IMG/VR virus record: IMGVR_UViG_3300027985_001729
Location: 1-64,000 of that record
Strand: one strand, 5' to 3'
DNA length: 64,000 nt
Origin: a virus
Shown: one piece after another, positions 1 through 64,000 of the stretch
Position numbering within the stretch: position 1 is the stretch's first letter
How the letters are laid out: each line of letters begins with the position of its first letter
Position numbers and translations under genes: made by a program
The notes under the pieces: generated by a model
Databases searched by the model: none
Told to the model about the DNA's origin: nothing
The model's input: the letters and a program-made list of their open reading frames with translations, nothing else

Positions 1-37
1 GGTTCCCCTGCTCGCAAGAGCATAGACGCCGCCCGGT

Positions 38-460
38 GTGGATACCGCCACGCCCGGGCGACTGCTCCGAAACCCTCACGAGGAGGCTTCCGGCATGGGA
101 ACCGTTGTATCTCTGCATCGCAGGGGCGGCCAAGAACCGCCCCGTCAACGCCCGCCCAAGGGCCGCACGTCGCGCGCGCTTCTGCTGACACCCGAGGAGA
201 AGCGCAACCTCTACACCTCACTCCAGAACCTTCGCCGCACCTTCGGGTCATGGCGACGACTTTCCGAGGCCATGGGCGGGGTGTCGCTCTTCGCTCTCCA
301 GAAGGCAGCGGTCCACGGCTCACCCGCGCTGGCGCTCGCCGCTGCTCGCGCAGGACGAACGACCGTGGAGGCGATCCTCTCCGGCGCCATCACCGACGCG
401 GGACGCTGCCCGTCATGCGGCTCGACCCTCACCCAACGCGCAGCAGGGGGTGGGCGATGA
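38..460 (+). CDS. Small HTH-like regulator with C-terminal CxxC (start may be ATG at 95)
   Basis: LRRTFGSWRRLSEAMGGVS helix-turn-helix-like segment and RCPSCG; stop overlaps next start. Confidence 0.55.
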   Translation: MDTATPGRLLRNPHEEASGMGTVVSLHRRGGQEPPRQRPPKGRTSRALLLTPEEKRNLYTSLQNLRRTFGSWRRLSEAMGGVSLFALQKAAVHGSPALALAAARAGRTTVEAILSGAITDAGRCPSCGSTLTQRAAGGGR

Positions 461-702
461 GCGGCAACGGCAAGGACAGGGCGAACCGCCCGGTGCTCAA
501 CTGGTCGGACAAGGTAGCGGTCCACAAGTGGATCGTGGACCTGCGCGAAGACGTGCAAGACGCGCTCGCCGTCGCCGATGACCAGACCCGAGCGCCGGGA
601 GATCGAGGGCTCGGACGTCGGGCAGCTCGCGAGATGTACCGCGAAGCCGAGCACTCGATCGAGCAGCTCTTTGACGCTGCCTTGCGAGGGCTCCTCTCGT
701 GA
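457..702 (+). CDS. Hypothetical protein
   Basis: ATGA overlap with upstream gene and GTGA overlap with downstream gene (MSGNGKDR...). Confidence 0.55.
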   Translation: MSGNGKDRANRPVLNWSDKVAVHKWIVDLREDVQDALAVADDQTRAPGDRGLGRRAAREMYREAEHSIEQLFDAALRGLLS

Positions 703-1157
703 GGCCCACCGTTCACGAAAAGCGCCTGCGCGAGCTGGGCATCATGCACCCAGGTTCGACAGGATCGCGCCTGTCCCACATCGACACCCCCATCGCGGAT
801 GTCCTCGCCTACGGCTGGGCGGACGACGACGATCCCGCATGGGGAGCCGTCGAAGAGGTGCGCGTGGTGCTGCTCGGCCTTTCCGAAGCCAGCGGGAACG
901 AGAGCAGCATGCTTGACCGTACCCTTCGCACCTGCGCACGCCGCCTCAAGGCTGCTCACGCCCTTGCCCTCCGCATCTCGGACCCCTACCGCGAGGAGGG
1001 CATCAAGCTGGCGGCCGAGATGCGCGCCACGGCTCCCAGCCGCTACGAAGGGCCCGAGAGCGCTCCTGAGCCTGACGACGTGGCGCAGGAGACACAGCCG
1101 ACGCCGCGCTCCACGCCCAAGGAAGCCACGCCACCCCAGCGCGGCAAGAAGAAGTAG
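699..1157 (+). CDS. Hypothetical protein
   Basis: Coupled ORF of 152 aa followed by a terminator-like hairpin. Confidence 0.55.
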   Translation: MRPTVHEKRLRELGIMHPGSTGSRLSHIDTPIADVLAYGWADDDDPAWGAVEEVRVVLLGLSEASGNESSMLDRTLRTCARRLKAAHALALRISDPYREEGIKLAAEMRATAPSRYEGPESAPEPDDVAQETQPTPRSTPKEATPPQRGKKK

Positions 1158-1182
1158 CTCCCGCCTTCCTGCCCGCATCTCT

Positions 1183-1226
1183 GCCCGTCGCTCGCCGTCC
1201 AGGTGGGTGGCGGGCTTCTTTCTTTC
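1183..1226 (+). terminator. Rho-independent terminator
   Basis: GCCCGTCGCTCGCC-gtcca-GGTGGGTGGCGGGC stem (with G-U pairs) followed by TTCTTTCTTT. Confidence 0.6.
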
Positions 1227-1253
1227 ATCCTGCGACATCGCTTCACTGGACTA

Positions 1254-2075
1254 CTACGTGTCTATCAAGTCTTTCATGCCGCTTCGCCCGGTATTGCGCA
1301 CTCGATCCACAAATGCTGCGCGTCTTTGCGGGTTGGCTATATCCACAACATCATCCACGAATTGGTACAAGTCGCGTTCGATCTGCTCTCTGGATGATGT
1401 TGTGCCGCCGACAAGCATGTAGGCAAGCAGTTTCACCTTTTCTGTTAGGCGCTGCTCCCTGATCACCATCTTGTATGCGCCAAGAGTCTTGGCAACCTCC
1501 TGAGTATCCGCTTGCCAACTATGTCTTGACGGAACGATTGGCTCCATCAGGAGCAACTTGCTCTCGCCTAAAACATAGTGAGATATTGGGCCGATCGTCC
1601 TTGCCGCAGAAAGAACGCCACCACCTTGCTGTTCAGGGTAGAACGTCTTTCTTACGTATTTGGCGATTCTGAAATTTTCAAAGAACCTATAGCCGTATGT
1701 GGCACGGTTCGGCCCGCGGTAATGTTTGGCCTCATCCTCTTCTGTTACTGTGTCTACGCGCAAACTTGACAGCAAAGAATTTATCCAGGCTGTTTCATTT
1801 GTTACCGCAACGGGCACCTGTTGAGGGTTTCCCAAAATTGCTTGTGGGCCCATACTTTTAGGCAGACTGTCGAAGTCATGCACTTGGGCAAGATCATCCA
1901 GAACCATCTGGACTGTCGCCGCCGCTGCCCGACCACCAAGACAGTGTGGGCCTGGAATATGCTGCATCCTCAAAACAGAAATACCTTCATCCGCCTGTAC
2001 GATGGCAGCGATCGGGATGCGCCCACCAAGGAACGGATCCGGCACAAAATGCACAAGCCTGAATCTTGCGCTCAT
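1254..2075 (-). CDS. DUF3037-like protein (long form)
   Basis: N-terminal FRLVHFVPDPFLGGRIPIAAIV matches the DUF3037 start pattern; coupled to a HipA-like kinase. Confidence 0.65.
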   Translation of the reverse strand: MSARFRLVHFVPDPFLGGRIPIAAIVQADEGISVLRMQHIPGPHCLGGRAAAATVQMVLDDLAQVHDFDSLPKSMGPQAILGNPQQVPVAVTNETAWINSLLSSLRVDTVTEEDEAKHYRGPNRATYGYRFFENFRIAKYVRKTFYPEQQGGGVLSAARTIGPISHYVLGESKLLLMEPIVPSRHSWQADTQEVAKTLGAYKMVIREQRLTEKVKLLAYMLVGGTTSSREQIERDLYQFVDDVVDIANPQRRAAFVDRVRNTGRSGMKDLIDT

Positions 2076-2809
2076 GGCCGCCTCTCAATCAAATTGATGT
2101 AGTCCTTTACGATGCTAGGCGCGTTCATGCATCGAAACATGAGACCATTGGTGATAGATTGGACGTCAGGCTGATTCGCAATTCTGCACGCCTCTTGCGC
2201 GTATTCCGCAAGCGCACGCTTGTTAACGCGCAGCGCTTCGCTTGAACACGCCATTGCGGCATCACGAATCATGTCAACTGGAATGCCTTCGACCAAAGAG
2301 CGAATCGGCGGCGGCTCGATCCCGCGTTTTAATATCGCAGGCTCACCAATCCAGGACCATGAGAGATCGATAGAGAATATGCTCAGCCTGTCAGGCCCAT
2401 CCTCTGGCTTGAGTAGCAAGTTTGCGTCGTGTCGATCGAAATTCCCTATGATCGCGTCTATAGCAACGATTTTTCCTAGATCGTCAGGATTCACGAGGTA
2501 CTGTGCACGCGCTGGCGTCCAATGAACAACCGGCTCGATCACTTCACTCAGCCAAGACGTCGTACCATCCTTTACGTAAATAGCGCTATTCGGAGTGGGG
2601 ACTTCAAGAGCACCAGAAAGCAGCCACCCAAGCGCTTCCGCCAGTAATTCACGACGTTCGTGTGGAACCTTGCTGACCCATCGGCGCCCTTGCTCATCGA
2701 CGGTGTACTCGGCTCCCGTTGCGTTCTCGACGGGCACTGGACCGCTTACTGTAAGCGAATGGACGCTCTCGATCCTATTGGGGAGGAGTTGGGGGGCGAA
2801 CGGCGGCAT
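2072..2809 (-). CDS. HipA-like (HipA_2) Ser/Thr kinase
   Basis: WVSK, LLAEALGWLL..LEVPTP, DAIIGNFDRHDANLL and SIDLS motifs; true start near 2809 inside the 846-aa track ORF. Confidence 0.8.
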   Translation of the reverse strand: MPPFAPQLLPNRIESVHSLTVSGPVPVENATGAEYTVDEQGRRWVSKVPHERRELLAEALGWLLSGALEVPTPNSAIYVKDGTTSWLSEVIEPVVHWTPARAQYLVNPDDLGKIVAIDAIIGNFDRHDANLLLKPEDGPDRLSIFSIDLSWSWIGEPAILKRGIEPPPIRSLVEGIPVDMIRDAAMACSSEALRVNKRALAEYAQEACRIANQPDVQSITNGLMFRCMNAPSIVKDYINLIERRP

Positions 2810-3445
2810 GGCAGCCCAAGCGGGGACATCAGCAGACCGTCCCCAAGCAGGGCCATCGTATAGGACTATCCCTGGACTTGAACCAAATAAGTAGGCCCAA
2901 GACGTACCACCGCGACTTCTCGCCCTAAACCCGACCTCCATGTCTGACCTTGCGTTCAGTATACTTAGATACTGGCGCCGACAAATGCCTAGAATTGTCA
3001 CAGGTGGCCGCGAAAGTCGAGCAAAAGTTCTTGACTTTGTGATGTGTCCGTGCCCGAGACCCATCGACAGAGAGATCCTCAGTGGAGCGATCAATCCGTC
3101 GATGGATCGCTCGGTATCGCACCTTGACCAGCGCGTGCGCCGTGCCCTCTGCCAGCCCCCATACACCGCTCTCGATGCATTGACGGAGCGAGCATCCACG
3201 CATCGATCGACGCCTTTACGCACCCCTTCTGCGCGACGTAGCCCTATGACATCTGCTGTCCCACCTACCACGTTTGCCTTGTAAACAAGGCTTTTCTCGC
3301 ACTTCTGGTGTGGTAGTCTCAGGACATCAAACGAAAGCGCCCCGAAGAGACGGCAATCTCCCGGGGCGCGAGAACCGAGCGGCGGACCGCCCGACCCTGC
3401 AACCCGGAGCATGGTCCTGCCGCGCGAGAAAGGCAAGGGGCGACC

Positions 3446-4507
3446 ATGGCCAACGTGCTCCCGATGGGCACGCGCGTCCGCATCGTCGGCGCGCTGACGG
3501 AGGGCAACAGCATCCGGGCGACGGCGCGTCTGGAGAGCGTCGACAAGAACGCCGTGCTTCGGCTCGCCATCAAGGTAGGCGACGGATGCGAACGGCTCCA
3601 CAACCGCCTTGTGCGTGGCGTCGCGGCCTACGTCGTCCAGTGCGACGAGACGTGGAGTTTCATCTCCAAGAAAGCGGCGCGCTGCGAGCCCGGGAAAGAT
3701 CCCGAAGAGTGGGGAGACGCCTACACGTTCATCGGGCTGTGTTCGCGCTCCAAGCTCGTGATCTCCTACGTGGTCGGGAAGCGTGACGACGCGAGCACGA
3801 CTGCCTTCATCGATGACCTTCGCGCTCGGCTGTGCGTGGTGCCGCACCTCTCGACGGACGGCTTCGGCTGCTACGTGCCCGCCGTTGGCGCTTCCTTCGC
3901 GGGCAGCGGCGTCGATTACGGCCAGGTGGTCAAGCAGTACCGCACTGGCTCGCGCCGCGGTCCTGACCACCGTTACGAGCCTCCGCGTGATCCCTTCATC
4001 ACGAAGACGCCGGTGTTCGGTGTGCCCGACGAGAAGCTCATGAGCACGAGCCACGTGGAGCGCTTCAACCTCACCATGCGGCAGACGGTCGGCCGCACAC
4101 GTAGACTCTGCCTCGCCTTCTCCAAGACGCTGCGCGGGCACCGTGCGGGCGTGGCGCTGGGCATCGCGGCGTACAACTTCTGCCGCATCCACAGCACGAT
4201 CGGCATGACCCCAGCGATGGCCGCGGGGATCACCGACCACCCTTGGACCATCGGCGAGCTGGTCGAGGCTGCGTTGGCAGAGCTGGAAAGCGAGCCCGTG
4301 CCCGCTCCCGAGCCGCAACCGCTCCGCATGCCCGAAGAGCGAGCAACGCGCACCACCCGGGAGCTCCCCAACGGGCGCGGCTTCCTGCGCGTTGTCGAGG
4401 GTGGCCAGTCCTCCCCAAAGCCCTCCGCGCCTACTCATGCGCCCACCCCCTTGCGAGCTGCGCCTCGCCAGCTCTCCCTCTTCGATGGCCTCGACGATGA
4501 CTCTTGA
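3446..4507 (+). CDS. IS1-family DDE transposase
   Basis: N-terminal HTH (EGNSIRATARL), QCDETWSF, STDG, STSHVERFNLTMR..AFSK, YNFCRIH..TPAMAAG. Confidence 0.9.
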   Translation: MANVLPMGTRVRIVGALTEGNSIRATARLESVDKNAVLRLAIKVGDGCERLHNRLVRGVAAYVVQCDETWSFISKKAARCEPGKDPEEWGDAYTFIGLCSRSKLVISYVVGKRDDASTTAFIDDLRARLCVVPHLSTDGFGCYVPAVGASFAGSGVDYGQVVKQYRTGSRRGPDHRYEPPRDPFITKTPVFGVPDEKLMSTSHVERFNLTMRQTVGRTRRLCLAFSKTLRGHRAGVALGIAAYNFCRIHSTIGMTPAMAAGITDHPWTIGELVEAALAELESEPVPAPEPQPLRMPEERATRTTRELPNGRGFLRVVEGGQSSPKPSAPTHAPTPLRAAPRQLSLFDGLDDDS

Positions 4508-4557
4508 CAGCAATCTCCACCCCTGCGCGCTGGTACGTAAACGCACGTCCGCGCCCG

Positions 4558-4613
4558 GGGTGTATGTTTTTGAAAATGAGGGTGTATGCTTTTCGCGAAA
4601 GGCATACACCACC
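4558..4613. repeat. Transposon terminus: two direct repeats GGGTGTATG(T/C)TTTT plus an inverted copy, ending CACCACC
   Basis: Repeats at 4558 and 4580; near-perfect 30-bp palindrome at 4581-4610. Confidence 0.75.
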
Positions 4614-5993
4614 CAGTCCCCTCGCTAGTTGGTATCGATGGTCGTCTCCTTCGCAGGCATTCTTGAGCTCGTCGAGATCGTTCCAAAGCTGAAGACGATA
4701 GTATGCGTCCTCCGTAGGATCGACGAACTTTTGGCCGGTTTCTTCTTCGTAGATCTTGGGTAGCAGGTCCTCGACCTCGCGCTTGTCGACCATCCAGATG
4801 CGTCGGATGGTCTCGAGCTCCTGTTGTGTGATGAGCTCGATGTCGCGCACATGGTCTGGACCATCTTTCCGAATCTCAGTCTGAGCTCGAAGAAGGAGGC
4901 GAAGCCACTCCGCTCGGGCGTGTTGCAGGTATGGTCCGGGGACGACCTTTGTGCCGTTTGCCATCAGGGTGACGTGGCCCTGCATCCGCCTGAAGTCACG
5001 AAGGTGACGGTCTCCGTTCTCGTTCTTGCGGAAGTCGAGGCGATTGCGCAGATCGAGCAGAGGCGCCATCCATTCGTGCTCGTCTTCGTTCTGGATCATG
5101 GCGGTCATCGACTTGTCCTCCTCGACGAGAGTGCAGACCCAGCACCCGAACCGGCTGTTGCCGCAGCTCGGGGTCGAGGTGTCGACGACGAGAGGGCACT
5201 CGTTGTCATCGCTTGCAGCGCGATACATCGCCCGGAGCATGTGGTTGTCCCAACCCCACGGGTTCTTGACCTGGCTCAAGAAGAGCCACACGTCGTCGCT
5301 CGTCCAGTCTTCGATGGGGCTGTAGACGAGCGCGTTGCCACCTAGCGCTGCGTTCGGCGACAGGCGCTCGCGGACGCGCTCCGCCTCGAGCTTCTCCATT
5401 CGCTTGCGCCTCACGACGCTCTCGGCCTTCCTTGTCCCGAGCACGAGGATCGACCCCCCAGACGTGTCGGTGGTCTCTGTGATGAACTTGTTCGACGGAT
5501 CGATCTTGAGGCGCTCCGTGCACCACCTGAACTTCTGACGTGGCGCCGCATACCCGCGCCCGATGAGGTTCACCCAGAAGGTGTTCGTTGGGTCAGGTGT
5601 GAGGCGATGTGGCTGGATCGGGAGGCCCTGTGCATCGGCCTGCTCGCGCATCCTCTCGAGGCTCTTCTCCGCCCATCTGGCGACGACAGGGTTCTCGACG
5701 AGCGTGTCCGTGCTGATGACGTGGATAGGCTTCGTTCGGCGATCGTGTGGCATCGATTGGATGGCCATCCAGACGAGCTGCAACGTCGCGCTCGAGTCCT
5801 TCCCGCCCGAGTACCCAACGATCCACGGCATGTCGTCGCTCGCGTAGAGAACCTGGATCTCCTCAAGAATCTCCTTGATGATCCATGGGTTGTCGGCGAT
5901 CGACAGACGCTTCGGTGCCTCCGGCTTCTTCGACACATGGTCCACGAACAACGGGAGCGACACGGGCTCTCGGCGACTCTTGGCGCTCATCAC
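4614..5993 (-). pseudogene. dndC: DndC-like PAPS-reductase-family sulfurtransferase, 3'-truncated by the IS end
   Basis: PWIVGYSGGKDS, ISTDTLVENP, FWVNLIGRGY, FRWCTERLKIDP, ECPLVVDTSTPSCGNSRFGCWVCT, RDFRR, PGPY; homology stops at YQLARGL|GG at the element end. Confidence 0.88.
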
Positions 5994-6187
5994 AACACCC
6001 CGTCGATGACCATCTGCCGGTCCTGGAAGTTTTTAGCGCGGCAAGTAATCTTGTTGAGCTTGTGGATCATGTGCCCACGCTCCTCCATCGCATACTCGAC
6101 ACAGTTCGCGCAGTTTTTGTGGCCCCGCGGGCGCCCTGGACCTGGCCGGTTATGGCCTGGCAAAGGAGGTCTCCTGCGAGCTCCGTC
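5990..6187 (-). pseudogene. C-terminal fragment of the TGT/DpdA-like (DUF7221-like) gene
   Basis: DGARRRPPLPGH...HKNCANCVEYA resembles the family C-terminus; its stop overlaps the dndC start. Confidence 0.7.
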
Positions 6188-6563
6188 GCGGAGCTTCATG
6201 TCTTCGACGAATCTGAGACTTCAGATGCTCAAAATGAGCCTCCGGATCATGTGTGCGCGATGACTGAATCGGAGACCAATACAACGATGCGCCAAGTCCC
6301 TCACGCACAGGCACAAGTTGCTTGAGGCCGAACATATAGCCTCTTTTTTCCGCCTCTCGCCCGCATTTGGCGGCTGCACGAATCTTCGCGCTCACTGTTC
6401 GCTTGATGATGTCGCGCATCGAAGCATCACAGAAGGACAAATGAGAGAACGATGTGGCATGACGAAGATTTTGCCCGTCCCAATGCAAAAGTCCAAGTGT
6501 CACACGATCTCCAGAAATGTGTGACACGATTTTTTGCAGGAATCTAAACTCAACCTGCTTCAT
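6150..6563 (-). CDS. Second DUF3037-like protein, probably truncated
   Basis: FRFLQKIVSHISGDRVTLGLL N-terminus; lies directly after a HipA-like remnant; low GC. Confidence 0.5.
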   Translation of the reverse strand: MKQVEFRFLQKIVSHISGDRVTLGLLHWDGQNLRHATSFSHLSFCDASMRDIIKRTVSAKIRAAAKCGREAEKRGYMFGLKQLVPVREGLGASLYWSPIQSSRTHDPEAHFEHLKSQIRRRHEAPRRSSQETSFARP

Positions 6564-7038
6564 GGGACTTCCTCGCCTTTTTGTGTGGCCCAATCAAATC
6601 TGCGGCGTTACGAACAATCTGTTGCGCGCACTCTCTGCGACATTTTAGAAAATCTACGAATTTATGCTTATGCGGGTTCAGTTCATCTGGCCACCCGGAT
6701 GCAGCCGTATCAATTTCGCCATCCGAGACTTTCTCAAGGCGGGCAGCGATCTCTTCCCAGTTCGAGATTTCTGCATTGCGTGACAACGCATTATACATGA
6801 TATGGTGGCGAAAGCTCGCGGCCGCATTGATTACAGTCTGTTGCGCTAGATCAGAACCGCTAACTCCACGTCGATCAATCCCAACGAAGGCCGATCCATG
6901 GTCAAGCGCAACAAGGTGATCGTGAAACCAAACCGCATTGGGATTTTCGGTTCGACGGTCGTCGTGCCTAATGTATGCATCCAGCGCAAACAGTGCGACT
7001 CCCCACTTTTGTGTGGCCGCCTTGCCTTGAACCCCTTT
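6550..7038 (-). pseudogene. Decayed HipA-like kinase
   Basis: Frame upstream of the 6550-6798 ORF reads LFALDAYIRHDDRRTENPN..VALDHGSAF; in-frame TGA at 7039-7041 and no intact N-lobe. Confidence 0.75.
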
Positions 7039-7244
7039 TCAAGTGTAGATGCCAGCGATGCAACAGGACGGTAAGCCATCGAAGTATGGGTAACCCAGTT
7101 GGTCACAAGTGCAAGCATGGAGAAAAATGCCGCAAAGGCATCCCGCCAATGAAGGCAGGTTGTTTCTTGTGTAGTAGCATGCGCTGGGTGGTCTTCATAG
7201 GCGACGCCGGGGACCATTGAGCAAGCGGTCAAACCACAATCAAT

Positions 7245-7288
7245 GACTGCGGTCATTTGGAGTCGACTGCGGTAATTACCGCACCACC
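7245..7288. repeat. Second transposon-like terminus: GACTGCGGT(C/A)ATT x2 plus palindrome TGCGGTAATTACCGCA, ending CACCACC
   Basis: Direct repeats at 7245 and 7265; same architecture and orientation as 4558-4613. Confidence 0.7.
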
Positions 7289-7955
7289 CAACTCTGGCCC
7301 ATCCTTGAAGGACGGGGATCCAGTTGATGTCTGGGGCGAGCCGACGCAACGCGACGAAATTCTCGATGGTGCGCCGCTGGTGCTCGGCGACCGACATGCC
7401 TGTCCCATGGAATATGACCTCTGCGCCGTCGCCGAACCGCTCCGCCTCGCGCACGCTCGCGGCGAGAACTGGACCCGCCTCACGAGCCCACGCGAGCCAT
7501 CTTTGCAGGTCGATACGAGGCGGGCGTTTGCGGGGGCTTCGGCATATCCGGCATAGCCCTGCTCGGTCCAGCTTGCCCTTGCACGCTGCATGCGGGCACG
7601 ACGCCTGCTTGACGAGTCCGTGGATGACCTGCGGCTCGCACATCCAATCCTGTGGCGCGGCCCAGAGCATGCGCCCGATGGCGTGCTTGTATCGGCGGAC
7701 CTCCTCGATGTAATCGGCGACATCGACGGTCCACCGACCGTAGAGTTGAAGCTCTGTGAACCCGCCCGAGTCGAGCGCCCATGGCACTACCGCCACGGGC
7801 AGGCTCTTCATTGTGTGCAGCGTGCGCCTCGAGATGAACAGAGGAACGGTCGCATCGCGTAGCCACCCTGGCTTGTGTGTTCCAAGGAAGAAGCGATCAC
7901 CCCAGCATGATGTCGGGTTGACCTGTGCTCCGGCAATGTCGACCGTTTCTCTCAT
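7289..7955 (-). pseudogene. N-terminal part of a TGT/DpdA-like (DUF7221-like) deazaguanine DNA-modification-type protein
   Basis: FFLGTHKPGWL, PLFISRRTL, WALDSGGFTEL, WAAPQDWMCEP, SVAEHQRRTIEN, IPVLQGW, then homology ends at the element terminus. Confidence 0.75.
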
Positions 7956-8105
7956 CAGCTTCGTTTCTTTTTGGCCAGCTTGAACGCGCGACGCGACGAT
8001 CCATCGGCAACGACAACCTGGGCGACGCGATAGTCCTTCTTGTCGGAGCCTATTTTAGGATTTTCCTGCGCTTAACATTGAGGATGCGCACCTTTGCGCA
8101 TAAAG

Positions 8106-9074
8106 TCAACCCATGTCATGGGGCGATGCGTAACTCGTCACGACAAGTTCTCGGCGTGTGCCACGTGACTCAGCTTTGCGCGAGATGGTCGTTGGGGCAT
8201 CGATTTCGTGGATGGTCCACCGCCCGAAGAGGGCTCGGACGCGGTCTGTGTCGCCGTTGCTCATGACCCATGGGACGCCTCTACGGTCGAGCTCGAGGCA
8301 CACATCCTTGAGCCGTTCGATGTCTGGTCGTTGCACCTCGCGATCGAATAGTCCGACCTGCTCACTACCACCACGGAACCCACCCGCTTGATAGCCGGAC
8401 CATGTGCCGTCGTATGGAGGGTCGAGGTACACGAAGTCGCCTTTTTTGGCTAGCATGGCAGCCTGCTCGAAGTCGAGATGTCGGACCTCGGCAAGCTCCA
8501 GTGCCTTCGAGCAGGACCTGAGAAGGGCTGCGTCGCAGATGTTCGGGGCCTTGGTCCACTTCCCCCAGCTCGCATTGAACCGTCCTCGCGAGTCGACGCG
8601 ATGCAACCCGTTGAAGCAGAGCTTGTGCAGGAAGATGAACGATGCCCCCACCTTGACGATTGGCGCGTCCTTTCGATCGTTGTACGAAGCCCGCACCTCG
8701 TAGTACATATCCTCGGCCGCACGAGGATCTCCGGCGATGAGCATGACCATCTTCGAGCTCATCTCACCGAGTGTGCCAATGAGATCGTCGACATGATCTC
8801 GGACCGATAGGTAGGAGGCGATGAGGCCATGGTCGGTGTCGGAGAGAGCGACACGCAGCCCGCGCGGTAGCGCCCATCTATAGGTGATCGCTCCTGCGCC
8901 AGCGAATGGCTCCATGTAGGTGCCAGCGATGGCATCCGATGGGAAGTGCTTGATGAGCTCTTCGCCGAGCTTCCACTTCCCACCCGGCCATTTGATGAAC
9001 GGCCGGGCGACGGAGACGAACCCGACTTCGCCATCCGCGTCCTCGATAGTCGCTTCCGTCGCCTCGGTCGTCAT
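8106..9074 (-). CDS. Dam-like (D12 class) DNA adenine methyltransferase
   Basis: PFIKWPGGK, EPFAGAGA, CFNGL.R, FVYLDPPY. Confidence 0.92.
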   Translation of the reverse strand: MTTEATEATIEDADGEVGFVSVARPFIKWPGGKWKLGEELIKHFPSDAIAGTYMEPFAGAGAITYRWALPRGLRVALSDTDHGLIASYLSVRDHVDDLIGTLGEMSSKMVMLIAGDPRAAEDMYYEVRASYNDRKDAPIVKVGASFIFLHKLCFNGLHRVDSRGRFNASWGKWTKAPNICDAALLRSCSKALELAEVRHLDFEQAAMLAKKGDFVYLDPPYDGTWSGYQAGGFRGGSEQVGLFDREVQRPDIERLKDVCLELDRRGVPWVMSNGDTDRVRALFGRWTIHEIDAPTTISRKAESRGTRRELVVTSYASPHDMG

Positions 9075-9076
9075 GA

Positions 9077-11125
9077 TCAGCCCTTGGCCTTTGTTGATCG
9101 CTTCCGCCCGCGGCCCTTGGCAGGTTCTGCCTTCTCCTCCGATTCGGAAGACTTGCCCTGATGGACGTCGAGTTGTCGAGGATCCGTCTCCCCGAACCTC
9201 CAGAGCAGATCGCCAGTGTTGTCGGGGAGTCGCCCTCGGCTCACGATTTCCTCATCCACGAGCCATCCGATGGCCGACTCGAGGAAGCTCGCGCACGGGC
9301 CCACGGAGAAGTCCTCGCCTGTCTCGTTCTTCAGATCGGAAGCGAGGTCCGAGACCCGAAGACCAACCTCTCCCGCCTTCGACACGCGGTCGAGCACCTG
9401 CGCTCGGATCCCGTAGCTGTAGATGCCAGACTTCATGTCGATGAGCCCGGTGTTCACAGCGGAAGCCACCGCTGCGGAGACCATGGTCTTGACGGAAGGG
9501 GTCGGGTTGGTGATCGACGCGACGTCGCACGTCGCCTGCACGATCGCTTCGCGCGACAGTCCTTCCCCACCGCTCAAAATCGCCGCCCGGACGACGAACG
9601 GACGGAGCCCCTTCGCGGAGAGCTCCACGCTCACCTTGGGCTCCGGCGATGGCTTTCCCTGCTCCGCTTCCTGTTCGGCGACTGGTTCGGCGACTGGTTG
9701 ACCCTCTTCATCGTCGGGCGTGGTCGTTTCGGATTCCGTTTTCGGCGTTGGCGTGGCCGAGGCAGCATCGGCGAATGCCTGGGCTGGCGTCATGGACTCA
9801 CGGAGGAGCTCGCGATCGTCCGCGACCGCTCGTACCACGCGCACGGGTCCATAGGTGGTTGTGACGATCACGGCATAGGCGTCGACCTCGTAGGTCCTCT
9901 CGTCGCCGTGACGCAGGCTCTGGAGCGCACGCTTGCGCTCTTCGAGCTCGGAGATGCGGGACTTCGCGTCCTTTTCGGTGGCACCCGCCGAGAGCTTGGC
10001 CCCGTCGATGCGCGCCCTGTGCTCCTTGATTTCGTCCTCGATCTTCGCGACCTCGACGAACATTCTCGCGAGCGCATGGTCGTCGATCTTCTCGGTCACG
10101 ATGTGTTGGATCACCTGACGTTGAGGCTTCGGCGCTGGCACCAGAGGGGCCACAGCGTCGTGAAAGAGATGACCGATGCCCTTGTTGTCGAGCAGGCGCC
10201 GAAGCGCGTTGAGGTGTGCGTCCGCCTGAAGCCTCGCCTTGCGCTCGTCCTCGTAGCGTTCCGTCGCCTTCCGTTCGAACTCCGTACGGTCCGCCGCTGC
10301 CTTGGTCTCAGCCTCGAGCCGGTTCACGTCGTAGAGCGTTGTTGCCCCGGGAACGGTTGGCGTCACGAGCGCCTTCGCACCCGTGGTGAGTATTTCGAAG
10401 CGGTTCGAAGCCACGGAGAAGGCGCTGGACTTCTCCTCGAGCCACGTCCCCTCTCGTTCGTCTTCATCATCGCCATCGTCTGTCCTTCGATGGATTTCCA
10501 GCGCCGCTGTTCTCTCGAAAAGGATCCCAGCTTCGGCGAGCGCCTTGAGGTCCATGGCCACCACATCCACGGGAAGCTCCACGCTGAACCCGGCAGGCAC
10601 CATCGGCTTTTTCCCTGAAAGGATGTCGACCACCTCCTCCGCGAAGACGGCAGCGTTCGGTGCGTCGGCTGTTGCACAGATAACTGCCGCGAGGATCGAT
10701 GTCCTGCGCGCGACGATCTTCGACGGGGTGTCGAGCTCGGCACGAAGTTCGGCCGTCGCCTCCCAACGAGGAGGCGCGTCCTTCCCGTCGCCCGGGAGCT
10801 TGCGCGCGCGCGGCGGATCCATCGCCGCGTACTTGTCGAGCTCTGCCTCGATGGGCCCTCCAGCTACGTAGGGCCCTGGCCTCGCGTTCACGCCCTCCTG
10901 GATCTCCTCCAAGGTCACTGGCCCCGTGGCCCCGACGAGCTCGAGCGCGACATCTTCCGGCAGCATGGACCTCTTCTCATCGCTGACGGTCGTTTCATGT
11001 CCCGCATCGGCAACCGGCTCCGTCGCTGTTGCGGCCGCGCGCGCCCACTCGTCGCGGACGTTGGACGCCTTTTCGCCGCCCATCTTGCTCAAGTCCATGG
11101 CGTTATTCCGCCCACCTGTGTCCAT
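9077..11125 (-). CDS. Large phage hypothetical protein with coiled-coil and possible winged-helix segments
   Basis: Long ORF with high-GC codon pattern, 2 bp upstream of the MTase; start at 11125 or 11098. Confidence 0.65.
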   Translation of the reverse strand: MDTGGRNNAMDLSKMGGEKASNVRDEWARAAATATEPVADAGHETTVSDEKRSMLPEDVALELVGATGPVTLEEIQEGVNARPGPYVAGGPIEAELDKYAAMDPPRARKLPGDGKDAPPRWEATAELRAELDTPSKIVARRTSILAAVICATADAPNAAVFAEEVVDILSGKKPMVPAGFSVELPVDVVAMDLKALAEAGILFERTAALEIHRRTDDGDDEDEREGTWLEEKSSAFSVASNRFEILTTGAKALVTPTVPGATTLYDVNRLEAETKAAADRTEFERKATERYEDERKARLQADAHLNALRRLLDNKGIGHLFHDAVAPLVPAPKPQRQVIQHIVTEKIDDHALARMFVEVAKIEDEIKEHRARIDGAKLSAGATEKDAKSRISELEERKRALQSLRHGDERTYEVDAYAVIVTTTYGPVRVVRAVADDRELLRESMTPAQAFADAASATPTPKTESETTTPDDEEGQPVAEPVAEQEAEQGKPSPEPKVSVELSAKGLRPFVVRAAILSGGEGLSREAIVQATCDVASITNPTPSVKTMVSAAVASAVNTGLIDMKSGIYSYGIRAQVLDRVSKAGEVGLRVSDLASDLKNETGEDFSVGPCASFLESAIGWLVDEEIVSRGRLPDNTGDLLWRFGETDPRQLDVHQGKSSESEEKAEPAKGRGRKRSTKAKG

Positions 11126-11208
11126 AAGTCTCCCTCGCCCGCCCACGCGGATGCCACCAAGGCGCCGACCAAGACGGGAAATCGTCGTGAGCCTATGCAC
11201 GGCGCATG

Positions 11209-11258
11209 GCAGGTGTCAAGTGACTCGAGATATTAGACTCGGGACAGTTGACACCTGC
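11209..11258. promoter_or_regulatory. Divergent promoter/operator switch
   Basis: 11-bp inverted repeat GCAGGTGTCAA / TTGACACCTGC gives a TTGACA -35 box on each strand; GACTCG(A/G)GA direct repeat in between. Confidence 0.6.
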
Positions 11259-11283
11259 GTGGAAGACGTCGCAAGCTGGAGCT

Positions 11284-11595
11284 ATGGGTAAGACCAGAAC
11301 AATTGCCGCTCCGAATGCGTCCGCCATCGTCGCTCTCCGCAAGGCACTCGGACTGTCACAGCAACAGGTCGCAAACCGTGGAGGGATCACCCGGGACGTC
11401 GTGACGACGAACGAGCGCGGGGCACGCAAGCTGACGAGCTTCCCTGCTCGCGTCGGGCTGGCCAAGGGGCTCGGCATCACCCTCGACGAATTCAACGAGC
11501 TGGTCGACGGGCAGGTGGAGGTGGAGGTCCTCGCGGACCGTGTACGAACTCGCGAGCCAGCAAACCAGGAATCCGACGTCCAGTCCGTTCGCTGA
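11284..11595 (+). CDS. XRE/Cro-like HTH transcriptional regulator
   Basis: LRKALGLSQQQVANRGGITRDVVTTNERG. Confidence 0.85.
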   Translation: MGKTRTIAAPNASAIVALRKALGLSQQQVANRGGITRDVVTTNERGARKLTSFPARVGLAKGLGITLDEFNELVDGQVEVEVLADRVRTREPANQESDVQSVR

Positions 11596-11644
11596 TCAAC
11601 AACGCCTGAGGCGGTCTGCGGCGACGCCGCGACGAGGAGGAGCC

Positions 11645-12517
11645 TTGCCCAAAGCGTTCGACAAGCTGGTCGCATTTGTCGCCCTGTTCGAGGGACGGAT
11701 ACGGATAGAAGCGGCACGAGGGGCCAAGGTGGGCACGCAGCGCGCTGTGCTGGGAGCGTTGATCGCTCGGGCCAACGAAACAGGAGAGGTGCCGCCTGGG
11801 CTCGCACCGCGAACACAGGACATGGTTGCCATGCTCGGGGTGAGCGACAGGAGCGCAAGGGCTGCCATCGCCGCGCTCAGGTCGCAGGGGCTAATCGCCA
11901 CCGTAGACCGACCTGGCAAGCCGCGAGGGTTCAACCTCTTGCTCACGTTCGACCGTGAGACCCCCTGCAAAAATGATAGCCCTGGCGAATTTGCAGGGGG
12001 TCTCACGGATGGATTGGACGAGACACCCCCTGCAAAAATGATAGCCCTTGCAAAAACGCCAGTGGTCAACGGAGTAACCACCTGCAAAAGCGCAACCCCT
12101 GGCGAATTTGCAGGGGGTGCAAAAGCGCAACCCCTGGCGAATTTGCAGGGGGTATCCGAAGACGGTGCTTCGGAAGCAAAGAGGAGGTCGGTCGCGAGGA
12201 CAGTGCTCAGCCCATCGAACGCCGTCGGGTGGGAGATCTGGGAGATCCTCGTTGGGTCCTCGACGATCCGAGCTGCCGAGGACGCAGACCAGAAGCCGAA
12301 GCCTGGGTCATTGGCGCGGATGGCGAAGGGGATCGCGGACAGGATCGCGCGCGGCGACACGAGCCTTGAGACAGCCAAACGGGCGATCGACGCGATCTCC
12401 TCGGAGGTCGGCGCTGAATCTCCGAAACTTCCGACGATGGAAGAGCTTTCCCAGCTTTTTTCACGACATTTGAGAACGATCCGGCGCGGAAACGGGATCG
12501 GTCAGGAGCAGCCATGA
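11645..12517 (+). CDS. HTH replication-initiator-like protein
   Basis: TTG start after GAGGAGG; TQDMVAMLGVSDRSARAAIAALRSQGLI winged HTH; internal iteron-like repeats. Confidence 0.65.
   Translation: MPKAFDKLVAFVALFEGRIRIEAARGAKVGTQRAVLGALIARANETGEVPPGLAPRTQDMVAMLGVSDRSARAAIAALRSQGLIATVDRPGKPRGFNLLLTFDRETPCKNDSPGEFAGGLTDGLDETPPAKMIALAKTPVVNGVTTCKSATPGEFAGGAKAQPLANLQGVSEDGASEAKRRSVARTVLSPSNAVGWEIWEILVGSSTIRAAEDADQKPKPGSLARMAKGIADRIARGDTSLETAKRAIDAISSEVGAESPKLPTMEELSQLFSRHLRTIRRGNGIGQEQP
11953..12152. repeat. Iteron-like repeats, candidate origin of replication
   Basis: 19-bp perfect inverted repeat (11953-11971 / 11990-12008); CCCTGGCGAATTTGCAGGGGG x3; CCCCTGCAAAAATGATAGCCCT x2. Confidence 0.75.
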
Positions 12518-12681
12518 TGGACACGATCGTCAGCGGGTGGACGTGGCGAGCGGACACGCTCGCCGCGGATGGTGAGGTAGGCTTGTTGCAGATCGCCATC
12601 TTGATCCACGAGAACAGGGGCGAGCTCAACGCTGCCGCCGGTCTCGTATCTGCGCTCATCGCGGCAAGGAGGGGGTCGTGA
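12514..12681 (+). CDS. Small hypothetical protein (55 aa)
   Basis: ATGA and GTGA overlaps with both neighbours. Confidence 0.5.
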   Translation: MMDTIVSGWTWRADTLAADGEVGLLQIAILIHENRGELNAAAGLVSALIAARRGS

Positions 12682-14171
12682 AGGGGGGCGAGGTGTACAG
12701 CAGAGTGAGCAGGCGCATGTGGTGCGACGAGCGCTTCTGCGGCCTCTCGAGGCCAGAGCCGAGCGCGCGAGAGCTATGGCTCTACCTGCTCACAGGGCCT
12801 CGGTGCAGCCAGATCCCAGGTCTTGTGCATGTGGGGGTCCTTGGCCTCGCCGACGACCTCGACTGGCCCGTCGACGAGACGCGCAGATGCCTCGATGAAA
12901 TCGTGGGCGCTGGCATGGCCCACGTCGACCATAAGGCGCGCCTGATCTGGCTCCCCAAGGCCGTGCGCCACAACTGGCCAGCCAACAGTTCGATCGTGCT
13001 CGGATGGGCTAAATCGTGGCGCATGTTACCAGAGTGCGCCCTTCGCGAAGATGCGGCAGCAGGGATCGAAAGCCTTTTCGCCGAGGTGAACCAGACCATG
13101 GCCGAGGCCTTCCGCGTGGCTCTAGGGCGGGCTCCGTTCGACCGATCCAAGGTCCCCGTGGGGCGAAGGAAGGGGAAGGGCGAGCAAGAACACCATGGAG
13201 AACACCGTGTTCAAGACGGTGTTCAACACCGTGTCGAACACCGTGTCGAACACCGTGGGGGGGGTGGTGTGCCACATCAAGAACAAGAACAAGAACAAGA
13301 ACAGGAACAAGACCAAGAACAAACAGCGCGCGCGGGCGCGTGTGTTGGGCTTGGTGCGGGAGAGCACCAACGAGAACCAGAAGACATCGTGGCTCTCGTT
13401 CGCGAGTTGTCCGCGAAAGAAGCTGGTTCACCTGACAGCTTCGCGAAGCGCTGCGAAGACCGCCTGGCCAGCGGCAGGAAGCTATCCCCAGCGCAGCGAG
13501 AGCGCCTCCTGAAGATCCTCGACGATCGTCGCAGGCAAGACGTTCCAAAGGCCGAAGCAGACCCCATCGTAGCCAGGGCCTTGGAGCTCTACGGAAAGCT
13601 CAGGGACAGGCGCGTGAAGGGGGAGAAATACGTCTGGACGAGCTCGGATGCTGCGCACGTCGCGAAGCTTGTTACCGAGGCGAAAGGGATCGCCTCTCGC
13701 GAAGAAAGCTCGCCAGCCCCCGAGGACATCGTGGAGCGAGCGATCAGGTCCTACCTCGAAGACCAGGATCAGAAGCTCCGAGATGAACGGTGGCCGCTTG
13801 CCTGGTTGCCATCCAGGATGACCAGATACCCACTGCTAAAAGCCAGAAGAGCTCCAAAGGCGGCAGCAGAGCCACTTCCTACACCTCCCCCGTCGGCTCC
13901 ACGACGCATGCCACCGCGCAACGTGATCGGAATGTTTGGCTCCATCGGGAGGGGTGGCAGCCAAGGACCAAGGCAAGATGGCCCATCGGGGCCATACCGA
14001 TCCGCCGAAGAAGAGACAAGAGCGAGGTGGTCCGCCAGCGCCGAACAGGCGAGGGCGCTCGGGATTGACGCTGGACCAGAACCTGATGACCTCGAGGAAA
14101 TGCAGGCGAGGCTACCTGGCCTCCAAAAATCATGCTTGCTCGCCATGGAGAGCAGGAGCGCGACAGCGTGA
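12678..14171 (+). CDS. Phage replication/replisome-organiser-like protein
   Basis: YSRVSRRMWCDERF..LWLYLLTGP..IPGL N-terminal domain; QEQEQE linker; directly upstream of DnaB. Confidence 0.75.
   Translation: MKGGEVYSRVSRRMWCDERFCGLSRPEPSARELWLYLLTGPRCSQIPGLVHVGVLGLADDLDWPVDETRRCLDEIVGAGMAHVDHKARLIWLPKAVRHNWPANSSIVLGWAKSWRMLPECALREDAAAGIESLFAEVNQTMAEAFRVALGRAPFDRSKVPVGRRKGKGEQEHHGEHRVQDGVQHRVEHRVEHRGGGGVPHQEQEQEQEQEQDQEQTARAGACVGLGAGEHQREPEDIVALVRELSAKEAGSPDSFAKRCEDRLASGRKLSPAQRERLLKILDDRRRQDVPKAEADPIVARALELYGKLRDRRVKGEKYVWTSSDAAHVAKLVTEAKGIASREESSPAPEDIVERAIRSYLEDQDQKLRDERWPLAWLPSRMTRYPLLKARRAPKAAAEPLPTPPPSAPRRMPPRNVIGMFGSIGRGGSQGPRQDGPSGPYRSAEEETRARWSASAEQARALGIDAGPEPDDLEEMQARLPGLQKSCLLAMESRSATA
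13188..13322 (+). repeat. Short tandem repeats inside the replication gene
   Basis: (G/C)AACACCGTG-like 12-bp units and CAAGAA runs encoding EHRV and QE repeats. Confidence 0.7.
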
Positions 14172-16900
14172 GCCGCAACAGCCACCAAACAAGAGCGCCG
14201 AGGAAGCAAGATCCGCCTCCTGTCGCGGGCCGGGTGCCGCCGCATGACCTGGACGCCGAGGCCGCGGTCCTCTCCGCGATCCTCCTGAGCCGCGACGCGT
14301 TGGATCGCGTGCTCGAGATCCTCAAGCCCGAGCATTTCTACAGCGACGCGAACGGTCGCATCTACGAGGCGGCCGTGCAGCTATCGAGCACCAGTACGCC
14401 GATCGATATCGTCTCGGTGGCGTCGTGGCTGCGCGATCGGGAGAAGCTCCAGCAGATCGGCGGCTCGAGCTATCTCGCGCAGCTCGCCGACGCGACACCG
14501 GCAGTGGCGCACGTTGGCGCGCATGCGCAGGTGGTCTTCGAGAAGTGGCGCTTGCGTCAGCTCATCGCGACCTGCCAGCGGATCGCGGCCGAGGGCTACG
14601 GCGACGTGGGCACGGTGCAGGAGTTCGTCGATCGCGCAGAGCAGGACGTTTACCAACTTGCCCACCGTGACAACAAGAGCAACGTCGTCCATGTGAAGGC
14701 AGCCATCCAGGGAGCGTTCGCGAAGATCAGCGCCGCTGCCGAACGCGGGGATCGGATCACTGGGATCTCTACGGGCTACGATCGATTCGACGCAAAGACC
14801 GCTGGCTTGCACCCGGGCGACCTCACTGTTGTCGCCGCTCGCCCTGGTATGGGAAAGACCTCGTTCGTGCTCAACATGGCGGTGAACGTGGCCACCCCAC
14901 CGCTCATGGACAATGGGCACGGTGAGACGGTCTTCGACTTGTCGAAGACCTATCACGGCGTCGTGGTCTTCTCTCTCGAGATGCCGCGCGAGCAGCTTGG
15001 TATGCGGATGTCGTGCGCGGAAGGCCGCGTCGACGTAGGCAAGGTGCGGCAGGGACAACTCCAGCCAGACGAATGGGACCGCATCACCGAGGCAGCTTCG
15101 TACCTCTCGAACTTGCCGATCTGGGTCGATGACACGCCGGCGATCACCTTGCTCGAGGTGAGAGCGAAGGTTCGGCGCATCCAAGCAGAATTCGATCGTC
15201 CAGCGACGGAAACGACCCCAGAGCAGAAGATCGGGCTGGTTGTCATCGACTACATCCAGCTCATGAAGGGGCCGGATGGGATCTCGAACAGGGAGCAGGA
15301 GATCAGCGCGATATCTCGAGGCCTGAAGCAGCTATCGAAAGAACTAGGCGTTCACGTCATTGGTCTGAGCCAGCTCAACCGGGCCGTTGAAACTCGGAGC
15401 ACAAAGGACAAGAGGCCTCAGCTATCGGACCTGCGGGAGTGCGTCGCGAGCTCGGAGTGGACCGCCGACCCACGCACAGGGGCGATACTATCGATGGCGG
15501 AGCTCGCGCATACGCGTTCCCCACGAGTTTATGGTCTCAACGGACAGATGCGATCCGTCGGCGCGACGGTGGCCGATGTTTGGTCGACCGGGAGCAAGGA
15601 CGTGCTCCGCGTTCGGACACGAACGGGCAGATCCCTGCGCTGCACGCACAACCACCCGCTGCTCACGGTGCAAGGGTGGCGCGCGGCTGGTGAGCTCAAG
15701 CTGGGCGATCACGTGGCGCTTGTGCGCTCGGTTCCCGAGCCAACCAGCCCTCGCAACCAGTACACGGACGACGAACTGAGACTTCTCGGATATCTCGTTT
15801 GCGACGGCTCGTACTCGAAGTGGCGGTCGGTGTCCTACGTGAAGGGCGACCCCGAGCTCGTGAGCGATATTTCCACGATCGTTGACCAGCGGTTTGAAAT
15901 CCCCGTGAAGCCGAAGCCGTGCAAGGGGAAAGCGAAGCAGGTCGAGTTTAGGATGGATCGATCTGGCCCCAACGCGAACGCGCTCATCGAATGGCTGAAA
16001 GAGATCGGCATCCATGGGCAAAAGACCGAGACGAAGGCTCTGCCGTGGAATGTCTTCGAGAGCGACAACAGAACGCTCGGGGTTCTGCTCGGGGCCACGT
16101 GGGCAGGCGATGGGACCGTGGTCGCGAGAAAGAGCGGGCGAGGTGGTCGGTTGAAGTTCACCAGCGTAAGCACGTCCCTGATCGACCAGGTATCCTGGAT
16201 GTTGTCGAGGCTCGGGATCGTGTGGTCGAAGAAGGGACCCTTTCGGAACACAAGGTCGAAGAAGGACCTGTACGAGCTCATTGTCGATGGGCGCGCCGAC
16301 GTGGCCAGATTCGCCAAGTTCGTACCTGTGCCAGGATCGAAAGGCAGAAAGCTCAAAAAGATCGTTGAGAGCAGGGGCAGGAAGGACAACACACAGCTCG
16401 GCAGGTTGCCGGTCGAAGTGACGAACGAGCTCGGAAGACGCGCGAAGGAATGTGGCGTTTCGTGGTCACAACTTGGCTACAGGTGCCAGGGCAAAGCGAT
16501 CGCTCCTGCTGACCTGCGGAGGTGCGCCGTGGCTCTCGACGCTGAAGAGCTTGCCAAGCTCGCGAGCGATAGCATCCTCTGGGATCCGGTCGTGAGCATC
16601 CAGCCCGACGGCGCGGAGGAGTGCTTCGACGCGCGTGTCCCCGCGACAGGATCGTTCATGGCGAGCGGCTTCTTCGTCCACAACAGCGGGGCGATCGAGC
16701 AGGATGCTGACATGATCGTCTTCATCTATCGCGACGAGTACTACAACCCCGAGACGACGAACGCGAAGGGGATCGCGGAGCTCATCATCGCCAAGCAGCG
16801 TAACGGTCCGACGGGCAAGGTCCTGACGCGCTTCACCTCGTCATGTACGCGTTTCGACAACCTGGCGCATGGCGATTATCCAGAGGAAGAAAGCGAATGA
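14168..16900 (+). CDS. dnaB: Replicative DNA helicase DnaB containing an intein
   Basis: PPHDLDAEAAVL, AARPGMGKT, FSLEM, VIDYIQL, LSQLNR, SDLRE/SGAIEQDAD, AKQRNGPTG. Confidence 0.95.
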   Translation: MSRNSHQTRAPRKQDPPPVAGRVPPHDLDAEAAVLSAILLSRDALDRVLEILKPEHFYSDANGRIYEAAVQLSSTSTPIDIVSVASWLRDREKLQQIGGSSYLAQLADATPAVAHVGAHAQVVFEKWRLRQLIATCQRIAAEGYGDVGTVQEFVDRAEQDVYQLAHRDNKSNVVHVKAAIQGAFAKISAAAERGDRITGISTGYDRFDAKTAGLHPGDLTVVAARPGMGKTSFVLNMAVNVATPPLMDNGHGETVFDLSKTYHGVVVFSLEMPREQLGMRMSCAEGRVDVGKVRQGQLQPDEWDRITEAASYLSNLPIWVDDTPAITLLEVRAKVRRIQAEFDRPATETTPEQKIGLVVIDYIQLMKGPDGISNREQEISAISRGLKQLSKELGVHVIGLSQLNRAVETRSTKDKRPQLSDLRECVASSEWTADPRTGAILSMAELAHTRSPRVYGLNGQMRSVGATVADVWSTGSKDVLRVRTRTGRSLRCTHNHPLLTVQGWRAAGELKLGDHVALVRSVPEPTSPRNQYTDDELRLLGYLVCDGSYSKWRSVSYVKGDPELVSDISTIVDQRFEIPVKPKPCKGKAKQVEFRMDRSGPNANALIEWLKEIGIHGQKTETKALPWNVFESDNRTLGVLLGATWAGDGTVVARKSGRGGRLKFTSVSTSLIDQVSWMLSRLGIVWSKKGPFRNTRSKKDLYELIVDGRADVARFAKFVPVPGSKGRKLKKIVESRGRKDNTQLGRLPVEVTNELGRRAKECGVSWSQLGYRCQGKAIAPADLRRCAVALDAEELAKLASDSILWDPVVSIQPDGAEECFDARVPATGSFMASGFFVHNSGAIEQDADMIVFIYRDEYYNPETTNAKGIAELIIAKQRNGPTGKVLTRFTSSCTRFDNLAHGDYPEEESE
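15440..16684 (+). mobile_element. 415-aa intein with LAGLIDADG-type endonuclease
   Basis: SDLRE|C...THNHPLL...LLGYLVCDG...LLGATWAGDG...FFVHN|S. Confidence 0.93.
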
Positions 16901-17754
16901 CACACGTTGGAGTACCATCGAACTTCACCCGCGTGATGCGCGCCATGTTCATCGATGCTGGCCCGACGCGATCCGGGTGGGTCGTGCTCGAGACATGGAC
17001 CGATTACCAGAGCACGATCATCTTGCCAACGAGCGGCGGATGGTCTCCTCTTGACCAAGAGGACAGGTGGCTCGGGCCGACCATGGCGAGCGTGTGGAAC
17101 GATGGCGGAGTGGTGGGGATCGAGTACATCGACGGCGGTCTCTACGACCGCAAGCGCTGGCAACAACTGCTCGAGACGGGGAGGGTCGAAGGGGAGATCC
17201 GACGGATCGCCAAGTCGCGCGGGGGACGCGCGCCAGACCCGATGCCGTTCCGAGAGATGCCAGGGGCGCGACGAGCTTCTCCTCGAATCCTCTTCGCCGT
17301 TCCCGCGTCGAGTTGGCGCCTCCACCTGATGGGACGCAAGGACGCCAAGGACCAGGAGATTGAGGTGGTCGTGCGGCACCTCATCGGGAGGAAGGTCAAC
17401 CTCGGCCCGAGACTTGGCGAACAGCACGTCGTTGACGTGCCAGGGCTCGATAGCACCTCAAAGCCACACATATACGACGCAGCAGGTGGTGCGCTCGTGC
17501 TCACGAGCGTCATGCTCGGCGTCCAACTCATCGTCCCGGATGACGTTCGAGCGGCTCAGGAGCGAGCTCGAGCAGACGCGAGGCAGCGAAAAGCCATCGC
17601 GAAGACGTGCGCCGCGCTTGGGGTGGATCCAAGGCGCGCCAAGCTAGCAAACGGGGAGAGCGCCGTCCCAGAGCGGAGGAAGATGGCCAGAGGGCAGCGG
17701 GCAGGAAAGAGAGCCGTCTCTCAGAACACGAGGGACTTCAGGCGGAAGAAATGA
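16897..17754 (+). CDS. RuvC-like Holliday junction resolvase
   Basis: FIDAGPTRSGW, VGIE, VPASSWR, HIYDA acidic motifs. Confidence 0.6.
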   Translation: MTHVGVPSNFTRVMRAMFIDAGPTRSGWVVLETWTDYQSTIILPTSGGWSPLDQEDRWLGPTMASVWNDGGVVGIEYIDGGLYDRKRWQQLLETGRVEGEIRRIAKSRGGRAPDPMPFREMPGARRASPRILFAVPASSWRLHLMGRKDAKDQEIEVVVRHLIGRKVNLGPRLGEQHVVDVPGLDSTSKPHIYDAAGGALVLTSVMLGVQLIVPDDVRAAQERARADARQRKAIAKTCAALGVDPRRAKLANGESAVPERRKMARGQRAGKRAVSQNTRDFRRKK

Positions 17755-17917
17755 ATCCAAAGAAAACGGCGGGCTATTGGAGTAGCCCGCCGCATTCAGT
17801 GAGACTGATTGCCGATCAGTTTGATTGAACCCGAACGTTTGTAATACTGTCCGAGGGGGACTTTTTTGTCAACCGGATTCTGCATGCGACTCTACACGCT
17901 GAAACAACGAACACCTT

Positions 17918-18244
17918 TCAGCGAAATCTCACGATTGCTGACCCAACGCGGACAAATCGCCCAGCCCGAAGAAGGTCGTCCACGTGCTCGAGCACAACTT
18001 CGTGTGACCACACCGTGTCCACGCCCGGGGTGAGGTCGCCGTTCTTGTCGGCGACAATCGCTGCCAACTCTTCGGGCTCTAGAGGCCCGTCGTCGCGAAG
18101 GATGTCCGCGATGAAGTCATCGATGGTCGCGTCGTCGCCAGGAGCGCGAGACACGGGTGCAGGAGGGTCAGGGATGGTTCCACTCCAAGAGAACCGTTCT
18201 CTCCTGTGAAGCCGTACCACATCGACGCGCCGATCTTTCAGCAT
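17918..18244 (-). CDS. Hypothetical protein, possible winged helix
   Basis: 108-aa ORF following the 18258 gene. Confidence 0.5.
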   Translation of the reverse strand: MLKDRRVDVVRLHRRERFSWSGTIPDPPAPVSRAPGDDATIDDFIADILRDDGPLEPEELAAIVADKNGDLTPGVDTVWSHEVVLEHVDDLLRAGRFVRVGSAIVRFR

Positions 18245-18257
18245 GATCAGGACTCCA

Positions 18258-18929
18258 TCAAATCATCGTGTAAGCTGCCGCATAGCCGGCCCCCTCGGCG
18301 ACGAGGAGCACCCGCATGCGCTCTCGAGCCACCGCGGACGAAGCCCTCTTTCCAGCGAAACGGAGCTCCCCCTTGCGTACGTCCATCACCGCCCGCTTCA
18401 TGGGCTTGTTGCTCGGCGTCTTGAGGTGTTCCATGAGGGCCACGGTGACGTCGACACGGGCTTGAGAAAGAGGCTCTCCGCGCATGTACAGCTTCACGAT
18501 GTGAGGCTCACCCTTGATGACGAGACCAACTTCGGGGTTGATGTGGATCGCCACGCGCTGCTCACGCCCAGATCCGAGGTCGATCGTACCACCAACGGGC
18601 CAGTCCTGCTGAGGTGGGATGAACGTTGTCGGCTCGACCTTTTTCACGAACCTCTTCCACCCCCTGACGATCTCCGGGAAGATGACGATGGCCCTCTTGT
18701 CGGTGATGCTTCCCACGAACTTGTCGAATTCATCGACCCCTTTCTTCCATTGGGACACGTCCACGATGAGCTCACGCACAGGCCTGTAGAAGTCGCTGAT
18801 GTTGGTGTCGAGGTGCTCCTTGTGATCCTGCACCTTCGCTACCTTCGTGGCCCCTGAGGCCAGCATCCAATCTACGAAATTCGTCATCGATGCCTGGATC
18901 AGCTCGACGCGGTTTCTGTGGTCGACCAT
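18258..18929 (-). CDS. Conserved hypothetical protein
   Basis: SMTNFVDW..SG.TKV.KV..DFYRPVRE, INPEVGL, KLY; GGAGG ribosome-binding site. Confidence 0.65.
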   Translation of the reverse strand: MVDHRNRVELIQASMTNFVDWMLASGATKVAKVQDHKEHLDTNISDFYRPVRELIVDVSQWKKGVDEFDKFVGSITDKRAIVIFPEIVRGWKRFVKKVEPTTFIPPQQDWPVGGTIDLGSGREQRVAIHINPEVGLVIKGEPHIVKLYMRGEPLSQARVDVTVALMEHLKTPSNKPMKRAVMDVRKGELRFAGKRASSAVARERMRVLLVAEGAGYAAAYTMI

Positions 18930-19099
18930 CGTTTCCTCCAAGTCTATGGAGCCAGTATGGATCCGCATACGCTGATGTCAATACACGGAGGTCATGAGGT
19001 GCATGGCGACCGATGAGGTTGACGTTTGCTCAGCGATGACCATCATGGGCATGTGGAATGTGACACCGAGCTGGAATATCAAGAACAAGTAGTGATGAC

Positions 19100-19474
19100 A
19101 TGGGGCAAGTGACGATGGCTGTGATGGTTGCTGTTGATGCTGGTGTGGCTCCCGATCATCTTGGCGACGAAGGGTGGAGCGCTTTGTTGTCGGAGTACAA
19201 GTATGATACTGGGCAGATCCCAGATCGACCTTGCAAAGACATGGACAAGTGGAACCTGATTGGCTTCTTGGTAGCAGTTGGTGGAAGCAAAAAAAATGGC
19301 TACCCTGGCCTGGACAAGCTATTCCCTCTCGATAACTTCTTGAGCGTCCATGAGTATAATATGTCATGCGTTCGTGCGAAGAATGAATGGGGAAAGTTTT
19401 CTGCGTGGGCTGCGATGAAGGGGTACACGTTCAACAAGCCCGGTCTATGGCTCGTCCAGATAGAAGTTGGGTGA
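19100..19474 (+). CDS. Hypothetical protein (lower GC)
   Basis: ORF at the head of a three-gene run. Confidence 0.5.
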   Translation: MGQVTMAVMVAVDAGVAPDHLGDEGWSALLSEYKYDTGQIPDRPCKDMDKWNLIGFLVAVGGSKKNGYPGLDKLFPLDNFLSVHEYNMSCVRAKNEWGKFSAWAAMKGYTFNKPGLWLVQIEVG

Positions 19475-19477
19475 TCA

Positions 19478-19723
19478 ATGCGAATGGAAGGCGAATGCAA
19501 AATCACGCTGAACGGCGTGGACCGGAAGGTGTCCGAGCTCGACGACGGTGAAGTGTCCGCCGTCCTCGATTCGATCTTCGAGGACGAAGACTTCGTGGTC
19601 CTGTTCTTCGGCGTCGAGCAGGAGCCGACCGAAAACAACAAGGACTTTCTTGGGCGTCTGACGGCGGCATGCGTCAATTTCGTCGGGGTCCCCATGGTCG
19701 TCACCACCAACGAGGCCGCATGA
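19478..19723 (+). CDS. Small acidic hypothetical protein
   Basis: Tightly spaced ORF. Confidence 0.5.
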   Translation: MRMEGECKITLNGVDRKVSELDDGEVSAVLDSIFEDEDFVVLFFGVEQEPTENNKDFLGRLTAACVNFVGVPMVVTTNEAA

Positions 19724-19929
19724 AGCTGCTCGCCTCCGTGATCGCTGAGTTGCAATCCGTCACAGGTCCACGCGCAGGGGTGGCGCAGCAAGTGGCCGAC
19801 TTTCTCCTCGACGCTGGTTCGGTGTGGCGCTGCGACGAGCACCCGCTGGAGCCACCGCATATTCGGCCGAGCGCGTCGGGGGACGGTGGCTACGATCTTC
19901 TGTGCCTTCGATGTGTCCAGAAAAATTGA
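19720..19929 (+). CDS. Small hypothetical protein with CxxH..CxxC
   Basis: ATGA overlap with upstream gene. Confidence 0.45.
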   Translation: MKLLASVIAELQSVTGPRAGVAQQVADFLLDAGSVWRCDEHPLEPPHIRPSASGDGGYDLLCLRCVQKN

Positions 19930-20061
19930 GGCTCCGACACCTTGAGGCAGATGCCGGAGCCAAGGCAGCCAGGGAGGGTAGCTGCGTGGCGGACACCTAC
20001 ACCGTTCTGCCGAGGAAGGCAAAATGTTCTGCGCGTGGCGCTTCGCCCACGGCGTACAAAA

Positions 20062-20117
20062 GAAAAGAAGAGCGGGCGCCGCTGGCTTACGTTCCAGCGG
20101 CGCCCGCTCTTCTTTTC
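20062..20117. terminator. Bidirectional terminator
   Basis: Perfect 24-bp inverted repeat with 8-nt loop between convergent genes. Confidence 0.8.
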
Positions 20118-20135
20118 AGTTGCGAGCGATGGTCG

Positions 20136-20474
20136 TCACGTTTTTCTTGGTGGGTCAAACGGCGGGGAGACCTTCGTGGACGTTTTGCCGCTCGACGGGT
20201 CACCTCCCCCAGACGCTTCTGGCTGGAGCATCTTCACCCGGTCGGCTGTGAACACGGTCCCGATCGCAGACAATGACAGCACGAGCACCCTCCTACAGAA
20301 GAGCAGGATGGTGGGTCCTGGGGAGAATGCGAGCAGCACTACGACCGAGCAAGCAACCACGATGCCGATGGCCTTCCAGCCGTCGATGGCAGGGTAGAGC
20401 TTTCGGATTCTGGCAGCGAGCCCAATCACGGCTGGAACGAGCACGAGCAATTTTGGATCGATCTGTAGCTCCAA
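20136..20474 (-). CDS. Holin-like small membrane protein
   Basis: TTG start after GAGG; 2-3 hydrophobic segments, charged C-terminus; last gene of the late-strand run. Confidence 0.45.
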   Translation of the reverse strand: MELQIDPKLLVLVPAVIGLAARIRKLYPAIDGWKAIGIVVACSVVVLLAFSPGPTILLFCRRVLVLSLSAIGTVFTADRVKMLQPEASGGGDPSSGKTSTKVSPPFDPPRKT

Positions 20475-20542
20475 TGGACACCTCAACGCGTGGCGGTTAT
20501 GTTGACTCCGCTTCGGAACCAAAAACCAAAAAGGAGAAATTC

Positions 20543-20887
20543 ATGCCGTTTACACCTCCCGACCCGGGGATCCCCCAGCCGATGGTCGAAAAGATCCGCA
20601 ACGCCACGTACGACTACGACGTGGGCGGCGTCCGCATCTCGGATGGGACCATCCTGTCCCCAATGTTAGCGGCGTCGGGTGTGCCGCAGGTGGTCACGTG
20701 GGAGCTCGCAAGCCAAGAGGAGCGCGGCTCCTGCCCTGTGTTCAGACTCGACCACGAGGCCTTCGAGGTTCTGTCGAAGGGGGCGTGGAAGGACGGGTTC
20801 GTCGACCTGAACGGGCGCCTCTACAAGCTCGTCGCCACCGAAACGGAGATCGGTCTCTTCATCGCGAAGATCGAGGCCGTGCAGTGA
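20543..20887 (+). CDS. Hypothetical protein
   Basis: Strong AAGGAG ribosome-binding site. Confidence 0.6.
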   Translation: MPFTPPDPGIPQPMVEKIRNATYDYDVGGVRISDGTILSPMLAASGVPQVVTWELASQEERGSCPVFRLDHEAFEVLSKGAWKDGFVDLNGRLYKLVATETEIGLFIAKIEAVQ

Positions 20888-21564
20888 TGCCGCGAGACGC
20901 GCCGGTCATCGTTGCGGGGTGGGTCGCCCAGTGCCTCGTCGCAGCGTTGGCCTGGCGCGTCTCGCGGCACAGCGTTCGCCATATACCGTTTGCTGCGTTC
21001 GCGACATTTGCGGCGGTGTCTGACCTTGTGCGGGCGGCCACGTCCTTCGCCATCCTCCATCCGTACCGCGCAGCGCATGGGGATGAGCCATACGTCGAGG
21101 TGGCGCGGGCGGCCTTCCACCTCGACCAGTCCCTGTTCATCTCCTACCCGATCGCCCTATTGGCCCTATGCGCCACGCTGCATTGGATGCGCGACTCCTG
21201 GGCGCACGCTGTCGGGCTCGTGGGGATGCTCGAGGCCGTCCTTGTGCTCGGGTACCCAGAGCTGCGCGGTCACGCCTTGGCCAGGGTCTACCTCGGGATA
21301 GACATTCTGTCCGTCGTGGGGATGGTTGGATTCGTGACGATGTGGTTGGTGCGGGGGACGTCAAGAGATCGATGTGTCATGTCCAACTTCATGATGGTCG
21401 GATATGCCACAGCGGAAACGGCAGCATGCGGTAGCGTCTTCGTCCACGGCGTCTTTGACAGGTGGTCAGACATTGCCCCCGTGTACCTCGGTCTTCAGTT
21501 CCTCGCCGTCGCCGCGCAAGGTATGTTGCTATGGCAGAGGAGGATGGCGGCACAAAAGAAATAG
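20884..21564 (+). CDS. Multi-pass membrane protein (paralog 1)
   Basis: About 6-7 hydrophobic segments. Confidence 0.65.
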   Translation: MMPRDAPVIVAGWVAQCLVAALAWRVSRHSVRHIPFAAFATFAAVSDLVRAATSFAILHPYRAAHGDEPYVEVARAAFHLDQSLFISYPIALLALCATLHWMRDSWAHAVGLVGMLEAVLVLGYPELRGHALARVYLGIDILSVVGMVGFVTMWLVRGTSRDRCVMSNFMMVGYATAETAACGSVFVHGVFDRWSDIAPVYLGLQFLAVAAQGMLLWQRRMAAQKK

Positions 21565-21602
21565 GGGACCATGGTTGGTGCATGCGTGGTAATACAGCGC
21601 GC

Positions 21603-22241
21603 ATGCTTCATTTGACGCTCTACACGCTTTCCTGCGTGACCATTGGTCTAGGCTTCTGGGTCGTAAAGCACCGGCGCGCGCACACCATCTGCGCATCTTT
21701 GTGGACCTGGGCGCTCGCCGTAGATGTTGCGATGCTCGCCCTGAGGCCATTGGCGATTCAGTTTTTCTGGGGGTGGTTGGCCTATACGGCGCTCACCGTT
21801 TCGTGGCCTGCCGCCGTCGCGGTCGCTGCGTGCTCGGTCCTCTGGAGGTCGAGGCGAGGTGCTGCCGCTGTGGCGCTGTCCTACATCACCGGGACGCTGG
21901 CCATCGCCGTGATCGCATGCCGCGGATGTGGCCTTGCTCGAATGGAGCTCGTCGAGGACGGATTCCTCGTGCTCCAAATAGTTTTCGTGGCGTTCGGTAT
22001 CGCTTCGGTCTATGCCCATCTTGCTGCGCGCAGGGGGTACTCACTCAGCGCTGGAGCTGTTACGTGGGCGGTCATTGTTGAGACGTGCCAGGTCGTCGGG
22101 CCGTACTGGTGGGGATGCTTTGCGCACTGGGATATGGCACGATGGTTGTATCTGGCCTTCTACGCCGTGCTCATTGGAGCACAAGGGGAATGGATATGGA
22201 CGCATCGTCCTGGCAGCAAATTCTCGAGGTCCTTCGGCTGA
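21603..22241 (+). CDS. Multi-pass membrane protein (paralog 2)
   Basis: About 7 hydrophobic segments; shares S[YW]PxA, RGxxLAR and YL..AQG..W with paralog 1. Confidence 0.65.
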   Translation: MLHLTLYTLSCVTIGLGFWVVKHRRAHTICASLWTWALAVDVAMLALRPLAIQFFWGWLAYTALTVSWPAAVAVAACSVLWRSRRGAAAVALSYITGTLAIAVIACRGCGLARMELVEDGFLVLQIVFVAFGIASVYAHLAARRGYSLSAGAVTWAVIVETCQVVGPYWWGCFAHWDMARWLYLAFYAVLIGAQGEWIWTHRPGSKFSRSFG

Positions 22242-22432
22242 TGACAGGCGTCATCTTTTTGTGCGGCATGTCTATCGCCGGGGCGATCGTGATGCGGTCT
22301 GCGCGATCAAAGGCGTCAGATGATGCGGAGAGAAGTCTTCGTAGAAGGATGTCGAAGATCGAGCGCGACATGGAGGACCACATGCAGACCTCCGACCGCG
22401 CTTCTCATCCGCCACGGTCGAGGCGTGGCTAA
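22190..22432 (+). CDS. Small single-TM protein
   Basis: One TM segment followed by a charged coil; AAGGGG ribosome-binding site. Confidence 0.5.
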   Translation: MDMDASSWQQILEVLRLMTGVIFLCGMSIAGAIVMRSARSKASDDAERSLRRRMSKIERDMEDHMQTSDRASHPPRSRRG

Positions 22433-22614
22433 CCACCACGACGATCTGGATCGTGGTGGCTGTCTTCGTCGTCCGGGTGGAGGTCTTCTGCGTCTGCGTT
22501 TCGATCTTCTTCGAGCCGGTCGAGGAGACGCGAGAGGTTTTCTACCATCGAAATCGATCTACCGAACATTGTGGCGTGGATGTATTCGTGGTCCGATGAT
22601 CGGGCGTCAGACAT
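22429..22614 (-). CDS. Small acidic hypothetical protein
   Basis: Overlaps the upstream minus-strand gene. Confidence 0.35.
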   Translation of the reverse strand: MSDARSSDHEYIHATMFGRSISMVENLSRLLDRLEEDRNADAEDLHPDDEDSHHDPDRRGG

Positions 22615-23065
22615 GGCTGGTCCTGTTTCTGCGGGATAGTATGCTCTCGATCCTGGCTCCGATGCCACCAAGTTCACGCTCGAGGCGGGGGATGTACTCG
22701 CGGAGCTCCTTCGACACGGCCGTGACCACAGCCTGAAGCTGCTCATTGGCTGCCCTCGCGAGCGCAACCTGTGACCGAAGCTCGGCGATGTCCGCCTGCA
22801 TCATGTTGACGGTCTCTCTGATGTCGATGACGTCATCGGCTCCTGAGCATGAGCTTTGGCGCGAACGGTAGTTTTGGTCCTGCCCTTCGTCGCGGATACG
22901 CTTCGTTCTCGTCTCGATCCTCTCGAGCCTCGACTCGATGTCCTCAAGGTCTTCGCGCAGGTCTTTGACCTTCTGCTGCCATCCCCCGTGCTTGACCGCT
23001 GTCACAACCTGGGACAGCGCGGTACCTCCCGCGGTGAGTAGCGCGGCGAAAGCGGTCGCGTCCAT
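22607..23065 (-). CDS. Membrane-anchored coiled-coil protein (lysis-region-like)
   Basis: Hydrophobic N-terminus and heptad-rich body. Confidence 0.55.
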   Translation of the reverse strand: MDATAFAALLTAGGTALSQVVTAVKHGGWQQKVKDLREDLEDIESRLERIETRTKRIRDEGQDQNYRSRQSSCSGADDVIDIRETVNMMQADIAELRSQVALARAANEQLQAVVTAVSKELREYIPRLERELGGIGARIESILSRRNRTSHV

Positions 23066-23106
23066 TTGCCTCTGAGCTCGACGGTCACCCGCCTCTCGAT
23101 GTTGGT

Positions 23107-23146
23107 AAAAGAAAGCCCACCGAGCTCGACGGCTCTGTGGGCTTTC
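23107..23146 (-). terminator. Terminator-like hairpin
   Basis: GAAAGCCCAC / GTGGGCTTTC stem with T-run on the minus strand. Confidence 0.55.
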
Positions 23147-23170
23147 CGGTGTGATCTGAGCAGTTGTTGA

Positions 23171-23686
23171 CTACTTGCCGCCGAGCGCCTCGTATAGGTA
23201 CCGAACTCGGCCTTTCTGCATATTCGCGTGATTGACAACTGCGGTCACCGCCAGAAGCTCATCGCCTCTGGCGATGAGCTTCGCCCAGATGAAAGCGGTC
23301 ATCTTCGCTTCATCCGGTGGCGGAGGAGGGATCGGCGGTTCGATTGGGGTGACGGTCTGCTTTTTCGATGATGCGGCTTGGTCTGGAGGGGGAGGAGGCG
23401 GGGGGAGCGGACCCTCGATCGGGGTGAGATTGTGCTGCTGTTGTTGTAACTCGCTCAGTTCTTGGTTGTAGATCGAGAAATCTCCCATCCTCGGAGACGA
23501 GCTCTCAGTGCATTTGCCAGTCTTTGTGTCGAAGACGTGGTACGTGCCCTTCCAATCAACGATGATCTCGCTCCCGTTGTTCATCGAGGCGTGGACCGTA
23601 CCATATAGGTAACAGTCCGGGCCGGTCTTGATGCCTGGCTTGTGCGCGTAAAGAACTACTTTCTTACCGTTCAATCCGTTGCTCAT
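23171..23686 (-). CDS. Hypothetical protein with poly-Pro linker
   Basis: 171-aa ORF. Confidence 0.55.
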   Translation of the reverse strand: MSNGLNGKKVVLYAHKPGIKTGPDCYLYGTVHASMNNGSEIIVDWKGTYHVFDTKTGKCTESSSPRMGDFSIYNQELSELQQQQHNLTPIEGPLPPPPPPPDQAASSKKQTVTPIEPPIPPPPPDEAKMTAFIWAKLIARGDELLAVTAVVNHANMQKGRVRYLYEALGGK

Positions 23687-23756
23687 GCTTGTAGTTTTCT
23701 CCAGTTGGTGAGAACTGGACCACCATAGCCGTGTCGTGGAACGACCGCAACTTCAC

Positions 23757-24146
23757 CTACACCCAGTCGTCGTAGGTCCCATCTCCACCCTCTCCAACCC
23801 AAAAGCAGTCGTTGGTCGGGTCGGTCTGGTCGAGCGGGTTCCACACCTTCATGGTTCCAGGTGGGGGCGCGATCAACTCCCAGAGCTTTGCGTCTGGAGC
23901 GACCCCGTGTGCTTGAATGTGAGCGATGATTCCTGGGTCGTGTGCGTTGAGAACGACCGGGCGGAAACGGTAGAGATCGGTCCACCCGACCTCACCATTT
24001 CGCGGGTGCGCCTCCACCGTGCCGTACGACGTTCCGTACGGTGACGGGAAGCCGAGTAGGACGTCCACCTGAGCGGAGTATGTATCGAGCTCGGCTTTGT
24101 TGGTCGAGATGATCGAAGGGGCAACCCAAGGGGGATACAAGGTCAT
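23757..24146 (-). CDS. Hypothetical phage protein
   Basis: AGGAG ribosome-binding site; in the late-strand run. Confidence 0.6.
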   Translation of the reverse strand: MTLYPPWVAPSIISTNKAELDTYSAQVDVLLGFPSPYGTSYGTVEAHPRNGEVGWTDLYRFRPVVLNAHDPGIIAHIQAHGVAPDAKLWELIAPPPGTMKVWNPLDQTDPTNDCFWVGEGGDGTYDDWV

Positions 24147-24155
24147 CGTCTTCTC

Positions 24156-24935
24156 CTACAGCCCGTAGTATTCGCCTGCCCACCCGAGCAGGTCGTCCAC
24201 GAGCGTCGTCGAGGCAGCGTACTCGGTCGCAAGGACGGCGTATACCCGCCCGAGCCATCTTCCGGTGCTGTTCCCTCGAGCCCCGACCACAAGGCCGCCG
24301 GTTGGCGTTTTGAGAAGCAGGACGCTGCTCGGGGTGAGCGTCTGCTCCACGCTCACCCCTCCGCTCCGCACCCACAGACGAGACTGCGCCGCAGGAGCGT
24401 TGCTCGCGCGCGTGATGACCACAGCTTCTTGGAGCAACGTCGCGCCCCCAGCGGTCACCGTACCGACGCCCTCGTACACCAGTGCGCGTGATGGCGCCGT
24501 GGTTCGGCAGTAGGCGAGACCGTCGGCGATCCCGGTAGAGCCAACAGCGCCAACGAACCTCTGAGCGGTCGTAGAGTAGCTCTGCGAGACGATCATCCAC
24601 GTCAGCGGCCCGTCGAGATACGGCTTGTATGCGGTCCTTATCTCCTCAACGCCGAGGAACTCGAGGTACCCACGACCATTCGAGTCGACGTTGTACGTTG
24701 GCTGCTGAGCGACGACGGTCTGAAACAGGTCGCTGCCACTGCCTGATGCGTCCGGCCACAGGGACACCTTCGCACCAGGTGTTGGCGCTGAGCCTCGCCA
24801 GTAGTCACCCAAAAGCATGGCCGATCGCTGAGGCACCGACCATGGGATGTCGCGCCGCGATGGGACGCGGACGGCTGACGCACGGGAGACGACGGGGGTA
24901 CGGTCGCCTGGGCCAATCGGCGCTCGCGTCGTCAT
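24156..24935 (-). CDS. LamG/ConA-like virion protein
   Basis: VSLWPDASGSG..Q.....QPTY motif typical of phage LamG-like domains. Confidence 0.6.
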   Translation of the reverse strand: MTTRAPIGPGDRTPVVSRASAVRVPSRRDIPWSVPQRSAMLLGDYWRGSAPTPGAKVSLWPDASGSGSDLFQTVVAQQPTYNVDSNGRGYLEFLGVEEIRTAYKPYLDGPLTWMIVSQSYSTTAQRFVGAVGSTGIADGLAYCRTTAPSRALVYEGVGTVTAGGATLLQEAVVITRASNAPAAQSRLWVRSGGVSVEQTLTPSSVLLLKTPTGGLVVGARGNSTGRWLGRVYAVLATEYAASTTLVDDLLGWAGEYYGL

Positions 24936-25417
24936 TGGTGCGGTGTGCCCTGGATTCGCATGAACGTGTTCCCGTCACCGACAATCAACGATGCCCCACC
25001 GAGCCCGAACGACGCCACGTACAGCGTGAGCGTATCGTTTGGCTCCAGGTCGATCGGCGTGGTCCCGTGCAGGATGATGTCATTCCCCGTGACGTGAGAC
25101 TGCTTATCGCCGCTGATCGTTGTCTGCACAGCATTGCGCGTTAGGATGAGCTCAGCACTTGCCCCTGTGAGCAGCAAATCGTCACCTACACCAGTGGCCC
25201 ATGAGATGGTGTAATCGCCGCTCTTCGTGATCGTCATTATCTCAGGGCTCGTGCTCGTCGAGTGGGTAATTTCACCGCTGTCCGTCACGAGCGTGCTCGA
25301 CTGGTCGAATGGGATTGCGGTCATCACCCCGGCCCCCCCGGTGACCATCACTCCTCCACGGTACAGGCCGATGCCTATGACAGTCCTGCGCCTAGGTCCG
25401 TACGAGATGCCGCTCAT
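24932..25417 (-). CDS. C1q/BclA-like beta-sandwich virion protein
   Basis: IPFD..ITKSGDYTIS..LEPNDTLTL pattern. Confidence 0.5.
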   Translation of the reverse strand: MSGISYGPRRRTVIGIGLYRGGVMVTGGAGVMTAIPFDQSSTLVTDSGEITHSTSTSPEIMTITKSGDYTISWATGVGDDLLLTGASAELILTRNAVQTTISGDKQSHVTGNDIILHGTTPIDLEPNDTLTLYVASFGLGGASLIVGDGNTFMRIQGTPHQ

Positions 25418-25803
25418 GATGCAGGAGTCTCCCATATGGCAAACGCGCATAGCTCGTGCGTTGCATTTGGCACATACGAGATGATTGAGTCCGAGATGAT
25501 CACAGCCAGCCCGTTCACGAACTTCAGAGGAAGTTTCTCAGGGAACGATCGCACGAAGAACTCATTGGAGTTGTTGAGCTCGTACCCAACACCGATCAAC
25601 GTTGAATCTGAAATGGTGAGTCCACCTCCAACGTCATGAAACTGTAGGTACGAAGTGCCAGCACCAGTAGTTCGCACGATTACGATTTCGTACAACCATC
25701 CTGGACCAGTCTCAATCTGCTGGTTCTTCGACGGTGCAATGTTTCCAGTAGGTGTTTGGTGAGGTATTCGAGGGTCGGACGCCGTGGCGATTAGCGTTGC
25801 CAT
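25414..25803 (-). CDS. Virion-associated beta protein
   Basis: Resembles the C-terminal half of the 25803-26453 protein. Confidence 0.55.
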   Translation of the reverse strand: MATLIATASDPRIPHQTPTGNIAPSKNQQIETGPGWLYEIVIVRTTGAGTSYLQFHDVGGGLTISDSTLIGVGYELNNSNEFFVRSFPEKLPLKFVNGLAVIISDSIISYVPNATHELCAFAIWETPAS

Positions 25804-26453
25804 TACACCCCCCATGCCGTCATGTCGTGCTCGGCTGGCGTACCGAGCACGAGCGTTGCGAAGCTCGTGGAGACGGCGAGGTAGACCCCGTTCGAGTAGT
25901 ACCTCCCAACCTTGGCCATCGGATCCCCAACAAGCAGCGACGATCCTGGTGAAATCGGGATCGTCACGTCTGGAACAGCTCCGGGCGCTGGAGCCGTCGC
26001 AGAGTTGAAGATGTGCGCATACCGCGCTGTAACAGCCCTGTTTTCGATTACGAATCCGGTGAGCAGGCAGGCGCTCCCCTTGACCACCTCGCCGGCCGTG
26101 TTGGCCGTTGGAATGAGCAGCGTGGACGTAGAATACGATGGGTCTACGACTGGCTTCTCGCCGGTGGACGCGACGCTGTTCGCGGCATCCTCGTAGAGGG
26201 GGGCGAACTGTTCCGCAACGAATAGAGCTCCGCCGATCGACTTGAGGCGCTCCCAAACGGATCCCGTCCATCCGGTGAGCCTCGACGCAATTGAGCTTGT
26301 CGTTGGGTTCGGGTCGGTGTCCGTGATAGGAGCAGCGGCCGGCGTGGCGCCGAGCCCAGTGACGTCGATCGATGCAGTGCCATCACCTTGGTCTGTCCCC
26401 TTGAGACGGAGCTGTTTCCCTGTACCGTCGTCGACGAATGCTTGCCCAGGCAT
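25803..26453 (-). CDS. Virion-associated protein
   Basis: Thr/Ala/Gly-rich; GAGG ribosome-binding site. Confidence 0.6.
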   Translation of the reverse strand: MPGQAFVDDGTGKQLRLKGTDQGDGTASIDVTGLGATPAAAPITDTDPNPTTSSIASRLTGWTGSVWERLKSIGGALFVAEQFAPLYEDAANSVASTGEKPVVDPSYSTSTLLIPTANTAGEVVKGSACLLTGFVIENRAVTARYAHIFNSATAPAPGAVPDVTIPISPGSSLLVGDPMAKVGRYYSNGVYLAVSTSFATLVLGTPAEHDMTAWGV

Positions 26454-26642
26454 AACCACCTCTATTTACAGAAGCGAAGATTTCACCTACGAACTATCGT
26501 TCACTCTTGATGATTTCTACATTGAAACGATCGAGGTTCCCAACCGTAACCGTCGATCTTTTTGCTCTACCGGCGTTGACTTGTCGCCATCCGTCATTTA
26601 ATTGGGCGTGGACCAACCAGGAACCGTCCAAGGAGAAATTCA

Positions 26643-27350
26643 ATGACCAGGTATGTCGGTGCTTCCCTCTTTTTTTTGGCTGTAACCGCGTTGTTTGGGT
26701 GTGAGGTAGCAACGGGGGAGATCACCGAGACCGATGCCAACCCCCACGGGTGCGGGAACGTGTACTGCTCGTCCGACAAGGAGTGCGAGCTCTCTTTGGG
26801 CAATACGTCGGACTGTAGGACCGTGGTGTGCGGAGACGCCGGTGTGTGCGAGGTACTGTTCCCAAGTGGTACGTATTGCCAAGCACAGGCGGAGACGTGT
26901 GGGTCCTCGTCGAGCTTGTACGGCGAGTGCAACGGACATGGGGCTTGCGTTGGTGATTGGCAGGCCGACGCATGTGGATGCTCTGCCGATTGCCACGTGG
27001 TGTGCGACCAGCGCGAGTGCGGAGCGATGCACGAGTGCGTCGTCCCGCGGTGCACCTCATCGAACTCGTGCACCTACGAGAACGCCGTGGCAGGAACGCC
27101 TTGCACGGTCGTCGACCCTGTGACTGGCGGTCAGTCGGCTGTGCCAGCGTCGTGCGATGGAGAAGGATCCTGCATGATTTCTGATGGGTTCTGCATCGTC
27201 GCCGAGGACTGCGGGATGTACGACTGCAAGGAGTGGTCGTGCGTGGACAGCGTGTGCGCGGGTAGTGTTGCGCCTCCGGGTACGATCTGCCTGCTCGCTG
27301 GAGGAACGACGGCAGGGCAGTGCGACGCGAATGGTACGTGCCTGCCCTAA
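26643..27350 (+). CDS. Cys-rich lipoprotein (moron)
   Basis: Signal peptide with LFGC lipobox; repeated C..C..G.C motifs; own AT-rich upstream region; antisense to the tail genes. Confidence 0.75.
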   Translation: MTRYVGASLFFLAVTALFGCEVATGEITETDANPHGCGNVYCSSDKECELSLGNTSDCRTVVCGDAGVCEVLFPSGTYCQAQAETCGSSSSLYGECNGHGACVGDWQADACGCSADCHVVCDQRECGAMHECVVPRCTSSNSCTYENAVAGTPCTVVDPVTGGQSAVPASCDGEGSCMISDGFCIVAEDCGMYDCKEWSCVDSVCAGSVAPPGTICLLAGGTTAGQCDANGTCLP

Positions 27351-30300
27351 CCGAATGACGAGATGGTAGCCACACCGAACCAATCGAGGTTCTTGGCTAC
27401 TGTTCCAGTGACCTGAAATCGTACCTCGTTGCCAACGATCGTGACGGTTGGCGCCGGTGTAGTAGAAAAATCGTCGTCCTGCATCGGCGTGGCTATGCCT
27501 CCGCCGCTCACCCGGCTGAACAGCCAAGGGGCCCCGCTATCCGTCGAGAGGGTTGACGGAGCCCCAGCCCCTCTCTTTACACCTACCTGACGCATCGTGA
27601 CGTACACGTTTCCTGTGGCTGCCTCGCGCATGAGGACCTCGAGGACCACGTTCGTCACGGTGTTTGCGTCTGGAGTGAATGCGACCAGCGTCACCGTGGA
27701 CCCATCCGTGGTAGACACGTTGCCTGTGATCTTGTCGAGCGTCTTCGTGGTACCGCCAGACGCCCCAACGGGTGCTAGGGTCGTGACGACGCCGTTCGAG
27801 CTCCTGATCTTCGTGGTCCCTGAGTCCACGTAGAGGTCCGCTGTGGATGCCGCTGTCGAGGAAGGGACCGTTGTGGCGTTCGTGATGGTCACCACGCCGT
27901 CGCTCGTGATTTTGAGCTGCACTGTGGCAGCGGCGCCGTTGACGCTCGAGGCGAAGACAAGGTTCCCGCTTGGGGAGGCGCCCTGCACCGGCTGCGTTTG
28001 GAGAGCCCACAGGACTGTCTGCGATGCGGCGACACCAGTCGCCCATCCGCGCCCCTCGATCATCAGAGGCGGGCTGTATTGCTGAGCCCCATCCGCGGCT
28101 GGCGTTGAGTTGACAACACTCACGCCGTTGGTGAGCGTGAGCGTTGTTCCCTGCCCGCCGTACTTGAACGACGTCAGCACCTCGGCGACGCGCAGCACCT
28201 CGGCGGAGTTGACGTTGACAGCGAACCAACCACCCGACTTCGCAGCAACCTGCGTGAGGGCTGTGTAGGTTGTCTCGCCAAGGTAGAGGCCGTCGTCGGC
28301 GCCGACGGCAATGACCACATCGCCGGTATCCGCAAAGTTTCTCGCCCCAGCGAGTACGCTCAGGTTCGGCGCGCGGAGAAGCCCGGATGACGATATCGTG
28401 CCGGTCGGTGCGCCGAAGTAGCTCGCCAGCAGAGGAAGCGCGGGCCCGAGGGACGTCCCGAGGCCAGCGGTGTCGTACGCAAGTCGCCATACTGAATTCC
28501 CCTCGTCCCACACGATGGCGGCCTGGTCGGTGTAATTTGCCCCATCCGCTCCACGCCCGGCCGCAAAGCCGATGTATGTCCCCGGCGACGGAGGTGCAGC
28601 TCCAGCAACGGTTGACGTGTTCGATCGGACGAACCCCGGGGTGAAGCGCGCGTGTGCCTCGTTGACGTCCAGTGCCTGTGTCGCGTTGATGCGAAACACC
28701 AGGTTTCCACCACCGTTAGCGGTCAGCAAAAAGCTCGTAGCGTCAGCCGTGCCGATCTCGATCACGTCAGCGGACGTGAGCTTGATCAGGTCGATGTCAG
28801 TCCCGCTCGTGGGGCCGTACACGGTGACCGCGGACACGTCAGCTACCCCGCGCAGTGTTCCAGAGGCAGCCGCGGTAGCAGTCGCCGCAAAGTAACCAGC
28901 CTGCACAGCGCCTGATACGGAAAGGAACCCGCTATCGCTGAGGCTCATTCGATCGATGTACGATGCCGCAGGCTCAGCCTTGCTCGCCCAGACGAACTGG
29001 ATGGTGACGGGATCGCCATCTGTCGCCCGAGCCTGGGTAGCCCAAGAGGCATCACGTGAAACCAGGCTCGTCGTGTCCCACGCTTTCGCGGTCTGGATGA
29101 GCGGTGGGCTGTGCTGCGGGACGCCTGCCGCTGCCGCCGTCGTAGAGCTCGCCTCGAATGTCGCCACAGCGTCCGATGTCAATGCCCCAACGGCGGCCCG
29201 GTCGGCTCGGATAAGGCCATTCGCGTCGCGCTGTGGGATCGAGTAGGTCGTGGCCGCATCGAGGACCACGTGGGCGCCGACCTGCACGAAGGTGAGCGGG
29301 GTGGTTCCGAGCGTGATCGGTCCGATCGTCGTCAGGGCCCAAACCGAGCTCGCGTAACGCGTCCCTTCTGCAACAGCCACGAGCAGCCCGGGGGAGACCT
29401 CGGACGAGGCGTCTGCGTCCGTCGCTCGAGCCCACCCGCCGCCCGTGTTGACTACCCAGATCCCGTTGTTCTCTCCAGCGGCCTGAGCCGTCTCGAGAAT
29501 CCTGTCCCCGTCAGCGTAAACGATACCATCAGCGGCGTAGGCTCCAACAAGCGCGTGGTTCTCCGTTGCGACCCCGCGCGCGAGCACCTTGGCCACCCCG
29601 GCGCCGAGCACGGCCCCATCAACGTAGTCCTTATTGGTCGCATCTGTGCCCGCGACAGGAGGGGCGACGTTGGTGATTTTCTGGTTGTTGACCGAGACGT
29701 CCCCAGCGCTCAGGGCGAGAGCGGCGCGGACGGTACCTTCGTCAACCGTCACGGCGCTAAGCCCGTCGAGCTTGGTCTTGTCGGCGGAGCTCATGAAGCC
29801 GGCGTCCGTCGTTGTGGCGACGGCGTGTTGGGTTGGATCGGTCTGCGCGCCGTGGTCGTGGACGTGATCGCGCCGTGCGAGCTCGAGAGCGACACCTTCC
29901 GCGTTCGCTGCGCCCACGCTGACCGGAACGCCCACGTTGATGGCGTGCTTGTGGTCGAGCGGGCTTGCAGTGGCCGCAGCTCCTACCGCGGCCGCGCCAG
30001 CGTCGAGCGTCGTAGGAAGCCCAGCCCCAAGGGACACGCCACCGCCGACGCCGCCAGCGATGGCGGCGTCGAGGCCGCGCAAGTCCTGCCGGAGCGCCTG
30101 CGTGTATTTGCGCACGTCGAACTGGACGTCCTCGAGATAGGCGACGTCGATGGTCCCCCCAGCCCCTACGATCGACAAGGCCGATGTGTTGTCGTAGAGC
30201 TGATCGCTCACCTCCCCGTCGAGCAACCTCTGGTTGACCTCGAGGTCGAGCAGCCACTTGCCGAACGATGGAGCAGCAGGGAGCGTGAACGACGGCGGTG

Positions 30301-30532
30301 AAGCGCTCGCTGAGTAGCTGTAGATCGAGTTGCCTTCGTCGGTCCATCCAACAGGGCATGGAAACTCGACGGACGAGTAGAACCCGTAGATGCGCCACGT
30401 CTGCGATCGCCACCCGCTCGAGTTCTCGGCGGCGAGCGTGATGGTGTCACCATTCGCCACCGTGAGGCCGCCGCTCGTGAGCGGCCCGGCGTTCACGGAC
30501 ACCAAGATCTTCGCGTAGGGGGTTGTGGGCAT
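27347..30532 (-). CDS. Tail fibre protein
   Basis: 1061 aa; AGFMSSADKTKLDG, DATNKDYVD and NGIW..W.RATDAD fibre motifs; internal repeat QHSPPL/QYSPPL. Confidence 0.8.
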   Translation of the reverse strand: MPTTPYAKILVSVNAGPLTSGGLTVANGDTITLAAENSSGWRSQTWRIYGFYSSVEFPCPVGWTDEGNSIYSYSASASPPSFTLPAAPSFGKWLLDLEVNQRLLDGEVSDQLYDNTSALSIVGAGGTIDVAYLEDVQFDVRKYTQALRQDLRGLDAAIAGGVGGGVSLGAGLPTTLDAGAAAVGAAATASPLDHKHAINVGVPVSVGAANAEGVALELARRDHVHDHGAQTDPTQHAVATTTDAGFMSSADKTKLDGLSAVTVDEGTVRAALALSAGDVSVNNQKITNVAPPVAGTDATNKDYVDGAVLGAGVAKVLARGVATENHALVGAYAADGIVYADGDRILETAQAAGENNGIWVVNTGGGWARATDADASSEVSPGLLVAVAEGTRYASSVWALTTIGPITLGTTPLTFVQVGAHVVLDAATTYSIPQRDANGLIRADRAAVGALTSDAVATFEASSTTAAAAGVPQHSPPLIQTAKAWDTTSLVSRDASWATQARATDGDPVTIQFVWASKAEPAASYIDRMSLSDSGFLSVSGAVQAGYFAATATAAASGTLRGVADVSAVTVYGPTSGTDIDLIKLTSADVIEIGTADATSFLLTANGGGNLVFRINATQALDVNEAHARFTPGFVRSNTSTVAGAAPPSPGTYIGFAAGRGADGANYTDQAAIVWDEGNSVWRLAYDTAGLGTSLGPALPLLASYFGAPTGTISSSGLLRAPNLSVLAGARNFADTGDVVIAVGADDGLYLGETTYTALTQVAAKSGGWFAVNVNSAEVLRVAEVLTSFKYGGQGTTLTLTNGVSVVNSTPAADGAQQYSPPLMIEGRGWATGVAASQTVLWALQTQPVQGASPSGNLVFASSVNGAAATVQLKITSDGVVTITNATTVPSSTAASTADLYVDSGTTKIRSSNGVVTTLAPVGASGGTTKTLDKITGNVSTTDGSTVTLVAFTPDANTVTNVVLEVLMREAATGNVYVTMRQVGVKRGAGAPSTLSTDSGAPWLFSRVSGGGIATPMQDDDFSTTPAPTVTIVGNEVRFQVTGTVAKNLDWFGVATISSFG

Positions 30533-30598
30533 CGTGATGGTTCCGACTGTCTATCTGAGGAGATATGAGCGACTGGAAGAAGAAAAGGTATGTAGCGG

Positions 30599-31714
30599 CT
30601 ACGGGTAGGTATTCCCAACGGTCTTGATTTCGTACCTACCGTTCGTCGTGCTCCAGTATATCGTTACGCTCATTCTGAGCCTGAACGAACTGACGACGGC
30701 AAAGATGAAGATCTGCGTTCCGTTGGCCCTCTTCAACTCGGTACTGAATCCGCTCGGGTAGCTGTGGGATTCCACAGCAAACTCGAAGGTTCCAGCGCCG
30801 GAATAGTTAGCCAGAGTGATCGACCTGTTCGCTGTTGGAGACCCAGCAAGCCAGATGTCTGCCTCCCACGGGTTGATCGTCGTGTTGGAGTCAGGAAGTA
30901 CCTGCTCGCGGATGTGCGTGATCGATGTCGATCCGCTCTTCACCACGAGTCCTTGGTGGGAGAGTTGGGCGCCTGACTTAATGCGGGCGACGCCTCCGCT
31001 CTCAATATTGAGCGACCCGAGAACCGCAACGACGGAACCGGCATTCGTGGTGATCGACGCGGCGCTTTCGACGGTCCCAGCCGATCCACCCTTCATCGCC
31101 CACGTCGCACCGCTCTGCCACTCCACCGACCCGAGGACGTTTATCTTCCCGCCGGCGCTCACCACGAAGGTGGCGCCGGCGTCGAGGTTCGGAACTCCCT
31201 TGATCTTGTTACCGGCGAGATAGTTGAAGATCCCGCTCATGGTGTTTGTGCCGTTGAGCTCGGCGGTACCGTAAAGACCTACGAAGCCCGTAGCGTTCAC
31301 GGACACGGACCCAAGCACAGTGAGACCAGCACCGTCCTGGATGGTCGCCGTCGCCCCGTTCAGCATCACGATGGATGACGTACTCGTGAACGTGAAGCTC
31401 GAGGTGATCGTGGTCGTCCCGCTGAACGTCGCCGTGGCGCCATTCTGCAAGGTCATTGTGCCGCCAGAAGCGATCGTCAGGAACTTGCCGCTGGTGATGG
31501 TGATCTGCGCGTCAGCACCAATGAGCGGACCTGTGACGGTGAGCCCGAGTCCTCCGATGGTGATGACGGCAGCCGGCGCCCACGTCCCACCATCGTCGCC
31601 GTTGATTGCCTTGAACAGCGTCTGGTCGAGATAGGTGAACTCTGCGGCCGTCGGGACGTCGAGCGGGCTCCAAACGCCTGATGTGGCTGTGCGGACGTAG
31701 TCGTTGTGCGGCAT
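30599..31714 (-). CDS. Tail fibre/baseplate-associated beta-helix protein
   Basis: Follows the gp48-like gene; G/T/S-rich. Confidence 0.65.
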   Translation of the reverse strand: MPHNDYVRTATSGVWSPLDVPTAAEFTYLDQTLFKAINGDDGGTWAPAAVITIGGLGLTVTGPLIGADAQITITSGKFLTIASGGTMTLQNGATATFSGTTTITSSFTFTSTSSIVMLNGATATIQDGAGLTVLGSVSVNATGFVGLYGTAELNGTNTMSGIFNYLAGNKIKGVPNLDAGATFVVSAGGKINVLGSVEWQSGATWAMKGGSAGTVESAASITTNAGSVVAVLGSLNIESGGVARIKSGAQLSHQGLVVKSGSTSITHIREQVLPDSNTTINPWEADIWLAGSPTANRSITLANYSGAGTFEFAVESHSYPSGFSTELKRANGTQIFIFAVVSSFRLRMSVTIYWSTTNGRYEIKTVGNTYP

Positions 31715-31723
31715 TATTTTGGC

Positions 31724-32695
31724 TCAGGGGTATGTGACGCTGCCGAGCGTTGTTGCGCTTAGGTGGCTGAGCTCTACCTGGAATGGGCCGCTCATTTTGG
31801 CTGATGTCTCCTCGACAACGGCCCACGTGGTAACTCCGCGCATCGCGCGCTGCATCAGTTCGTTAACCTTTCGCCTCGTCTCTGGGTCGATGGCCGCGTC
31901 GCTCTTGACGAGTACGATCACGGATCGTTGGGTGCTCGACCAGATCGGCATGGGCGCAGTGGTCGCCCAAGAGTTCGGCTCATGCGCATTGGCGAAGTCA
32001 GCAACGAACGCGAGCTCGCCCTCGCCGAACCCAAAGTCCAGACTGATCACCGTAATGGTCTCGGTTCTCCCAGATATCTCTGGCTCGACGCACAGCTTGT
32101 CACCAGGAGAGAGCGTGTGGACACCTACGTTCGCTGTTGGGGAGATCGGCGTGTATGTGACGAGCTGCTGACCGATGATCGAGATCGTGCTCGTGATCCT
32201 GATGAGCTTTCTTGTCACGGCTGGCGTTTGCAGGTTCATCGGCTGGTCACCGATGTTCGCCGGGGTGACCAGGATCTCGGACGGCTGCGTGGTCCTGTAG
32301 GAGACGAAGTTGTCACCAAGAAGAGTGCGCAGGGTGTCTTCAACAGCCTCACGCGACGCCCCGCGCGGTAGCAGGCGACGGGCGGCCACGGTGCGTCGAC
32401 GCTCGATGTCGGTGTCGTTCGGACCTGGGACGATTTCGTACTCGGCCTCGCGGATAGGGAGGCACTCCTCGAGCCTGAGCGGATCGAGTTGGTGGGCTGC
32501 ATGCCTCAGCGCGTTTCGCACGTAGGCAAGGCGCATGGCCTTGGCGTAGATGCTCGCCTCGACGTGGGTCCCCTCCTCGACGTTGAAGTTGTTGCCGAGG
32601 GACGCGATCATCGCGTCATAGATTCGCCGCGCGACGCTTTCATCCCCGCTGAGCTCGAGGATGCCGAGTGGAGTGAAAGCGCTCAGGATGGGCAT
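31724..32695 (-). CDS. Baseplate wedge protein (Mu gp48/DUF2313-like)
   Basis: ECLPIREAEYEIVP..D.DIERRR motif and position after baseplate J. Confidence 0.7.
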   Translation of the reverse strand: MPILSAFTPLGILELSGDESVARRIYDAMIASLGNNFNVEEGTHVEASIYAKAMRLAYVRNALRHAAHQLDPLRLEECLPIREAEYEIVPGPNDTDIERRRTVAARRLLPRGASREAVEDTLRTLLGDNFVSYRTTQPSEILVTPANIGDQPMNLQTPAVTRKLIRITSTISIIGQQLVTYTPISPTANVGVHTLSPGDKLCVEPEISGRTETITVISLDFGFGEGELAFVADFANAHEPNSWATTAPMPIWSSTQRSVIVLVKSDAAIDPETRRKVNELMQRAMRGVTTWAVVEETSAKMSGPFQVELSHLSATTLGSVTYP

Positions 32696-33204
32696 CAGAA
32701 GACCTCGACGATGAACCCGATGTCTGCGAGCGCCCCGGTCTGGTCCCTCATCTTTACGCTCACGCCACCGGTGATATTCGCGGCGAACGGAGCGCATGCA
32801 GCAACGTCCTCTGCGAGGTGCGCCTGCGGAGATCGTCTTGGAGCTGGGAAGACCTGGATCGGATTACCGAGTCCATCCGTCTTCGCCCATGTGATTTCGA
32901 CGATGCCAGTGCCCACGTGGGTGATGGTCAGGTCGGCGAGAACGAGGTTCGTGCGGTTGGCTCGAAAGCTCGAGAGAACAGGAACACCTCCGCTAAACTG
33001 AACCTCGAAATCGGCCACTGGCGCGAGCAGGGCGAGACGCTCGAGTTGCTTCGCCCACTGGTTGAGTTGCTCCGCGTAGGGCATCCTGCGCTTGTCTGGA
33101 GGGAACCGCGTGTCGTTTTCGAGCGTGGCGCCGCCAAGATCCTCGAGGGATGGTCGCCGGGGGACGTCCATGTCCCAGGTGAGTTGGTCGGGTGCGCTGG
33201 TCAT
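32695..33204 (-). CDS. Baseplate-region hypothetical protein
   Basis: Coupled ORF. Confidence 0.6.
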   Translation of the reverse strand: MTSAPDQLTWDMDVPRRPSLEDLGGATLENDTRFPPDKRRMPYAEQLNQWAKQLERLALLAPVADFEVQFSGGVPVLSSFRANRTNLVLADLTITHVGTGIVEITWAKTDGLGNPIQVFPAPRRSPQAHLAEDVAACAPFAANITGGVSVKMRDQTGALADIGFIVEVF

Positions 33205-33206
33205 GT

Positions 33207-34712
33207 TCAACTCGCGTAGAGGGCAAGATCGCCCAATGTGAGGATGTAGGAGAGCACGGCTGGGACACCAACTGGCGTTTCGTAGGGGACCGACGGGGCG
33301 AGGAGCACGGCGTCTGCTACGCCGCTTGTGCCAGTAAGCGTGCAGATGACCACGTTTCGGATGACGTTGGCATCGCTCTGCGGGCTCTCTGGCTGACGTC
33401 TCTGCCGCCGCCCTGGGTCGGGGAAGGATGCCACCTGCTCCCCTGGCCCGAGGCCAGCAAGGTAGGTCAGGACGGGGGACACGATCGAGTCCATGGATGG
33501 GCTATACGGGCTCGCGGCCTGGCCTACGATGGGCGAGTAAATCGTGTCCGAGGCATCGAAAAGCGTATCGAACAAGAGGTCCCATTCCTTGCCCGAGACG
33601 ATCGTCGACACGCTTCCGATTCTCTTCCTCGAGAACTTCGCCGTGTCGGCGTTGAAAAAAGCGATCGTTTGCCCAGCAACAGGATCTGCAATAACTGTCC
33701 CAGTCTTCAATCGAGCGGAGGAAACGGTGGGTGTCGCGCCACCGTCTACGACTACCTGATCGCCAGACACGAATGGGGGCCACGGAGAGGTGTCTGCCCA
33801 GTTGGACGCGCCAGCCCCCCACGTCACCTTTATAGCCAAGGAGATGGGTGACTCGATGAGCTCACACGCGAAGATTCCGTCATCCGCAGGGAACTGGCCG
33901 ATGAGCCAGTCGTGCACCGCAGCGATCTCGATTGGATTCGGGACACGCGAAGACGTGGGCGATGGGGCGCGGATCGTGAACACGAAAGAGGTTGTCCCAG
34001 GGCCCTTGATCGCTGGGTATGTGAACGCCTTGTCGACAGCCACACCGGGCGTTTTACGGATCGCCTCCTGGTATGCAGCGTCGTTGCCGCTTGCGGGTGG
34101 GTTCGCCCGCTTGGCTGAGATGAGAGCGCGGTAGCTCACGTCGTCGTCGGCGTTGCGCCCACCGCTGAGCCCGCTCCCGTCGTTCTGCTCGAGCACGACC
34201 GCGTTGACGGAAACGCCGGCAGGTTGCGGCACGAATTGAAGCACCGAGTTCGGCGGTAGGTTTGTCTCTGGTCCCGTGTCGATCCCAGACACGGGCACCG
34301 GAGATCCCCCGGTGACGTACGTGTCCGTTCTTGTCACGCGGAATCGGAGCTGAGTCTTTCGATCGCGAAGCACCTGACCAGCGAGGATCGTTGCTCCGCC
34401 TGTGGCCGTCGTGACGCTCGCAAAGCCGCTGGCTCCTACCGCTGGACGCTTGAGAACTCCATCGGGGATGCCATGGACATCCTCGAGCCACGTGCCGCTG
34501 CTCGTGTTGAGGTTGGTACCCCTCGAGATGACGAGCGCGTCATCCACGACGAAGATGAGCTGGTCTGATAGGACGGACCCATCGACATATGGGAGCGACT
34601 TCGGACCAACGTCGGCACCTGGCACGCGGAACTGGTAGTCGCGCGTGTAGTCGTCACGGAGCTCGTCGCGCGTCTTGACGACGACCTCGCCGGGGCTGTT
34701 CTCACGAGGCAT
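33207..34712 (-). CDS. Baseplate J-like protein (Mu gp47)
   Basis: GG...DD..YRA....PASGN.A.Y, GPGT. Confidence 0.9.
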   Translation of the reverse strand: MPRENSPGEVVVKTRDELRDDYTRDYQFRVPGADVGPKSLPYVDGSVLSDQLIFVVDDALVISRGTNLNTSSGTWLEDVHGIPDGVLKRPAVGASGFASVTTATGGATILAGQVLRDRKTQLRFRVTRTDTYVTGGSPVPVSGIDTGPETNLPPNSVLQFVPQPAGVSVNAVVLEQNDGSGLSGGRNADDDVSYRALISAKRANPPASGNDAAYQEAIRKTPGVAVDKAFTYPAIKGPGTTSFVFTIRAPSPTSSRVPNPIEIAAVHDWLIGQFPADDGIFACELIESPISLAIKVTWGAGASNWADTSPWPPFVSGDQVVVDGGATPTVSSARLKTGTVIADPVAGQTIAFFNADTAKFSRKRIGSVSTIVSGKEWDLLFDTLFDASDTIYSPIVGQAASPYSPSMDSIVSPVLTYLAGLGPGEQVASFPDPGRRQRRQPESPQSDANVIRNVVICTLTGTSGVADAVLLAPSVPYETPVGVPAVLSYILTLGDLALYAS

Positions 34713-35181
34713 AGGTGCGTACCTGAATCCGCCTTGCCGATGTCACGTTGTTGGTCGTCGCCAAGAAGAGGTTGCGGTAGTTCACGTAGACGAGCAGTCG
34801 CCCAGACGGACGCGGCTCGATTTGCGTCTCGACGGATAGCACCTCGATTTTTTCATCTTGTACCAACGTCTCGAGAGATCTGTTCACCGCATCCCTGACC
34901 TTGCTCTCCGTTCGCTGGTCAAGATAGACGATGCTCCGAATTGCAGCGCCAAGCTCTGGGACAGAAGAAAGCGTTCCGAGCGTGACGAGTAGCGACAGCG
35001 CAACCTGCTGGTCCACTGGGTGGATCTCCTTGTAGAGCCCGTCGTCGAGGAGAATGTTTTTTGCCCCGACGCCATCGAACAGGATGGCCGCAGGTGGCTC
35101 GACGGCACGCGGTGGTGGAGGAGATCCAAGGGGGTCCTCCCCATAGAATCCTTGTCCGAATGCATAATCGCCGAAGGCCAT
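34702..35181 (-). CDS. Baseplate wedge protein (gp46/gp25-like)
   Basis: Position and VDQQVALSL..GT...PELG pattern. Confidence 0.6.
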   Translation of the reverse strand: MAFGDYAFGQGFYGEDPLGSPPPPRAVEPPAAILFDGVGAKNILLDDGLYKEIHPVDQQVALSLLVTLGTLSSVPELGAAIRSIVYLDQRTESKVRDAVNRSLETLVQDEKIEVLSVETQIEPRPSGRLLVYVNYRNLFLATTNNVTSARRIQVRTYAS

Positions 35182-35188
35182 GTGAAGC

Positions 35189-35509
35189 TCAGTTGAACGG
35201 GCAGGGTGGGTCGGGTACCGCTGGGATCGTTGGAAGGTCAGGAACGGGAGGGAACGGGAGGGCGTAGCCGAGGGCGATCGAAGGGACGCCTGGGAGCCCT
35301 GGCGGTGTTGGGACACCCGGCAGTGATGGCAGGTCTGGAGCGCCAGGGATGGGTGGCGATGGGATCGCGTAGCCAAGAGCCACAGACGGTGGGCCCGGGA
35401 GCCCTGGAGGCGTTGGCACCCCAGGCACTGGAGGGAGGCCTGGAAGCCCAGGAATGGGCGGTCCAGGCAGCGCGTAGCCAAGCGGGACAGAGGGATACGC
35501 GCACGGCAT
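35189..35509 (-). CDS. Proline-rich repeat protein
   Basis: Three LGYA[LI]P-led Pro/Gly repeats between terminal Cys residues; start overlaps the spike gene stop. Confidence 0.6.
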   Translation of the reverse strand: MPCAYPSVPLGYALPGPPIPGLPGLPPVPGVPTPPGLPGPPSVALGYAIPSPPIPGAPDLPSLPGVPTPPGLPGVPSIALGYALPFPPVPDLPTIPAVPDPPCPFN

Positions 35510-36321
35510 CAGCTCGAGCTCAACTTGGTTGCTGCGACGGTGGGCGCGAGATTTGGCGGAGTGCCGGTAACCGACCCGGGGGCGAGGCCATTCAAGGCGC
35601 TGATGATCTGCGCGAGCAGCGGCGTGAGCTGTGCGACGTATGCCTGGATCTCATCGGACAGCGCGACCGATCGAGGGGCAGGGCCAGGGGCGGAAGGGGT
35701 TGGGATTCCGACCGCGAGGCCTCCGACGAGTTGTCCGTTGCCGTTGAGAGCGATGCCATCGTCGTTGATCTCGATGTATGCGTCGCCCGCCTTGTTCGAC
35801 AGGATGATGCTGTTTTTGCCGCCAGCGACCAGGCGGATCGCCATTCCAGCGCCGTGGATGAGTTGGATCGCCTCGGAGCCGTCAGTGGCGACGTCGATGC
35901 TCAGCGCGCTTGCTGTTGGCGTCTCGCTCGCGTGGGGCACGTATACAAGGAATGACCCCGTGTCCCCGTCAAAGCTGGCGAATGGGAGGATGTCGCGTCC
36001 TGTGTCCCCGTAAAACATCGTCCCGCCCTTTGCGAGCGGGGGGAGCTTCGAGGCGGTGCGCGGGTCGTTGAAGACCAGCGCGTGGTCGGCGTTACCCTCA
36101 GCAAGGCGAAGAACCGTGCATCCAATGAGCACGTCGCCGTTGGCATCAAGCGCTGGATCGCGCGGCCGTGCAGAGAACCCCATCGGGTGGTATGCCTCGA
36201 AGGCTGGCAGCCCGACGTCCTGCGAAGCGTTCTCCTGGCGCCCGAACCCGTCCACCTGTACGGTGATGAAGCCTTCGTCGATTTCTGAGAAGCGCGCCTG
36301 CATGAGGTCGAAATATCTCAT
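35509..36321 (-). CDS. Baseplate spike/assembly protein (Mu gp45-like)
   Basis: HPMGFSARP..DPR..L..GGTMFY motif. Confidence 0.75.
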   Translation of the reverse strand: MRYFDLMQARFSEIDEGFITVQVDGFGRQENASQDVGLPAFEAYHPMGFSARPRDPALDANGDVLIGCTVLRLAEGNADHALVFNDPRTASKLPPLAKGGTMFYGDTGRDILPFASFDGDTGSFLVYVPHASETPTASALSIDVATDGSEAIQLIHGAGMAIRLVAGGKNSIILSNKAGDAYIEINDDGIALNGNGQLVGGLAVGIPTPSAPGPAPRSVALSDEIQAYVAQLTPLLAQIISALNGLAPGSVTGTPPNLAPTVAATKLSSS

Positions 36322-37490
36322 GCGTCCGTCCCGAAGATCATGTCGTTTGGCCGTACGAGCACGAGGTCCGTCTCTGTCTGTGGGTTTCGACGGTAGGTGA
36401 CCGACTCAAGGTAGTATTTACCCTTGATCCCATATTCGTCGTCGTCAACCTCGACAATTGTATCTGGCGTCCAAACTGCTCGAGCGCCACCTGCGAGCGA
36501 AGGGATCGTGTGTCCGGCGACCGTGTAGTTCAGGTTCCAACCTACGCGCCTCGCCTCAGCGAGCTTGCGACGCGCGTAGAACTCCGCCTGCTCCTTGTTC
36601 GTGATGTTCGAGTCGCGCTTCACAAGCGGGCGACGCATGCCTATGTCGAACATCTCCTCATCGACGAAAGCTCCCTGCACCTGCGCGCGACCGCTCTTTT
36701 TCCCTGGCCCTCTGCCGCAGATGATCGCTTCTGAGAAACGCTGCGATGTAGCGTTCCTGAAGCGAGCTCGCTTCACGTTGACCTCCGACCTCGTTTGACC
36801 GCGCCTGCGCAGGATCCTGTAGCTCGGATCCTGGGTAATATTCGGCTCACTGAGCACGTAGGAGCCATCGCCAGAGGCCCACAGGAAGAGGCCAGCACGG
36901 TCCAGTTGCCGCTTTACGAAGTCGTACCAGCGTTCGCCAAGGTTCGCCTTCAAGATCTTGTCAGTTGGGCCGGTCGTGTTCTCCGCTGGATCGGCGCCTG
37001 GTGCCGTCTGCCTCACCCCAATGCCAGAGCTCAGCTTGCGTCCAGCCTCATTCGAGGTGGTGAGGGTGTACGACCCCTCTCCGAGTACGGCGTTCAAGGC
37101 TTTCTCGACGAGGCTCTGGTAGGACTCGTCCTTGAGCGCGATCTCGCTCTCGATGCAGGCGTCGTGCAGGAAGGAGAGGACGTCCCTCCCGCTGATGTTG
37201 ATCTCTGTCGCGCCAACGCTATCTTCTGCCTCGATGTCATCGATGACAGCCGTCTGCTGCAAGCAACCATTGATGCGTAGCCGAACCTGCAAAAGAGGTG
37301 GTAGCACCGCGAGCAGTTCCTTCGTCACGCCGCCCCATCCGAGCCGAATGCTGAACGTCGAAGGCTGCGTGAAGATGGACCTGCGAACCTCGTAGCTCTC
37401 GAGCGCTACAGCTTCATACTCATTGAACTCGATGACAACCGCGTCGTCATCGATATTTCCGGTCACATCTCCGAACGTGTCGTCGGCCAT
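36318..37490 (-). CDS. Baseplate hub protein (Mu gp44/P-like)
   Basis: ISGRD..L.D, WTPDTIVEVDD. Confidence 0.85.
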   Translation of the reverse strand: MADDTFGDVTGNIDDDAVVIEFNEYEAVALESYEVRRSIFTQPSTFSIRLGWGGVTKELLAVLPPLLQVRLRINGCLQQTAVIDDIEAEDSVGATEINISGRDVLSFLHDACIESEIALKDESYQSLVEKALNAVLGEGSYTLTTSNEAGRKLSSGIGVRQTAPGADPAENTTGPTDKILKANLGERWYDFVKRQLDRAGLFLWASGDGSYVLSEPNITQDPSYRILRRRGQTRSEVNVKRARFRNATSQRFSEAIICGRGPGKKSGRAQVQGAFVDEEMFDIGMRRPLVKRDSNITNKEQAEFYARRKLAEARRVGWNLNYTVAGHTIPSLAGGARAVWTPDTIVEVDDDEYGIKGKYYLESVTYRRNPQTETDLVLVRPNDMIFGTDA

Positions 37491-37491
37491 G

Positions 37492-38439
37492 CTACGCCGC
37501 CTTGCGCTCTGGTTTTCTCGCGCTGGCGATGGTGCCGCGCGGAATCGCGAAAGGGTTCTCGAAGGCGTTGAGCTTCATCAGTTCGACGGCCCTGCTGTTG
37601 TCGCCGTAGAGGAGCCTCGAAAGATCCGACACCGACATGGTCGCCGGCACCTCAACCTGCACAATCGAAGATGTTAGCTGCTCTACGTCCTTGACCAGGC
37701 TCGTTGCGCTCGACCATATCCGCTGCATCGACTGCACGAGCCTCCACCGAGCCGGGTCGTTGAGCAGCGCGATGGTGTCATCGGCCTGCCTGCAAAGGCT
37801 CGAAAGACCATCCGCTTTCGAGAGCAGAAGGTCTTGCCCGATGTCAGCCTGCGTGATCAGCGACTCGACATCGGATGCAGCGCTTGAAATGCTCTGGAGT
37901 AGGCCGGCACCCTCAGGGGTGATCCCGCTCGGGAGACCTGCGGCGGCGATCGCCGCTGGGGTGAGCCCCTCCTCCTCGAGCTCGCTGTCGAAAGCGTCGA
38001 CGTTGGTCTGGATCGCCACCGGGGTGATCTTGATCAAGTCCTTCACGAGAAAGAGGTCGCTCTGGTCTTCCCGAAAGAGGAGCTCAGCGCTCTCCCCGTT
38101 TCTTGTCTTCGAGTCGGCGGTCCACGTGTGGCTCACGCAGTAGGCGGTGACCGTGCCGAGCGTGGGGACAACGAGGTCAAAGCTCTTTCCCCCATCGAAG
38201 ATGATCCGAAGCGAAGCCGGGGTCTCTGGCCACAGCTTCGGGTACGCGGCGAACCGCGTGTAGAACAGCCCCTTCATGCGAAACTCGTATAGCTTGCGCC
38301 CGAGCTTCTCCGGAGCTCCGCCTGGGCTGTGCGGGTACTCGTGAACATGCTCGCGAAGGCCACCCGTGATCGTGCACTCGGAGACTGGGAACTCGAAACC
38401 GGCGAAGCTCGCACGCTGAAGGCTGTCGAAGGTGGCCAT
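37492..38439 (-). CDS. Mu gpN-like DNA circularisation/tail protein
   Basis: LQRASFAG.EF..HEYPH..EKLGRK; C-terminal LYGD..RA.EL..LN. Confidence 0.88.
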   Translation of the reverse strand: MATFDSLQRASFAGFEFPVSECTITGGLREHVHEYPHSPGGAPEKLGRKLYEFRMKGLFYTRFAAYPKLWPETPASLRIIFDGGKSFDLVVPTLGTVTAYCVSHTWTADSKTRNGESAELLFREDQSDLFLVKDLIKITPVAIQTNVDAFDSELEEEGLTPAAIAAAGLPSGITPEGAGLLQSISSAASDVESLITQADIGQDLLLSKADGLSSLCRQADDTIALLNDPARWRLVQSMQRIWSSATSLVKDVEQLTSSIVQVEVPATMSVSDLSRLLYGDNSRAVELMKLNAFENPFAIPRGTIASARKPERKAA

Positions 38440-38442
38440 TGG

Positions 38443-40656
38443 TCATGTACCGAGCGGTGATGGAATCCCGGTCGTCGTTCCAGGCGGAGGCTGACCGAGC
38501 GGGGTGGCTGGGAGGTTCGTGACTCGCACCTCCTGCGGACCGCCAGGCTTTTGCTTCAGCCCCTGGGCTACACCCTCGGCGACGGACTTCGACAATACGC
38601 CGAGGAGCGCGTCGATACCCTTCTGCTCATTGTACAGCGTGCCAGCCTGTTGTCGGTATAGCATCTGCTCTCCACGCTCCTCGGCCGTCTTCTTCGAGAA
38701 TGGATTCAGAACATCGAAGCGTGTGATCTCAGGCTCCTGTGATATGGCGATTCGCGAGGCTATCTTTTCTCGCTCGGCCTTGAGCGCCGTCAGCGTTTCC
38801 GCATCGACGCTACCCTTCTCCTTGAACTGCTTTTCGGCTCGAGAGAGAACCGACTCGGAAGTGGTCAGGTTCTCGCTGGCCTGCTCTCGGCCTGCCGCGG
38901 TCCTCTCATTTAGATGCGCGGCGATGATAGTCCCCGCGGTGATCCCGATGGTAGCTGCTCCGATGGCGAGCCCCATCTTCCCACCACCACCCGAGACTCC
39001 GCTGAGCGCCTTCTCAAAGATCGACTTGAGCCCAATAGCTGCTACCTCCTTCGCGATGGAGGCCCCAAACACGATGATCGCGCTCTTGATCGGGTTTTGT
39101 GCCACGAAGTTCGCCAGGTCGCCGAGACCTTGGGCCACCTTGACAAGGTGTGGTGCGAGCTGAATGAGGGCAGGAACTAGCTTCGACGCTGCTTCAGCGG
39201 CGACTCGCTCGAGTTGGTTGTTGAGCTGCTGGACCTTGGCGTCCGACGTCTCCATCGTTCGACGGAACGATTCCTGGATCTCTGCCTGCTGAACGGTCGA
39301 ATCTCGGAGCCTACTAAACTCAGCCTTGATAGCTGCTACCCCAGCAACGTCTCCGGCTTTACCACCGCCAGCCTTTGAGAAGGCTGCGTTGTATATCTGG
39401 ACGAACCCTCCGATTCCCTGTTGGCTCTTTACGTCTCTGAAGATCTTCCCAAGAGCACGCGGGTCACCTTGCGTCTTCGATACGATCTGAGTGATCAGTT
39501 CTTCTGGCGATCGAAGGTTCTTCCCTGTCGCATCGTACGGGTTGATCTTCGTTCCAGCTTGAAGGTTCTTCAGGAACGACTCTTTCGCGAACGACTGAAT
39601 CAGCGCCTGTGCGGCTCGAGTAGCCTCAGCAGGCTTCCCTGCTCCGCCCTTCGCTCTGGCTACCTGTGTGACGATGCCGAGCTCGACCATTGCCTGCTCA
39701 GAGGTCATCCCGAACTTCCCCGACACAGCGCCGATTTTCGCGATTTGCGTGGCCATGTGCCTGATTTCGACAGCGCCCATCTTGCCCTGTCCGGCCATGG
39801 CCTGAAGCACCTTCATTGTCGCCGTGGCTTTGTCTGTCCCCTCGGGGAACTTTGAAGCGATTTCGCCAGCCGCGCTCACCATGTCGTCGAGGTTGGTGCC
39901 AGTCGCTTGGGACAGGACCGCGAGGTCCTTCATCATCCTGCGTCCGGTCTCCAACTCACCTGTCTTGGACACGAACTCGGCGAGGCCTTCCATGGCCGCC
40001 TTCGTATCGACACCAGCTAGGTCTGCAACACTTCTGATCTCTGAGATCAGCGCCTTCGGGTCTTGACGTACGCCGGCCGGGCCCGCTTCACCAGGGTGAT
40101 ACGATGCCGCGGATAGGTTGACGGCCATCTTCTCGAGCTCGACCGACCTCCTGATGTACGCGGCCGGGTCGAGCTCGACGCCAGCACCGCGGGCGATCTG
40201 CCCAGCCATGCCGATGGCTCCACGAGCAGCCCCCAGCGTCGTCGAAGCGGCACCAGAGACCACGCGGCGAGAGGCCGAGATGCGTACGTTGCGGGCGCGC
40301 TCCTCGTCCCTCGTTTGCTGCTCGAGTGCCCGTTTGCGGTCCCGCACCTCTTCGTCGAGTTGTTTCTTTTTTTCCAGCGCCATGTCGGCGACGGTCTTCT
40401 TGATGTCGCGTGCTGCGCTCTTCTCGGACGAGGCGAACTTCTTCGCGAGCGAGTCGTACGCAGACCCAATCTCTACGAAGGACTTCTTGGCCTGCGCTGG
40501 CGCATCTCTATACCCGCCAGTGAACTCCCGAGCGGACTGCTTCCCCTCCTGGGAGATCTTCGCGCGCGCACGCTCAGCCGCCTGGACGATCGGCACGAAC
40601 ACGTTCCGCGCCTCAGGGTCGAGGGCGGCTCCGACGCGAACACGGATCTGCGCCAT
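38443..40656 (-). CDS. Tape measure protein
   Basis: 737 aa, Ala/Gly-rich and helical; canonical position. Confidence 0.8.
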   Translation of the reverse strand: MAQIRVRVGAALDPEARNVFVPIVQAAERARAKISQEGKQSAREFTGGYRDAPAQAKKSFVEIGSAYDSLAKKFASSEKSAARDIKKTVADMALEKKKQLDEEVRDRKRALEQQTRDEERARNVRISASRRVVSGAASTTLGAARGAIGMAGQIARGAGVELDPAAYIRRSVELEKMAVNLSAASYHPGEAGPAGVRQDPKALISEIRSVADLAGVDTKAAMEGLAEFVSKTGELETGRRMMKDLAVLSQATGTNLDDMVSAAGEIASKFPEGTDKATATMKVLQAMAGQGKMGAVEIRHMATQIAKIGAVSGKFGMTSEQAMVELGIVTQVARAKGGAGKPAEATRAAQALIQSFAKESFLKNLQAGTKINPYDATGKNLRSPEELITQIVSKTQGDPRALGKIFRDVKSQQGIGGFVQIYNAAFSKAGGGKAGDVAGVAAIKAEFSRLRDSTVQQAEIQESFRRTMETSDAKVQQLNNQLERVAAEAASKLVPALIQLAPHLVKVAQGLGDLANFVAQNPIKSAIIVFGASIAKEVAAIGLKSIFEKALSGVSGGGGKMGLAIGAATIGITAGTIIAAHLNERTAAGREQASENLTTSESVLSRAEKQFKEKGSVDAETLTALKAEREKIASRIAISQEPEITRFDVLNPFSKKTAEERGEQMLYRQQAGTLYNEQKGIDALLGVLSKSVAEGVAQGLKQKPGGPQEVRVTNLPATPLGQPPPGTTTGIPSPLGT

Positions 40657-40662
40657 GGCCGA

Positions 40663-41394
40663 TCAGCTATCGCCCTCGATCTCCACATGGTCGGACGCCA
40701 GCTCATCGATCACAGCCCGGAGCAACCTGCGGACCCTGTGACCAGCGCGGCCACTAATCCCTCGCCATGCATCTCCAGAGAGAAGCCCCTCGGCGAGTTC
40801 GTGAACCTCCTCGTCGGTTGCCTCTGGGGCGGTCGGGCTGTTCGCGCCCATGAAGATGTCGAGCTCGGTGAACAGCCATTCGATGCTCTCGCTCTTGAGC
40901 CCTTCTGCGATCACGGCCTCAGCGCCTGTCCAGCGATGCTTCTTCGCGTCATCCGGATCGCACAGACCTGCCGCGAGCACGTTGACCATCAGGACGCCGT
41001 TGTAGCACTCGATACGCGCGTCCTCGTCTGACGGGTTGTCGTGCAGCGCCCAAGCCTTGCGCGCAGCCTCGGCGCGAGCAAGAGAAAGGTCCTCCTCGCT
41101 GGGCGACCGAAAGCCAACGACGATCGGCTCCGTTGGGGCGTTGGCCCAACCTTCAGCCCACGCCGACACAGGGATCGAGATCCTCTTGGACGGTGCGCTC
41201 GATATCTCTTCAGACCTTGCGGCGAACGGGCTTCCATTCGCCACTGGCTGGGTGCTAGCTGGCGCAGCAACGGGCGCAGAAGGTGACCCAACAACGCTGC
41301 CACGAAGCGTACCGAAGCTCTCCTGGAACTCGGATACCGACATCACGCGGCGACCTGGCGTGACCCCGGGGGGCAGGTTGGCGGCTTGGCTCAT
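40663..41394 (-). CDS. Tail assembly chaperone-like protein 2
   Basis: Position; resembles 41391-41993 (LAAGLCDPDD). Confidence 0.55.
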   Translation of the reverse strand: MSQAANLPPGVTPGRRVMSVSEFQESFGTLRGSVVGSPSAPVAAPASTQPVANGSPFAARSEEISSAPSKRISIPVSAWAEGWANAPTEPIVVGFRSPSEEDLSLARAEAARKAWALHDNPSDEDARIECYNGVLMVNVLAAGLCDPDDAKKHRWTGAEAVIAEGLKSESIEWLFTELDIFMGANSPTAPEATDEEVHELAEGLLSGDAWRGISGRAGHRVRRLLRAVIDELASDHVEIEGDS

Positions 41395-41993
41395 GTCTTG
41401 GTGTCGCCTTTATTGTTCGCGAGCAGCTCGTTCATCAAAGCCTCTCCGATTGGCGCAGTACCATCGTATTTGGCCACCAGTGAGCTCAACAACAGGGAGA
41501 CCAAAGTACGCATAAAGGTCCACCGCAAAACGGGCTGCATATTCGCGAAAGGGTCAGCGCCCACCCCAGGCGTCGACTCAGCGATTTCGAGGATTTTCGC
41601 CAACTGCTCGCCAACGTCGAGCGACAGCTTACGCGGGGAGCATTCGTCCTGGAAGAGCTGTTGTTGCTCGTGCAGGAGGGCGATGCGGTCGGTGTCGAGG
41701 TTGACGAGCACCTCGTGCGCGCTCGCAAAGAACGGGCGCTTGTGGTCTGGGTCGTCGGGGTCGAGGCACGAGATGGCGAGCACATGGGCCATGACGCCGA
41801 TCTCGAAAAGGCGGTCGGTAGGCTTGGGGTCGGTCACCCCCTTCTCCACGGCGTAGGCTCTACCACCAGCGATGGCCTCGGCCTCCTCGAACCCATTCAT
41901 GGGTCGAACGAGGACGGGTATCTCCTCGTCTCCGTACGGGAGGACCACGCGCTTCGTGGCCCTCTTGCCCTTGATCAGAGAGGCGAACTGCAT
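41391..41993 (-). CDS. Tail assembly chaperone-like protein 1
   Basis: Follows the tube gene; LAISCLDPDD..PFF. Confidence 0.6.
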   Translation of the reverse strand: MQFASLIKGKRATKRVVLPYGDEEIPVLVRPMNGFEEAEAIAGGRAYAVEKGVTDPKPTDRLFEIGVMAHVLAISCLDPDDPDHKRPFFASAHEVLVNLDTDRIALLHEQQQLFQDECSPRKLSLDVGEQLAKILEIAESTPGVGADPFANMQPVLRWTFMRTLVSLLLSSLVAKYDGTAPIGEALMNELLANNKGDTKT

Positions 41994-41999
41994 ACCTGG

Positions 42000-42380
42000 T
42001 CAGCTCACGTCGGCCAGGCGTGGTGCCCCGCCAACGAACTTGAACTTGCCCTTGCACTCGCCCGTCTTGGAGTCGGACGTGTACCCGCGCTCGATGATCC
42101 GACCGTCGATTGTCTCGAGCCCCCCATCGACAGCGATCTGGATTTGAACATCGAGCTTGTCAACGAGCATGCGTTTGACATTGTCCGCATGTCCCTTGAC
42201 GGGGGTCACGGTGTCGATATCGAGCTCCGTTTCGTCGATGCCTTCGCTCTGGCCGAGAACACCCTCGAGCCCGAACTGGTTCGCGTCGTTGCCCCTATGG
42301 GTGTAGGTGCTGTTGCTTACTTCAGCGATTTTCTTGCCATTGAGCAAGATCCTCGCCGCGCGGAAGCGTGACTGTGCCAT
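42000..42380 (-). CDS. Tail tube protein
   Basis: 126 aa directly after the sheath gene. Confidence 0.7.
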   Translation of the reverse strand: MAQSRFRAARILLNGKKIAEVSNSTYTHRGNDANQFGLEGVLGQSEGIDETELDIDTVTPVKGHADNVKRMLVDKLDVQIQIAVDGGLETIDGRIIERGYTSDSKTGECKGKFKFVGGAPRLADVS

Positions 42381-42398
42381 GGGATCCTCCGTCGGCGA

Positions 42399-43913
42399 TC
42401 AGCCGACCTGCCGGACGCTCACGCCGGTCTGGTGATTGAGTGGGGTTGCGATGGCGGGGACCAAAGACATGATCCGCTTTGCGACGGGGTCGTACTCGGA
42501 CACGGGCGGGTTCAGTTCGACGTCGCTGAGGATGTTCTGCGACTCGAGGTCCTTGAGGATGGACGTGACCGTCTGGTTCCACCGAGTTGGCGTTGCAACC
42601 CCGGGCGGACGTTCGCGCTGCTCCGGCGCAGGGTCATCGGCCACGTAGGGGTTGGCCACCTTGTACACGGTGACCCAGTAGAGCTCGAGCACATCGCGCA
42701 CATAGTCAGGGACGACAGCCTGTGCCGTGTCGAGCGTGCGGTAGTCTGGGAGCGCACCGTTCAGGCAGTGCGTGACGATCGACCGGACGATGTATGCTTC
42801 CCCCGACGGTGAAGTGGCGATGGGGGTAACGCCGTTGTCGAGCGCGCTGATGAGGGTCGCGGTTGTCGGCCAGTCCCCCGATTGACTCTGCGCCACAATG
42901 CCTGGCAGCACGTACCCGTCATACCCTTGGTTCGGGTTGGACTGCTCAGCAGCGGTCCTTGCGGCGGCAAAAACTGCCGCGATCTCTGAAGGGTGGTTCT
43001 CGGAATTGAGATACCAGAGGAGTTGAACGCGCTCAGCGTTGAGCGTCACCGTCGACAGGGTAATCGAAGCAGACAGCGAGTCGCTGACGGCACAGATGGC
43101 GTGCTCCGTCTTGCCCTCGAGCACTCCGGCCTTGGTGTTGAGCTGAGCCTCCCACAGCGCCGCGTTGGCGGCATCGTTCTGGGCGAAGGCGATGCGGTTG
43201 TACCGCTGAGCGGATAGCACAGCGAGCAGCGCCGAGACGTCCTCCGTGCCGGTGCCGCCGGTGAAGTGGACTCCGCCTCCCGTGATGGCCGTGCCACCAG
43301 CGATCGCGCTCGTGACGCCGCCGGCTGGGGTGTCGCTCTCCTGGAAGAGCACGCCTTGGTTGCCGCGAGCTCCAGCGCTCTTGCGCGTCGCAGTAACGAT
43401 ATAGGTGGGCCCAGCGCCGACGGCGGCCGTGACCGGGGAGTGTGGGTCGGCGTTGATGGATGCAGCGATCGCCGTGGCGATGCTCGAGAGCGTATCCGTC
43501 GTGCGGATGACGCCTGTGTAGCGCCTACCATCGATGCGATAGGCGAACTCGCCGGAGCTCGTCGGGTTGGACCCAAACAGCGTGATCGTGATGGTGACGG
43601 TGGCTGCTACCGCGCCTACGGCCTCCGCGCTCGGAGCGGCAAGGAGCTTGACCCCGGGGATCCTCAGCGCTGCCTGGCACATGAGGTTGATCTCGGACCC
43701 GGCCCCGTGCAGCGTGTCGCTGTCGTCGAGGCTCAGGATCTGGTCGATGCTCGCGTTTGGCGTGGCGGTCCCTGTGCTCTCGAGCATTGTGCCGCTCACG
43801 AGACACACGAGGGGGATGGACCCGATCGTGATGGGGCCAGCACCGTATACTGTTTCCCCGAAGAACGCGGGGAGCTTGTTGGTGGACGTGAAGCCGACGA
43901 TGTTGATGCTCAT
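42399..43913 (-). CDS. Tail sheath protein (Mu gpL-like)
   Basis: HGAGSEI..M, ALDNGVTP, IVRSIVT, YRTLD. Confidence 0.9.
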   Translation of the reverse strand: MSINIVGFTSTNKLPAFFGETVYGAGPITIGSIPLVCLVSGTMLESTGTATPNASIDQILSLDDSDTLHGAGSEINLMCQAALRIPGVKLLAAPSAEAVGAVAATVTITITLFGSNPTSSGEFAYRIDGRRYTGVIRTTDTLSSIATAIAASINADPHSPVTAAVGAGPTYIVTATRKSAGARGNQGVLFQESDTPAGGVTSAIAGGTAITGGGVHFTGGTGTEDVSALLAVLSAQRYNRIAFAQNDAANAALWEAQLNTKAGVLEGKTEHAICAVSDSLSASITLSTVTLNAERVQLLWYLNSENHPSEIAAVFAAARTAAEQSNPNQGYDGYVLPGIVAQSQSGDWPTTATLISALDNGVTPIATSPSGEAYIVRSIVTHCLNGALPDYRTLDTAQAVVPDYVRDVLELYWVTVYKVANPYVADDPAPEQRERPPGVATPTRWNQTVTSILKDLESQNILSDVELNPPVSEYDPVAKRIMSLVPAIATPLNHQTGVSVRQVG

Positions 43914-44374
43914 GCCTGCTCCGAGGACGAGAGGGGTGGATTGGTCGTGGCGGGCTGGCGAAGATCCGCCTGCCACAGAGAGAAGTCTGGGTCTCGACCA
44001 TGCTGGTCTTTGAAAGCCTTCATGGCTCGACTGCGATAGTCGTTGATCGCCTCGGGCCATGGCCGGAACGGGACGCCAACCGCTTGAGCGGTGGTCCTAT
44101 CTGCCGGGATGATGTCTCCGTGCAGAATCCCATGCCTGTAGTGGTTGGTGTCCTCCACGGCGCGCGGGGAGAGGTCGAACTTGAAGAACGTGCGTTGCCG
44201 AGGGGCATGCATGGCCTTGCTCGCTCTCGTGATCCTGGTCCTCGATGGGTCGATGATTGCGCCGACCCAAAGCCGATATCCGCGGCTCAGGTTGGGGTCA
44301 TCGGGGAATGCACTCGCGGGAACTCCCTCGTGGTCGAGAGTCTTGAAGGGGTTGCAGACTACGTTGAGCAGCAC
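43910..44374 (-). CDS. Hypothetical protein before sheath
   Basis: ATGA overlap with the sheath gene. Confidence 0.55.
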   Translation of the reverse strand: MLLNVVCNPFKTLDHEGVPASAFPDDPNLSRGYRLWVGAIIDPSRTRITRASKAMHAPRQRTFFKFDLSPRAVEDTNHYRHGILHGDIIPADRTTAQAVGVPFRPWPEAINDYRSRAMKAFKDQHGRDPDFSLWQADLRQPATTNPPLSSSEQA

Positions 44375-44425
44375 AGAGCTCTCCTCGGTGTCGAATCTGT
44401 TGTTGGAACGTGGAGTGGTCGATGT

Positions 44426-45526
44426 TCAGGCGATGAACGCGCCGAACACGCTACCGTCCTCGCGGGCGATCTCTTGGTAGATCGCGCTGGGCGAGAAGTT
44501 GTCGGCGGCATCTGGGTCGAAGGGCTTTTCGATGTCTGTGGTGAAGCGCTCGATCACCTCGAAGCTCATCTCGATGGCGTCGTACGTGCGAACGATCTTC
44601 CCCGCGCCGCTGAGCTCGATGCCGACCATCCTGTCGCGCCACGAAGTGAGCCGCATCTCCTGGATCCCTGCCACTCGTAGCGACACGGAACCCTTCCCGT
44701 TGACGGCGTAAAGACCGAAGCTCAAGGTCGCATCGATTCCGGCTTGCGCGTCGACGTCGATCTGCGTGACCTGCGTCAAGTGCCAGGTCCCGACGTAGGT
44801 CCCAGCTACGGCATCGAGCGTCACCACGGACGACCTCACGCCTCCGTCCTTCCCGAGCCCTGTGAAGACAACCTGGGTCCCTGGAATGATGCTCGACGGA
44901 TCGCCCCCAATGGTCACGGTCGGCTGCTGCCCTGGGGAAAAGGAGGTGCTCCCGATCGCACCGTCGAGCGCTGCTCCCGCGTACGTTTCGATCGACGTCG
45001 AAGAGGCGATGCTCGTTTTGATGGCGGTCGGATCCGCCGCGACGTCCGCTGCCTCAGAGTCCGTGTCCCCCGGGGCCACGTAGACAGGATCTCGGACCTG
45101 CTCGATGGCCCGGTCGACGACCTTGGCGATGGCGTTGGTGAAGTTGTCTCGAGCGCGCTGGGTCTGCTGGACGGCAGGGAGGAAGATCCAGAGCGCCGTC
45201 CACACGTCATGGAAGACCCTGTACTCCTCGGCCATGTAGGTCGTCACGTTCCCCTTCTGGCGCCAGATGTACAGTGCGGGGAGGTTCTTCTCGTTGAAGA
45301 CGTACTCCTCGGGGTTGTGGACGAAGACCGTTTTTACGACGGGGATCGGCGACTCTCCCTCGGAGACAAGGCGAGGGCAGATCGATTGCCACGCGGTCGA
45401 AGCGTACTTGTTGAGGAACGCGGCGATGTAGTTGGACATCACCTCGAGCGCTGGGTCCCCCGTCGCCTCTGGTGACGTCGCCGAAATGGCGACAGGGATC
45501 TCGAGACCACCGTATTCGTCGGCCAT
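44426..45526 (-). CDS. Tail terminator/neck-like protein with inserted beta domain
   Basis: Position; LPALYIWR; internal domain similar to 52725-53372. Confidence 0.55.
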   Translation of the reverse strand: MADEYGGLEIPVAISATSPEATGDPALEVMSNYIAAFLNKYASTAWQSICPRLVSEGESPIPVVKTVFVHNPEEYVFNEKNLPALYIWRQKGNVTTYMAEEYRVFHDVWTALWIFLPAVQQTQRARDNFTNAIAKVVDRAIEQVRDPVYVAPGDTDSEAADVAADPTAIKTSIASSTSIETYAGAALDGAIGSTSFSPGQQPTVTIGGDPSSIIPGTQVVFTGLGKDGGVRSSVVTLDAVAGTYVGTWHLTQVTQIDVDAQAGIDATLSFGLYAVNGKGSVSLRVAGIQEMRLTSWRDRMVGIELSGAGKIVRTYDAIEMSFEVIERFTTDIEKPFDPDAADNFSPSAIYQEIAREDGSVFGAFIA

Positions 45527-45527
45527 G

Positions 45528-45722
45528 TCAGAGCTTGAGGCTGTTGCCTCGGTCGATGTTCGTGATGGTTCTATCGGGGCGCTGCGTTCCGACAACCCCA
45601 GCGTTCATCCTGACCCACGACACCACCTGTTGGTCGGTGAGCTCTACGTACGGCTTTCCGTAGTGGGCAGCGATGGTGCTCGAGTGGGGGGCGGCAATTC
45701 TTCTGGCTTCTTCGGGGCTCAT
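45528..45722 (-). CDS. Small hypothetical protein
   Basis: Fills the gap, ATGA overlap. Confidence 0.45.
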   Translation of the reverse strand: MSPEEARRIAAPHSSTIAAHYGKPYVELTDQQVVSWVRMNAGVVGTQRPDRTITNIDRGNSLKL

Positions 45723-46258
45723 CGGCTCATGATCTCCGCTACACGCTCCTGCGACACCTCGACCTCTCGCAGGATTACGCGCTCTGCCTTCTGGGCCGCT
45801 GGACCAATGAAAGGGTGCGGGGCAGTCCCAGGATGGTGAACGACACGAGCGAACACCTGCTCCCCACCCATGTCGAAGCGAAGCGCCGTTCTCGTCGTGC
45901 CGATGTCGTCGGACGCACGTCGGCTTTGGCCACGTCGCACCGGACCTACGAATCCAGAGCTTGCCTTCGGACGAATCTCGTGTGGGGCCGTTCCCTTTTC
46001 GACCTCGCTCGCGTACGGCGCTGTAGCCTCGATGACACCCACGGCGCCGCCGCGCGTTGAGGTCTCGAGGCGACCCGAGATGCTCCGTGTAAGAGCCCCC
46101 GTTTTGTCTTTGTAGGCGTGGTTCGACCGAGCGTAGTCCGCGCCCTCCTTCACGCCGAGATCGACACCGCGTCTGATGCCATCGCTCAGCACGCCGAGCG
46201 ATTCGTCCCAGTCGCGTCTGAGGTCCTCGAGACCTTCGATCGTCACATCGAACGACAT
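45719..46258 (-). CDS. HK97 gp10-like neck/tail completion protein
   Basis: TGALTRSI, APYASEVEKGT, HPGT.PHPF. Confidence 0.8.
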   Translation of the reverse strand: MSFDVTIEGLEDLRRDWDESLGVLSDGIRRGVDLGVKEGADYARSNHAYKDKTGALTRSISGRLETSTRGGAVGVIEATAPYASEVEKGTAPHEIRPKASSGFVGPVRRGQSRRASDDIGTTRTALRFDMGGEQVFARVVHHPGTAPHPFIGPAAQKAERVILREVEVSQERVAEIMSR

Positions 46259-46259
46259 T

Positions 46260-46721
46260 TCAGAACCCGCTCCCGTTTTGGTTGCCGTTGGGGTCATCGA
46301 TCGTTGTGTATGGTCCGTTGTTGAAGATGAGCCCACCGGAGTTCTTCGGGGCCACGGCAGGGGATGGTTGATCGGGGAGGTTCCTGAGGCCAGCCCTGAT
46401 CATCATCATCCTGTCCTTCCCGCGCTTCCACCTTTCGGCACGCGTCTCCTCCCCGAAAGTCCTGACGTACTCCGGGTGTCTCTCGAAGCAGAAGGATATG
46501 GCGAAGTCTTTCGCCGCTCGTTTCAGGAGCCGGTCCGTGTCTTCCTTCGGCTCGACGTAGATCCCGACGAGGAACGAATCTACCTCTGCCTCTGCATCGT
46601 CGATGACGTCGGAGATCGCGAGCTCGTTGAGCACGCCCGAGTTGTCGTCGTCGAAGATCTCCTTGATGGTTTGGAGCGACAGGGCGCGGATGAGGATGTC
46701 CCTGTCGATGTACTTGCCCAT
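46260..46721 (-). CDS. Head-tail adaptor (Mu gp36/DUF1320-like)
   Basis: YIDR..I.DAEAEVDSFL. Confidence 0.8.
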   Translation of the reverse strand: MGKYIDRDILIRALSLQTIKEIFDDDNSGVLNELAISDVIDDAEAEVDSFLVGIYVEPKEDTDRLLKRAAKDFAISFCFERHPEYVRTFGEETRAERWKRGKDRMMMIRAGLRNLPDQPSPAVAPKNSGGLIFNNGPYTTIDDPNGNQNGSGF

Positions 46722-46788
46722 GGTGATCTTCGACCTTCGTCAGGATGATGGTCCGTGAGGGTGGAGCCCCGTGAGGGGCTCCACCTGC

Positions 46789-47952
46789 TCACTGGAAGGC
46801 GCCCTTGATTCGCCCAGTCACGAACGGCGACACGAACTGCTCCGCATCGTTGTGCGCGACGACGACCTGCATCGATCCGCGCGGGCCCTCGTAAGGGTTG
46901 TAGAACTGGCGGACAAGGAAGCCTCCCTGGACCGTCGGCTGCTGCGTCTGCCCCCACGAACTGGGCAGTGCCTGGTCATTGCCAGCGTTCCACCGGAAGG
47001 TCTTTGCCGACGTAACGGTCATGCGCCCGACCTGGTTGCCGTTCGGCGGTCGGTGGGTCAGCACCACGTCACCGGCCCAGATGTATGGGTACGTGTCGGT
47101 CGCCATGTCCCAGATCTTGGCTTCGCACACATGGATGGTGGGCAGATTGAGAAAGGCGGCGAACGCGGCCCTGAGGTCTGGCGTGGGAAGGCCAGGGACG
47201 GCCTGCTTGAAGCCGGTAAAGCGCTGGACGGCAGGGTTCTCCACCATGGCATTCCAGGTATCGAGGGACATGAACATGTCCGTCGCTGGAGCGAGCATCT
47301 TTTCGCGGACTCGGTTGATGTTCGCGACGGGGTCGCTGTTGGACCCACCATTCCACCTGAGCAGTGGATCCACGGTGAGATCGAGCAGCGTAGGCGTGTA
47401 TGTGTAATTCGCGTCCGTGTACAGCATCGTCTTGACGCGCTGCTCTCGATTCAGCAAGAGCTTGTTCAACACGAGCTCCATGTGGTCGAACATCAGATTG
47501 AGCGGAGAATCCTGGTTCGCGAGCACTTCGATGGGGATGTTCGCGCCGAGGGCGTACGGATACGTCTGATACCGAGAGTTCGTCAGGGTGACGCCGATCT
47601 TGTTGTACGAGGCTCCGGGCGCGACGATTGTCGCGTCGATGGGCGCGAATGCGTCCTTGGGCGAGAACTCGAAGTATCGATCGGACTCCTTGTCCACCGG
47701 AACAGGTGGCGCCGCGAGGTCCGCCTTGTACTCTGCGTTCGAGTATTTGACGGCGAAGTTCGCGAGGATCCGCTCGACATGAACGTCGGCAACACCAACG
47801 TCCATGCGCACGAGTTGCTCCTGCGCAGCGTGTCCACCCATCAAGGTGACGAGTTGCCCGTGGCCGTTGTCGGCGAGCATCACGTTCCTGGCGGGGTCGA
47901 AATAGCCGATCTTCTGTCCCGTTTCCGGGTTGGTGATGGGGATCATGTTCAT
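46789..47952 (-). CDS. Major capsid protein
   Basis: HVERILANFAVKYSN..ADL..PPVPVDKESDRY; W....SDP; size and position. Confidence 0.85.
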   Translation of the reverse strand: MNMIPITNPETGQKIGYFDPARNVMLADNGHGQLVTLMGGHAAQEQLVRMDVGVADVHVERILANFAVKYSNAEYKADLAAPPVPVDKESDRYFEFSPKDAFAPIDATIVAPGASYNKIGVTLTNSRYQTYPYALGANIPIEVLANQDSPLNLMFDHMELVLNKLLLNREQRVKTMLYTDANYTYTPTLLDLTVDPLLRWNGGSNSDPVANINRVREKMLAPATDMFMSLDTWNAMVENPAVQRFTGFKQAVPGLPTPDLRAAFAAFLNLPTIHVCEAKIWDMATDTYPYIWAGDVVLTHRPPNGNQVGRMTVTSAKTFRWNAGNDQALPSSWGQTQQPTVQGGFLVRQFYNPYEGPRGSMQVVVAHNDAEQFVSPFVTGRIKGAFQ

Positions 47953-48039
47953 GTTGTGGTCCTTGAGAGTGGATGTGGTTCGCTGAGCGATTACAGGGTT
48001 GGGCGTGGGTTGCGATGGTGCGTGTGAGGATCGAGGTGA

Positions 48040-48453
48040 TCAGGTGGGGGTCGACACAACGATGTCGACCTGGAGCAGTTCCCCGTCGGCGGCCGTGTGG
48101 ATGGCCTGCCCGAGCTGCTCCACGCCGACGCCTTTGGCCTTGACGCGGCCGAGCTTGCCGATGGTGTCCGAGACCTGCACGTACCCACCCGCGGTGATCG
48201 CGCCGTCGGCGGTAACCTCTGCCCTACCACGCCGCATGATGCTGCCGACCTTGCCAACGTAAATGGTCGTGCGCGTCACCCCTGCCGTCCCGGTGATGCC
48301 GCCACCAGCGGTGGGAAGCGTGATCCCGGGAGGCGTGTCGCCAGAGGCGGGGTTCGCAGGGTCGAAGATCACCGCGGTTCCGGCGGTGATGTCGGTCAAC
48401 CCTGTGTTTTTGACGGTCATGAGGTCCGTCAGCGTGTTCCCAGTCGTGTTCAT
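48040..48453 (-). CDS. Capsid cement/decoration protein (DUF2190-like)
   Basis: G.AEV.A.GAI.AG..V, G.A...AADGE. Confidence 0.7.
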   Translation of the reverse strand: MNTTGNTLTDLMTVKNTGLTDITAGTAVIFDPANPASGDTPPGITLPTAGGGITGTAGVTRTTIYVGKVGSIMRRGRAEVTADGAITAGGYVQVSDTIGKLGRVKAKGVGVEQLGQAIHTAADGELLQVDIVVSTPT

Positions 48454-48560
48454 GGAATGCTCCCGTCGCCGAGCAGGTCATGCCCACGCGGCTGAAAGAC
48501 TCTTGTTTTTGTTTGGAAAGGAGACAGGTGGGCGTGGAGAGATGAGCGGAGACCCCTGGA

Positions 48561-51500
48561 TCAGTTCAGGCCGTAGTCGGCCATCGTGGCGGTACCGCGC
48601 GCGATCTTGTACGCCGCGTTGGACGCATCACGCAGCGACAGCCCCTTTTCCTTCTCGAGTCGGTTGCTGAGCGCGACGACATCCACGTTATGCGTGGCCC
48701 CGAACCCGTTCGGCGCGTCCACGGGCTGGCGCATCGGCACGGTCCCATTTGCACCGTTGGCGCCGCCTTGGACACCCGACCGAGACTCGGTGTACCGCCG
48801 GAGCAGGTCGGCCTGATTCGCGGGGACGAGCGGGTACATCTTATCGAACTGCTCGGGATCGTTCTTCGCGATGACCAACATGCCGCGCTTGTCCTCGTCG
48901 GTCAGGCGCTTCACGTCCTTGTAGGTGAGGAAGGCGGTGTCGACCTTCCTCGCGAGATCCGACTCGTCGCGGAGCCGAATCTGCTCGGCGAGCTTCGCGT
49001 TCTCTGCCTTGGCATTGTCCGCAGCAACGCGCGCGTCCTTGAGCTGAAGCTCGAGCATGGCGTTGCGGTCCTCGGCGTCCTTGAGGCGCACCCCCATGGC
49101 GGCCTTGTCGTCGCCGAGACGCTTCACCTCGGCGTTGAGCTTGTCGTTGAGCGCCACGAGCGCGGCGGGGTCGGTGTCGGTCATGTTCACGTTGTTCGTC
49201 ATGGTCGTCGTGGCTCCGTTGTTGTCGCTGGAGTTGGCGTGGTATTCGTCTTCGTGATCGATGATCGCTTCGTCGATCATCTCCTCGATCGCGTCGAGCA
49301 GGTCGCCGAAGGTCATGTGCGCCGGGACATTCATCAGGGCGCGGAGGTCGGTCATGTACGGCTTGAGGTCGAAGCCGAGCGCCACCATATTTGGGTCGGC
49401 GTTTTCGGCGTGTTCACGCAGTCTTCCAACCTCAGCTTTGCACTCGGCGGCCGTGGCGGATTCGCCAAGCCTGAGAGCGCTTCGCAGGGCGGGAAAGAAG
49501 GTGTTCATGTTCGCGAGACGTTGATTGAGCATGCTGCCTCCAGGACGGTCCTTCGCCGCGACGGGCAGCATGCCGTCCAAAAACGGATTGTTGGTCAGGG
49601 CGCCGCTCGTCATGCGCGCCCCAATCGGCTGACCCGTCACGCGGTCCTTCGACCCGAACCTGATCGCCGGAGAGAAGAATCGATACTTGCCTTCTCGGAT
49701 GTAGGTGCGCGCGGGCTCCATCCACCGGACGAGCCCCCAGAGCCCATCTGCACCCCTGTTGTCGAGCTCGAGAATCCAGCCCTGCGCCGGAGCCCCCAGC
49801 ACCGGGATGGAGCCGTTCGCGCATGGCTCCTCGGTGGCGTGTTCAAAGTCGATCGGGATCCGCTGGTTGACTGTCTTGCGGAAGTTGTCGACGATCTGCT
49901 CGAAGATCCCAGGGTTGAGGTCGAATGGGCCAGCGGGATGACCCCGGAAAGTCCCCACCTTGGCGACCTGAATCCAGCGGGGCCCATCGTCCGTCTCGCC
50001 ATCGCTCGCCGCCATACCCTTCGCGCTGGCGAGAAGGCGCTCTGCTTCTTCGACGAGACCCTTGTCGCGGAGGGCTTTGACCTGCTCGTTCAGCTTGGTC
50101 TGGTCACATGCCGGAGCCTTCGCGGTTCCGAGGGTGAGCTCGACGCATTCGCCCATGAGGATGGGGTCCTCGCCATCCGCCATGGCGTGACGGATCTCGA
50201 AGCTTGGACCCCCAGGGAGACCAATGCGCATGTGCAGACCTCGAGGCCGAGGCCCCATAGGGCGCCCTTCGAACGGTGCACCCATGGCTCCTTCCTTCGC
50301 CTCGACCGGCTTCCCCTCGTGCTTGATGCCGAACTTCTTGTACGCCTTGAGGATGTTGCCCTTGACCCGGTCGTAGGTGGCCTTCGACATCGAGCTCTTG
50401 TTCTGCTCCAGGCGTGCCATCGCGTTGCGAGCGTGAGCTGCGTCGTGGATCGGGTAAGCCCTCTGCTCTGGCCACGCGAATGCGTTCTTGGGCAGCGCTT
50501 TGCGCTGCTTGGTCTTGAGCGGCGCCATGGTGCGCTTGCCCTGCCCCTGGTTATTTTGCTTGTCGGTCGGGAGAGCATTCAACCCAAGGGTGGCGAGCGA
50601 TCGCTGAACGGCGTTGTTGAGATCTGCTTCTGTGTTGCTCATGGTGACCCTGGTTGTTGCGAGGTCTGGACGGTCAAAGGAGGTCGGTGAGCGGGATAGG
50701 GTGGCGATGTCACGAGCGGGCCAGAACAACGACCGCCCGTCCTTCGCGACGAAGGCGATCCAATCCTTTTGAGGTGCCTCGATCCACCCGAGCCAACCAC
50801 CAACGTCATCGGGGTTCGCGTAGGTCCCGGAGAGCTCCGCGGAGAGGGCAGGGTGGTTCTCTGGCATCCCACCTGCGCGGCAGAGCACAGCCCAGCCGTG
50901 TACCGCGACAAAGCTCGACGAGGACTCTCGAGCGTGCATGACGTGGGCGGGCTCTCCACGGTCAGAGGCCTTCTTCTCGTCGGCGGCGTCCATCTGGCGC
51001 ACGAGCTTCTCCGACCACGCGCGTCCAGGATCACCGCCCCATAGCGCCCATGCGATGCGCCCGTTCGAGGGAAAGCCATCCTCAGCCGGAGACCACCCCT
51101 TGCCCTTCTTGTCCACCTCGTGGCGTGGGAAGTAGCGCGAGATGTGCCGTGCCTTGTCGGGGGAAACTCGAGGCGACCCGACCAGGGCACGAGCGGTGGC
51201 AACACCAACCTCGGTTCCTCCGCGCCCGTGCTCCTTCCGCCAGTCGAGGCCGCGCTTGGCTTCCTCAGCGACGCCCTTGGGAACGCTGAAGTCGATGTGG
51301 TCGTATCGACCATCGGCCAAGCGCCTGGCCTGCGAGGCGGCAAGGTAGTGGTCGTAGGCATCCAAGACCGCCTGCATGACGGAGGACCCAGATAGCCCGA
51401 CGGTGGTGACGCCTTCGGCGACTGATTTGATCGAGCACCGCCACGACATCGAAGAGCTAGGTCCCTGGCCGATGAGACGCCCATTCGCAGCGTGAGCCAT

Positions 51501-52349
51501 GGCCTGCTGGTCGAGGTCGAGGATGGCTCTCTCTGGCGCCCGCTCTGCACACGTCCGGTGCATGCGATAGAAAAGGCTGTACCCGCAGGCTGGACCTTCG
51601 ATCGCCATCAAGCTGACCGTGCGCACATCCGTCTCCGTCCACGGGACGCCACAGAGGGGGCACGTGTTGTTTGTCGGCTCGGTTGGATCCGAGTTGGGCC
51701 CCGTGAAGTAGCCGACGGACTCGGGTGGAAGTGTCGGACCACCAGACCATTCACCATGATCAGACATCGAGACGATCCCAGGATCGATGCCGAGCAGGGC
51801 CCGGATGAAGCCTACTGGGATGTCGATCATGTCCCCGAAGCGCTCCTGTGGGATGTGCGCGCAGTAGCAGGCCAGCGCGTCGACATCCGAGTCGAACCCG
51901 AGCATCACCTTGAGCTCGTCGAACGTCCCATCCTTCTTGAGCTGCTTGATGAGGTACGCCCGCTCGGCGCGCGGGTTCGGGCCCACGAATACGTCGAGCT
52001 CTTCACCGTCGCCGCCATCGGTCTTGCGGATGAACCCGTAGTCGACGAGGTAGGTGCGCGTGGCGACCACGTTGCCCGCGTCGTCGAGGAGCTCCTGCAC
52101 GAACCCTTTGGGGCGGTCGATGGCCACCTGAATCCCAGAGACTTCGACCACCTTGGCGATCTTCGCTGGCTTCTTCTTCGTCCGCGGGTCGGCGAGACAC
52201 ATCGGGATGTCGAGCATCGACATGGCAGCGCCTGCCGGGTAGACGGGCTTGACACGTTTTCCGCCTGGCTTCCGACGACCCCTCGAAACCTGGATAGGTC
52301 CTTCCACGTGGACGTCGGCGACGCCAAGGTCGAGAGATCGCGCTGTCAT
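48561..52349 (-). CDS. Multidomain Mu-I-like prohead protease/scaffold polyprotein with an N-terminal inorganic-pyrophosphatase-like domain
   Basis: DYGFI..T.GGDGEELDVFVG..FDELKVMLGF; IPIDFEHATE..APAQGWI..YRFFSPA..ALTNNPF; C-terminal coiled coil. Confidence 0.85.
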   Translation of the reverse strand: MTARSLDLGVADVHVEGPIQVSRGRRKPGGKRVKPVYPAGAAMSMLDIPMCLADPRTKKKPAKIAKVVEVSGIQVAIDRPKGFVQELLDDAGNVVATRTYLVDYGFIRKTDGGDGEELDVFVGPNPRAERAYLIKQLKKDGTFDELKVMLGFDSDVDALACYCAHIPQERFGDMIDIPVGFIRALLGIDPGIVSMSDHGEWSGGPTLPPESVGYFTGPNSDPTEPTNNTCPLCGVPWTETDVRTVSLMAIEGPACGYSLFYRMHRTCAERAPERAILDLDQQAMAHAANGRLIGQGPSSSMSWRCSIKSVAEGVTTVGLSGSSVMQAVLDAYDHYLAASQARRLADGRYDHIDFSVPKGVAEEAKRGLDWRKEHGRGGTEVGVATARALVGSPRVSPDKARHISRYFPRHEVDKKGKGWSPAEDGFPSNGRIAWALWGGDPGRAWSEKLVRQMDAADEKKASDRGEPAHVMHARESSSSFVAVHGWAVLCRAGGMPENHPALSAELSGTYANPDDVGGWLGWIEAPQKDWIAFVAKDGRSLFWPARDIATLSRSPTSFDRPDLATTRVTMSNTEADLNNAVQRSLATLGLNALPTDKQNNQGQGKRTMAPLKTKQRKALPKNAFAWPEQRAYPIHDAAHARNAMARLEQNKSSMSKATYDRVKGNILKAYKKFGIKHEGKPVEAKEGAMGAPFEGRPMGPRPRGLHMRIGLPGGPSFEIRHAMADGEDPILMGECVELTLGTAKAPACDQTKLNEQVKALRDKGLVEEAERLLASAKGMAASDGETDDGPRWIQVAKVGTFRGHPAGPFDLNPGIFEQIVDNFRKTVNQRIPIDFEHATEEPCANGSIPVLGAPAQGWILELDNRGADGLWGLVRWMEPARTYIREGKYRFFSPAIRFGSKDRVTGQPIGARMTSGALTNNPFLDGMLPVAAKDRPGGSMLNQRLANMNTFFPALRSALRLGESATAAECKAEVGRLREHAENADPNMVALGFDLKPYMTDLRALMNVPAHMTFGDLLDAIEEMIDEAIIDHEDEYHANSSDNNGATTTMTNNVNMTDTDPAALVALNDKLNAEVKRLGDDKAAMGVRLKDAEDRNAMLELQLKDARVAADNAKAENAKLAEQIRLRDESDLARKVDTAFLTYKDVKRLTDEDKRGMLVIAKNDPEQFDKMYPLVPANQADLLRRYTESRSGVQGGANGANGTVPMRQPVDAPNGFGATHNVDVVALSNRLEKEKGLSLRDASNAAYKIARGTATMADYGLN

Positions 52350-52359
52350 GGTGTCCTGC

Positions 52360-52728
52360 TCAGGGGATGTTGTGGCCAATGGCGATCGCTACCGCCCGAA
52401 CGACGGAGAGGAAGAGCGCATCTTTTGCGCGCTGCTCAGGAGGCAGCGATCGGTACGGGACCATGCACGGGTGGGTCTTCGCGGCGATGTCCTTGACCGC
52501 CCCATATGCCCACCCAGTGCGTTCTTTTTCAGCCAGCCACTCGGCGTGGCTCTGCTCTGGCGTGTTCCCAGCCAGAGCACCAGCGACACCCTTCCGCGCG
52601 CTCTCCTTCTGCCAGTCGGGGGCGTCGTCCCATGCCGGCTGCGAAGTGTCCCCGATCGCCAAGCAGTAGGCGCGGTTCGCCTCGTGCGCCGCTCGAGCGC
52701 AGGTCTCAATGACGGCCTGCGGCGTCAT
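52360..52728 (-). CDS. RyR-domain protein
   Basis: HAEWLAEK..GWAYG.VKD...KTHPCMVPY..LP.EQRAKD. Confidence 0.85.
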   Translation of the reverse strand: MTPQAVIETCARAAHEANRAYCLAIGDTSQPAWDDAPDWQKESARKGVAGALAGNTPEQSHAEWLAEKERTGWAYGAVKDIAAKTHPCMVPYRSLPPEQRAKDALFLSVVRAVAIAIGHNIP

Positions 52729-53372
52729 GCTGCGGTGGCGACCTCGTAGGTGATCACGTAGTCGTTGGTGCCGTTCGGCGCGGTGTTCGGCGTGTAACCG
52801 CCGTTCGGCGCATTGACCGTGGGGAGAGAGAAAGTGCCATCGGTCGCCGGCATGACCCCATTTACCTTCTCCCCCAGGTAGTGCGCGTACCCGGCTCGAG
52901 AGGCGATCGGGGACCCGAGCCCGATCACGTCGCCTGTGCCAACCGACATCGTTGCCCCCGTCCCATCGCCGGCCGTGAACGCGATCGAGGTGATGCTCGC
53001 GAAGCACTTCACTCCAGCCGCCACGGTCGCCGTCTGGGCCACAGTGATGGTCTCTGTGATCACCGACCCGTTGACGTCGTACCCAGTGACGACAGCCTCC
53101 GCCGGGGCATCCGCAGGCGTCAGACCCGCCGTGGTGATCGTGATGTTGCGTGGCGGGCTGATGGCGCCGTCGCCGATCGTCCCGTCGAGATCGGCCACGC
53201 CGTAAGTCACCGCAGTCACCTGGCTGGCCTGGGCGGTCAGGATCGCCACCGCATCAGCCGCGGCTACGTTCGCCATCTCGTCCACAGTACCCACCAGCAG
53301 GTCGGCCTGAAGGAGGTGCTTGGCGATCGAGTAGGGGTAGTTCGAGACGTTGGGGGAAAAGCGGGTCGTCAT
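52725..53372 (-). CDS. Virion structural/decoration protein
   Basis: PRNITIT..VTG.DVNG..ITETI..AGVKCFASIT; head-module position. Confidence 0.6.
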   Translation of the reverse strand: MTTRFSPNVSNYPYSIAKHLLQADLLVGTVDEMANVAAADAVAILTAQASQVTAVTYGVADLDGTIGDGAISPPRNITITTAGLTPADAPAEAVVTGYDVNGSVITETITVAQTATVAAGVKCFASITSIAFTAGDGTGATMSVGTGDVIGLGSPIASRAGYAHYLGEKVNGVMPATDGTFSLPTVNAPNGGYTPNTAPNGTNDYVITYEVATAA

Positions 53373-55108
53373 GGCAAGTCCTCATCCTTCGGCGGCTTCG
53401 CGCCTTTTCGTGTCTTCGCAGGCGGCGACGCGGGGACAGCCTTGCCGCCCTCCTCGCCCACATCCTCGTTTTGCTTCGATCTTTCTCCCTCACCAATGGG
53501 CGCCCCCGTCGCCGCAGGAGCAGGAGCCCCAACATCGACAGGCGTGGTTGGTGGCACAGGCTTGGCGAACTTTGCGATCAGCCCGGCCATGAACCCGGCG
53601 ACGTCGCTCTCCGTCATTCTGGCAAGAGCGCTCTTCATCGCGGGGGTAATGTTGAGCCCAACAGCCTCAGCCAGAGCGACGGCAAGGCTTTGGAAATCCG
53701 TCTCGCCGGATCGGCCATGCAGAGCCTCGAGCAGCATCAGCTCAGCAGGCTTGAGCGGGGCAACGCGGATGCTTTCTTCGTCCTTGGGGTTGACCAGCCG
53801 CAGGCCGAGCTCGCCAGCGAGCCATGCCCCATCTACCGGCAGGCCAATGCCCGCCGCATCGATCGCGCGCTTGAGGAGCGCTTCTGGGCTCACGTGCTCA
53901 ACGTGGACGATGATGTTGGGGCAGAGGTGCTCCTCGCCAGGAAAGTTCAGATGAGTGAGCCACCAGATGAGATCCGTCTTGATGGTGTCCGCGAAGTTGG
54001 CAGCGTCGTAGCGCGCATTGCGGATGCTCCCACGCTCGTGAACCTCACCAAGGCTTCGAGCCCCACGGTCGCCCGCATCGGTGGTGAGGGTGCCCCCGAG
54101 CACGGCCTTGCTCATCTCGTCGTTGCAAAGACGGATCAGCTCAGCGTGGTTCATCCCCCCGGACGAACCCTTCATCGCCGGGCCATCGAGCTCGACCTTT
54201 ATCGAGTCGGGCAGGGTGGCTCCGGCAAGAGCTCCCGACCCGAGCGCCTTCAGGGCAAGGTCGGCAGCGTCGATGTCCGGCTGCGTCGCGACGCGTGGGT
54301 TGGGGTTATTGGGGATCTTGGTGTTGTAGTAGGCGAGGGCCCAGGGCTTTGAAAACCGCTCGACGAACTGCGACGCCCCGCGCATGGCCATGTTTTTGAT
54401 GGCCATGTACCAGGCGATCTCTCTGCCAACGCCTTCGCGCGTCGTGTAGTTGCCTCGCACACCTGGCTCGAAGACGATGAACTTCCCTGGGTGATCGGCG
54501 ACGCTCAGCCCGAAGACGTTCATGGTCGGCTGCTCGGCCATCCCAAGCCCAGGCTGGACCATGCCCTGGTCCCAGATCCGCAAATCCCACCGCCCCTGGT
54601 CCGGGTAGGCAAGCCGTCGGCTGTGAATGAAACCGAACCCCGCCACGTGCCAGCCGTCGACATCGCGGGTCCAGTAGGTCTCTAGCGCGGTGATCCCGTA
54701 GAAGACGCCCCAGAGCAGACCGTAGAAGGCCTTCGTCTTCTTGGGGATCTCGTCCCACCTCTGCTGCACGACGTCGCGGATGTACGCCGCCCTTTGCGCC
54801 GCGTCTGCGTCTCCTTCGGGTGTCTTCGCTGCGACGATATCAACGCGCCCTCCAGCCACCGCCAGCACGCGCTGGGAGACGATGGCGAAGGCGTGCGGGT
54901 CCTTCTCGATGAGCTCGTCGAGAGCATCGACGTATTGCTGGCGGTACCCGCTCTGGCAGAGCCGGTAGACCGCCGACAGATATTGAAGGGTAAGGTTGGA
55001 CCCGAGGAGGGTCGGGTACCTATCGATGAGCGGGATCGGCGCCAGGACGCGCTCGCCAGCATTGTCGTTGCCGCTCTGCGCGACGAACGGGTTCTTTTTG
55101 CTGGCCAT
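53369..55108 (-). CDS. Portal protein (Mu gp29/DUF935-like)
   Basis: EKDPH, FVERFSKP, EMSKAVLGGTLT..ARSLGEVH. Confidence 0.9.
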   Translation of the reverse strand: MASKKNPFVAQSGNDNAGERVLAPIPLIDRYPTLLGSNLTLQYLSAVYRLCQSGYRQQYVDALDELIEKDPHAFAIVSQRVLAVAGGRVDIVAAKTPEGDADAAQRAAYIRDVVQQRWDEIPKKTKAFYGLLWGVFYGITALETYWTRDVDGWHVAGFGFIHSRRLAYPDQGRWDLRIWDQGMVQPGLGMAEQPTMNVFGLSVADHPGKFIVFEPGVRGNYTTREGVGREIAWYMAIKNMAMRGASQFVERFSKPWALAYYNTKIPNNPNPRVATQPDIDAADLALKALGSGALAGATLPDSIKVELDGPAMKGSSGGMNHAELIRLCNDEMSKAVLGGTLTTDAGDRGARSLGEVHERGSIRNARYDAANFADTIKTDLIWWLTHLNFPGEEHLCPNIIVHVEHVSPEALLKRAIDAAGIGLPVDGAWLAGELGLRLVNPKDEESIRVAPLKPAELMLLEALHGRSGETDFQSLAVALAEAVGLNITPAMKSALARMTESDVAGFMAGLIAKFAKPVPPTTPVDVGAPAPAATGAPIGEGERSKQNEDVGEEGGKAVPASPPAKTRKGAKPPKDEDLP

Positions 55109-55144
55109 GGAGGCAGGTTATCGACGGCCCGTTGGCCGCAGCCA

Positions 55145-55711
55145 TCAGCCCTGCGGCTGGGCCTGGCCCCGGTCGGACGCGAGGATGGGGGACACAGCGA
55201 ACTGATCGACGCAGCACGTGGACGCGATCAGCTTCCAGCCTTCCTTCTCCCCATCCACGAGGATGTTGTCGAGAATGACCGAGGTCTCCTTGTCCCCGAG
55301 CTCTTGGGCCATCGCACGTGTCGCGCGGAGGTGCGTCCTCCACTGCGCCATCCGGTCGATCAGGACCCTCGTGTGGTCGGCGGCAGAAACGAGCCCAGGC
55401 GGGTACGGGGCGAGCTTTGAATTGCAGAGGATGCCCTCGAGCGTGCTCTCCGAGAGCCACCCAAGCTGGGACACTCGCTCAGCCAGCGTGTCCGCAGCCC
55501 CGTCGAGAAATCCGTAGAGCTCACCGAACCGCTCGTGCATCTCCTCGAATGTAGGACCACGAACGTTGCGATGTGCGGTCTTCGCAGCGTGCGACAAAGC
55601 CTCCGTACAGGCGAGCGAGCCATTGAGCTCGGCGACGATGCGCATCTTCGTCTCGGCTGGCAGGGCGCAGAGAGACTTGAACAGCCTGGCAGGATCTTGT
55701 TCCAGAAGCAT
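55145..55711 (-). CDS. Dps/ferritin-like protein
   Basis: AHRNVRGPTF..MHE.F.E....D.LAERV.QLG, D..T.......EK..W. Confidence 0.8.
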   Translation of the reverse strand: MLLEQDPARLFKSLCALPAETKMRIVAELNGSLACTEALSHAAKTAHRNVRGPTFEEMHERFGELYGFLDGAADTLAERVSQLGWLSESTLEGILCNSKLAPYPPGLVSAADHTRVLIDRMAQWRTHLRATRAMAQELGDKETSVILDNILVDGEKEGWKLIASTCCVDQFAVSPILASDRGQAQPQG

Positions 55712-55840
55712 GGTCCGTGGGGGAGTTGTAGGGATGTGGGCGTCGCTCGGAGGCACGAGCGGAGGATATGGGAAAGGTATGATATTAAACGTCACCGAAA
55801 AGAGCAAAGTTTGCCGAATCGATGACTTTTTCAGCCTCGT

Positions 55841-56296
55841 TTATGGCTTGATCGATAGGCGGGGTGCGTTTGGGCATGATGGCCTGCCGCACACCTGCCA
55901 CGGAATATCGTTTCGCTGAACCCAGTCTCGTAGCGCTGTCGCATAAATCCAAGGTCGATTCGCGCGCATCCCGTGGACGGGTAGGCGGTCTCTCTTGGCC
56001 GTGGCGAGGTACCTCGTCCGACGCCTGTCGGTGTGCCCCAGCATGGCCGTGATCGCGTCCCACCCTTCTACCCGCGGCAGGTCGCTCGTCCTTGGATCTG
56101 CCTTGCGTCGCTCTTTCCAGTCGGTTGCATAATCGCTTCGAATCCACAGCGTGCCCCTCCCTTTGCCCCTGCCCAAGCGGACGCGGACGGGGAGAGGATC
56201 CTCCCCGAGTCGCGCGTAGAAATCGATCATGCTTTCCGAGCATCCAAGAAAGTGAGCGATCGCCTTTTGCCCAATGAGCTTTTGAACCTCGTTCAA
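55841..56296 (-). CDS. Tandem excisionase/HTH_17-like DNA-binding protein
   Basis: Two repeats of G..AI...LG......Y....D.LPV...W; TTG start overlaps the upstream stop. Confidence 0.55.
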   Translation of the reverse strand: MNEVQKLIGQKAIAHFLGCSESMIDFYARLGEDPLPVRVRLGRGKGRGTLWIRSDYATDWKERRKADPRTSDLPRVEGWDAITAMLGHTDRRRTRYLATAKRDRLPVHGMRANRPWIYATALRDWVQRNDIPWQVCGRPSCPNAPRLSIKP

Positions 56297-57666
56297 GAGA
56301 ACACCTCGAGCGGGTCGATGATCTCCACGTGTTCTTGCGTTGGCCGCTGACGAGCGGCTCCTGGCTTTTGCTGGCGCGGCTCGATGAGTCCTCGCTCGAG
56401 GAGAGCGGAGGTGATGGCCGCTCGAGCGCGCTTGAGCATGATCTTGGCCTCGCGCTCGGTAGCTGGGACGCCTTGATGCCCCATGCTTCGGAGGCGCTCG
56501 AGCGCCTCGGGGATGGTCATGCGCTCGAAGAATGGCTCCATGGTGCCGTTCTTCGCCCGACGAGCTGCTTTCCGCTGTGGAGCTCCCACGTCGCACAACC
56601 TCACGAGGTCAAGCTCCACAGCGGAAAGCGGGCGCCCCAAGTCTGTGACCACACCTCGAGCACTGACCATCCGCCCGACGCGGGCAGCCTCGATCGCTGC
56701 TCGCGCATCGAGCGATCTGAGGAGAGCCTCCTCGCCGCGCGCGGAAGAGGACCCGGAGCGAGATGGGGAGACAGCCATGCGCCCATCAAGCCGGACACCG
56801 CTCGGAAGTGAGTTCGTTGCGCGGGCGCTCGTCCTGAAGGTAGGCGCAACCCCGAGGAGCGCCTGGTCCACGCTGAAGGCTTTGTCGATAGCGGCGCGGT
56901 GTCCGGCGAATGAGGCACGCCTCCGCTTGGCTCCGCCGCAGACCCGGCACGTGCGCTCCTCCCCGACGTCATCGGAAAGAACGCCCTCCCCAGAGCATGC
57001 GGCGCAGTCCTTGTCTTCGTCGCGCATCTCGAAGGTGACCACGAGCTCGTCGCGCCCCTCGAGACGAACCATCAGGTTCCAGAGCATGCCAAGGAGGGTT
57101 CCAAGCAGGAGCCGCTCCGCATCCCCCTGCGGAAGGCTCCTGCCTCCCCTCGGTTTCACGATGGAGATGTCGCCACCGTTGAGGAAGCGGTAGATGTCCT
57201 CGACACGAGCGACACCACGGCTCTCGATGGTATCTCGAAGCGATGCGATCCGCTCGGTTCGCGCACGGATGTCGAGCTCAAGCTCGGCGTCCTGGTTTCT
57301 GGACCACAGGGCGATGCCGCCGCCATCGGGGAACGAGTTTCCAGCGGATGGGTCTCGCTCCCACAACGGACGTGGTGTCACGGGCGGGATCGTCGCTTCG
57401 CAGGCTGGGCAGTAGAGAGCGCCGTCCCCATGCCACACAGCCTTGGAGGACAGGCAGAACGGGCAGCGAGGTGGAGGGGATGTTTTTGGTGTGGAGCGTC
57501 GAAAAGTAGGGGAGGAGTCCCGCACGAAGCCTCCGGCCTGGACGAGACCCGCTCGTCCGTGGTAGGTATGCCGCGTACTCCTCGTGGGCGTGGGGTGCCG
57601 AGGGCTGGCGCGGACAAGGCGACCAGCCCTTCTTTTTCGCTCAACCCGTGGTGGGTACGGTTTCAT
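56293..57666 (-). CDS. Zn-finger protein, possible late activator/antiterminator (start uncertain)
   Basis: CPFC..CPAC and CAACSGEG..CRVCGG; lies upstream of the late genes. Confidence 0.5.
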   Translation of the reverse strand: MKPYPPRVERKRRAGRLVRASPRHPTPTRSTRHTYHGRAGLVQAGGFVRDSSPTFRRSTPKTSPPPRCPFCLSSKAVWHGDGALYCPACEATIPPVTPRPLWERDPSAGNSFPDGGGIALWSRNQDAELELDIRARTERIASLRDTIESRGVARVEDIYRFLNGGDISIVKPRGGRSLPQGDAERLLLGTLLGMLWNLMVRLEGRDELVVTFEMRDEDKDCAACSGEGVLSDDVGEERTCRVCGGAKRRRASFAGHRAAIDKAFSVDQALLGVAPTFRTSARATNSLPSGVRLDGRMAVSPSRSGSSSARGEEALLRSLDARAAIEAARVGRMVSARGVVTDLGRPLSAVELDLVRLCDVGAPQRKAARRAKNGTMEPFFERMTIPEALERLRSMGHQGVPATEREAKIMLKRARAAITSALLERGLIEPRQQKPGAARQRPTQEHVEIIDPLEVFS

Positions 57667-59035
57667 CCGGAGAAACGGATGACTGCCAACGAACGAGACG
57701 CGCCAGCGCTTCGATAACCGACTCCCCATCGGCGGGCTTCACCAGTGCCACCACCGCGGCGAGCTGGGCGCGGGCCATGGCCACCTCACGGCGTTGGGCG
57801 TCGGCCTCTTCCTGGTAGTGGGTCACCTGCTTGCGTAGGTCCTTGGCGATCACCTTGTGCGCGCTGGCCTGGGCCCTGAGCTTGGTAGCGATCTCGGCCG
57901 GGTTGTTCCCGCGTCTCCTCGATGCCAAGTCGTCGAGGAGGTACTCCACCGTGGTCACGATGTGAGCGTAGGTCGGCCTGTCCGACAGTTTCGGGAACCT
58001 ATCCAAGAGCTTCTTGTCGATGCGCTGAAGGAGAGGTGCAACGTTCGCGGCGGGATCGGTGCACGGGGAACCTGACCCGTGCAGGATCTCGAGCTCGACC
58101 ATGCGCGACACCACTTGCTCGATGCACGTCTCGATCGTTGCCGAAGTGATCTCCCTGAAGCCTGCCTTGCGCAGGGTGGCCGCAATGCGATCGCGGAACA
58201 AGCGCCACGTCGTGAGCTCCTCGAACAGCACTTCGGTACAAGCGGCGATTTCATCTGGCCTTGATCTTGATGATATCAGCGGGAATTGCTGAGCGATCTT
58301 CCAATCGATCCGAGCTAGCAGCGAGGATAGCTCTGCCGACTTGCCGATGAGGCATACTGCCGTATCGACCATGTTGTCGCCGGCGATAGTGGCATGGTGC
58401 TTGGCAACAGCCATCCCGACGCGGCCCACATCTTCTGCCAGCGACATTTTATGCTCACGTAGTTCTACGACCTCCTTGCGAAGAGAATCGATGAGCTTTG
58501 CGTCGTTGTCCCTCGCTTCCGCCATTGCATCGAATGACGCAACGTTCGACCTGTTCTTTTCCTCGAGTTCCTTCACTCGAGCCTCGGACAACGACAGCGC
58601 ATCATCGATCTTCTTGACCTTCTCCGTATCCGTGGCAATCCGCCCGTCGATTGAGTGAAGGCGCTCTAGTTCCGACTCGATGAAACGAAGCTCGACGTCT
58701 TTCGCACCTTCGGCCAAGAGAGAGTCGGCAAACATCTGCTTGATACGGTCCAGCAGGTTCCTGCTCCAGCCGCGGTCCACCGGCCACGCAGCCGAGGCGT
58801 TGACATCCTTCGCGTGAGCGACGAGCTTTCCGTAGTGGGCCCTTATCCGCTGCAATGAGGCCAGCCCGAGCGATTCACCGCTATCATTCGGTTCAGCCGA
58901 GAATCGGTAGAGTGAGGATCGAAGCTCGTCTAGAACGAGGTCCGTTTCACCATCGGCTGGCTTTTCATTGCCTGCCTTGTCCACGAGAGCCCTGACGACC
59001 CTCAGCCCTTCATTGCTCAGAAAAAGTACCTTCAT
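57641..59035 (-). CDS. Coiled-coil hypothetical protein
   Basis: GGAGG ribosome-binding site; internal repeat LLARIDWK/LLQRIDKK. Confidence 0.65.
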   Translation of the reverse strand: MKVLFLSNEGLRVVRALVDKAGNEKPADGETDLVLDELRSSLYRFSAEPNDSGESLGLASLQRIRAHYGKLVAHAKDVNASAAWPVDRGWSRNLLDRIKQMFADSLLAEGAKDVELRFIESELERLHSIDGRIATDTEKVKKIDDALSLSEARVKELEEKNRSNVASFDAMAEARDNDAKLIDSLRKEVVELREHKMSLAEDVGRVGMAVAKHHATIAGDNMVDTAVCLIGKSAELSSLLARIDWKIAQQFPLISSRSRPDEIAACTEVLFEELTTWRLFRDRIAATLRKAGFREITSATIETCIEQVVSRMVELEILHGSGSPCTDPAANVAPLLQRIDKKLLDRFPKLSDRPTYAHIVTTVEYLLDDLASRRRGNNPAEIATKLRAQASAHKVIAKDLRKQVTHYQEEADAQRREVAMARAQLAAVVALVKPADGESVIEALARLVRWQSSVSPDETVPTTG

Positions 59036-59093
59036 CGATTTCCTCCCAGAGAGGCATGGGGTGGCGAGTTGCACCCCATGCCTCTGACCTTCG

Positions 59094-59996
59094 TCACACC
59101 CGCGCGGAACTACCATGCTTGCCGCGCCCACGCCCTCCGCCGCCCGAGCTCCGCCCGGACAACTCCTTCGCCGCATCGAGCTCGGCAGTGAGCGAGGCGA
59201 CGACCTGCACCACCGACCCCTTCGGGAGGGAGGCGAACACGCGCTTGATTGGCTCTGTTGAGTTGGTCGGCTGAACGACGAGCTCCCCTCCGAACACAGA
59301 GACGCACGCATCGGGGTACCTCACCTTGAGCGCTGCCTCGATGGCATCGACCGTGTAAGGAAGGAGCACCCGCTCGGCGTCGGAGATGACAGCATCGATC
59401 GTCATCTCCTGCCAGTTCGAAGGAGCCACGTGCGTCTCGGTGCCCCACGAGAGATGCATGTACACGTTGTTCCCGACGATCGATGCGCTGGCGCTGGCAC
59501 CATGGCGCTCTGCCCAGGCATCCTTCACCTTCTCGAAGTTGCGGCCGCGCTCTGCCCGAGCGACGAACTCCTCGATGGCCTTGAACTCGATGAGGACGCA
59601 CGTGCGGTGCATGGGGGACTCATCGCTCATGAACGTGTCCCCCTGAGCCACCACAGGCTCAGGTTTCAGGATGAGCGGCCGGAGCAAGCCAACGATGGCG
59701 TTCGCGACCATCGGGCCGTAGAAGGGGCGCCTGACGTCGGCGCTGAGGTGCTCCCAGGTGACGGGCTCGTCGTGGGTGTACGCCGCGAAGGAGGTCGCGC
59801 TCGGGTCCTTCTTCTTTGCGGCCAAGGCGAGCTCCGGGATCGACATGATCGCCACGTCGACATCATCCGGGTTGATGGTGGGGAGAGGTCTTTTCGCAAA
59901 GTCGCGGGCTTCCGTCGCGGCCTTGGTAGCCGCGCGGTGCGTCTCGATGAAGATGTCGGTAAGCATGATCTTGTTCTCTTGGTGGTTGTTGGTCAT
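59094..59996 (-). CDS. Hypothetical protein
   Basis: 300-aa coupled ORF. Confidence 0.6.
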   Translation of the reverse strand: MTNNHQENKIMLTDIFIETHRAATKAATEARDFAKRPLPTINPDDVDVAIMSIPELALAAKKKDPSATSFAAYTHDEPVTWEHLSADVRRPFYGPMVANAIVGLLRPLILKPEPVVAQGDTFMSDESPMHRTCVLIEFKAIEEFVARAERGRNFEKVKDAWAERHGASASASIVGNNVYMHLSWGTETHVAPSNWQEMTIDAVISDAERVLLPYTVDAIEAALKVRYPDACVSVFGGELVVQPTNSTEPIKRVFASLPKGSVVQVVASLTAELDAAKELSGRSSGGGGRGRGKHGSSARV

Positions 59997-62218
59997 GTTC
60001 TTTGGTTCCTGAGCTTGATGTATGTATCCACGGCCTCCATGGCCAGCGGACGTTCTTTGTTGATGTTGCAGGCGGCGATGGCGCGCTCCTTGGCGACGTC
60101 GCGGTCGGTCGCGCGGATTGTCTCATAAACGACGATGCCGAAGAAGCAGTAGAGCACGTCGTCATGGCTCGGCGCTCTCAGGAGCCTGCCAGGCTCACGA
60201 GGCTCGAACATCCCCGTGAGGGTCTTCGTGAGGGCGGCTCGGTCTACGTAGAAATCAGCGCGATGGAGGTGGCGACGCGCATCTTCCACCGTCTTCGCAG
60301 ATGGGACAGCGGCAAGAAGCTGTTTGTCTCCCAAAGAACGCAGCATGTTTGCCCAGGTGTTGGCCGGGTCCTTCAGGATCATATCGCACGTGGCGCGCGC
60401 CACCTCGAGCGATACGTCTTGAGCCGAAGGAATCTCGCCGCTTGGTGGGATGAAGCAGATCGTCGAATAGTTACCAACGATCGCCGACTTCGCGCTCTTC
60501 TCGATGAAGTCCTTGGTTGAGTTGACCATCTGAACTGACTTGGCTCGAGCCTCCAAATTGAACGAGAAAGGGTTTGCTGGAAGGTTGGTGTCGCTGAGCC
60601 TTGGAAGTTCAGAGGCCGCGTCGTCTCTGATAGACTCAGACGCTTTCAGCACGTCTGACATGCTCGTGCGATCGTGGCCACGGTTCGCAAAACGGCCACC
60701 ATAATTCGACCAATGCGCGTCGCTGTTCACAACAAGATCGCACTCGGGACCGCAGAAATTTCCACGCGGCACGATGTACTGGCGGCCGCAATGCGAACAA
60801 CCATCTGGCTTCACGCGGGCGATGCGCGTCCACTTCGACACTTCGGATGCCCTCATGGCGTTGCACGTCAACCCGCTCGAGTACGAGACCATCGCGCCAG
60901 GCAAAACCCCTGTGATGGTGACGCACGAATCGCGAGAGTTCGGCGGCTGTGAAGGGTCGGCGTACACCTCGCCGACTAGCACCGCGCGCGGAACGTCACC
61001 TGGGCCAACGTGGGCAATGATGCCAGCGCAAACGGCTTGTTCACGGAGAGTCGTTTCACTCCAGCGACTATCATGTGACGGCCAACGTCCAGAAAGCACA
61101 ACTACCTTTGGTGCTCCGTCGCTGGACTCATCGACAGCCACCACATGGCACGACCCATCCACGAAATCCCAGATCTGGAGCTCCTCAATAACGTCTGGAG
61201 TTCTGCTTCGACGAAGGTCATCGAGCTTCGCCATCTCGCGATGAGTGGCGGGGAGGCGCCGAATACGGATGCTTTGCCCACCGACACAAATATCGAATGG
61301 CCCTTCCGTGGTCACGCCATAGACAGTGATGCTCGACGCAACACCGAGAATCTTCCCGATATTGTGGATTGGATGAGGTTTCGCCCACGAGATCCTGCCG
61401 GAAGCATCTGCTACGGCAAACCCGCGTTCCACATCCCTCTCCCTTGGCTTCCTTGGCGCGTTGTCCGTATCGAAGTACTTGTAAGCCTTCTTGAAGATGC
61501 CGAGCGCGACGCGATGCGTCTGGTTCTCCGCATGGGTGTTCGACTTGACGTGATCACCAACCACGACATCATCACCGTCCACCTCGAGCACCTCGAACAC
61601 CTCGAACGGCATGCCTTTCGGTCCCATCATGTCGCAGAAAGCCCACGCCCCCGGTACGACCCACGACTCGGGGGGCGGCTCGCAGAACCCGAACGCCTCG
61701 GCGATCCTCCGCCGAAGGTCACGATCCATCATCGCGCCACCACACGCGCCGAAGGCCGTGGCCACGTCGTACTCATCGGTGACGTAATGAGCGGAGAGCT
61801 TCTTGGCCACGGCTGCGGCGTCACTCTCGCCGGTGATCATCCGAGCCACGTTGACGATGGTCTGGGCGTTGCCAGTGAGCGGAGCCATGTCTCGGTCGTC
61901 GTCGCCCACAACGACGCGGAGCACGGTGTACTCAAGGGGAACCGCCGCGGTGATGCGCACCATCCTCGTGCCATGTGGACCACGCATCTTGTCTTCCCAA
62001 ATGTCCACCTCGTCAACGCACGCGCTGGGATGCCCGACGAGCGCCCGAGCCATCGCGGATCTGTCGCTGTCCTTCGTCACAGCTACGTTCTCGCGACCGC
62101 GCCTGACGAGCATCGCCCCGTCGCTCACTTCGCTACCAAGGGGGCTCAAAGCGTTGCCAACCCCAAACATTTTATCGATTCCCATGTCGTTCCTTTCCTG
62201 CGCGGCACACTCGCTCAC
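59993..62218 (-). CDS. Large mosaic hypothetical protein
   Basis: 741-aa ORF with no ATPase motif. Confidence 0.6.
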   Translation of the reverse strand: MSECAAQERNDMGIDKMFGVGNALSPLGSEVSDGAMLVRRGRENVAVTKDSDRSAMARALVGHPSACVDEVDIWEDKMRGPHGTRMVRITAAVPLEYTVLRVVVGDDDRDMAPLTGNAQTIVNVARMITGESDAAAVAKKLSAHYVTDEYDVATAFGACGGAMMDRDLRRRIAEAFGFCEPPPESWVVPGAWAFCDMMGPKGMPFEVFEVLEVDGDDVVVGDHVKSNTHAENQTHRVALGIFKKAYKYFDTDNAPRKPRERDVERGFAVADASGRISWAKPHPIHNIGKILGVASSITVYGVTTEGPFDICVGGQSIRIRRLPATHREMAKLDDLRRSRTPDVIEELQIWDFVDGSCHVVAVDESSDGAPKVVVLSGRWPSHDSRWSETTLREQAVCAGIIAHVGPGDVPRAVLVGEVYADPSQPPNSRDSCVTITGVLPGAMVSYSSGLTCNAMRASEVSKWTRIARVKPDGCSHCGRQYIVPRGNFCGPECDLVVNSDAHWSNYGGRFANRGHDRTSMSDVLKASESIRDDAASELPRLSDTNLPANPFSFNLEARAKSVQMVNSTKDFIEKSAKSAIVGNYSTICFIPPSGEIPSAQDVSLEVARATCDMILKDPANTWANMLRSLGDKQLLAAVPSAKTVEDARRHLHRADFYVDRAALTKTLTGMFEPREPGRLLRAPSHDDVLYCFFGIVVYETIRATDRDVAKERAIAACNINKERPLAMEAVDTYIKLRNQRT

Positions 62219-62307
62219 GCCTTCCTCTTGAAGCTACCACACACAGAGCATGATCCACGTGTCGCAACCATGTAGCGTGAATTTCGTCGATGAATGCTAC
62301 TTCAGCA

Positions 62308-62697
62308 TCACCCAACGTCGATCGAGTAGTCGATGGTCCACGTGAAGGTCACGGCACCAATCGGACCGCTCATCGACTTCGACAAGACCCACGGCCCACC
62401 GATGCGTAGCCGGTCGTCAAAGCCAAGCTCTGCCGTCGCTCTGGCCACGTCGATCGCAGCAGCCATCACCAGCTTGTCCATCACCGCAACGTCGAACACC
62501 TCTCCTCGATCGAACATGCCCTGGGCGTCATCTGGGCTGACCGAGATAGAACTCCGCATGGGCTTCGCCATGATCGCAACGGATGTTGATGTCGACGGGA
62601 CAAGACCGCCACGCGCTCGAGCGATCACCCTGAGCACGCTGTTGGCGAACTTGCTGTAGTCGTCTCGAATGAGCCTTTCTTCGTTCATGCGTGCCAT
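62308..62697 (-). CDS. Hypothetical protein
   Basis: TGATG overlap with upstream gene. Confidence 0.5.
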   Translation of the reverse strand: MARMNEERLIRDDYSKFANSVLRVIARARGGLVPSTSTSVAIMAKPMRSSISVSPDDAQGMFDRGEVFDVAVMDKLVMAAAIDVARATAELGFDDRLRIGGPWVLSKSMSGPIGAVTFTWTIDYSIDVG

Positions 62698-63044
62698 CAC
62701 TTCAAACCCAGCGCTTCGCGCTCCTCGTCGGTCAGCTTGGCCAACGCCTTGGACCTGGCTCGCTCCTTGGCCTCCAGTTCCTTCCCATCGATGTCCACGC
62801 GGGCCATCCTGTCGAGAACGCGCACAGACCCGTCGCTGAGCCTGACCGCCTCCCGTTCCTCGACGACCATGAACGAGCACTCCGCCTTGGCCTTCGTCGA
62901 GAACACGCCGACGACATTCGGCCATCCGCCGCCATCCATCCCCCTGTCAATGCGCAGGTACACTGTGAATAGCTCGCCGACGCGCTCGATGTGATCGAGG
63001 TCCCCAGAAAAGAGATGAGCCTTCCCGTGTTGCGGGTGGTTCAA
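62697..63044 (-). CDS. Hypothetical phage protein
   Basis: C-terminal KALAKLTDEEREALGL motif common in phages. Confidence 0.6.
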   Translation of the reverse strand: MNHPQHGKAHLFSGDLDHIERVGELFTVYLRIDRGMDGGGWPNVVGVFSTKAKAECSFMVVEEREAVRLSDGSVRVLDRMARVDIDGKELEAKERARSKALAKLTDEEREALGLK

Positions 63045-63355
63045 GGCGAGCCACCCGTCTGTTGGAGCTCAAAGTCACCGTACAGTTGCTTCGCCCTCCA
63101 CCTGTCGAAGATCACCTTTGCGATCGACCATACGGCCTTCTCCTTACCGAAGGCTTTGCGCCCGAAGTTTGAGCAGATGCTCTGCGCCTTGAGTCCTTCG
63201 AGCCCTGCCTCGGTCAGCTTCTCGTAGAGCCAACCTCCCGCAGCGCCAACCTCAACGACGCTCGTCGTGCATGGCATCCCAGCATCGACGGCAGCCTTGC
63301 GCCCATCGGACATGAACCTCTTGTACTCATCTTCGCTCAAAAACTCAGGTTTCAT
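63041..63355 (-). CDS. Hypothetical protein
   Basis: Coupled ORF. Confidence 0.5.
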   Translation of the reverse strand: MKPEFLSEDEYKRFMSDGRKAAVDAGMPCTTSVVEVGAAGGWLYEKLTEAGLEGLKAQSICSNFGRKAFGKEKAVWSIAKVIFDRWRAKQLYGDFELQQTGGSP

Positions 63356-63876
63356 TGGATCACATCTTTCTCGAGTCGTGCCTTTTGCATTCGCCGCAGA
63401 CGATCAGCAGGGGTCTCTCGCCTCGGCGGACCTTCGTCCAGCGCCCGCGCTGGCGGCGGGTCTTCGCGCACCGCTGGTTCTTCAGGTTCTGCTGGCTCCT
63501 GCTCTTCGTGCGCTGGTAGCTGACGCGGACCGGCAACCTCGTAGAGACCACGAGCCGAACGCGCCACGAGCCGGTGCGCGACGAGGGCGAGCAGCGCTTG
63601 GTTAGCGCTTGCCCGACTCATCCCAGCACCAGCCGCGATCTCAGCAACCGTGCGCCGGCCTGGGTTCGCACGCAGCCACACCAGAATCCGATCGCCCTGC
63701 GTCCCCTTGCCCGGCTCTGTCGCGGAACCTCGGCGCCCGCGCCCGGACACGTCGCGCTTGGCCTCTCGCGTTCTGTCGAGTCGTTCGCGCAGGCTTGCCT
63801 CCTCGTCCTCGATTCGTCCCAGGAGCCGCTCACGAAGCTCTTTGAACAGCGCTACGTCGTCTTCCAGTCCCATCAC
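63352..63876 (-). CDS. Winged-HTH DNA-binding protein
   Basis: RILVWL...TVAEIAAGAGMSRASANQAL..LV...LV.R..RGLY. Confidence 0.65.
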   Translation of the reverse strand: MMGLEDDVALFKELRERLLGRIEDEEASLRERLDRTREAKRDVSGRGRRGSATEPGKGTQGDRILVWLRANPGRRTVAEIAAGAGMSRASANQALLALVAHRLVARSARGLYEVAGPRQLPAHEEQEPAEPEEPAVREDPPPARALDEGPPRRETPADRLRRMQKARLEKDVIQ

Positions 63877-64000
63877 CCAAGTTCCTCCATCATGTCGATC
63901 ACGGCCCTTTCTCGGTTCGCGCCTTCAGGTAGTCATCCCCGCTGATGACCTGAAGATTCTCGAGCTGGTACCTTGACGCTACACGTCACATAGTGAACCG

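What the first reader, a model, noticed from the sequence alone, without database searches (positions are those of the whole stretch)
1254..7288. Two related cargo transposons, each carrying a HipA-kinase/DUF3037 pair, each disrupting a DNA-modification gene
Seen: both modification genes lose homology exactly at a 5'-GGTGGTG terminus (minus strand, 4613 and 7288). To the left of each terminus lies a low-GC HipA-like kinase plus DUF3037-like pair, intact at 1254-2809 and decayed at 6150-7038. The two kinases are highly divergent, so this is not a recent duplication. Inference: an IS1-derived transposon family that carries a kinase toxin/defence module. Hitting both hypermodification genes suggests either target preference or selection to disarm the prophage's anti-restriction system.
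Basis: partly seen in the sequence, partly recalled or inferred. Interest (0 to 1): 0.78.

Follow-up and report, generated by a model that had tools for sequence, protein, structure and literature searches.

The report
Kinase defence cassettes beside IS1 ends
In a complete 75-kb phage genome, two DNA-modification genes (dpdA, dndC) are broken at look-alike insertion-sequence ends, and beside each break sits a kinase-toxin/DUF3037 anti-phage cassette of a known kind; the cassettes look like neighbours of the insertion sequence, not its cargo.

Summary
dndC stops matching its family at 4614. dpdA stops matching at about 7290-7296. Each break abuts GGTGGTG on the minus strand. A low-GC HipA-like kinase plus DUF3037-like gene pair lies left of each break: intact at 1254-2809, and at 6150-7198 with a pseudogene kinase.

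The pairs belong to the validated HipAD/DS-6/PDC-M66 kinase-toxin/antitoxin defence type, which this scan has met before on other DNA. The transposase is IS1-family and looks intact. The two termini share a rare layout of tip, palindrome and repeat, so they are real element-type ends.

Four results argue against cargo status for cassette 1:
- The genome is circular and holds no dndC 3' remnant, no target duplication and no matching left end.
- The insertion sequence is best bounded at 3413-4613.
- 88 bp of backbone with an orphan terminator separate it from cassette 1 (1159-3324), which is skipped in a coexisting variant.
- 19 related kinase-pair loci and 5 related transposase loci never combine the two.

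Cassette 2 replaces 83 dpdA codons and lies just inside a transposase-less end, so how it arrived stays open. Verdict: a known defence kind in a new divergent subfamily, an ordinary insertion sequence and decaying genes, with one real puzzle, the second end.

The parts
1159..3324 (.). Cassette 1: a low-GC (0.54), self-contained indel unit holding the kinase/DUF3037-like operon, a 500-bp upstream spacer and flanking + strand terminators
   Evidence: GC content. One Logan unitig spans 1189-3295. One contig joins 1158 to 3325, skipping 2166 bp.
1183..1215 (+). Intrinsic terminator (14-bp stem plus T-run) closing the + strand backbone operon. It contains the GGTGGGTGG at 1202-1210.
1254..2075 (-). 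Long DUF3037-like partner (273 aa, P0003), the presumed antitoxin. It has two domains; the C-terminal one resembles a PD-(D/E)xK nuclease fold.
2072..2809 (-). HipA-like kinase 1 (245 aa, P0126), with catalytic loop GNFDRHDAN and the motif SID
3276..3291 (+). Terminator-like hairpin with a T-run at the right edge of cassette 1
3325..3412 (.). Backbone intergenic remnant. It holds an orphan minus-strand terminator (3352-3338), probably the original terminator of the dam-dpdA-dndC operon.
3413..4613 (+). Proposed IS1-family insertion sequence (1201 bp). Tips are GGTCCTG and GGTGGTG. No target duplication.
3446..4507 (+). IS1-family DDE transposase (353 aa, P0004). The D, D and E residues are conserved, and it has a lineage-specific C-terminal tail.
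4558..4613 (-). Terminus 1: GGTGGTG tip, 30-nt near-palindrome (4610-4581) and a third arm copy 22 nt further in
   Evidence: A second copy of 4572-4614 in another context ends at 4614.
4614..5993 (-). dndC, 3'-truncated after codon 460
5990..6199 (-). ORF holding the dpdA 3' remnant (the CxxC...H end). Its stop overlaps the dndC start.
6150..6563 (-). Short DUF3037-like ORF (137 aa), still open
6553..7198 (-). Kinase 2 pseudogene. The C-terminal half (7038-6553) has the loop LDAYIRHDDRRTEN and the motif LDHG. The N-terminal half is out of frame.
7240..7288 (-). Terminus 2: GGTGGTG tip, 16-nt perfect palindrome and a third arm copy 20 nt further in. No transposase.
7290..7955 (-). dpdA 5' part (222 codons). 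83 profile positions are missing between it and the 3' remnant.
8106..9074 (-). Dam-type N6-adenine methyltransferase, the intact first gene of the modification operon (context)

Best explanation
This is the decaying dam-dpdA-dndC accessory operon of a complete, circular 75-kb phage genome. It converges on a + strand backbone operon.

Three separate things now sit in it.

(1) A 1.2-kb IS1-family insertion sequence (about 3413-4613) with an apparently intact DDE transposase. Its GGTGGTG tip abuts dndC codon 460. There is no target duplication, and the dndC 3' end is gone from the genome. The operon's own terminator survives on the other side of the insertion sequence (3352-3338). The simplest history is therefore insertion followed by an adjacent deletion of the kind IS1 is known to produce. 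This is inferred.

(2) Cassette 1 (1159-3324), a low-GC, terminator-flanked unit. It encodes a HipA-like Ser/Thr kinase toxin and, translationally coupled to it, a long DUF3037-like protein that is predicted to bind over the kinase catalytic region and neutralise it. This is the HipAD/DS-6/PDC-M66 type of abortive-infection defence, here carried by a phage and presumably excluding other phages. The function is inferred by analogy. Cassette 1 is separated from the insertion sequence by 88 bp of backbone and is skipped in a coexisting variant. It therefore behaves as an independent accessory insert of the kind phage biologists call a moron, not as cargo.

(3) Cassette 2 (about 6150-7288), of the same functional type but unrelated at sequence level. 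Its kinase is a pseudogene and its short DUF3037 ORF is open. It replaces 83 codons of dpdA. It begins with a second terminus of the same rare layout but has no transposase. This is most simply the solo end of a second IS1-type element. Whether cassette 2 rode in with that element is open.
For: Genome structure:
- The record is circular, with an 80-bp terminal repeat.

dndC:
- It is truncated at 4614.
- No remnant turned up when 11 homologue tails were searched by tblastn.

dpdA:
- It is split, with 83 profile positions missing.

Transposase and insertion-sequence bounds:
- NF033558 gives E 1.4e-13 and PF03400 gives 24.3 bits against a cut-off of 24.1.
- The D, D and E residues are conserved against five homologues.
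- The IS1 family has ends GGnnnTG, 8-9 bp duplications and a size of 740-1180 bp (PMC10425158, Table 8). 3413 is the only GGnnnTG within 500 nt upstream of the transposase start.
- Variant unitigs end at 3415 and 3440, and the body unitig starts at 3399. This fits sequence contexts converging near 3411-3413.
- A 43-nt copy of 4572-4614 in another context stops at 4614.
- An orphan minus-strand terminator sits at 3352-3338.

Cassette 1 as a unit:
- It forms the unitig 1189-3295, and a contig joins 1158 to 3325.
- GC steps are 0.68 / 0.54 / 0.665 across left flank, cassette and insertion sequence.

Conservation of the pair:
- The kinase family has 10 homologues of about 245 aa.
- The partner family has 358 clusters.
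- The kinase lies directly upstream of the partner in 17 of 19 analysed Myxococcota loci, and also in L015, L030 and L031. None of these holds the transposase.
- Five transposase homologues with 6-kb flanks hold no kinase pair.
- In L015 the pair sits beside Wadjet and SUKH genes.

Relation to DUF3037:
- The ESM Atlas gives scores of 0.95 and 0.94 to PF11236 clusters.

Binding:
- The complex model scores 0.76 against a best control of 0.02. That mark was reached by 58 of 80 solved complexes and 2 of 110 mismatched pairs. The runs agree in at least 94% of contacts and the partner's pLDDT is at least 85. The contacts lie on kinase residues 92-105 and 128-141, beside the catalytic loop.

Function in relatives:
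- Published work shows that the kinase is needed for defence and that deleting the DUF3037 gene is toxic (PMC12548924, PMC13092281).

Termini:
- Their layout occurs at only 6 loci in the genome.
- It is absent upstream of 16 related chromosomal cassettes, so it is not part of the cassette itself.
Against: - The inverted repeat between 3413 and 4613 is weak (local alignment z = 1.8, p = 0.07). A rival left end at 3307 also scores: 8 of the first 12 and 30 of 70 positions match.
- The joint contig has only 20 nt on its shorter side. It comes from Logan unitigs of what is probably the source sample filed twice. Its depth (16.5) does not add up with that of the flanks.
- Both cassettes lie on the inner side of a GGTGGTG terminus, in the same orientation. 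The chance that the two termini share both the tip and the layout is very small. A common mechanism that includes the cassettes therefore cannot be dismissed.
- Neither partner protein matches PF11236 by HMM, and none of 72 family members does. Profile-profile comparison with canonical DUF3037 proteins was not significant.
- No close relative of this phage was found that would show the undisturbed locus.
Confidence: 0.55

Rival explanations
1. Two members of an IS1-derived family of cargo transposons each carry a kinase/DUF3037 module between structured ends. Element 1 keeps its transposase. Element 2 is a non-autonomous or partly deleted derivative.
For: - Both breaks have an identical 7-nt tip plus the same rare palindrome-and-repeat layout.
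- GGTGGTG fits the IS1 end consensus GGnnnTG.
- Both cassettes lie inside the terminus, in the same orientation.
- Cassette 2 starts only 90 nt from the tip.
- From my own memory of ISfinder, not checked here: one IS1 subgroup reaches 4.6 kb, which implies passenger genes.
Against: - No left end, no target duplication and no dndC remnant exist in the circular genome.
- 88 bp of backbone with an orphan terminator lie between the transposase unit and cassette 1, and a variant lacks cassette 1 alone.
- GC content is 0.665 for the insertion sequence against 0.54 for the cassette.
- There is no co-occurrence in 19 kinase-pair loci or 5 transposase loci.
- Terminus 2 resembles neither end of the insertion sequence beyond the 7 nt.
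Confidence: 0.2
2. The GGTGGTG-plus-palindrome structures are not transposon ends. They are small repeated palindromic units that act as terminators or recombination hot spots, similar to REP elements. The cassettes would then have arrived by illegitimate or homologous recombination at such units.
For: - The 30-nt palindrome at 4610-4581 is followed by a T-run on the minus strand, directly after dndC'.
- A 43-nt copy occurs in another context with unrelated sequence on both sides.
- No significant terminal inverted repeat was found.
- The 1158/3325 joint shows no duplication or microhomology.
Against: - An intact IS1-family transposase sits 106 nt inside terminus 1, and its tip fits that family's consensus.
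- The palindromes differ in sequence, unlike members of one REP family.
- No further copies exist in this genome.
Confidence: 0.15
3. Assembly chimera: the low-GC blocks were joined wrongly into the phage contig.
For: The record is a metagenome assembly, and the unitig graph branches at the edges of cassette 1.
Against: - Two runs hold 99% of the sampled words of 1000-8200.
- Depth is even across flank, cassette and insertion sequence (16-20).
- The dpdA halves flank cassette 2 in the correct order and orientation.
- A 7-nt repeat cannot cause a wrong join at k = 31.
Confidence: 0.03

Closest known systems
HipAD / DS-6 / PADLOC candidate PDC-M66, the HipA-like kinase + DUF3037 anti-phage system (PMC13092281; PMC12548924, the Retron-Sda1 operon)
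   Same: - A two-gene operon with the kinase first and the partner overlapping it.
- The HipA-type catalytic loop GNxDRHxxN.
- A partner with a DUF3037-like N-terminal domain and a nuclease-fold C-terminal domain (DS-6B is described as DUF3037 + DUF1829).
- Predicted tight kinase-partner binding.
- Patchy distribution, beside other defence genes.
- Carried on phage or prophage DNA.
   Different: - Neither protein reaches the Pfam HipA_C, HipA_2 or DUF3037 models or the PDC-M66 models. There is only a weak PDC-M03A hit and a PI3_PI4_kinase hit below threshold.
- The kinase is short (245 aa).
- Function is untested.
- The second copy has a dead kinase.
IS1 family insertion sequences
   Same: - A DDE transposase that matches the IS1 models.
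- GGnnnTG tips.
- A size of about 1.2 kb.
- Association with an adjacent deletion.
   Different: - A single ORF with no frameshift.
- An extra 70-aa C-terminal tail, shared with one viral relative (L032).
- Poor terminal inverted repeats.
- A palindrome-plus-repeat subterminal structure.
- No target duplication here.
Phage morons (self-contained accessory cassettes with their own signals and a different base composition)
   Same: Cassette 1 has lower GC content than its surroundings, flanking terminators and an intergenic position between convergent operons. It is present or absent among co-occurring variants.
   Different: No consensus promoter was called on its coding strand. Cassette 2 sits inside a gene rather than between genes.
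Dnd phosphorothioation (DndC) and Dpd/phage 7-deazaguanine (DpdA) DNA modification
   Same: DndC is 60-65% identical to bacterial DndC proteins. DpdA is 50-62% identical to phage DpdA proteins.
   Different: Both genes are broken. The searches found no dndD, dndE or queC in the phage (the dndE search also missed its controls). Adjacency of dpdA and dndC was not seen in 13 related viral loci.

Membership tests
IS1 family insertion sequence | DDE transposase matching IS1 models | tested here: met
   NF033558 E 1.4e-13 (51 bits, below NCBI's cut-off of 100). PF03400 24.3 bits against a cut-off of 24.1. The D, D and E residues are conserved in an alignment with five homologues.
IS1 family insertion sequence | Ends GGnnnTG | tested here: met
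   The right tip is GGTGGTG at 4613. The left candidate is GGTCCTG at 3413, the only such site within 500 nt upstream of the start codon. Consensus taken from PMC10425158, Table 8.
IS1 family insertion sequence | Terminal inverted repeats | tested here: inconclusive
   Gapped similarity only: the tip plus CCnnCGCGAnAAAGGCA. Local alignment z = 1.76, p = 0.07.
IS1 family insertion sequence | 8-9 bp target duplication | tested here: not met
   Flanks are CCGGAGCAT and CAGTCCCCT. This fits a later adjacent deletion.
HipAD / DS-6 / PDC-M66 | HipA-family kinase | tested here: inconclusive
   - The catalytic loop and the ID motif are invariant in the family.
- PI3_PI4_kinase scores E 1.5e-4, below its cut-off.
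- There is no HipA_C or HipA_2 hit.
- Distant relatives L009 and L016 carry HipA_C, and L008 carries HipA_2.
HipAD / DS-6 / PDC-M66 | DUF3037 (PF11236) partner | tested here: inconclusive
   - No Pfam hit for either ORF or for 72 family members.
- hhalign was not significant.
- ESM Atlas features score 0.95 and 0.94 to PF11236 clusters.
HipAD / DS-6 / PDC-M66 | Conserved adjacent gene pair | tested here: met
   4-nt overlap here. The kinase lies directly upstream in 17 of 19 analysed Myxococcota loci, and also in L015, L030 and L031.
HipAD / DS-6 / PDC-M66 | The partner binds the kinase | tested here: met
   A model only. Score 0.76 against a best control of 0.02; the mark was reached by 58 of 80 solved complexes and 2 of 110 mismatched pairs.
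HipAD / DS-6 / PDC-M66 | PADLOC PDC-M66 models | tested here: not met
   Only a weak PDC-M03A hit for the kinase (E 9e-4). Nothing for the partner.
HipAD / DS-6 / PDC-M66 | Kinase toxicity, neutralisation and phage defence | not testable with these tools
   Needs expression and plaque assays.
Cargo-carrying transposon | Cargo lies between two matching ends with a target duplication | tested here: not met
   No left end or duplication. Backbone DNA lies between the insertion sequence and cassette 1.
Cargo-carrying transposon | Transposase and cargo travel together in relatives | tested here: not met
   0 of 19 kinase-pair loci and 0 of 5 transposase loci.
DndC | TIGR03183 over its cut-off | tested here: met
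   608 bits against a cut-off of 290, but only positions 2-420 of 447 are matched.
DpdA | PF23859 over its cut-off, with the gene whole | tested here: not met
   143.6 bits, but the gene is split and 83 profile positions are missing.

The most novel reading that the evidence does not exclude
IS1-type elements with structured ends (GGTGGTG tip, palindrome, repeat) form a family that can carry or capture HipAD-type kinase toxin/antitoxin cassettes and deliver them into phage DNA-modification genes. A defence cassette would then spread while knocking out a phage's anti-restriction genes. Cassette 2 with its transposase-less end would be a non-autonomous member.
Probability: 0.13. Interest if true: 0.7.

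Novelty: new member of a known kind. Interest (0 to 1): 0.4.

Why it matters
This adds a divergent subfamily to the recently validated HipA-kinase/DUF3037 defence type. The subfamily has about 10 kinase clusters and 358 partner clusters, and current Pfam and PADLOC models miss it. Here it is carried by a phage, and one copy appears to be present or absent within a single community.

The locus also shows how insertion-sequence ends and accessory cassettes erode a phage's DNA-modification operon. The second structured end, which has no transposase, is a concrete and testable puzzle about how such cassettes move.

Tried and rejected

Searches that found no useful relative:
- Viral-contig scans found nothing for dndC, terminus 1, the joined form, the 20-nt stretch 3325-3344 or the flanking ORF.
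- The only close transposase relative (L032, 67%) is 5'-truncated and its ends do not align.
- Transposase homologues in Myxococcota are at most 47% identical and show no clear inverted repeats.
- Isolated phages hold no match to either DUF3037-like protein, and plasmids hold no match to terminus 1.
- The word-based search for kinase 2 found nothing.

Comparisons that were not significant:
- Profile comparison of the new partner family, and of the 137-aa ORF, with canonical DUF3037 proteins.
- Foldseek against PDB gave only weak PD-(D/E)xK nuclease hits, with E at or above 0.009.

Readings considered and dropped:
- GGTGGGTGG at 1202 as a left end. It is a terminator stem, and its 70-nt identity to the right end is average.
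- 3307 as the left end. It falls inside the segment skipped by the joint.
- 3345 as a boundary. The variant sequence after 3344 is a diverged homologue, not unrelated DNA.
- The termini as kinase-operon operators. They are absent upstream of 16 related cassettes.

Coverage gap: no Logan contigs were laid on 4615-8200, so nothing can be said about variants there.

Full report
**Setting.** The window is bases 1-64000 of a 75,303-bp IMG/VR virus record. The record has an 80-bp direct terminal repeat, so it is a complete circular assembly. Two public runs, probably the source data filed twice, hold 99% of the sampled words of 1000-8200. They come from a hydrothermal-vent metagenome. Because the genome is circular, 'upstream of the window' could be searched in full.

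**Anatomy, read on the minus strand.**
- A Dam-type methyltransferase lies at 9074-8106.
- dpdA starts at 7955. It matches PF23859 and phage DpdA proteins only through residue 222 at 7290.
- A low-GC block follows, from 7288 to about 6150.
- Next comes a 69-codon ORF (6199-5990). Its end matches the C-terminal CxxC...H part of DpdA: phrog_1279 positions 221-251, KiSi gp44 residues 221-246, and positions 220-257 of 262 in a profile of 13 viral DpdA proteins plus KiSi gp44. dpdA is therefore split. 83 profile positions, which include the catalytic core, have been replaced by about 1.1 kb.
- The remnant's stop overlaps the start of dndC (5993-4614). This protein is 60-65% identical to bacterial DndC proteins. 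It matches TIGR03183 positions 2-420 of 447 and stops aligning at LARGL, where homologues read LARELL and run on for 50-70 more residues.
- tblastn with eleven homologue tails found no remnant anywhere in the genome.
- Both breaks abut GGTGGTG, at 4613-4607 and 7288-7282.

**The insertion sequence.**
- On the + strand, 3446-4507 encodes a 353-aa protein. It matches the IS1 transposase models (NF033558 E 1.4e-13; PF03400 just over its cut-off). The D, D and E residues are conserved against five homologues.
- A 70-aa C-terminal tail is shared with the one close relative, a 67% identical viral copy in L032.
- The IS1 family is listed with ends GGnnnTG, 8-9 bp duplications and a size of 740-1180 bp (PMC10425158, Table 8). 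The right tip at 4613 fits.
- On the left, the only GGnnnTG within 500 nt upstream of the start codon is GGTCCTG at 3413. That gives a 1201-bp element.
- The two ends share the tip and a CGCGA-AAAGGCA block, but the similarity is weak (z = 1.8).
- Logan unitigs give independent support. Variant unitigs end at 3415 and 3440 and the body unitig begins at 3399, which fits several sequence contexts converging near 3411-3413. A low-depth contig holds a 43-nt copy of 4572-4614, with 3 differences, that stops at 4614.
- The flanks are not duplicated.
- Between the insertion sequence and cassette 1 lies an orphan minus-strand terminator (3352-3338). No minus-strand gene now lies directly upstream of it. 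I read it as the original terminator of the modification operon.
- The insertion sequence thus stands where the dndC 3' end used to be. Insertion followed by an adjacent deletion explains both the missing duplication and the missing remnant. This is inferred, not shown.

**Cassette 1.**
- The kinase (2809-2072, 245 aa) has about ten homologues of the same length. Invariant features are the loop GNxDRHxxN and the motif ID, which I recognise as the HipA-type catalytic loop.
- HMM support is weak. PI3_PI4_kinase scores E 1.5e-4, PADLOC PDC-M03A scores E 9e-4, and more distant relatives carry HipA_C or HipA_2.
- The partner (2075-1254, 273 aa) overlaps the kinase by 4 nt. It has 358 representative clusters.
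- No Pfam family matches the partner or any of 72 family members.
- The ESM Atlas places it with DUF3037 clusters (0.95; 29 of 30 hits).
- Its AlphaFold model (pLDDT 92.9) has two domains. The second gives only weak PD-(D/E)xK nuclease matches. This recalls DS-6B, which is described as DUF3037 + DUF1829 (PMC13092281).
- The kinase lies directly upstream of the partner in 17 of 19 analysed Myxococcota loci, and also in L015, L030 and L031. In L015 the pair sits beside Wadjet and SUKH genes.
- The search found the partner family in 19 of 401 genomes. That tally includes the unpublished genome G163.
- The complex model supports binding. It scores 0.76 against a best control of 0.02. That mark was reached by 58 of 80 solved complexes and 2 of 110 mismatched pairs. 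The runs agree in at least 94% of contacts and the partner's pLDDT is at least 85. The contacts lie beside the catalytic loop.
- Published work shows that in such pairs the kinase is needed for defence, deleting the DUF3037 gene is toxic, and the system works on its own (PMC12548924; PMC13092281).

**Is cassette 1 cargo?** The evidence says no.
- It is a distinct block in base composition. GC is 0.54, against 0.665 for the insertion sequence and 0.68 for the left flank.
- It carries + strand terminators at both edges. The one at 1183-1215 contains the GGTGGGTGG that could have been mistaken for a left end.
- It forms one unitig (1189-3295). A contig joins 1158 to 3325, skipping exactly 1159-3324 with no shared letters at the joint. 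The sequence after 3344 in that variant is a diverged homologue of the reference. The variant therefore keeps the transposase side but lacks the cassette.
- Caveats: the shorter side of the joint is 20 nt, the evidence is unitigs from one data set, and the depths do not add up.
- None of the 19 related kinase-pair loci holds the transposase, and none of five transposase loci with 6-kb flanks holds the pair.

**Cassette 2.**
- The frame 7038-6553 reads LDAYIRHDDRRTEN...LDHG. It aligns in register with the kinase family from the catalytic loop to the C-terminus (hmmsearch E 3e-4 in a database of three sequences; hhalign E 6e-5, probability 65%).
- Pairwise BLASTP against kinase 1 is not significant.
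- The frame has no start codon before 6798, and the N-terminal half lies in other frames. The invariant His is Arg. It is a pseudogene.
- The following 137-aa ORF (6563-6150) is open. The ESM Atlas places it with short DUF3037 clusters (0.94).
- Its last 30 residues align weakly with the C-terminus of canonical 132-136-aa DUF3037 proteins. It may therefore be nearly full length.

**The termini.**
- Each terminus has the same 7-nt tip, a perfect palindrome starting inside the tip, and a third copy of the palindrome arm 20-22 nt further in. The palindromes themselves differ in sequence.
- Only six loci on both strands of the genome have this layout. Sharing a 7-mer alone has p = 0.003-0.009. Chance is therefore not a credible explanation.
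- The layout is absent upstream of 16 related chromosomal cassettes, so it is not the cassette's own operator.
- Terminus 2 resembles neither end of the insertion sequence beyond the tip.
- I read terminus 2 as the solo end of a second IS1-type element. Because cassette 2 starts 90 nt inside it, a ride-along cannot be excluded for that cassette.

**Context.**
- Searches of the phage found no queC or dndD. The dndE search also found nothing, but it found nothing in its control genomes either, so it shows little.
- dpdA relatives in 13 viral loci have no dndC beside them.
- Whether the two genes ever formed a working system here is unknown. 'Selection to disarm' remains speculation.

**Verdict.** The cassettes are new, divergent members of a known defence type, which this scan has met several times on other DNA. 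The insertion sequence and the broken genes are ordinary. The analogous second terminus is the one unexplained element.

Noticed in passing
window 7620-7415 (DpdA residues 113-180): This DpdA carries a Cys-rich insertion of about 68 aa (CPHAACKGK...CRIC) that KiSi gp44 and 13 viral DpdA relatives lack. It may be an extra zinc module.
   Followed up: partly
window 3124-3050, minus strand: A third locus with the 'palindrome plus third arm copy' layout (GAGCGATC...GATCGCTC...GATCTCTC, nested with CCATCGAC/GTCGATGG). It lies in the 500-bp spacer upstream of kinase 1 and may be an operator of that operon.
   Followed up: no
window 6150-6563: The phage keeps an open short DUF3037-like ORF next to a dead kinase. 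An orphan antitoxin of this kind could neutralise a host HipAD-type kinase and so act as counter-defence. This is untested.
   Followed up: no
L033-L044 (Myxococcales genomes): A canonical short DUF3037 gene (132-136 aa, PF11236 at about 160 bits) is present, mostly as a single copy, in 144 of 301 sampled genomes of the order (the tally includes the unpublished G163). It is distinct from the long partner family found here.
   Followed up: partly
L032:4001-4897 and window 4290-4507: The phage-borne transposase lineage has a conserved C-terminal extension (RELPNGRG-LRVV...QLSLF) that chromosomal Myxococcota homologues lack.
   Followed up: partly
L015:1306-7657: In a Myxococcaceae MAG the same kinase/partner pair lies directly after JetC- and JetD-like Wadjet genes and a SUKH/SMI1 immunity-type gene. 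This is a defence-island context.
   Followed up: partly
L009:7833-9565 and L016:7701-9352: Distant HipA_C kinases are paired with an overlapping HIRAN-domain protein instead of a DUF3037 protein. This is another kinase-plus-DNA-binding-partner layout.
   Followed up: no
window 9077-11200, minus strand: A 707-aa ORF directly upstream of dam has no Pfam, NCBIfam, PHROG or PADLOC match.
   Followed up: no
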